From Eledone cirrhosa (lineage: Eukaryota): 64,000 nucleotides of DNA. The notes below the pieces were generated by a model. That model ran no database searches. It saw only the letters and a list, made by a program, of their open reading frames with translations, and was not told the DNA's origin. A program made the translations under genes and the position numbers. The stretch's first letter is position 1. The number at the start of each line of letters is the position of its first letter. Shown here piece after piece: positions 1-64,000 of this stretch. The DNA lies in the NCBI GenBank assembly GCA_964016885.1, contig OZ024746.1, forward strand, positions 62,310,001 to 62,374,000. The letters run 5' to 3'.

Positions 1-27416: not shown

Positions 27417-27470
27417 TGTATATACATATATCTATGGTTTATACATACACACACACACACACATACATAT
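26750..27470. repeat. Degenerate (TG/CA/TA)n low-complexity tract
   Basis: TGTGCATGGATGCATG units followed by (TA)n. Confidence 0.9.
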
Positions 27471-29966
27471 AGTATTTATCATATAATTTAGATGGCCCTG
27501 GTTTCAGTTAACTCACTGACAAAGATTACAGTTAAAAAGAGATATGGTAGACATTCAGTGTAAATGCTGCCAGAAACTATAGGAGAGTGGATGTAACATT
27601 GTAGAAAGGGTTTTTCAAGGATATTCCTCATCTTCCCTTTTTACTCTTCTTTTTTTTTGTTTTTGTTTTCTTTATCATTTAACACAGTCCTCTTAATGAA
27701 CACTGTTGAATTTAGCAAATTTTGCCCTTGCCCAAATTAATACATTTGCAAGCCTAACACAATCTGTTAGACAAGCAGAATAAGGCCACGCTTACAACTG
27801 AATAACTTAATTCATCCCCCTAATAATTGTTTGTTTGTTGTTTTTTTTTTTGTCCCCACCCTCCCCTGATATTCTGAGCTGACATGAGGGCAATGCTCCA
27901 AAGGGGTTGAATCAAAATCAGAATATTTTTTTTTTTTTTTTTAATAAACAGAAATCACAACCAAGAGGTGTCAGTAGACACTGAGATTGGCAGGGTGGGG
28001 CAAGAAGAAAAAAAAAACACATTAAAAAAACAAACAAACAAAAAAAAAACTGAACAACAATTGAATTGAAATCTAAATGAAAAGGGAATGTAACTATACT
28101 TCCAGTTTTGTTTCCGCTAATAAATCTCCGCAGACTGAAAGAATGGCACCAGAACTTACTATAGAGACTATCAGATATCACTAAAGTCTCAAATATTGTT
28201 TTGTCTGTTTTTTCTTTTTATATTTTTATATATATATATTTTTTTAGAAAAATGTTGAATTGGAAGAAAAAGGAAAAAAAAAAAAACACGGTAAGAGGTG
28301 AAACATTGAGTTATTGTAATAATGTAGAAGGACAAATGTAATGAGGAATTTTATATTTCATTGAAAAAGAGGGGAGTAGGGGAGAAGCAACCTTTATCCC
28401 AGAGGAAAAAAAATGTCCAGATTAAATTGAAATTTGTAGGAAGGGAAAAATGGGGAAAAATGATTTTCAATAAAAAGTGTAGTGTTGCTATGGTTTGGAA
28501 TTTGTAAATGAGAAAATGATGAATTTTAAATATCATTCAAGAGTTTAAATAGACAACACAAAGAGTCTACTTTCTAACGAGAAACATGAAGGAATATAAG
28601 GAGACATGTTTAGAAGCTATCTGTGCCATGTGAACATTCTAGAATTTTGGTTAAGTTATAATAATGATGTTAATGGTAATTATCAGAAATAATAAATTGA
28701 TTGAAACAACACAAAGCACTTAGAAATGTCTCTATAAATGGCTGTCAAATCAAATTTTTGCAGAAGACAACCATTTGTATAGATATATGAATATATATAT
28801 GTGTATGTATGTATATATATATGCATGATTAAAAGCACACATCAAAAATTTCTTCTCAATTTATATATATACACACGCACATAAATATACATTTATATTT
28901 ATATTAAGGTTAAACTGAAAGTGTGGATGCAAACACAAGAGATGTATATAAAAGAGAATCAATAGTGACAATCCATTGGATTCACACTTTTGATTCCTTT
29001 TCTGGTTGACATTTATGCTTAAATTCACACATTTTGTTTTTCTTAATAAATCTAACATTATTTTCTTTCTGAAGCAAAACATTACAAAACTAAATAAATA
29101 ATATAAATAATAATAAAATAAAAATATAAAAAATAAGCTAAAGAATTGAGAAATTGGTAGGAACAGCATCTAACTTTCTGAGAAAGAATTTCTTCACTTA
29201 TATCAATGCTAAGAATTTTTTTTCCCTTAGTACCAAACTTCCGGGGGAAAAACACAATTCTAGAAAGAATAAAATGGAATTGTTCTATCAATCAGCCTTA
29301 TTTGATTTGCTTTATAACATGAGAACCTAAATTACATTGCAAATACAGCAAAAAAAAGGGTTGGGGAAAGCTATAAGTTGCAATATATATAGAAGATCGA
29401 TTTCATGAATATATTTTCCATTAAGAAGAAAATTCTCACAAGACACTTGTCAAAAATCTGAAGACAATGTCCAGAAATATTCATTTCTTACAAGGCTGCA
29501 AAGCATGTGAAATGGAATTATGTAATGCTGATGTGTTTTATCAAAAAGCAAGCATTAACCATGTCATTGTCAGCATTTGTTTTATGTCAACATTTCCATG
29601 CTTGCATGGGTTGGATGAGACCTTTTAAAGCAGAATTCTAAGGTTCAATGCTCTTCCTAATGCCAACTCTTATTCCAATGATTTTCACTTATTGTATCAC
29701 ATTAAAGGCACCAATTGTTTAAGCAGTGCCGATATGTAGACAAATATTACTCTAAGTCCACTTAACTGAAAAGAATATGAACCAGTAATATCTGTTGGTT
29801 AACCTTGTGTCAGACAGTTATGCTGCCTTGTTTAACACTACCTGAAACTGGGATAAGCTTTACCTTGTTGAGTCTCTAAGCCCAAGAAAGATATTAACTT
29901 TATGTATGTACATATGTATATATATATATAGTGTAGGTAGTACAGTGAAATATGTCTTCGTTTTTC

Positions 29967-30002
<36 letters not shown>

Positions 30003-30799
30003 ACACACATTATCCTTCAAAAGTAACAATTAATTGATTGAAAAACATTAAACAATAATCTATTCCTTACATAAGAAGGTTCAAAATTGATGACAAATGT
30101 TCTGATTAGGTATAATATAAATTATCATAAATTAACATAACATTAAATTATGTCATGTTCAACATGGTAAGATATTTAACTCAATGTTTCCTAATACCCA
30201 TTTGAAAAGGTTGATTTCTTTCATAATATTAATATTTAAAAAAAAAAAACCACAAAAAAAAAAAAAAAACCGAAATTACTCTTTTTTGAGCTTTTGATTA
30301 TTTTGTTATTAGTGTGTATATATATATATTTTCTTGAATTAATTTTTTTTTTGTAATTTTTAGTAATTAAATTCTACAAGACCTATTTTTAAAATTATTT
30401 TTTTCTTTCTGATATGCTGCTTTTGTGATCTATCCATGATAAACTAAATTTAACTACTATCAGACTCAGTCGGTCGGTCGGTCGGTTGGTTGGTTTCCGT
30501 TACAAGTTCAATAATCTACGGGACTAGAAAACAGCAGCATAAAAAAGATGTACTGGAGGTGGTGGTGATGGAGTGGGGGAGATGGGAAGGGACAGGGGGA
30601 GAGGAAGAAAGAAAAAGAATGGAAGTAAGAAAGAAAGACAGTGGATGTGTGTTCTGGGATGATCAATTAATAGTGCTAGGAGAAAAACATTACAATGATG
30701 ATGATCACAATAACAATGATAATAATAGTAGTAGTAGTAGTAGTAGTAATAGTAGTAATAGTAATAGTAATGATGATGATTTTACACTTTGTCTGGGGA

Positions 30800-30980
30800 G
30801 AGGGGAACGGGATAAAAGTAGTCAAATTAACTGACCCCAGTACATGTCTGGTACTAAATTTATCGACCGTGGAGGGATGATAGGTAAAAGTCAACTCTGG
30901 CAGGGTTGAACTCAGAATGTAAAGGGAAGTAACTAAGTACCACTAAGGAAATTAGTCTGGCACTTTAGAGTTTCTACCAA
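30800..30980 (-). mobile_element. Major-family SINE (old copy)
   Basis: CCCCAGTACATGTCTGGTAC...ATCGACC...GAACTCAGAATG homology. Confidence 0.65.
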
Positions 30981-31307
30981 TAATATTAATAATAATAATA
31001 ATAATAATAATGGTAATAGTAATCCTACTCAGTTTGAACAATGAAATTGAGCATTAATACTAAATGTATTCAACCATTCAACTTATATAATATGCAAAAT
31101 ATTTTTTTTTTTAAATTGCATTGTGTCCCATGCAAACTTGTACAGCTTCGCTGCTTTATATTTGCTTTATATATACACACACATACACACATGTACACAC
31201 TTACTCAGTCACACATTATATATATATATTATATATATATAATACATTGTTCTAGATATGGAGTAGAAAAAAATAAGACATTCCAAAAAAAAAATATATA
31301 TACACAC

Positions 31308-31368
<61 letters not shown>

Positions 31369-32218
31369 TTAAAAAATAAAAAGACTATAAGAGGAAAGAT
31401 GTAAGAAAAAGGAAGAGAGCGAAAGAAAAGTAAGCAGGGTGTGTTGATCAGAAATGGATAGCTGGCCATACAGCATTACAATTCCCTCCATGTTATATTT
31501 TCTCCGATATCTTCACAATTGAAATAAATCAGAGATAGTAAGTAATCCAGCTTTTATCAGTAAAAATGTTTAGGTTTTTTTTTCCCAATTTTGTTTAGTG
31601 TTTGTTGGTTTCTTTTTTTCCTTTTTTGTTTAATTTTTAATTTTTTTTTTCAAATCTTTATTTATTTGTCTGCATTTGTTTCCTTTTTCTCCATGTAAAA
31701 GAAGGAATCACAATATTTGCTGCTGCTGTTGTTGTTGTTGTTGTTGTGGTGGTGGTGGTGGTGGCAGGGTATTTTTTGTATGCTATGTTAGTGAGGATCT
31801 TTTTTTTTCTTTTAAATTTACATATATATTTCTAGCTACTTCATTGAGATAGGACCATAAAATTACTTCCAGACTTCCAATGAAGAAATAGGCCCAAATA
31901 CAAGAAAATTATAATTCACACCCCAGAATGTCTTTTCTTTTTGAAATTATTATTTCATCTTTAAATTTATAGAGCCATTATTACAACTTTCTCTCTGCCC
32001 CCACCCTCTCTCTCACTCTCTTTTATCTACTCTACTTCATTAATTCACTACCTCCCACTTCTCTCACTCTTACTACCTGCCTCACTCTCATTCTTTCTTG
32101 CCCACTCTTTCCCTCTCACTTTCTCTTTACCCATCCACACCCACCCCACCCCCTTCACGCATTCAACTTACATTTTTCTCTCTATTTCCTGAAATGATGT
32201 GAGATTGTGAGCCAATGG

Positions 32219-33449
32219 TCACGATACACTCTGGTGATTGATGGCAGTAGGCTCGGTCACTGAGACATTCTCCTGGTTAGCAGATAATCCCGATGTTAAG
32301 CTAGTCTCCTGGTTAGCAGATAATCCAGATGTTAAGGTAGTCTCCTGGTTAACGGAGAGACCAGATGCCGAGATATTATCCTGGTTAACGGAGAGTCCAG
32401 ATGCCGAGATATTCTCCTGGTTAATGGAAAGTTCAGATGCCGAGACACACCCCTGATTAGCAGAGGGTTCAGATGTTGATACATAAACCTGGCTGATGGC
32501 AGAGGGCTCAGATACTGAGACACTCTGCTGGTTAACAGACAATTCAGACACTGAATCGCACTGCTGGTTGGCAGAAGACTGAGACACAGAAATAGTTTGT
32601 TGGTTGGTGTTGGTGGTGGTAGAAGACTCAGACACCAAGACATTCCGTCGGTTTGTGGAAGAGGGCTGGGACACAGAAACATTATGTTGATTAGTAGAGG
32701 GCTCAAACACAGAGCTGCAAATCTCCGTCCATGTTCCTGAGCCATTCAATAATGTTGTATCTGGTGAAGCAATCATGGCAAATGTTGGTGCTTCAGTAGC
32801 TGGGGTTGGTGTGAGTGTAGTGTTTGTAGCAGCTGTCGTTGCAACTACTGCAACTGCAGCTGTTGTAGATGTTTTCGTTATCTGAGTTGTCTTGATCCCT
32901 GCCAGGTTCAAAAGTGCATCTGCACCCTCGGCAATTTTCTTCTTCTCATCTTCGTCAAGAATGGGCAACCGTTTCTTAGTGCGGTGTTGTCTATTGATGA
33001 ATTTGTCCCTGGCTTCATTAGCATTTTTATCGGACTGTGGAAAGAAAGAAAATTCCTTGGTGACAGTCTTTGTTGTTGCAGAGTCGATTGGGCTTGCCGT
33101 TGTCATGTTAACAACAGACGTAATAACTGATGAGTTTGCCGACACTGGTTCCTGTGATCCATCAGCCTGGTGTGGCTGATTCCCATTGTCCTCCTCACTG
33201 AAGCTCTCTTCTTCATCAAAATCACTATGATAGCTGTCAAAGTCACTGTAGGCTTCTTCATCGTCTTCACCTTCGTCTGGTTCAGGCCCAAAGTCATACT
33301 CATCGTCAATAGAAGAGCTCGATACATCATAACTGTCATCATCTGTTGCTTGAGTTGATGTGGCACTGTAGTTGTGGTCCTCACTCGGGCTGCTGGTACA
33401 CACAATTGGGCCAGCTTGCTTTTTGCGAACAGGACCATATGGAGCACCC
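32219..33449 (-). CDS. FOXN3: FoxN2/3 (FOXN3/CHES1-like) forkhead transcription factor, last coding exon
   Basis: Part of the 427-aa ORF. It contains PSEDHNYS (EDHNYS at 33382-33365), SSSSIDDEYDF and KIAEGADALLNLAGIK, which match, from memory, the FOXN3 C-terminal motifs EDHNYS, SSSSADDHYEF and EAAGSLLHLAGIR in the same order. Acceptor tctttttccag|G at 33450/33449 (phase 2); stop TGA at 32221-32219. Confidence 0.9.
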
Positions 33450-33704
33450 CTGGAAAAAGATTTCAAACCATTATTTAAAAAGTCATCATTATTATGAAGC
33501 AATGCTTTTATAAAACTTTCTTATATATATATAAATAACAGGATAAGAATATCCTAAACTATTTCCTTGAGAGTTAGGATGTCACAGATAAACAATTATT
33601 GGAAAGTAAAACAAGTGGTTATTGGTTCATTTCCTGTTACCAACAGTGTATTCTGTCTATGACCAAGCTTACCTTGTTCTAATTAGGTACCAGAGTGGTA
33701 TATT

Positions 33705-33896
33705 TTTTTCTAATAGACATAAAGCCAGAAATTCGGGGAGAGTATTTAGTTGATTGTATCAACCCCAGTACTTGGCTGCTACCTTATTATCGACCCTAGA
33801 AAGAAGAAAGACATTTTGAACTCAGAACATAAAGCACCATAACTAAATATTGCAAAGCCCTTTGTCTGATGCTCTACTGATTCTGCCAATCCACCA
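33705..33896 (-). mobile_element. Major-family SINE (old copy)
   Basis: ATCGACCC...GAACTCAGAAC...TGCCAATCCACC homology. Confidence 0.65.
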
Positions 33897-34561
33897 AAAG
33901 CAATAGTAGCCCCAATACAGTGACCAATTCAATGCACTTCATGGGGAAAAAACTGTACTGAGCTATTTAAACAACTCCCTGCATGCCATAGGGTTGTTGC
34001 CTGATCAGAACTGACCAGGGTTCAACACAGTGACAACTAGTCCAGAATTTAGAGATGGATCTCCAAGCTGAGATAAATCTTTCACTCCCTACAGAAACCA
34101 GGATCAATCACCAACCCAATGGACTCCCTGCATGACACGGGGGCTGCTTGATCAGAGATGACTAGTGGCTACACAATGATGGCAACATGTAATTACAATG
34201 ATCCAATATCTAGTTGATCCAAGCTGATATCTATCTATTATTACTTGCTCTAGGTTACCAGAGAAACCATGAGCAATCACCAGCCCAATGGAAAGGATTA
34301 AACAAATATATGTTCTTGCTTATTTCTTTTCTTGTATTTCAAAATTCTTCCTTATATTGCAAGATTAATAATTCTGTGGCTACATAGCAGAACCTTTCAA
34401 CTAATACACAATGGGCTTCTTTTCAAAGGATATATTGACTTCTCTAAACAATCCAGTCAATTTTTACAGCTGTCTCCTTGTCTATATATATAATAGTCTT
34501 CAGGTTAAGAAGATAACACCACATCAAATATATTGTCTTATTGATTACTGGAGAGGAGCTG

Positions 34562-34952
34562 TTTAACCCTTTTATCACCATACATCTAATGAAAGACATT
34601 GCCGATGATTTTCCAATAATGTTTAAAATAATCAATAATTTAGAGGGATTTAGTAATATAACTAACTTTTTAAGTATTAAGTTGGTGTTTGGAACATAAC
34701 TTAACAAAAGTTCTTACATAGAATTATGGTGGAAGTTTTAGATAATTATAAACATTTTAGATAAAGTTTTGTATAAACAGGGGTGGTTTCGGGCAGTTTA
34801 GTATCAAAAGGGTTACGACTGTATCATATGTTTTCTCTGTGGTAGTACATACTTAACCAATGGAGATAGTAAAACATATTCAGATTAGAGAAAGAGGAGG
34901 CGGGGGAATGGTAGGTCAGGGGGTGATGATAAGAAGTTAGCAGAATTTTCAA
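34562..34952 (-). repeat. MITE family B plus about 140 bp of flank; inverted partner of 40382-40757
   Basis: Reverse complement matches 40382-40757, including non-MITE sequence TTCTCTGTGGTAGTA..ACTTAACCAATGGAGATAGTAAAACATATTCAGAT. Confidence 0.85.
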
Positions 34953-35088
34953 TTAAAAACCCTGAGTGATTCAGAGCAGAGGAGTATTGCCTGAAAGAAA
35001 GCTACAAAGACGCATTAAAAAAATAAAAAAAGGAAAATGATCATTTCTAAAGAAGTAGTAACCACGACAACAAATACATGAAACTTAC

Positions 35089-35164
35089 CGATGTTTTCTT
35101 TTTAGTTTCAAGCGAGTATTATTTTCACCTGAGTTCTCCACATCTCCAGATCGTCTGGAATTTT
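35089..35164 (-). CDS. FOXN3: FoxN2/3 internal exon (76 nt): (Q)NSRRSGDVENSGENNTRLKLKRKH(R)
   Basis: Acceptor ttattcttgtag and donor CG|gtaagt. Phase 1 in and phase 2 out, open, and joins the last exon in frame (CG+G = Arg, then GAPYGP). Basic KLKRKHR is NLS-like. Confidence 0.8.
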
Positions 35165-36107
35165 CTACAAGAATAACAAGACATTTGCTTCAGAAAGTAA
35201 CTAAAAATTTATTAATAAACAAAACTAAAGGAAAACTAAAAGAAAAGAAAAAATTCATAACCAAAGAGATAAAGTAACAAACTTCTGGATTATAGATCAT
35301 GAATTACAATATTGTTCCAAATTTTGGCAGTGTGTCACAGAGAATATATCAAGTCTCTACATCCTTGTAATGATTTAGCAAAAAATATCTAAAAATGGGA
35401 TAATTCAAACATTTATAGTTTCTTTTCAAATGTTTATAGTTTCTTTGCACTAAAATAAAGAAAATATCAAGTTTTCCTGTGATGCAATCATAGTGCTGTT
35501 TGGTACTTTTTAAGAATATCATGCTAATGCAATTCTTTGCAGTATATGAGGTTAAGAGTTAAACAGAAATTCAGTATCAAACTGAATACAAAATTAAGAA
35601 TAATAACCTTACTATCCTTTCAACAAGAAAGACATATATGTCAGAGGTATATCAAATAAATAGTTTTAACATGACAAACAGACATGGCTTAAGGAGATAT
35701 AATTTTATTCTGATTCTTTTTAACTTATTACTTGCTACTAATGTTCAATCATCTCACAGTTGATGTTAGTAAATGGATCTTTCGTTGGTTGTAATGATAA
35801 ATATTCCAGTTGGTTGATCAATTGGCCTATCTACTCAGTGGAATATAAAGCAAGATGTACCTGAACATTCTACAAGTATGTATACCTGGTACTTTATTTT
35901 ATCGACCCTGTAAAAATGAAAGGCAAAGTTGACCTCACTGAGATTTGAACTCAGAATGTAGAGAGCCCAGAAGGATTTGTTATAAGAATTATGAAACTAT
36001 TTGGTTCGATCTGCATCTCAGGTTGTCAAACATGACAGTGGTCTAGCTATGGGGTCGAATTTTCCATTAAGACTAAATAAAAATGAAAATATATTTCTAT
36101 GTACATA

Positions 36108-36447
36108 TTGTGAGTTCAATTCTCAGACCGAGTGATGTGTTGTTTCCTTGAGCAAGACACTTTATTTCACATTGCTCCAGTTTACTCAGCTGTAGAAATG
36201 AGATGATAGGACTGGGGTCCCTATCATTCCACTGCAAAGTGGTCGTGGAGGTGCCACGGCAAAAAAGCACCCAGCCCATACTGTAAAGTGGATGTGTAGG
36301 CGCCACGAAAAAAAGCACCCAGCACTCACTGTAAATGAGGTTAGTGTTAGGAAGGGCATCCAGCTGTAGAAATCAAGCCAGAATCAGTTCCCGTCCCACC
36401 CTTGCAAGCAGGGAAAAGCGGACGTAAAATGATGATGATGATGATGA
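36108..36447 (+). mobile_element. Second SINE family copy, nearly identical to 16468-16805
   Basis: Alignment by eye shows only a few substitutions and small indels. Confidence 0.85.
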
Positions 36448-37435
36448 TATTTATTCATGAGTTATGCTCTATTGGTTCTGTAGTAATAAATTCACAAGGT
36501 TGCGATAACAGTTTGTAAAAATCTATAACAAAAGCTATAAAAGACAAGATATGCTTACAACATCTGTAGTCATTAGACCAGAAAGAGGTTGAGGGAGGGG
36601 GAGAAAGGCTCCACCAGATCAACTGATCTGCATGGCTGTTTCATCATTGGCGAGAGTTTTATGTTATAGATTTACCAACTATTCAGATACAAAGAGTAAA
36701 TAGTGAAATCAATATTCCTTGACCAATATATTATCTGTGGTTGAATTGGAGTACCAAATGATTTTATTGATGAAAAATGAATTAATAATGTTCAGAATTT
36801 TGGTCTTTGAATTTAAAAAAAGATAATCCAATACAGAGTTCTTTTAACTTGACACAAAGTTTATTTTTATAGGAAGGGAGTGCATGCTTAGATAAAAGCA
36901 ATCTCATTACACTCCTAATAGTAATTTTATTGACACATGTGAAGATGAATGATAAATACATTTGAAGGCAATGTAAATTCAAATAATGTAAAGGATCTAA
37001 TGCATTGCTTTACCTAACACTGTTCATTTTACCACCTCTAGCACCACCACTTGGTCTTTGAAAAGCCTTAAGTATAAGGTCATTCTGTTGCAAGTATTCA
37101 AAGTAGAGAGACCATCACCACCACCACCACTGCCTCAGTTATCTCCTCACCAAAGTTTTTCCTGCAACTGTTCAGAGTGGCTCTCAACTGTATCAATCTC
37201 ACCAGTCTAATAGGGTTTGGAATCACTATAGGCACTGACCATTCTTCCCTAAATAACTTATATAAGGAACTGTTTCTATCCCAACTTCCCCGCCTTGCAC
37301 TCTCACTTTCTTAATATATCAACAACAACTTTTTATGTCCTCTTCTATACTGGCATGAGTTGGACAGGAATTTTTGAGGCAGTATTTTATAGCCAGATGT
37401 CCTTCCTAATGTTAATCTACTAGTTGATTACTCAC

Positions 37436-37492
37436 GTTTATTGAGTCCTTTCATAGACATCAAGGTATATGCCACATCATGGATGTCAGAAT
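37436..37492 (-). CDS. FOXN3: FoxN2/3 internal exon (57 nt): (D)SDIHDVAYTLMSMKGLNK(Q)
   Basis: Acceptor ttattttttatag and donor C|gtgagt; phase 1-1. The peptide resembles the FOXN2/3 DPDIDAASAMMLL motif. Confidence 0.85.
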
Positions 37493-37701
37493 CTATAAAA
37501 AATAATAAAAGCAAAACAATAACAATTAGTATTAATAACTACAAGATTATCAATAAAAATAGTAATTTCTAACATAAACAAAATGCCTTAAATATAGGGG
37601 AAGAATATACTATAATAGATTTGAACACCCTCAATATTTAACTGGTATTGGGTTATAGTATAATAGATTATATTACCCTCAGTATTTAACTGGTACTTTA
37701 T

Positions 37702-37931
37702 TTAACCCTTTAGCAATCACATTACTCTATATTTACTATTGTATTTTCTCAGAAAAATCTTTCCCTCACATAATTATTTCACATAATATCGAATCTATGA
37801 GATTTTGATATTTATTTATTTTGAGAACAATACCTTAAAGTCAGTATGAAGGGCCAGTTATGGCCGGTTTGAACAGAATGAGGTGAGAGAATTCTGGCTG
37901 GATATGGTTGGTTTAAATGCTAAAGGGTTAA
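37702..37931 (-). mobile_element. piggyBac-type MITE family A
   Basis: TTAACCCTTTAGCA...TGCTAAAGGGTTAA ends; apparently inserted in a SINE. Confidence 0.8.
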
Positions 37932-39299
37932 ACATTAAACAACCAACAGCAAGATGAAGGCAAAGTGGGATTTGAACTCAGAATACAAAAATCCAACAAC
38001 TACAACAAAGTATTTTGTCCAATACTCCAATAATTCTAATGATCTCTTATAGTCAGAGGGACAGAAATTTACTGAGGATGAGGGGGAATTCAAGGAGGAG
38101 GAGGAGGATGGAGCTGTGGATGAGGAAGGGGAGGATGTGGATGTATTTTATCATGGCATTAGCGCAAGAGAGGTTGTCAGATGTTCGTTCAAACTTAAGG
38201 GTCCTCTCAAACCCTATATTGTTTCTGTTTGATCACTAACATTGTAGCCTCTGATCTACCATCTAATTATGTAATTATGTGTTGTAAACCAATAACCCCT
38301 TAGATATCGACCCACTTGTGACTGTTCCTAGTTCCAATATGCAAAACCTCTCAATTTTAAAGTGTTCATCATCATTTAACATCAATTTTTCATGCTGGTA
38401 AGGGTTGGACAGGTCATCATACTGGTGACAACAAAAAGCATCCAGTCCACACTGTGCTAATTCCCTCCAAATTCTTGATTATTCCCAAAAGAGATTAAAA
38501 TATTGTCAGTATATTTCAGTAGAAGTATGGTCATAAAAGGTTTACAAGGAATTACTGGAAAGGATTTTGCCTTCAGTCACTACAAGAACTTGAAGGTCTT
38601 CAGTAAAAACCAATGACTCAATGAATTATATGATGATGACTATGACTACTACTACTACCACCACTACTGTTTGAGAGGTAGTGGTAGAAAAGCTTTGTAC
38701 AGTGTAAAAGCCCAATGTATCAGAAAGAGAAATAGCTGCATTCATGTGTATCATATCTTTCCCCCTTATCTAGTATAACCCAGACATGATGCAGGAGTGA
38801 ATCTATAGAAGACAGATAGACAATATCAATAAACAAATAAATAGTTGTTTTCATTTGGTGTATCAGTATATTTAAGTCATCTTTCTGTCACTATCTTCCC
38901 CTACATCTGCAAAATGTGTTATATACATAGATATGCATCAGTGATTAACTAAAGAATGTTTATGGCGATAAATGTGTACGCAGAAAATATTTAGAAGATG
39001 ATTATTTGCTTAAAAAATAGATTATCTTAATAGTAAAGGATTGAGCTTTATTTCTACCCCGAGGTGGAAAATTGGTCATGTTCAAGCATAGACAAAATGT
39101 TTTGCAGTATTTGTCCACGCGGACATTTTACAGCTGATAAAATATAGTACTAGTCCAGGGCAATAGATTAGCAGTATTGTCATGGCATTGAGTGAGATGT
39201 CTTGCAGCAGCATACGTTCTGAATGTGGCCTACTTGAATACATTTAATAGAGTCCACTGTCTTGTAAGTATTCTGGTCCCCACCTCGTATAAAGAATAA

Positions 39300-39556
39300 C
39301 TTCATCCCTTCCTCTCAGAGGCAATGAAATAAGTCATAGACACTTGTCAACCCTTCTTGTCATTGGTCTCAGAGGCAATGAAATAAGTATTGGACATTGG
39401 TCATCCCTTCCTCTCACAGGTCTCAGAGATCATGAAATAAATCATAGGCACTGGTCATCCCTTCCTCTCACTAGTCTCAGAGCCGATGAAATAAGTCAGG
39501 TTACTGGTCATCCCTTCCTCTCACCATGAAATAAGTCATGGACAGTGGTCATTCCT
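39300..39556. repeat. Tandem repeat, about 48-bp unit x about 5
   Basis: CACTGGTCATCCCTTCCTCTCAC..GTCTCAGAG..ATGAAATAAGTCAT units. Confidence 0.85.
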
Positions 39557-39728
39557 CTTTGACTAAACAGCAAAAAAAAATTACTAAATAAATAAAAGAT
39601 AGTTGTTATTTGTTTTTTCATGTTTTTCTTTCTAATAATTCATAACTGCTGTTGGACCCCATGCTAGCCTCGATATTATGTAAGATAAAGCCTTTACTGT
39701 GAAAATACAACAGCAAATATAGAATAAT

Positions 39729-39887
39729 TGTTTCTACTTTTTGGCACAAGGCCAGCAATTACCGACCCCCGTAAGGATGAAAGGCAAAGTTAACCTTGGC
39801 GAGATTTGAACTCAGATCGTAAAGGGACGTAACTATGCTGGAAAGAATGTCCGACCCTCTACCGATACTGCCAACACAACGCACCAT
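39729..39887 (-). mobile_element. Major-family SINE inserted into a MITE family A end
   Basis: TSD GCAAATATAGAATAAT at 39713-39728 and 39888-39903; MITE end TGCTAAAGGGTTAA at about 39909-39922. Confidence 0.8.
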
Positions 39888-40381
39888 GCAAATATAGAAT
39901 AATGTAAATGCTAAAGGGTTAAGGTTGGTGAGATATGAGGGAAATTTGGCTGATATTTTTATCATGTGAAGAGACTGCATTGAGAGATGCTTAATTTATA
40001 AGTTATAAGCTAAACTGTAAATATGTTCAGTGATGCATCAACAAGTGTACTACTTAAGAGATTCACTACTATCATCTCATATTCCCTAAATTCATTCAAT
40101 TTATTACACATTATTCACACAAAATCCCCCCCACCTCACAATTCTTCACACACTGCTATTCAACTCAGTATGTTCATTCATATAATTTCTTTCTTTCAAT
40201 TTAGTCATACAGAGTCAGGAACACACACACACTCACTCACCCAATTCACCTGAAACCAGTCCTAGTTTTATAATGTGAAACTATTTATATTTATCTAAAA
40301 ACCTTCCATCATAATTTTACGCCAGAACCTTTGTTAAGCTATGTTCCAAACACCACATAACAACAAGTTAGTTACATATAG

Positions 40382-40757
40382 TTGAAAACCCTGCTAACTT
40401 CTTATCACCCCTGACCTATCATTGACCCCCTCTCTCTCTCTCTCATCTGAATATGTTTTACTATCTCCATTGGTTAAGTATATACTACCACAGAGAAAAC
40501 ATTTGATGAAGTTGTATGACACACTCGTAACCCTTTTGATATTAAACTGCCCGAAACCACCCTGTTTATCTAAAATGTTTATAATTATCTAAAACTTCCA
40601 CCATGATTCTATGTAAGAACTTTTGTTAAGTTATGTTCCAAACACCAACTTACTACTTAAAAAGTTAGTTATATTACTAAATCCCTCTAAATTATTGATT
40701 ATTTTCAAAATGATTTGAAACTCATAGGCTTTCGAAATATGGCAATGAAAGGGTTAA
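40382..40757 (+). repeat. Flank plus MITE family B; inverted partner of 34562-34952
   Basis: See partner feature; ends GAAAGGGTTAA. Confidence 0.85.
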
Positions 40758-40806
40758 TGACATAGGTAGTGTCTTTCTTTAGAAATACGAGAATGAAAAG
40801 GTTAAA

Positions 40807-40986
40807 ATAATTGTTTCTAATTTTTTGGCACAAGACCAGCAATTAACCAGTACATTACTGGTACTTTATTTTATTGACCCCGTATGGATGAAAGGCAAAG
40901 TTAACCTCGGCGGGATTTGAACTCAGATCGTAAAGGGACGTAACTATGCTGGAAAGCATGTTCCACCCTCTATCGATACTGCCAAT
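40807..40986 (-). mobile_element. Major-family SINE about 22 nt downstream of an exon donor
   Basis: A-box-like TGGCAGTATCGA and B-box GAGTTCAAATCCCG on the minus strand. Confidence 0.85.
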
Positions 40987-41008
40987 AATGCAAAGTAGTT
41001 AGACTCAC

Positions 41009-41059
41009 CTGTATCACAGCCAGACTGAGCTAACCTTTTGCTTAAAAATGGGAAGAGAT
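41009..41059 (-). CDS. FOXN3: FoxN2/3 internal exon (51 nt): (H)LFPFLSKRLAQSGCDT(D)
   Basis: Strong acceptor (ttc)n-cag and donor CAG|gtgagt; phase 1-1. LFPFLSKRLA resembles the LFPYLSRRLA-type motif I recall from invertebrate FoxN2/3 (CHES-1-like) proteins. Confidence 0.85.
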
Positions 41060-41164
41060 CTGGAAGAAGAAGAAGAAGAAAAGGTTTTAATGAATTTACA
41101 CATCAACATTACTGCCAACAGCAATCAACATCATCTTTATCACAATCATTCTAAGAATACATAT

Positions 41165-41526
41165 CTAGACGCTAAACTCCGGCAGTTGCAGACTGCACAT
41201 CAACATGAGATATTTTACTCCCAAAAGTTTGATCACCAACAGCAGAGTTTAAAGAGCAAAGGTCAAGTCCAGTCCATAAGTTGACATTTGGCTGCCGACC
41301 TCTGCTTCTCTTACCAGCCAACTTTCCTTCTAGGCATAACTTACTCACATCTTTTGATATGACCATACAGCTTAAGCAATCTTGACATGACAACTGATGT
41401 GATTGGTCTAAGCCTAGCGATGTTGAGCAGCTCACTGATACAGATACGGTTGCTGAGCCACTTGCCAGTCATAAGTCTCATGATGTGGTTCTGGAATGTA
41501 GAGAGCTTCTGAAGTGACCTTATCAT
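41165..41526 (-). mobile_element. RTE-clade LINE 3' fragment
   Basis: KLSTFQNHIMRLMTG...LKLYGHIKR and LCLEGKLAGKRSRGRQP, the typical RTE C-terminus, with a frameshift. Confidence 0.75.
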
Positions 41527-41744
41527 CTAATTAACACAACTGGTAGGAAACTCGTATTCTACAAATACTTTCATCAATTTTTTCTTGATACCTCATCTTC
41601 ATTGATTTTTCTTGATCTACATTTCCACTAGCAAGGGTTGTACTAGTTTTACAGTGTAGGGGTGGTGTGGATAGAAGTGGGTGGGTGTTGGGGCATGGGG
41701 TGTATGAAAGGGGGTAAGTGGTTAAGAGGTGCCTACTAGATGTA

Positions 41745-41880
41745 TGTTTGAGTGTGTGCATGGAAAGGCGTGTCATCTGTATTACTGCATAACACCAAAG
41801 ATCGCGATCCTGTGTCATTGCAATTGTGCACGGGCAACTTTTATCACCTCATCCCAGGTCTTCCTGGGTCTCCTTATTTC
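41745..41880 (-). mobile_element. LINE (RTE-like) 3' terminal fragment
   Basis: RRPRKTWDEVIK...MTQDRDLWCYAV. Confidence 0.6.
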
Positions 41881-42764
41881 ATAACTTCCATCAATTTTGA
41901 TCGCCCTTTTCATTTATATAAATTTCATTATGTACTCCTGTTAACCCTTTATAGTTGGGTGTTTCAATTAATTTTCAAAACAAAGGATTTAGTATAATTT
42001 ACAATTTCAACATACAGACAGTTGTTTGGAACATAACAAAAGGGTCTTGCATGAAACTACGATGAAAAGTTTTACTTCAAATATGAACATATTAAAACAG
42101 AGAATTTTGTATTATGAAATAAGAGGCAGTGTCAGGTGAGCACATGCAGTGATTCTTACTGAAACAAACCATGAGTCAATTTTATTCCTTCTATTTACCT
42201 GATTAGTATTGGAAGCCTGGAAAAGGGTCATGGGTGTCATCCTTCAGGACAGATAAGGACCAGATGCTGTTGTTAAACAACAGACCAAACTTCACTAGAG
42301 GACAGACAAGGGCCAGGTGCTGATGCTAAACCATGTTCTGTGCTAGACCCACCACATGATGTGCAAATATATTCTTAATTTACAGAATTTAAGAGTTCGA
42401 ACTTTAATTATGAATACTTTATCATTAGTAAGATCATGCTAAGAGCACAAAGTACCTACACATATACACATGTTTGTGATACAATAACATGTGCCCAGTC
42501 TATGCTATAAAGTGGTTGGGCAGCTTAAAAACCAGACCCCAAAAGAAGAAACAAAGAGAAACCAAAGGAAAATAATGAAACAAAACTTATGAGTTAACCT
42601 TCTAAATGTATTCATGAAAACAAATATATTTTGTCCTAAAAGGATCTCTAATAATTTTATAGGCTACAGTAGAAAACACTAACTCAAGGTGCTATACAGT
42701 AAGATCAAATATAGAGGCAAGGGCTGCTAAATGAACACCTTAACCACATAACATATGTATATGG

Positions 42765-42858
<94 letters not shown>

Positions 42859-43001
42859 GAGTATATGTTGGTTGTATACCAACACCTCAGTATGCAGGCT
42901 GGAGCACTCGACGAAGTACGCAGGTTGGTTTGGTTACTCCAGAGTAATGTAAAATAAAGTAAAATAAAAAGTCAAATGTTTAAAATTTAGCTTCGTTTAT
43001 T

Positions 43002-43056
43002 ACTGCTATATATATTTCGGTGACAGCCATCTTTGGCTGTGACCTCTTCAGGCAGT
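43002..43056 (-). ncRNA. Minimal type I hammerhead ribozyme, family A (sense to FoxN2/3 pre-mRNA)
   Basis: Exact reverse complement of 43287-43341. Confidence 0.75.
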
Positions 43057-43286
43057 TTGAATTAGTATGGTATAGACAAGTACATATGTTGTTAAGGTGT
43101 ATGATATTGTCAATACTCTGATATGCCCAGTTCCTGGTTGGGTTGTTATTTCACTGAGGAACTGGAATCATATGATTCCAGTTCCTCAGAGAAATAACAA
43201 CCCAACCAAGAACTGGGCATATCAGAGTATTGACAAAATTATACACCTAAACAACATATGTACTTGTCTATACCATACTAATTCAA

Positions 43287-43341
43287 ACTGCCTGAAGAGG
43301 TCACAGCCAAAGATGGCTGTCACCGAAATATATATAGCAGT
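43287..43341 (+). ncRNA. Minimal type I hammerhead ribozyme, family A
   Basis: ACTGC-CTGAAGA-GGTCACAGCCA-AAGA-TGGCTGTCACC-GAAA-TATATA-TA-GCAGT: 5-bp stem I, CUGANGA core, stem II closed by G10.1-C11.1, GAAA, palindromic minimal stem III and a UA cleavage site. Confidence 0.8.
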
Positions 43342-43509
43342 AATAAACGAAGCTAAATTTATAAACATTTGACTTTTTATTTTACAGAGAGAGAGGAAAA
43401 GAGTCAGGACCCCGACAGCTGAGCTCAGCCTGATTCTTTTCCTATTACCCACTCTACTACCCTAAGTACTCTGATGTATTATGGTCCACCTGGTATCTTA
43501 CCACACCCT

Positions 43510-43567
<58 letters not shown>

Positions 43568-43949
43568 GTTTGTACACACAAACACACAGGGGTTGCAGAA
43601 AATAGTAATGAATATATGATGTTGAGTGTATTCATGTGTTCAATTTATATGACTTTTCTTTTAATGGATACATGGGAGTGATTATTTATTATTTGAAGCA
43701 ATCGATTTTACAGCTGGATGCTCTTACTATTGAAAATCACTCAACTGTGAAGTAGGAATTGACCTTTTTTTTTTTTCTCTCTCTCTTTGAAGTCAAGCAA
43801 AGGTACCTTGCTATGAAAAAGCAGCGCAGTGAATGGTTAAAGATTTCAATTTTAGTTGTGTACCTTCACTCCACTGCTATTGTGTCACATCAATTACATG
43901 AGAAAATTATTGTTGTAATAATTAAAATAGAATTAATTGGCACACTTAC

Positions 43950-44008
43950 GAGAAAGTGAAAGGCTGTTAGGGCTAAATTTAGGGGCCAGTGGAACGGGTT
44001 TCACATTG
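43950..44008 (-). CDS. FOXN3: FoxN2/3 internal exon (59 nt): (S)NVKPVPLAPKFSPNSLSLS(H)
   Basis: Acceptor tttctctcattgcag and donor C|gtaagt. Phase 2 in and phase 1 out, open, and joins the next exon to give ...SLSHLFPFLSKRLA. Confidence 0.8.
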
Positions 44009-44092
44009 CTGCAATGAGAGAAATGAATACAATGTTAGTTACAAAACATCAAAAGAAAATAGTCAATTTCAAAAATGTAATAATAATAATAA

Positions 44093-44505
44093 TAATTGTT
44101 TCTACTTTTGGCACAAGGCCAGCAATTACCCAGTACATTACTGGTAAATAATTGTTTCTAATTTAGGCGCAAGGCCAACATTTTTTTTGAGAGGGGGGAA
44201 AGTTGATTAAATCGACCCCAGTGCGTTACTGGTGCTATACTTTAGTGACCCCCGTAAGGATGAAAGGCAAAGCTAAACTTGGCAGGATTTGAACTCGGGG
44301 CGTAAAGAGCCCTAACTTTATGCCGTGAAGCATAGTGTCCGACGCTCTACGGGTTCTACTAATCCACTGCCCTATATTATATTGACCCCAGTACATAACT
44401 GGTATTTATTTTTATCAACCCTGGAAGGATGAAAGGCAAAGTTGACCTCGACAGGATTTGAACAACTAAGCATTTGTCCGACATTCTAACAACTTTGCCA
44501 ATCCA
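44093..44505 (-). mobile_element. Cluster of three major-family SINE copies or fragments
   Basis: Tail motif at about 44110 and 44165; B-box regions at about 44285 and 44455. Confidence 0.8.
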
Positions 44506-45304
44506 ATAGTAACGTGTTTTTATATTATTAAGCAGAAAGAGTTCATAAAAATCACATTAAGGACAGTACAATATGATACAGACTGGTTTTGTGTAAACAT
44601 GTAAAAAGGGGGTGGGGAAATGTGCAACAATAAAATGGAACACACAAAATTCTCCAATAAGGGGGAAATTTCCAAAGGCTACTCCTCAAAAAAATTCACA
44701 AAAGGCTACAGTCACCCTGTCCATTAAGGCAAGTGCTTTCTTCCAATATATGCGTGAGTGAGTGTGTGTGAGTGTTTGTGGTCAGCAAATCAATGTTTCC
44801 ACAGCCATTGTATGTATCGATTGACTTTGAAGATAAAACAAGCCAAAGAAAGTAAAGAGCATGACTGAGATATTTCTGCTAACAAAAGAAACTTTCTTGT
44901 TATGATTGTAAGCCATAAACTAAATAGATTTAAGTAAAGAAATTTCATGTTAGGTGCAAATATCACAAAAAAAATACTATTGAGCTATACAATCCTACCA
45001 ACTTGCATACCTCAGCTTTAGTCATAGCTGTACTCTTCAACATGAAATAGATTGCTGTTCTATTTCACACAAAAACTTCCTAGTGTGAATTATTATTATT
45101 ATTATTATTATTATTGCATTCTATTTTGTTTTTCTAATCTGATATGACCTCTGCCTAAGAGTTCAATTCATTGGTGTTGGTATTTATTTTCCTTTATGAG
45201 ACTTAGGTAAAAACAAAAAAAAAACATTAAATATCAGCATGGGCAGCTACTATGGAACTGAGGTAAGTGAATTCGTTGGATTGATTGTACATCCTAGATA
45301 TAAT

Positions 45305-45497
45305 TGTTTCTACTTTTGGCACAAGGCCAGCAATTACCCAGTGCATTACTGGTACTTTATTTTATCGACCCCGTAAGGATGAAAGGCAAAGTTAACTTCG
45401 GCGGGATTTGAATACAGAATGGCAAGGGCCGTAACTCTATGCGTCAAAGCATGGCGGCCGACCTTCTACCGACACTGCCAATCCACCGCCTTATATA
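45305..45497 (-). mobile_element. Young full-length major-family SINE with 14-bp TSD
   Basis: ATCCTAGATATAAT at 45291-45304 and 45498-45511. Confidence 0.9.
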
Positions 45498-47179
45498 ATC
45501 CTAGATATAATGAAGATGAACTGGTGAAGCATGAGTTTACTTTTAAAGGGAATTTGGCTGCTATTTCTTGCATTCTCATAGATACTCCCATATTAAGAGA
45601 AGATTCATGGTGATGGTGGAGGAGATAAGTGAAGACAAGTGAAGAGCCAAGTAAAGAAAAAAAAAAGAAAAAAAGGCTTGGGGGTATATGAAAGTAATCA
45701 AAAGCAAGAGAGGAAATATACAGTGAAAAACTACTTTTTGGTATTGGGTGTATTTTTCAACCAAGAAGAGAACTGTGAAAGTCAAAATGACATTTGATGT
45801 GGATAAAAGAAACAGCACAAGAACCCACAAAAATGTATAGATTGCCTCAGTCTAGTTACATGTGTGTGTCTGGAGGAGAGGGGGTAACTTTATATAAAAA
45901 AATATCGTTGCAAGTATGTGACAAAAATAGGAAAAAGTTCTTTGATAAAAAGGGGAGAAGCTCTTGAAATGAGCGATTAAAAAAATAAAACGATAGTGTG
46001 TGTGTGTGTGTACATGTGCATGTGTTTATGTTCCTCTTAAGAGATAAAGAAAGTGTTTATGTGTGAAAGTAAGTGTGTGTGGTGTGTGGTGCGTGTGTGT
46101 CTGCATGCTCAGATTCTACAAACAATCTGTCTGTGTAAGCAGTTGTAATATTTTTCAGTATGTGCAGACATACCCTTTTTATTAAAAGAAAAAAAAGAAA
46201 AACATTGTATCTGACTGCAAGTGTATAGTCCTTTGAGAGGATGTGCATGTTGTTGAGTGCTTGCATGTGAATAATGCATGTGTGTGTGTGTGTTCTTTAA
46301 ATACATTATATGCATTTATCCATTATTACACACATTCTGTGTGTGCATGTGTAATTGTGCATCCACTGTATGCACATACAATTATTACATTGCATGCATA
46401 CATACATATCCTTAGTGTATACTTTGTGTGTGCTTAAGTGTGTGAGTATGTGTCTTATGTGAGCCGGGGATAGCAAACTAAACCATAATGCCTGTATGTG
46501 TGTGTGGATGGAGCACAACATGCAATGAGCAATTTAAAAAAAAAAGTTAACCAAAAAATTATATTAAACAAAACAGACAATATATAGATAAAAACACAGC
46601 AAAAATGCGTAGAATACAGAAGAAATAAAATGCAATGTAAAATAAAATAAATAAAATAAGGAACACAATAAATAATAATAATATACAATAGAATGAAATA
46701 AAATATAATGTAGAGGAAAATATAATATATACAGTGTAGAAGTGAATAAAATAAATGGAATGTAGAAGAGAATAAATAAATAAAATAGAATGTGGTAATA
46801 GAATAAAATAGGATATAGAATAATATGAAGAGGATATGATAAAATAAATAGGATATGAGGAGACGAAATCAAATAAACAATGTCAGTGATATAATTTAAG
46901 AAACAAACAATTCTTTGTTTTCAAATGTTGAAATTCTTTCTTGCACAATGTGAATAACAACTTGTGTGCATTTGTGTATGATAGGTAGGATATTATCTGA
47001 CAAAACAGCAATGATAATATCCAGCATAGAAGAACAATACAAGATAGTATAAAGAAGATAATTGAAAACCATAATTTCAGTAAACGAAAAGTCATTGAAT
47101 TAAGGTCAACAACTTGATTATTTATTTATCAATTTATTTCTTTGTTATATTTTATATCACTATTGATGAACAATAACGT

Positions 47180-47640
47180 CATTGGTTACAGTTAACTGGT
47201 TCAACTCATTACTGGCTGTGAGATTGACAACGGGAGTATCTGTAACTCGGTGCAGAACAAATATCACAAAGGACTTTTTGAAGAGCATTGTTTTTTTCAG
47301 TTTTCTCATTGGTTACAGCTTACTGGTTCACCTTATTACTGGCTGTGAGAATGACATAGGAGTATCTATAACTCTGTGAAGAACAAATATTACAAAGGAC
47401 TTTTTGAAGAGCATTGGTTTACTGGTTCAACTCATTACTGGCTGTGAGAATGACATAGGAGTATATGTAACTCAGCACAGAACAAATATCACTAAGGATT
47501 TTTTTAAGAGCATTGGTTTTTCAGTGTTCTCATTGGTTTACAGCTTACTGGTTCACCTTATTACTGGCTGTGAGAATGACATAGGAGTATATGTAACTCA
47601 GTACAGAACAAATATCACAAAGAACTTTTTGAAGAGTTTG
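47180..47640. repeat. Tandem repeat, about 100-130-bp unit x 4
   Basis: TTACTGGCTGTGAGAATGACATAGGAGTAT...AGAACAAATATCAC...TTTTTGAAGAGCATTG units. Confidence 0.9.
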
Positions 47641-48025
47641 TAAAATGAATTATGTAGATAACTCAAGTTTTGCTATTTAGTTGAAACATGCTGAGAGGCC
47701 AAAAGAAATAAGATGTTGCTAACTGGACTGGTCAAGTGGTGTAAGTACTGCTAACAATGTTAATCAAGATAACAGAACCATTAAAAGCTACTTTTCCCAA
47801 GTGAAGAATATAAGATGTTGATACTAGATACTACCTAGTATTAACGGCACATTTTCAATGTTGAGAGATAAATTGCAAATAGTTAAATACTGGCTAATAT
47901 ACTTAATGTAATGAGCTAAAATGTATTTTTAATCAATTTAAATTACACAAGTAATCAGAAGTTATTAGTATTAATGCCAATTCTTGTGAAAAGGATGAAG
48001 GGAGTAAACTATGAAATTTAGATTG

Positions 48026-48259
48026 ATTAACCCATTAGCATTTAAACCAGCAGTATCTGGCCAGAATCCTCTCACCTCTTTCTGTCTGTTCAAACCAGCC
48101 ATAACCAGTCGCTTATACCAATGTTAAGGTATTGTTCTCAAAACAAATAATATCAAAATCTCATACATTCGATATTATGTGAGATAATTATGTAAGATAA
48201 AGGCTATACCATGAAAATACAATAGTATATATAGAATAATGTAAATGCTAAAAGGTTAA
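48026..48259 (+). mobile_element. piggyBac-type MITE family A
   Basis: TTAACCCATTAGCATTT...AAATGCTAAAAGGTTAA. Confidence 0.8.
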
Positions 48260-48504
48260 AAATGGGAGCTATGCAATAGAGAAGGAATCTGATCATGAAA
48301 ACCAAAAACAAATATACCAACTACCAACAAATATTTTAACGCCATTTCCCTTGCAAGGGTTATCTATACAGGCACCATGGTAGACTTCATACTGATCATA
48401 GGGTCATTTTTGAAACAATGTTTTACAGCCAGATACAAAATAATCACTAAAATTAAGAAGGTGAATATTGCTGTACAATGAGCTAAAGTGGGGACAAATG
48501 TTTT

Positions 48505-48775
48505 CATGGTGACATGATAAAATGCACCCAGCCCACTGCGTAAAGTGGTAGTGCTGGTGATATGATAAAATACACCCAGCTCACTCTGTAAAGTGGTAGT
48601 GCTGGTGACATGATAAAATGCACTAAGTCCACTGTGTAAAGTGGTAGTGCTGGTACTATGGAAAAAAGCACCCAGTCCATCCTGTCAGGTGTTAGAGGTG
48701 GTGCTACAAGAAAACAAATCCAGTACACACTGTGAAGGGGTTGGCATTAGGAAGGGCTTCCAGCTGTAGAAACTA
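48505..48775 (+). repeat. About 49-bp tandem expansion of an internal module of the second SINE family
   Basis: AAA(T/A)GCACCCAG..CACTGT.AAAGTGG units ending in GGCATTAGGAAGGGC.TCCAGCTGTAGAAA, as in 16620-16730. Confidence 0.75.
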
Positions 48776-48821
48776 CACCAAAGATGGTTTTAATAAGGAT
48801 TCCATAAAAGTAATAAATTAT

Positions 48822-49213
48822 AATAATTGTTTCTAATTTTGGCACAAGGCCAGCAATTACCCCAGTGCATTACTGGCACTTTATTTTATCGACCCCATAA
48901 GGATGAAAAGCAAAGTTAACCTTGGCGGGATTTGAACTCAGACCATAAAGGGGCGTAACTCTATGTTGCAAAGCACAGTGCCCAACCCTCTACCGATACT
49001 GCCAATTCACCGCCCTTTCTAAATTATTACTAGAGTAATAATTGTTTCTACTTTTGGCACAAGGCCAGCAATTATCCCAGTGCATTACTGGTACTTTATT
49101 TTATCCACCCCGTAAGGATGAAAGGCAAAGTTAACCTTGGCGGGATTTGAACTCAGAATGGCAAGGGCCGTAACTCTATGTGTCAAAGCATGGTGTCTGA
49201 CCCTCTACCGATA
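48822..49213 (-). mobile_element. Two tandem major-family SINE copies
   Basis: Two near-consensus copies whose tails start at about 48822 and 49038. Confidence 0.85.
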
Positions 49214-49525
49214 CGAAGGCGATGATGATTTCAAACACAAATGAAATTTGGGGAGGTAGAAAAAGTCAATTATGATGGTTCTAGTACTTAAATAAAACTT
49301 ATTTTATCGACCATGAAAGACCAAAAAGTAGAGTTCATCTTCATTTGTGTTCAGACTGTAACTAAATACAGCTAAACATATTTAGAAGTTTAGCACATGA
49401 CAACTTCTGCTAATCCACCTAATTACTTCTGCTGGCACAAGGCCAAACATAATACAAACATTGGGTGTGTGGTAGGAGAGAGGGAGGTGTAGTCTATTTA
49501 ATTGATTTCACCTCTTGATTAATAC

Positions 49526-49822
49526 TCTAACAATCCAGGAAGGAAAGTGAAAGGGTCATGTCCAACCCCTAACAATCCTGGAGGGAGAATGAAAGGGTCA
49601 TGTTGAACCCCAAACAATCCAGGAGGGAGAATGAAAGGGTCATGCTAAACCCCTAACAAACCAGGAGGGAGAATGTATGGGTCATATCAAATCCCTAACA
49701 AACTAGGAGGGAGAATATAAGGGTCATATCAAACCCCTAACAAACCAGGAGGGAGAATGTAAGGGTCATATCAAACCCCTAACAAATCAAGAAGGAGAAT
49801 GTAAGGGTCATATCAAACCTTC
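49526..49822. repeat. Tandem repeat, about 43-bp unit x about 7, expanded inside a SINE central box
   Basis: AACCCCTAACAAACCAGGAGGGAGAATG(A/T)AAGGGTCAT units, followed by GAACTCAGAAC. Confidence 0.8.
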
Positions 49823-50235
49823 TAGAATGTGAACTCAGAACATGAAGAGCACCTAATAATAAATACATTTATTTTAGCCCCACAACAGCAACAACAACAA
49901 GGCAGGTTAGCATTATTTCATTTTTGGCCCACTGTGACTCTCATCCAAGACATAATGGCATTTTTGAGTCCTTGGATTGGAGACCAAAGGCAGGTATCAA
50001 AATATTTGCAACAATGGCCAAGTGGTGGTGTTAAACAAAGCAATAAATTCTATCTATAGAGCCAACAAGTCAACTCCTAGCTCAGGGTAGATAGGGCTAC
50101 CTAGGGTAAATGAACTTTTGAGCCAAAACCTGACATTTGTATAAGAAATACAATAAAATACAACTTGCATATAGTCTTTATTGTGTATTTTACATTCTGC
50201 CATCTGATTTATTTATTTACATATTTTCACTGAGT

Positions 50236-50444
50236 TTAACCCATTCACATTACTTTATATATACTATTATATTTTCATGATAAAGTCTTTACCTCACATA
50301 ATATCGAATCTATGAGGTTTTGAAAGTATTTATTTTGAGAACAATACCTTAACATCAGTTTGAGCAGCCAGTTACAGCCAGTTTCAACAGAAAGAGGTAG
50401 AGAATTCTGGCCGGTTTTGGCTGGTTTGAACACTAAAGGGTTAA
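50236..50444 (-). mobile_element. piggyBac-type MITE family A
   Basis: TTAACCC...CACTAAAGGGTTAA; very similar to 53892-54098. Confidence 0.8.
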
Positions 50445-51734
50445 TGAAAGGTGAGGGATTCCATAAAGGGGTCTAAAAGAGTTTGAGGTCTTTGCTTAAC
50501 ATTGTTGCTCACCTTGCTAATAGCAACCAAACCTCTTTGAAATTAAAATCTACCCCACTTGTCTTGAAAACAGAAACACATTTGATAATATCACCCAAGA
50601 TACACAATGCCTAGAAGGATGTGATAGCTGTAGAACTAAATACATACACAAATATATATATATATATTACACACAAGAAGAAAACATACAATCTTCCACA
50701 AGCAACACAACCACAAACAACAACAACAACAGCAGCAACATAACAGACAACAAGATAATTCTAGTAGTTGGTGACTGTAAAACTTGTATTTAACCCAATA
50801 ATACCATTGATTTCCTGTGTTGTCATAGCACCCAAAAACCTTTCCTACATGTAACGGCTGCAACCATGAGCTGCAGAGTGGTCGCTCGACTTGTTAGAAA
50901 CAACAGCCAAATCTTCCCCAGAACACATTCTACTGTCTTAGAAATAAAAACAGTAGAACATATTGATTCATATAGTCATTGGATATATTGTTTGAATAAA
51001 AAAAATGTGATGGCCATGGCAGTAACGTCTGTATATTATGTCTGTTTAATCATTGTTTGGCTTGGGGCAAAAAAATAACCACATAATCACACATAATCCA
51101 TACAGTCAAACACAGATATATAATCACATACAACCTATTAAATACCACACACAATTGCACATATACACACAACCACAAAATCCATCACAGTTCACACACA
51201 CACAATTGCACATACACACACAACCACACATAACCCAATGCTGACCACACACACAAACACAGGTACACACACACAAACATACATAAACACACACACAAAC
51301 AAACACAGGTACACACACAAACATACACAACCACACTCACACATAACTTAATGCATCACAGGCCACACACACACTCACAACCTAATGCAGACTACAAACA
51401 CATACATGCATAACCTAACACCGACTACACACAAGTTAATGCAGACTACACAGAATTACACACTAACACAGGCACATACAATCACACACAATACTACAAC
51501 AGTGTTTGGACTTTTCTAAGCAATTTAGCTTTAGCAGGTTACCATAGAGACTCAGCTAAATTTAGAATCATATTTCATTGACTCTCCTCTTCCTCTCCCC
51601 AACCCCCCCTCCTCCTACTACTACTACTACTCTCTAGTTTACACATTTGTCATCTAATTGATAGAAATTCTATAACTAACAATATGGCACTGCGGCACAA
51701 TACTGTTGTGACAATACCACCATCACTATGTGGC

Positions 51735-52155
51735 TAACAGACAGACACTATGTCTCTACTATATAACAGTTACTATAGTGAGTGAGTGACTATCAGGCAC
51801 TATGTCTCTACTATGAGTGAGTGAGTGACTAACAGACAGACACTGTGTGTACTATATAACAGTTACTATGGTGAGCTTGAGTGAGTGACAAACAGACACT
51901 ATGTCTCTACTATATAACAGTTACTATGGTGAGTGAGCGACTAACAGGTACTATGTCTCTACTATATAACAGTTACTATGGTGAGTGAGTGACTAACAGA
52001 CAGACCCTATGTATGTACTATATAACAGTTACTATGGTCAGTTTGAATGAGTGACTAACAGACAGACCCTATGTATGTACTATATAACAGTTACTATGGT
52101 GATTGAGTGACTAACAGGTACTATGTCTCTACTATATAACAGACAGACACTATGT
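51735..52155. repeat. Tandem repeat, about 50-60-bp unit x about 8
   Basis: ACTATGTCTCTACTATATAACAGTTACTATGGTGAGTGAGTGACTAACAG units. Confidence 0.9.
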
Positions 52156-52869
52156 ATGAGTGTGTGTGTGCGTGTGTGTGTTTGAGTGTGTGTTTGAGTG
52201 TGTTTGAGTGTGTGTGTGTGTGTGTACTATTACTAGAAAAAATGCACTGATGTCAACAAATTTAGATATTCCATGATATATATACACATGCATATATATG
52301 TACACATACAAATATACACATATATGCAAACACATATCTGCACACAAGAACATATATATATATATATATGCACACACACAGTCATACATATAATATACAT
52401 ATGCACATGGCAAATACAAGAGACAAGTCTTCATGTATCAGTTATATTAGACCTCCTCAGTGAAGTATCTGAATCAGTGATGAGAGAATCACCAAGTAGA
52501 TGTACAATATCGTACATAATTAAGAGTAAAAAGGATTACTTAGAGATGCCATCCACATTAAAAAACATTTAGTTTAACATTGGTGATAACATTTAATGCA
52601 GTAATGCTTCACTGAGGATGTATAATAAGACTGAAATACACCCAGAGTAGTTTCCTGTATTTGTCAAAATAATTAAAATAGCATCCATCATTGAGCTAAG
52701 GTTGCCTTTTCCTAACAATCCTAAAAAGTATTTCTAATTAAATATGTCATACTCCTATTAAATATGTTAACACAAACTTAATTATTATTTTCTTTTGTTT
52801 TGTTTTTATGCTAATCGCATTTCCGAGTAATGATTAGACATCGCATCTATTTACATGTGTAAGACAGTA

Positions 52870-53323
52870 AATTGGAAGAGTCGTTAGAGGATCAGATTAA
52901 TTGTTTTGTGGTATCTATTCTAGATTTCTGCACTTTGAGTTCAAACCCCACCGAGGTTAACTTTGCCTTTTATCATTTTGGAGTTGATAAAACTAACCAG
53001 TCCAGGACTGTGGTTTGGTGGAATTGCCAGAGCATCAGATACCTTGCAGTATCTCTTTCAGCCCTTTATATTCTGAGTCTACCTGTAACATTACTAGTGC
53101 CAATCTGTATTGGTCCTTGCCTTTCTTTTGGACAACATCAGTGGAGAAAAGAGATGTGCATACATGTGAAACTGCTGTTCTTCCCCACCAAAAAAAAAAA
53201 CAACATTGTCGAGGACTGCATTTTGCAGAGGAACTTTCCAGGTATAGACTGCCCAGCCTAAGGTCAGCTATGACCAAAAGGAGGAGGGGGCATCCATTTA
53301 ACGATGATGATGATGATGATGAT
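52870..53323 (+). mobile_element. SINE with major-family head on the + strand and a distinct (GAT)n-ending tail
   Basis: GAGTTCAAACCCCACCGAGGTTAACTTTGCCTTTT...GATAAAA at about 52937-52991, a second partial head, then a tail ending TTAAC(GAT)n. Confidence 0.55.
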
Positions 53324-53823
53324 AGCTGCTTTAAAACACTTCAAGAATAGTTAATTAATTTTTATATATCCAGCTTTAATCATCCCCATGTTATGATGTC
53401 ATGATAGAAGGTACATGACCATGGTACCATGTTGTTTGCTAAGTGAATTCCTTATACAATTAGCCAAGTCTGCAGACATTGTCTAGAAAACTAAACTGAA
53501 GTAATTATAGCAAAATGAATAATGCCAATTATATAGATAATTGTTTGCCATCATCATTAATATTGCTGGCTACCAGGAGTGATAAGTATTTTAGTATAGT
53601 ATATAAAATAATTAATGGTGATTAATTATATGGCTAATTGAAAATGTTGATCAACTGTAAGTAAATTTTAATAGAAGTAATTAAACCTAGTGATACTTGA
53701 GCCTTTGTCTAACACATAGCAATATCTTCATAGATGAGGAGGCTGATCAATAAAAGGGATCCAGGGTGCTAGAGATGTCAGCAAAAAAGAAAGAGGGGGT
53801 GGGGGTGGTTCCCTAGTCCTAAC

Positions 53824-54443
53824 TTAACCCTTTTGATACAAAATCACCAAAGGCTGCCCCTAATACTATAATACTAAGCTGTTTATTTTAACCCTTTAGC
53901 ATTCACATTATTTTATATATACTATTATAGTTTAATGGTAAAGGCTTTACCTCACATAATATCGAATCTATGAGATTTTGAAAGTATTTATTTTGAAAAC
54001 AATACCTTAACATCAGTTTGAGCGACCAGTTACAGCCAGTTTCAACAGAAAGAGGTAGAGAATTCTGGCCGGTTTGGGCTGGTTTGAACACTAAAGGGTT
54101 AAACCGCTCATACTGACGTTCAGGTATTGTTCTCAAAATTAATAACATCAAAATCTAGTAAATTCGATATTATGTGAGATAACTATGTAAGATTAAAGCC
54201 TTTACCACAAAAATACAACAGTATATATAGAGTAATGTAAATCCTAAAGCGTTAAAGTGTTGATATTTATCTAAAAATCTCCCATCATAACTTTATGTAA
54301 TAACCTTTGTTAAGTTATATTTCAAACTCCCGCTTAATAATGGGAAAGTTATTTTACTAAATACTCCCAAATTCTTATTTTCAAAATTATTTGAAAATAA
54401 TAGGCAGTGTTTTTCATTAGAAATATGGTGATGAAAGGGTTAA
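53824..54443 (+). mobile_element. MITE family B containing a nested family A composite at an internal TTAA
   Basis: Outer TTAA at 53824-53827 and 54440-54443; insert 53892-54251 is bounded by TTAA at 53888-53891 and 54252-54255. Confidence 0.8.
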
Positions 54444-54494
54444 ATCTATCACAACAGAAAGAGAGAGGGATAAATCATCTTCTCTAGATATAAT

Positions 54495-54671
54495 TGTTTC
54501 TACTTTTGGCACAAGGCCAGCAATTACCCAGTACATTACTGGTACTTTATTTTATCGACCTCGTAAGGAAGAAAGGCAAAGTTAACCTTGGCGGGATTTG
54601 AACTCATATCGTAAAGGGACGTAACTGTGCTGGAAAGCATGTCTGACCCTCTACCGATACTGCCAATTCAC
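54495..54671 (-). mobile_element. Young major-family SINE with TSD CTAGATATAAT
   Basis: Repeat at 54484-54494 and 54672-54682. Confidence 0.85.
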
Positions 54672-54710
54672 CTAGATATAATACCAGTCTATAGCTGCTG
54701 ACATATTGAA

Positions 54711-54752
<42 letters not shown>

Positions 54753-55488
54753 ATATATATGTACACACACACATACACACACACACATATGGATGTTCAT
54801 TTGTGATTATCCCCAAATATATAACTGGGTTATAGTCACAAAGAAGATGGTGATGATGATGGTACTAATACTGAGCAACAACAATATAGAATATTGCATC
54901 ACAGTACTAATGAGGAAAGCCACATTCTAAGAGAAACCTTTACAAATGAAAGAAATGTTTCTTAATAAGAAGACTAACAACAGAAAGATTGTTTATACAA
55001 CAATAAATAAATTAAAATAAATAAAATAAATACTATAGTCTGACCGTATCCTGTCTAACACCCAATCTAGTTTAGTTCTTGGAAAATTAAGTTTGATAGC
55101 TAACCAAAGTTTTGTTTGGTTCGTTAAGCATTTGTTAGGAAGCTTAAAAAGCAATATGTGTATAAATTGTTTAAAATTCAAAGACATTCAAGCAAGACAG
55201 CTTAAATGTCAATTTCATTCACACAACTCTATCCTAAGTGAAGTGCATCAATTTAGTTCTCAATGCAGATGCATGCACAACTTCATTGCTTATATTAACG
55301 AAACAATGGTCAATATACACTGACAGAAGAACGAAAGCACTTTAAAACAGGCGGCAGTAAAGGAAATTGTCTTCTACTTATAAAGACTTTTAGAGAAAGG
55401 AAACAAGAGACTGTGTTAAGTTTATAACATTGTCAAGGGTGCTTCACATCAGCTAAGCGATCTGAATTAGCTTTAAACAGATTTCAAC

Positions 55489-55551
<63 letters not shown>

Positions 55552-55552
55552 C

Positions 55553-55573
55553 CTGTTACTTAATGGTGCTATT
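55553..55573 (-). CDS. FOXN3: Putative 21-nt FoxN2/3 microexon: xIAPLSN(S)
   Basis: Branch-like cttaac followed by atcttttacag acceptor; donor CAG|gtaatc. The only stop-free frame is phase 2-2, which is the phase the 44008 acceptor needs. Confidence 0.5.
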
Positions 55574-55972
55574 CTGTAAAAGATTGTTAAGTAAAAGGTA
55601 AGACCAGGTGTGAAAGAAGTAAATATCACTTCTGCCTGATTTACACTGAACTAAACAAGGCTGTAGATTTAGAAGCAAGAGAAAATGTGGTGTTGTGATG
55701 TTTATTCCTTTCAAAAAAAGTAATATCGTGACCAAGTTGCTTCTTCAGACTATTGAAAACTTTACCCTTTGGAAACACAGCCCCACCCCACCCCCACTGC
55801 ACATCTTTTTTACTGTTCAGTCAGAAAGGAAAGACTGACTATAGACCTTTTCAGAGCCCCTGAGGGTGGTGAGAGTAAGGAAGGTGTCTTCAAACAGGAG
55901 ACCTGGTCCTAATGCTTACAATACAGTGGACCTAGCTAAAGACACCCAAGGAATTTGTGGTGGTGTTAAACC

Positions 55973-56040
<68 letters not shown>

Positions 56041-56586
56041 CACTATTCTTCATGTGAAGATCACAAGATGGAAACCAGGATTTTTAATAAGATTCTGTGT
56101 GAATGACAATATAATAAACAGAATGTTAATTATAAATGTTTCTGACAGTGTGCATGTGTGTATGCGTGCATGTGTGTATGTGTATGCAAATGTAGTGTAG
56201 AGGACAAATAATCACAAATATCATTATGTATGTTTTGTTTTAATTTCTATTAATAAATTGTATCAATTTAAAATACATTATTTCAGACATTTTGCTCTCT
56301 CTTTTTTTAATGTGAATGAGAGAGAAGAAAAGATGTTTGTTGCTCAAGCATGACCAGGGTTTGTTGGAAGAGTAAGCTTAGTTGCTGACCACTCAACCAT
56401 GAAGCAGGTTATACTTGGCTACTTGGTACCAATGCAGGCAGAAGCCTGACACCTGACATGGTGGGAATGTAACAAGCAAAATCAAAGGACCCTGATCAAG
56501 ATTTTTATTTCCTGATTTCTCTAAGAAATAGCTACTTCAGTTGGCATGGCCAGATCTGGAGAGGCTGGAATGAAGAAACAGTTGAT

Positions 56587-56840
56587 TAACCCTTTAGCAT
56601 TTACATGACTATACTTACCATTGTATTTTCACAGTAAAGGCTTTATCTCACATAATATTGAATCTATGAGATTTTGATATTTATGTTGAGAACAATACCT
56701 TAACATCAGTATGAGTGGCCAGTTACAGCTGGTTTGAACAGAAAGAGGTGAGAGAATTCTGGCCAGTTACAGCTGGTGTGAACAGAGAGAGGTGAGAGAA
56801 TTCTGACCAGATACGGCTGGTTTAAATGCTAAAGGGTTAA
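56587..56840 (-). mobile_element. piggyBac-type MITE family A with an internal duplication
   Basis: TTAACCCTTTAGCATTTA...TAAATGCTAAAGGGTTAA. Confidence 0.85.
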
Positions 56841-56993
56841 ATCATTGTAAGTAACTTGATTGATGCTTTATTTTATTACATTTTATTTTACATTGCTTCA
56901 GTCCATCCAAGTGGCAAAAGGTGAGCTGTACCTGTAATTCAAGGAGACACACCTTGTCATATATTATGTCACACTGAATCTCTCAGAACTATA

Positions 56994-57206
56994 TTAACCC
57001 TTTAGCATTTAAATTGGCCATATCTGGTCAGAATTCTCTCATCTTTTTCTGTTCAAACCGGCTGTAACTCTGCCACTCATACTGATGTTTAGGTATTGTT
57101 CTCAAAATATATAACATCAAAATCGCATAGATTCTATATTATGTGAGATAAAGCCTTTACCATGAAAAATAGTAAGTCTAGAGTCATGTAAATGTTAAAG
57201 GGTTAA
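56994..57206 (+). mobile_element. piggyBac-type MITE family A, inverted relative to 56587-56840
   Basis: TTAACCCTTTAGCATTTA...TAAATGTTAAAGGGTTAA. Confidence 0.85.
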
Positions 57207-57664
57207 GTGTGCATAAGTCAGTGGAATGTTCAACAACTTACACATTAATTTCACAAGCAGGCAGTTCTATTGATTAAATCAATTGGAGTACTCATCATTG
57301 AAATTGACAAAGGTCCAACAATAACATTTTATCCCTCCCATGCCTACCCCACCCCACTGAAGAATAAAAGGTAAAAATGGACCTCAGCAAAATTAAACTC
57401 AGAATATAGAGACAAAGTTATATTTTGGAAAGAATCTAATTTACCGTTCTACCATTACCTCAAGACTTCACCACCCTTTGCCCCCCCCCCCCCAGTAATA
57501 ATTAACACCACCACAACTCCCCTCCACAAAATAAATAAATAATTAAATAAAATAAAATATCTTATACTATCTTCATTAAATGTGCAGACACATTAAATGT
57601 AAAATGAGATACCTAATTTCTTAAAAACGACAGACTAGTAGATTTTGGTAGGAGAGGATAGGGG

Positions 57665-57962
57665 ATGTTGACAGATGATGATGGTGATGGTAATAACGAC
57701 ATGGATGATGAGAATGATAAAAAGATTGATGATGATGACAGTGATAAAGAAATTGATGATGATGACAGTGATAAAGACATTGATGACAATGATGATGATG
57801 ATGATGATGGTGCTGGTAAAAACATTGATGATGGTGGTGATGATGATTAAAACATTGATGACAATGATGATGATGATGACATTGAGATTGATAGTGGTGA
57901 TAGTGATGATGAGGATGGCATTGATGATGATAGTGATGATGATAGTGAAGATAAAAAGATGG
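57665..57962. repeat. Degenerate (GAT)n tract
   Basis: Direct reading. Confidence 0.9.
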
Positions 57963-58189
57963 TAAATATAACAAAATAAGATAATAATAATAATAATGAT
58001 AAATAAATAAATAAATAAAATGAAAACAGAAAATTGAGAATTAATCAATAACAAAATAATAAATAATTGAATGGATGAAAATTAATGAAATTAAGCTAAC
58101 GAGGCCACATAAATAATTACTGATATAATTGAATGACTGGGAGCTGAAGAACTGTTTCTATATACCAGCTTCAAGAAATGGAAAAGTAC

Positions 58190-60300
58190 AGCACTGTTAC
58201 ACAGATGTAACAACAGTGTTACATAAATGTAACAACAGTGTCACACATGTAAGATGACTGTGTCACATAAATGTACCTCAGCTGTATCACACAGATGTAA
58301 GACAGCAGTTTCAAAGATGAAAGAAGACACTGTTAGAGTGATGTAACACAACACAGCAATGTCACACAAATGTAACTCAGTCGTATCACACAGATGTAAC
58401 ACAACAGTGTCACATATATGTAACACAACAGCATTACACAGGTGTAACACAGCAGTGTCACAGATGTAACACGAGAGCTGTAACACAACAGTGTCACAAA
58501 TGTAACAGTAGTATCACACAGATGTAACATGACACTGTTATAGCGGTGTAACACAGCTGTGTCACACATATAAGATGACACTGTTAGAGAGATATAACAA
58601 CAGTGCCACACAAATGTAATGATACTATTAGTGAGATGTAACACAGCAGTGTCATAGATGTAACAAGTGTCAATGAAGGCAACAACAGTATCATACAGAT
58701 GTAACAACAACAGTATCATACAGACGTAACAACAGTATCATAGAGACGTAACAACAACAGTATCATACAGATGTAACAACAACAGTATCATACAGATGTA
58801 ACAACAACAGTATCATACAGATGTAACAACAACAGTATCATACAGATGTAACAACAACAGTATCATACAGATGTAACAACAACAGTATCATACAGACGTA
58901 ACAACAACAGTATCATACAGACGTAACAACAACAGTATCATACAGACGTAACAACAACAGTATCATACAGATGTAACAACAACAGTATCATACAGATGTA
59001 ACAACAACAGTATCATACAGACGTAACAACAACAGTATCATACAGATGTAACAACAACAGTATCATACAGATGTAACAACAGTATCATACAGATGTAACA
59101 ACAGTATCATATAGATGTAACAACAACATTATCATACAGATGTAACAACAACAGTATCATACAGACGTAACAACAACATTATCATACAGACGTAACAACA
59201 ACAGTATCATACAGACGTAACAACAGTATCATACAGACGTAACAACAGTATCAGAGACGTAACAACAACAGTATCATACAGATGTAACAACAACAGTATC
59301 ATACAGATGTAACAACAGTATCATACAGATGTAACAACAGTATCATACAGATGTAACAACAGTATCATACAGATGTAACAACAACATTATCACAGATGTA
59401 ACAACAACAGTATCATACAGACGTAACAACATTATCATACAGATGTAACAACAACAAACAACAACAGTATCATACAGACGTACCAACAGTATCATACAGG
59501 CGTAACAACAGTATCATACAGATGTAACAACAACAGTATCATACAGATGTAACAACAGTATCATACAGACGTAACAACAACAGTATCATACAGATGTAAC
59601 AACAACATTATCATACAGATGTAACAACAACAGTATCATACAGATGTAACAACAACAGTATCATACAGATGTAACAACAACAGTATCATACAGACGTAAC
59701 AACAGTATCATACAGATGTAACAACAACAGTATCATACAGATGTAACAACAACAGTATCATACAGATGTAACAACAACAGTATCATACAGATGTAACAAC
59801 AACAGTATCATACAGATGTAACAACAACAGTATCATACAGATGTAACAACAACAGTATCATACAGATGTAACAACAACAGTATCATACAGATGTAACAAC
59901 AACAGTATCATACAGATGTAACAACAAAAGTATCATACAGATGTAACAACAACAGTATCATACAGACGTAACAACAACAGTATCATACAGACGTAACAAC
60001 AACAGTATCATACAGACGTAACAACAACAGTATCATACAGATGTAACAACAACAGTATCATACAGACGTAACAACAACAGTATCATACAGATGTAACAAC
60101 AACAGTATCATACAGACGTAACAACAGTATCATACAGACATAACAACAACAGTATCATACAGATGTAACAACAACAGTATCATACAGATGTAACAACAAC
60201 AGTATCATACAGATGTAACAACAACAGTATCATACAGATGTAACAACAAAAGTATCATACAGATGTAACAACAACATTATCATACAGATGTAACAACATT
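58190..60300. repeat. Minisatellite, 25/22-bp unit (ACAACAACAGTATCATACAGA(T/C)GTA): about 65 homogeneous units plus a degenerate 5' zone
   Basis: Homogeneous from about 58680 to 60290; diverged related units 58190-58680. Confidence 0.95.
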
Positions 60301-60699
60301 ATCACACAACAGTGCCCCCACAGCAACAGTGAGAACAACAACAGTGCAGTAACAGCAATAACAACAACAACATTATCACACAACAGTGCCCCACAGCAAC
60401 AGTGAGAACAACAACAGTGCACCCACAGCAACAGCAACAACAACAACAACAGTGTGGTGCAGCTAAAATACCAAAGTGAAGTGAAAGCGGTGAGTCGCTA
60501 TGTGTCCGGCCTATTAGCCAAAATGTCACCAGTTCGAACTGGTGAGATATAAATGCTTTTTACTGGCAAGAAATATCAGTCTTGTCTGGACAACTGAAGA
60601 AAATGCCAGTGTTTCTACACCCTCTCTCTCTCCAGTTACTTTAACCTTTCAGAAAAATATCTTAATTTCTTCAAAAAGCTAATCTATAGGCAAAGAAGT

Positions 60700-60992
60700 C
60701 ACACACACTCATACACACATTCTCTCTTCACACACACACATTCTCTCTCTTACACACACACACATACACTCTCTCTCTCCCTCTCTCTCACAAACACACA
60801 CACCGACACTCTCTCTCACATACACACACCGACTTTCTCTCACACATACACACACACTCACTCTCTCTCACATACACACAAACTTTCTCTCTCTCACATA
60901 CACACAAACTTTCTCTCTCTCACACACACACAAACTTTCTCTCTCTCTCTCTCACACACACACACTGACTCTCTCTCTCACACACACACCGA

Positions 60993-61032
<40 letters not shown>

Positions 61033-61080
61033 TACACACACTGACTCTCTCTCTCACACATATACACACCAACTCTCTCT
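60700..61080. repeat. Alternating (CA)n/(TC)n compound microsatellite
   Basis: Direct reading. Confidence 0.9.
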
Positions 61081-61304
61081 TATATACACTAATAAAAGTT
61101 AAAATGATGGCGTAGCTCCATGAACTGATGTAATGAAGCTAATAGCAATAAGTGTTTAAGTATCCTTCAGTTCACTACAGTTGCAGTACCACTAATAACA
61201 CATGTTTAGTTTTTATCACAAAGAAAATTTCTTATCAAAGATTTCTATTAATGAGGGCAAGTTACGTTCAAAACCCAAACAAGATGAAAATTAGCCATAA
61301 TAAT

Positions 61305-61492
61305 TGTTTTTACTATTGGCACAAGGTCAGCAATTATCCAGTACATTACTGGTACTTTATTTTATCGACCCCGTAAGGATGAAAGGCAAAGTTAACCTCG
61401 GCGGGATTTGAACTCAGAAATGGCAAGGGTCGTAACTCTATGCGTCAAAGCATGGCGTCTGACCCTCTACCGATACTGCCAATTCACCGGCC
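61305..61492 (-). mobile_element. Young major-family SINE with 20-bp TSD
   Basis: TGAAAATTAGCCATAATAAT at 61285-61304 and 61493-61512. Confidence 0.9.
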
Positions 61493-62040
61493 TGAAAATT
61501 AGCCATAATAATAGTATGCTGTGTGTGTTTGTATATTCATATATATAAATCAACGTCTGTAACACTTAAACATTTATACACACATATACATACAATGCAT
61601 TTCCTATCTCAGTGATGATGTTATAGTTATCCACCATAATAATACACCATGTGTGTTTGTATATATAGATATATATCTCCATCTGTAACTCTTTAAAAAA
61701 ATGCACGTATACACAATTAATTTCCTAAATCACTCATGTTGCTAAAAGATCTCTTTCCAATCACAAAGTCCTGGGTTTTATTAACCTTACATTTGTCCCT
61801 GTAAATAGTTATTTCTCCAAAGTCATTCATAGATTTAATTATGTGTCATTTGTACATAATGATAAATGTTTACGCTATTAGATACTAGAAATAAATTATT
61901 AAAATACTATTCTTATCTTTAATCACTTCCATGTGTCAGTAATGAACATAATCTATAGGGTTTCTCTTATGCAAACCATTAATTTATCAAAACGCAAATT
62001 TCCCAGTTTGCACAATTGTTCATAGTAATACTGGTATATA

Positions 62041-62221
62041 ATAATTGTTTCTACTTTAGGCACAAGGCCAGCAATTACCCAGTGCATTACTGGTACTTTA
62101 CTTTATCGACCCCGTAAGGAGAAAAGGCAAAGTCAACCCCGGCGGGATTTGAACTCAGATCGTAAAGGGACGTAACTATGCTGGAAAGCATAGTGGCCGA
62201 CCCTCTACCGATACTGCCAAT
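62041..62221 (-). mobile_element. Major-family SINE
   Basis: Near-consensus copy with A- and B-box-like motifs. Confidence 0.85.
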
Positions 62222-62224
62222 CGA

Positions 62225-62491
62225 AATAATAATGAAAACTTATTGTATACAGTGCTCAGGTGCACTACAACATATCAAAAGTGCATGTATAGTACATAGA
62301 ACAATGTATAAATGTAAGGAAAGTGAACAGTGTATGAGTCATGATATACATAGATACATGCATGCATGTATATGGAGGGGTAATATCATGTGTAGTGTTG
62401 GTGAATTTAGGGAAGCAAGGAAGTTTTGAAGGATGCCGTGTCCCAAAAGCTGACAACTGAAACAGGTAATTTGTTCCATGCTTCAGTAATG
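62225..62491 (-). mobile_element. CR1/L2-type LINE 3' end
   Basis: ITEAWNKLPVSVVSFWDTASFKTSLLP*IHQHYT* contains the WNxLP C-terminal motif; followed by a 3' UTR ending in (ATT)n. Confidence 0.7.
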
Positions 62492-62872
62492 TCATCTAGG
62501 ACTCCAAAGACTAATCATGTTCAATAATATTGCCATCATTATTGACAGCACTGGTCCGCTAGTAAATAAATAAAACATATTTTGATATTGTAGTTCATAG
62601 TGTAAACAGATAATATATTCCACAAAATAGAACAGTTTTTGTGCAAAGAAAGGAGATTCTAACATTTTTATCAAAGATCTCCATTCACCATTGTCATTGT
62701 TTTTATGCCACCCCTTTGCTGCTTGTATGAGTTCAGGTGGGATATTTGTGATACGGTCTTCATGGCTGAATCCCCATCTTGATGCCAACCAACACTTCAT
62801 TTTAATTAGATAACATCAAAATCTCATAGATTCGATATTATGTGTTTACCATGAAAATACAATAGTATATAT

Positions 62873-63068
62873 ATAATTGTTTCTACTATTGGTACAAGGC
62901 CAGCAATTACCCCAGTGCATTACTGGCACTTTATTTTATCGATCATCCCATAAGGATGAAAGGCAAAGTTAACTTCGGCGGGATTTGAACTCAGATCATA
63001 AAGGGCCGTAACTCCATGCTGCAAAGCATGGCGTCCAACCCTCAATCGATACTGCCAATCCACCGCCC
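62873..63068 (-). mobile_element. Major-family SINE
   Basis: Near-consensus copy; a 5'-truncated copy with TSD CAATAGTTTATATAAT follows at about 63200-63308. Confidence 0.85.
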
Positions 63069-63123
63069 TAGTAAGGTACTCAATACATTAGTAGAGTGTA
63101 AAAGTCAAGTTTAATATAGAAAT

Positions 63124-63175
63124 GGCTTCTACAGGACTAGAACTGTTTCATTTAAAAGAAATCATCAGGAAAGCC
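63124..63175 (-). ncRNA. Candidate type I hammerhead ribozyme, family B
   Basis: GGCTTTC-CTGATGA-TTTCTTTTAAAT-GAAA-CAG-TTCTAGTC-CTG-TA-GAAGCC: complete core, stem III CAG/CTG, GUA cleavage triplet, stem I GGC(T)TTC/GAAGCC. Stem II is weak, with U.U at 10.1-11.1. Confidence 0.5.
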
Positions 63176-63816
63176 TGTATATGCAATAGTTTATATAATT
63201 GTTTCTACTTTTGGCACAAGGCCAGCAATTATCCCAGTGTATTACTGGTACTTTATTTTATCGACCCCGTAAGGATGAAAGGCAAAGTTAACCTCGGCGG
63301 GATTTGAACAATAGTTTATATAATGTGAATACTAAAGGGTTAATAATGAAAAGGTTGGTTATATAACAAAATCTATCCAAATTATTTGAAAATCATTAGC
63401 AGTGTCTATGGTAACAAAAGTACAGCTTTAAACAACAGCAACAAAAACTACAAAATAGTGAAACTGAACAAACAATAATTTAACAACAGCGCCAACAACA
63501 ACATTGAACAGTAACATAAACATTCCAATATAGTTTCACAAAATGAAACTGTCAAATGCCAGGATTGCCAATTTATTTTTAAATACCCATTATGACTAAC
63601 TTCAGTCATCACTTCAGCATTGATAGATTAAATACCAGTCATGCAATGGGGTGGGTGGATGAAGAGTACCATAAATTCAATTGTCTAGACAACACAACAT
63701 TATTTGTCCAAGTAAACAAATTTGCAAACTTGTGTAAATTAATAATGAAATTGCTTTCATATATGCCAACATGGATGGAACAACGGATATAAAACGGTGA
63801 TGATCATATAATTTCA

Positions 63817-63859
<43 letters not shown>

Positions 63860-63861
<2 letters not shown>

Positions 63862-64000
63862 AGTTTAATATAGAAATGGCTTCTACAGGACTAGAACTGT
63901 TTCATTCAAAAGAAACCATAAGGAAAAACCATCTTTCCTGATGATTTCTTTTGAATGAAAAAGTTCTAGTCCTGTAGAAGCCATTTCTATATTAAACTTG
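63860..64000. repeat. Fold-back palindrome of the hammerhead family B repeat (reaches the window end)
   Basis: CAAGTTTAATATAGAAATGGCTTCTACAGGACTAGAAC...GTTCTAGTCCTGTAGAAGCCATTTCTATATTAAACTTG; core CTGATGA at 63938-63944 and GAAA at 63957-63960; preceded by (TA)n. Confidence 0.9.

Follow-up and report, generated by a model that had tools for sequence, protein, structure and literature searches.

The palindrome in the FoxN3-like gene of the window, the 64,000-nt stretch of Eledone cirrhosa DNA that was analysed, is almost certainly the insertion product of a Penelope-like element (PLE), and it is probably a head-to-head pair of 5'-truncated pLTRs that was made in one insertion by reverse-transcribing a single RNA twice. 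The two arms, 42959-43171 and 43172-43385, adjoin with 0 nt between them and match in 208 of 214 aligned columns, the remainder being five substitutions and one indel, which confirms the spacerless palindrome with about 97% arm identity of the original prediction. Both arms derive from a Penelope-like retrotransposon, of which each represents the 3' end (pLTR), so that the tie to Penelope pLTRs, made earlier on account of the ribozymes, was also correct.

Structure of the insertion and identity of the element

The left limit that had been set at 42959 could not be kept, as the element goes on leftward for another 105 nt or so and reaches about 42852. The left arm is the pLTR from position 1 to 222, counted outward from the centre (42950-43171, minus strand; 96-97% identity to dispersed copies), and it alone bears a 98-nt tail (42852-42949, minus strand), which ORF-bearing copies have as their 5' UTR, some 55 nt ahead of the ATG. 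The right arm (43172-43385, plus strand) is a pLTR without tail and stops 9 nt before the usual no-tail end. Because the tail had been overlooked, the insertion is longer than the palindrome first described; it totals about 530 bp and is asymmetric, with pLTR and tail on the left and pLTR without tail on the right. Common to both arms at the junction is the 8-nt self-complementary TCATATGA (43168-43175), the hot spot for 5' ends in this family. An assembly fold-back was rejected on the six arm differences, the unmirrored flanks, the tail on one arm only, and the presence of the same centre at 398 loci with unrelated flanks. With repeats masked, 4 of the 16 listed sequencing runs yielded no read or contig across the locus, a result that carries no information on its presence or expression. 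At the tail end the sequence reads as a (TA)n then (GA)n microsatellite (42762-42851). Element ends sit in microsatellites, which would hide any target-site duplication, and the general terminus of family copies is (TA)n, alone or preceded by (CT)n. It was also observed that (CT)n and then (TA)n often follow tail ends as an extension of the element's own last bases (42762-42851; L006, L044, L045, L072, L084, and L088), and these repeats could come from RT slippage or repeat addition rather than from a pre-existing target.

With one arm as the query, 787 candidates were found in the genome, and the 40 that were scored had mostly 96-97% identity. The 36-nt hammerhead core occurs 5,615 times as an exact match. 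The exact 26-nt palindromic centre is present at 175 loci, and if either of the two common alleles is accepted the number rises to 398, the count for the second centre allele (210) being obtained by subtraction; for one allele, 633 copies of the native non-palindromic junction were counted. Palindromes are found in several subfamilies. The first 100 listed cores include 17 close head-to-head pairs, 2 tail-to-tail pairs, and 0 close direct pairs. The opposite kind of palindrome, a tail-to-tail join across a short (TA)n, was seen in L013, L021, and L023 and at C1:51769845-51770032.

Longer copies have, upstream of the arm, a 3' UTR of more than 1 kb, a GIY-YIG domain, and an RT ORF. The left arm runs uninterrupted into the 3' UTR of such RT and GIY-YIG copies (L032, L132-L139), and in copies continuous with the arm (L032, L132-L136) RT and GIY-YIG lie in a single ORF; every ORF-bearing copy that was examined is broken. 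The GIY-YIG domain was matched in Pfam (E 1.3e-4). The RT domain was unmatched in the Pfam search of the element ORF and was read from the YRDD motif and the layout. The order pLTR, tail, ORF, which is a partial tandem, was found in L132 and 10 loci, with about 100 nt between the pLTR and the ORF start region. Protein fragments contain RWK (RMRWKA), DKT in place of DKG (HADKTN, L132), the linker CxCX5C as CNCRNPESC, and CxxC/CxH around E and N as CKLCLNE..N..CRH; the CCHH cysteine pair is missing, there being one C between LVY and YIG. These resemble the C-terminal-endonuclease PLEs of the Hydra clade as described by Craig et al. 2021 (PMC8557442), which have RT followed by GIY-YIG, RWK, DKT, the CxCX5C linker, CxxC/CxH, a pLTR hammerhead, and (TA)n targets. 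The element differs from that account in its unit of about 4.3 kb in L132, compared to generally less than 3 kb in the Hydra clade (a typical and not a strict figure), in its 3' UTR of more than 1 kb, in its tail of about 100 nt compared to 30-40 nt, and in its thousands of mini copies. By its protein motifs and layout we would provisionally place the element in the Hydra clade. The Naiad clade was also weighed by its motifs and was set aside on account of the C-terminal position of the endonuclease. It is possible that the Hydra families in the supplements of PMC8557442, or Repbase, already include this family.

Two other observations were made on family copies. In L013 (reverse-complemented) the 3' UTR has, just upstream of the pLTR, a 154-nt duplication (1081-1234 and 1302-1455, 76% alike) with a CCAAT box in each copy, which makes it a candidate promoter for the downstream pLTR. 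In addition, copies of this family have ORF fragments of other PLE-like families as direct neighbours (L013 3-524, minus strand; L005 flank), one type with GLKF..DKG and another with CNC..CPLG, and it appears from their position that TA microsatellites may be landing sites common to several PLE-like families.

Pairing of the arms and its likely cause

The tail on one arm only is the rule in this family. Tail was paired with no-tail in 56 of 58 head-to-head pairs, one of the others being tail with tail and one unclear. Some of these 58 come from loci that were chosen because they had an arm of full length, a palindromic centre, or native junctions in a pair; just 30 are unselected, all from contig C1. 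In the unselected sample, made up of the first 100 cores on this contig (80 loci), a head-to-head pair was present within the fetched stretch in 30 of the 80 loci, and 29 of these 30 were tail with no-tail. Unpaired arms were tailed in 31 cases, untailed in 40, and unclear in one; if each arm of a pair took its end independently, a 31:40 split would give mixed pairs in only about half. The unrelated high-copy repeat that adjoins the right arm at 43393-43512, and is followed by (TA)n, is also a palindrome; its centre is GCTGAGCTCAGC, one arm is short and the other is longer by about 90 nt, and no hammerhead was noticed in it. It matches 29 of the 180 fetched loci, three of its four head-to-head pairs are tail with no-tail, and it is possibly another PLE family obeying the same tail rule.

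The arms of a pair also share their alleles. At common polymorphisms paired arms differ at 0.23% of sites versus 3.5% between loci, 24 rare alleles are common to both arms of pairs, and arms cluster by locus, whichever side of the centre they come from. The centre has two alleles of roughly equal frequency, and only 13 of 398 centres mix them. Since there is one tailed arm per pair and the template alleles are shared within the pair, the mirror is rebuilt at each insertion. One template per insertion fits the allele data and a master palindrome does not, as far as the sequences can tell; arm-to-arm conversion could also explain the sharing. A non-autonomous palindromic element, like a retrozyme or a MITE, whose copies all descend whole from a master palindrome would account for the identical centre at hundreds of loci, but it is very improbable given that arms cluster by locus and not by side, that palindromes occur in several subfamilies, that junctions vary widely elsewhere, and that the first 100 cores listed include no close direct tandem.

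Would two RNAs from one source copy, for example joined by dimerisation of hammerhead stem III and copied one per cut end, do as well? We regard this as unlikely. In its favour, the ribozyme dimer is preferred by about 7 kcal/mol in cofolding, and at the studied locus three of the five arm differences hit common polymorphic sites, which is more than typical and could mean two templates or conversion. Against it, two RNAs alone leave the tail and no-tail division in 56 of 58 pairs unexplained, and mixed-allele centres are just 13 of 398. In 9 of these 13 both arms were aligned over at least 200 sites, and the arms otherwise share most diagnostic alleles. The mixed centres were therefore rejected as proof of two templates; they resemble point mutations, 4 of the 13 not being comparable over the full arm.

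Arm lengths bear on the order in which the arms were made. Among 48 close pairs 25 are asymmetric, and the longer arm is the tailed one in 10 and the untailed one in 15; in multi-kb pairs, by BLAST coordinates, the longer arm is tailed in 5 and untailed in 6. Several close pairs carry internal deletions, and junction positions vary widely in other pairs. That either arm may be longer supports twin priming; a mirror arm with a tail cannot be copied from a first cDNA that lacks one. The main rival explanation, which we consider doubtful but well ahead of the others, is that the same element makes a first cDNA or antisense template that folds back at its palindromic end, is copied, and is then trimmed at 222 by a nuclease or by (TA)n microhomology. 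Long perfect palindromes lose their centres asymmetrically, and a fold-back that later suffers such a deletion could look like independent truncation. It also accounts for the perfect centre and the shared alleles, including the 24 rare ones. Yet the untailed arm is longer in 15 of the 25 close pairs and in 6 of the 11 long ones, which with fold-back requires a later deletion, the cDNA end has no predicted hairpin with which to prime itself, and 40 unpaired arms likewise end at the no-tail site. Self-priming has been proposed for the head-to-head palindromes of Adineta Penelope elements (Arkhipova et al. 2013, PMC3846280), and in the available text of this paper and of PMC8557442 self-priming or nuclease resolution is favoured for inverted pLTRs.

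We then have to account for the hot spot at the centre. Among the 100 unselected arms, 36 start at -4 to +4 of the centre, 31 extend upstream of it by another 16 nt or more, and 33 have scattered starts downstream; their 3' ends concentrate around 222 and around 320-330. Of 30 arms sampled by an anchor on the downstream side of the ribozyme, 11 start at the centre. A closer palindrome, ATATATAT at 157-164, attracts at most 1 of these 30, and thus the hot spot is not due to microhomology alone. Ribozyme cleavage as the cause of the 5' ends was rejected, as position 166 is the start of none of the 30 arms, and the single arm with a start at 170 has it after a TA run. For a cDNA that ends at the centre, folding predicts intermolecular self-annealing at -8.0 kcal/mol and no hairpin. 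A CCAAT box lies about 55 nt upstream of the centre, and there is a TCATAT that resembles the initiator consensus. The hot spot is likely due to an RNA 5' end at the centre. What counts against an RNA start there is that 0 of 10 ORF-bearing units start at the hot spot, 8 stopping short of it and 2 running past.

In coupled twin priming, as we propose it, the GIY-YIG nuclease would cut both strands within a TA/GA microsatellite and RT would prime on both DNA ends, at about 222 and about 322 of one RNA, with the trailing copy displacing the leading one. Both cDNAs would then reach the RNA 5' end, probably the transcription start at the centre, where their self-complementary 3' ends would anneal, or RT would jump across, and fill-in would give the spacerless palindrome. 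Such a scheme has a precedent in vitro in the PAc Poseidon PLE, for which the accessible text of Frangieh et al. 2024 (PMC11167929) describes cutting and extension of both strands, two internal RT starts that bound the tail, AT-rich targets, no ends at the ribozyme cut, a predicted dimer, and a hammerhead whose cleavage is dispensable. PAc Poseidon belongs to a different clade, and that text does not deal with inverted products or with a coupling of the two starts. We suggest more tentatively, as a possibility for which the chances are nearly balanced, that both ends of the double-strand break receive a copy of the same RNA, made by one PLE dimer that begins at two fixed internal sites, that the two cDNAs are then joined head to head, and that priming at the 5' pLTR of the element's own RNA, which begins with self-complementary bases, mass-produces hundreds of spacerless dsRNA hairpins.

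The hammerhead motif and the host gene

Each arm has a hammerhead motif, as the original prediction stated, but the arm does not end in it, for the motif stops about 45 nt inside the arm end. From its sequence and folds, the plus-strand motif (43287-43341) has its predicted cut after 43336 and is followed by AATAAA (43342-43347). The mirror motif (43002-43056, minus strand), which is sense in the host pre-mRNA, is predicted by folding to be cut between 43007 and 43006. The two arms do not differ anywhere in the hammerhead region. Read on the plus strand, stem I is ACUGC/GCAGU, the core is CUGAAGA with GAAA at 43325-43328, stem II has 10 bp with one C-C mismatch, and stem III is the self-complementary AUAUAUAU; by the consensus we take this to be a type I hammerhead. 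An Infernal search had been suggested as a check. Rfam did not match the hammerhead model either at the gathering score or among 34 hits at E<=10; what it gave were generic hairpin (miRNA) models, none of which reached its cut-off. Because Rfam detects none, the putative type I assignment leans on the consensus and on folding. Elsewhere in the family, arm position 153 is T in 110 of 187 arms versus C in the studied copy, whereby the basal G-C of stem II becomes G-U, and positions 114-115 differ between subfamilies with a possible stem I extension being altered.

When a single arm was folded the probability of helix II was 0.76-1.0 and that of helix I only 0.26-0.30. The dimer-type folding anticipated for such a motif was borne out by a predicted cofold energy of -44.4 compared to 2 x -18.6 kcal/mol, a gain of about 7 kcal/mol. 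Amphibian hammerheads with a weak palindromic helix III are reported to depend on dimers (PMC7229834). In the read-through transcript the ribozyme is predicted to be locked, as had been proposed: by approximate folding, the hammerhead helices can be imposed only at a penalty of 79.5 kcal/mol, and they form with a probability of about 0. That the antisense arm precedes the ribozyme, as had been claimed for either strand, is true of read-through RNA only; an RNA starting at the centre would bear a free ribozyme. The speculation that editing unlocks cleavage found no backing, for with 10-50% of the non-core A modelled as G the penalty was still 74-78 kcal/mol in a model that changes A to G outside the core only and in which G understates the weakening of the duplex by inosine. 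The adenosines of the core would themselves be edited as well.

The predicted intron placement proved right. The host gene, on the minus strand, is FoxN3-like by a protein match (E 2e-129; 88% identity to Octopus vulgaris 'forkhead box protein N3-like'), and the palindrome lies within its 2.9-kb intron 43949-41060. The upstream exon (43950-44008, minus strand; 19 of 20 residues match P0001, with AG/GT borders) is about 565 nt away, in agreement with the earlier figure of about 560 nt, and the downstream exon is at 41009-41059 (minus strand). A motif scan of the window gave no forkhead domain; the nearest is about 120 kb upstream on the same strand, and we infer that it belongs to the same FoxN3-like gene. 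The last FoxN3-like exon (32219-32710, minus strand) extends about 165 codons past the end of the O. vulgaris protein by way of a repeated SASELSVNQE-like unit. A SINE-like repeat, presumably a common octopus SINE, has several copies around the host exons (40809-40945, 44092-44505, and 45300-45499).

It could be asked if the host has adopted the insertion as a regulatory cassette, in which editing or proteins unlock the ribozyme and thereby control the FoxN3-like pre-mRNA. The intronic site about 565 nt from the donor site would suit this, the PAc hammerhead is protein-assisted (PMC11167929), and squid ADARs edit repeats, those edited outside neurons being in introns and UTRs (PMC9068888). By analogy with the squid, the 213-bp intronic duplex is a plausible ADAR substrate, as had been suggested. 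Against adoption, the copy is young as judged from its arms (97% alike, and 96-97% like dispersed copies), it has no special feature compared to its 397 sibling palindromes, and the lock of about 80 kcal/mol persists under modelled editing. We consider such a host role highly unlikely. Nor is the insertion a special "self-silencing cassette", the description first given to it, since it is a routine product of a family with thousands of copies. For the host, the most likely explanation is a tolerated intronic passenger that forms a long dsRNA hairpin with an inactive ribozyme.

Relation to known elements and significance

Head-to-head pLTRs, tails, and hammerheads have been published before, and what the present counts add is mechanistic constraint. 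The insertions described by Arkhipova et al. 2013 and Craig et al. 2021 similarly have an inverted, 5'-truncated head-to-head copy, a palindrome at the junction, and a tail at one end. They differ from those studied here, in which the arms enclose no element body and the same junction is found at 398 loci, and for which we have counts of the tail rule and of shared alleles. The non-LTR retrozymes (PMC7229834; bioRxiv 10.64898/2026.07.22.740005), as far as described there, are likewise short non-coding units with a type I hammerhead that are related to PLE pLTRs. However, they are head-to-tail tandems that are cut into monomers and circles, unlike the head-to-head units here with 5' ends away from the cut. 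According to PMC8557442, the origin of tandem and inverted PLE structures is "still undefined", and in the open-access literature we found no paper that counts tail pairing or proposes coupled twin priming for PLEs.

In L1 twin priming both target strands prime cDNA on one RNA and an inversion results, the two segments being different parts of the RNA; here, in contrast, both cDNAs would copy the same stretch of RNA. If coupled twin priming is true, then the PLE tail and the inverted pLTR are outcomes of one event, and it can be tested through the published in vitro PLE assay.

The studied locus is an ordinary transposon stump and the family is of more weight. Its hundreds of young insertions constrain PLE transposition, since each pair has a single tail and a single template, the longer arm can be either of the two, and 5' ends do not coincide with the ribozyme cut. 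The family also scatters several hundred perfect hairpins of 200 bp, which are a potential source of dsRNA for editing or small-RNA pathways, and if the proposed mechanism holds, these spacerless hairpins could feed the element's own silencing.

Follow-up and report, generated by a model that had tools for sequence, protein, structure and literature searches.

The window analysed here, i.e. the whole stretch of 64,000 nucleotides (G000:C6:62310001-62374000) of a 3.0 Gb animal assembly that was itself searched, contains one repeat with a hammerhead ribozyme motif, present as six arms at four loci, and an open frame that resembles part of a forkhead gene (table 1). The four loci (2259, 25250, 63124 and 63860) had been named in a preliminary description of the window, and all of them are present; what was overlooked is that two are inverted pairs, and that the repeat extends about 90 nt beyond the cleavage site. 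The window copies are short end pieces, tailed or tail-less, of a larger element, of whose ORF no piece was found anywhere in the window.

Table 1. Features of the window, with positions counted from its first nucleotide.
Positions	Strand	Feature	Length, identity or basis
2260..2309	+	tail-less fragment beginning inside the core, without CUG; then (TA)n	sequence
25179..25292	-	tailed arm of the second head-to-head pair; ribozyme 3' half only	114 nt, 81% identity to L058
25286..25328	+	tail-less arm of the second pair; degraded 3' half only	sequence; hairpin z -7.7
32222..33520	-	open frame resembling the last coding exon of a FoxN2/3-type gene	ORF
63070..63175	-	element end piece; 5' end at the first base of stem I; tail shortened beside another repeat	106 nt, 94% identity to natural copy L058
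63124..63175	-	type I hammerhead motif with full core, stem I, stem III and U10.1·U11.1; stem II weakened by one change	sequence and fold
63858..63939	-	tail-less arm of a head-to-head pair; core altered to CUUAUGG; (TA)n at its end	sequence
63933..64000	+	tailed partner arm of the 63860 pair; extends 75 nt beyond the window end	sequence

The presence of all core nucleotides together with stems I and III, claimed for the repeat at the outset, is true of the family and, locus by locus, of just one window arm in six, that at 63175-63124 on the minus strand, in which stem II carries one G-to-A change and cleavage is predicted between 63130 and 63129. The 63860 locus is a head-to-head palindrome with 67-nt arms that are 96% complementary; its plus-strand arm (63933) has CUGAUGA at 63938, is without the outer stem I strand, and has lost one stem III pair through a change of C15.2 to A. 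In the second palindrome (25179-25328) CUGAUGA and stem II are absent from both arms. Two copies of another abundant, SINE-like repeat (62870-63070 and 63192-63309) flank the 63175-63070 arm. The window also holds other hammerhead-like repeats, with a long stem II, at 3176 (-), 43051 (-), 43292 (+) and 43154 (+)/43189 (-), the region 42950-43400 resembling an inverted pair; that the two families are unrelated, as first stated, holds at the nucleotide level (best E 0.055).

The open frame at 33520-32222 is presumably the last exon of a FoxN2/3-type gene, an assignment that we take from C-terminal motifs and from a forkhead exon (C6:62493733-62493948, minus strand; best PDB match FOXN3) lying 120 kb beyond the window. 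We infer that exon and open frame belong to one gene, and the 63175 copy would therefore be intronic and sense to the pre-mRNA, as had been suggested: the orientation agrees, and the rest follows if the gene is one. The same pre-mRNA would then have, 759 nt from the 63175 copy, a 97% complementary arm, which could mask it.

The hammerhead motif and its conservation

The elements CUGANGA, GAAA and UH occur in the order expected of a hammerhead, and three stems can form around the core on folding, with the ends of the motif in stem I, i.e. the type I anatomy that had been assigned to the repeat. A pattern of 32 core positions, in which 10.1, 11.1 and loop II were left free, matched 21,876 times across the genome and its reversed version, used as control, not once; the family is therefore not a chance occurrence. 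Ribozyme-bearing repeats are as abundant in this genome as the preliminary description had supposed. Within the window, CTGATGA alone is not enriched (5 matches against 10.5 expected), an Rfam scan returned no hammerhead model among 123 matches at E<=5 (MIR4208 and the other matches were far below their gathering scores and were set aside), and the predicted fold is no more stable than that of shuffled sequences (z -0.02), so that the evidence for the motif is comparative.

Exact ribozyme 3' halves gave 7,605 matches in the window's subfamily and 17,490 in a younger sister subfamily. Stem I reads GGCUUUC/GAAGCC, GGCUUC/GAAGCC or AGAUUC/GAAUCU according to subfamily, both strands having changed with pairing kept, and these two-sided changes represent two or three events, not hundreds. 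No compensatory change was found in stems II and III between subfamilies, and loop II differs freely from copy to copy throughout the family, as the window copies had indicated. Patterns of the younger subfamily give about 2,100-2,500 forward matches in excess of reverse ones, behind which a large tandem array may lie; no such excess is seen in the older subfamily. At L164 (G000:C13:27326000-27335999) and L169 a further hammerhead family was met, in which stem III is minimal and palindromic and stem II is also closed by U·U; its tandem, retrozyme-like units lie about 470 and 420 nt apart, respectively.

The Watson-Crick pair of hammerheads at 10.1-11.1 is missing and U·U takes its place, as had been read from the window: U·U is found in 97 of 100 among the matches listed (G-C in 0/100) and in all 77 core-intact arms of 113 unique arms from loci that were not selected on 10.1/11.1. 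To call this pair atypical was not justified, since U10.1·U11.1 is found, by our own count, in 14 of the 25 Hydra families of File S2 of Craig et al. 2021 (PMC8557442), and natural U10.1-U11.1 hammerheads, in which U-U supports more cleavage than other mispairs at this place, are in print (Perreault et al. 2011, PMC3088659). In the latter stem II opens with U-U as in the Eledone element, no tie to Penelope-like elements (PLEs) being given in the part of that paper available. The U·U pair is thus already known and ordinary for the Hydra clade.

New features of the element's hammerhead include loop III, which has 8 nt, whereas 1-3 nt are found in all 25 listed Hydra families; the start of stem III (ACAG...CUGU) is common to several of these, and the ribozyme of Hydra-1_Obim differs from that of the Eledone element (PMC8557442, as far as available). 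The central CUAG palindrome, in which a site for dimer pairing had been seen, is indeed there: predicted energies are -1.4 kcal/mol for the stem III hairpin and -12.8 for its self-duplex, and, therefore, monomer and dimer are both possible. In a younger copy the hammerhead fold (-5.3) lies close to the minimum (-5.6); with longer flanks the minimum-energy fold is not the hammerhead in two of three copies folded. An alternative cleavage register at the GUC of loop III was rejected, as neither subfamily has a fitting stem I strand before the core.

That the hammerhead really cleaves is a reasonable expectation from these comparisons, held with some reserve, and the ribozyme is probably slow or conditional, given its weak stem II, the U·U pair, and a possible need for dimerization or help from a protein. 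The best-surviving alternative, which we regard as unlikely, is that a Hydra PLE carries a hammerhead that no longer cleaves and has been kept to bind a protein or to mark a start. Since inserted copies run across the cleavage site, their templates must have been uncut or religated; ribozyme mutants of the green anole element inserted unchanged in vitro (PMC11167929, seen in part); stem II has just 3 bp besides the U·U, and the fold z-score near 0 would suit a dead motif as well. Against this, subfamilies that differ in loop II and stem I share the whole core and the U·U without change, and in the accessible part of PMC3088659 no other mismatch at this position is reported to be tolerated as well as U·U.

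The carrier element

Walking 5' from the ribozyme leads from a 420-nt pLTR piece through a microsatellite to the degraded 3' half of an ORF on the same strand (L083, L123, L124), and walking 3' in L177 leads, in the window's subfamily, to the ORF start. The linkage to a PLE ORF proposed for checking is thereby found, and with it the suspected tie to Penelope; a non-autonomous or retrozyme-like carrier is at variance with an ORF linked on both sides. In order, the element comprises a pLTR (ribozyme, tail), the RT/GIY-YIG ORF, a short exon, a microsatellite-rich stretch of 2.1-3.9 kb and again a pLTR, often with an inverted truncated partner. Frames of 750-920 aa are intact in loci examined of the younger subfamily, whose copies are 95.7-99.7% identical, and the older-subfamily pLTRs have a mean identity of 84%; an older-subfamily ORF fragment is 75% identical to the younger-subfamily protein.

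The younger-subfamily protein P0003 (713 aa) has a single RT plus GIY-YIG ORF, as PLEs do, with YRDD at 347 and YIG at 602; the RWK motif appears as RWR at 38, and DKT (at 116) stands for DKG, which is absent. CxCX5C at 566, CxxC..E at 666 and N..CxH at 685-696 follow, being also found in 116-118 of 120 relatives, while a pattern test detected no CCHH finger in the endonuclease of P0003 and the 120 relatives, there being no CxxC just before YIG. Relatives number 1,172, the top ones 38-53% identical. Pfam gave for P0003 only a sub-threshold GIY-YIG match (E 0.016) and none for RT, and nothing useful for the element fragments. The marks of the Hydra clade given in the accessible part of Craig et al. 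2021 (PMC8557442) are RW[KR], DKT, CxCX5C, CxxC and CxH, with GIY-YIG after RT; this clade, Hydra-1_Obim included, and the Eledone element are alike in the motif set, the position of GIY-YIG, insertion into (TA)n, and a hammerhead near the 3' end. The preference for (TA)n had been noticed early and holds: 65 of 69 young arms and 58 of 95 old ones have a microsatellite (all dinucleotide types counted) directly behind their 3' end. The family also shows the PLE traits of partial pLTR tandems, an inverted 5'-truncated partner (within 400 nt in 15 of the first 30 genome matches) and an optional tail. Length is discordant: Hydra elements are generally below 3 kb, with consensi of 1.1-3.0 kb and a short 3' UTR (PMC8557442, in part), whereas the Eledone unit measures about 4.7-6.3 kb (ribozyme to ribozyme, 4.7 kb in L161 and 6.3 kb in L171), because of the putative intron described below.

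On motifs and anatomy there is little doubt that the carrier is an autonomous Hydra-clade PLE. It is not a retrozyme, i.e. a set of non-coding tandem monomers without an ORF of their own: an ORF is linked, and the single tandem run is derived. In the portion available of a work on metazoan non-LTR retrozymes (Li, Clavereau and Pollet 2026, 10.64898/2026.07.22.740005), these share with PLE pLTRs a related type I hammerhead and, with the present family, the possible occurrence of tandem copies; they are non-coding tandem units, whereas the Eledone family encodes an ORF itself and occurs mostly as scattered copies. A first guess of the Neptune clade, from the Cys linker, was dropped on the CxCX5C spacing with DKT; Naiad was ruled out by the C-terminal endonuclease, a MITE or miRNA-like foldback by the unequal arms and fixed PLE ends of the palindromes, and a non-autonomous 420-nt unit, at first sight sharp-ended, by its 5' edge being an internal microsatellite.

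Tandem copies, the search for which had been advised, occur as one run of 12 ribozyme-bearing pLTR units at C1:83.68 Mb (G000:C1:83679810-83691700; L281, L282), head-to-tail with a period of 1.03-1.11 kb and located behind an ORF copy; each tail end is succeeded by (TA)n and a portion of the microsatellite mosaic, as if the element had inserted into its own internal TA repeats or had been amplified in place. In L123 an apparently intact 1,204-aa endonuclease-RT frame (295-3906, L1/Tx1-like) adjoins the Hydra fragment. The word TGAGTACC occurs in L161 at 3834 (tail), 6157 (putative splice donor) and 6231 (70 nt inside the putative intron); the tail of published Hydra-2_Amil has a similar word, and a protein-binding signal is possible.

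Copy ends, a candidate intron and the proposed mode of copying

Measured from the cleavage site, the 3' ends of copies are bimodal, falling at +20 to +29 in 30 of 96 old and 29 of 82 young arms and at +90 to +94 in 31 and 32, respectively; 13 further young arms read through into the ORF leader. Among 36 head-to-head pairs one arm is tailed in 29, none in 7 and both in 0 (P ~0.002 under independence), a pattern with which both window palindromes agree. For the 5' ends, 111 arms were sampled at loci drawn, in genome order, among matches to the ribozyme 3' half and chosen regardless of 5' sequence: 31 continue upstream, 44 stop 4-9 nt before C3, 2 stop at 10-19 nt, and 34 end closer, inside stem I or the core. 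In both subfamilies the modes correspond to the outer edge of stem I, 30 nt before which a TATA box (TATAAATA) is found, with CCAAT farther upstream. This pile-up, which marks the first stem I base and lies 30 nt downstream of the TATA box, is new here. The RNA likely starts at stem I from this CCAAT/TATA promoter, and we infer from the end positions that most copies would be run-off products of the 5' end of uncleaved RNA. Several copies that start there have, in a rough tally, an extra G before stem I, which could be a copied cap.

A parallel is offered by PAc, a Poseidon element of the green anole (Frangieh et al. 2024, PMC11167929, accessible in part). Its tail is delimited, as proposed here, by two sites 3' of the hammerhead at which RT starts; both strands of AT-rich targets are cut, copying is mainly from uncleaved RNA and the ribozyme requires the protein, and internal RT start and uncleaved template accord with the run-off reading of the Eledone copies. 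The two elements differ in the tail, for which 30-40 nt is the published length and whose two ends are about 65 nt apart in Eledone, and in the ORF start, inside the ribozyme in PAc and about 135 nt after the cleavage site in Eledone.

Behind the ORF, 11 of 16 long loci contain 1.8-3.4 kb of TA/TG mosaic with a strand bias. Fifteen unique words are common to these mosaics, each copy having 7-15 of them and never out of order (rank correlation 1.0); the mosaic therefore travels with the element. At its 5' border stands GTGAGT, 85-86 nt after the stop codon, in the younger subfamily (e.g. L161 6068-6156, donor 86 nt after the stop) and GTAAGT in the older one; 2.1-3.9 kb on, a U-rich tract and CAG stand just before the core-proximal bases of stem I, an acceptor found in 11 of 14 copies, the other three being without one within the locus. 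Exactly this stretch is missing in 1 of 242 arms, and a genome search recovered 12 such intron-less arms at 9 loci on 6 contigs, all of the younger subfamily; none of the window's subfamily was found among the 242 arms examined. The intron-less arms are truncated at differing 5' positions, have normal tailed or tail-less ends with TA repeats behind them, fall into three loop II variants, and agree exactly with three different unspliced haplotypes; at three of the loci two intron-less arms form an inverted pair. An exact word across the unspliced junction has 5,238 genome matches, of which about 2,000 excess forward-strand matches may stem from arrays, so that the spliced share is about 0.2-0.4%.

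The stretch, with the promoter that it holds, is very probably a GT-AG intron ending at stem I. Such a promoter-holding intron, read from rare spliced insertions, is new here and is the part worth follow-up. Instead of an intron, a single DNA deletion or template jump, later amplified, might have given rise to the stretch-less copies; just 12 such arms are known, from DNA alone and in one subfamily, and the 3' border coincides with the predicted RNA start, a possible landing site for a template jump. This we hold to be improbable, in view of borders that are exactly GT and AG, with GTGAGT, U-rich tract and CAG, a junction devoid of microhomology and located 1-2 nt inside the 5'-end pile-up position, and of the three exon haplotypes, three loop II variants and differing 5' truncations among the arms. 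On the reading as an intron, the spliced insertions imply a sense RNA template, at least for those copies, and, as a speculation, spliced read-through RNA might be a target of nonsense-mediated decay, given a donor 86 nt downstream of the stop codon.

No intron is mentioned for Hydra elements in the available text of Craig et al. 2021 (PMC8557442), in contrast with the likely intron of the Eledone element, and in the published literature searched (subscription papers and bioRxiv supplements fell outside the search) neither an intron nor microsatellite cargo is described in them. In Drosophila virilis Penelope, according to the parts available of Cervera and de la Pena 2014 (PMC4209133) and Schostak et al. 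2008 (PMC2377424), a spliceosomal intron ends at the 5' end of helix I, like that proposed here, spliced and unspliced RNA contain different ribozymes, and the intron is kept in genomic copies. That intron has 75 bp and lies downstream of the start of an internal TATA-less promoter, whereas that of Eledone would be 2.1-3.9 kb long, mostly microsatellite, upstream of the predicted start, and would hold the TATA box.

Taken together, it is quite probable that the motif is the pLTR hammerhead of an autonomous Hydra-clade PLE, the window copies being end pieces copied from the 5' end of uncleaved RNA into TA repeats. The CCAAT/TATA promoter would start the RNA at stem I; the element's protein would nick (TA)n and begin copying at two downstream sites (~+25 and ~+90 from the cleavage site), often once per strand, and run-off at the RNA 5' end would yield stubs of 75-140 nt and lopsided palindromes. 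Long copies would derive from read-through RNA that retains the intron, and hence the promoter, spliced RNA being seldom copied, and the ribozyme would trim tandem transcripts or remove a capped leader. The view originally advanced, of a non-autonomous retrozyme or mini-element replicating via small circular RNAs, could appeal to the dominance of short non-coding pieces (the 3' halves counted above against 363 matches of one intron-internal word) and to the head-to-tail run of 12 units, and is most improbable given a coding ORF reached on both sides in both subfamilies, short copies that have, apart from the two 3' ends and the stem I start, no characteristic length, and a tandem run that comes after an ORF copy.

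PLEs are retroelements that retain introns for a reason called unknown in the accessible part of PMC8557442, and the choice between an antisense and an unspliced sense template was left open by Arkhipova et al. 2013 (PMC3846280, as available). The evidence tips slightly towards a joint reading in which the promoter would lie inside a 2-4 kb intron with its acceptor at the transcription start and stem I, splicing would remove the promoter and leave 4 of the 6 stem I pairs, the template would be sense RNA, with unspliced RNA favoured about 400-fold, and the layout of Drosophila Penelope would hint at a coupling between splicing and folding that spans clades.

In this genome a single young family has left both putatively spliced and unspliced insertions, which can be counted (12 versus 5,238), and the family carries kilobases of TA/TG repeat as inherited cargo. 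Loop III is long enough for monomer folding, which allows for comparison with the short-loop ribozymes of the Hydra clade. The likely large intron ending at the ribozyme would help to test why PLEs mostly copy unspliced RNA; if the proposal is true, the Eledone genome would be a natural record of Penelope intron retention, and the like layout in Drosophila Penelope would hint that splicing and ribozyme folding are coupled across clades.
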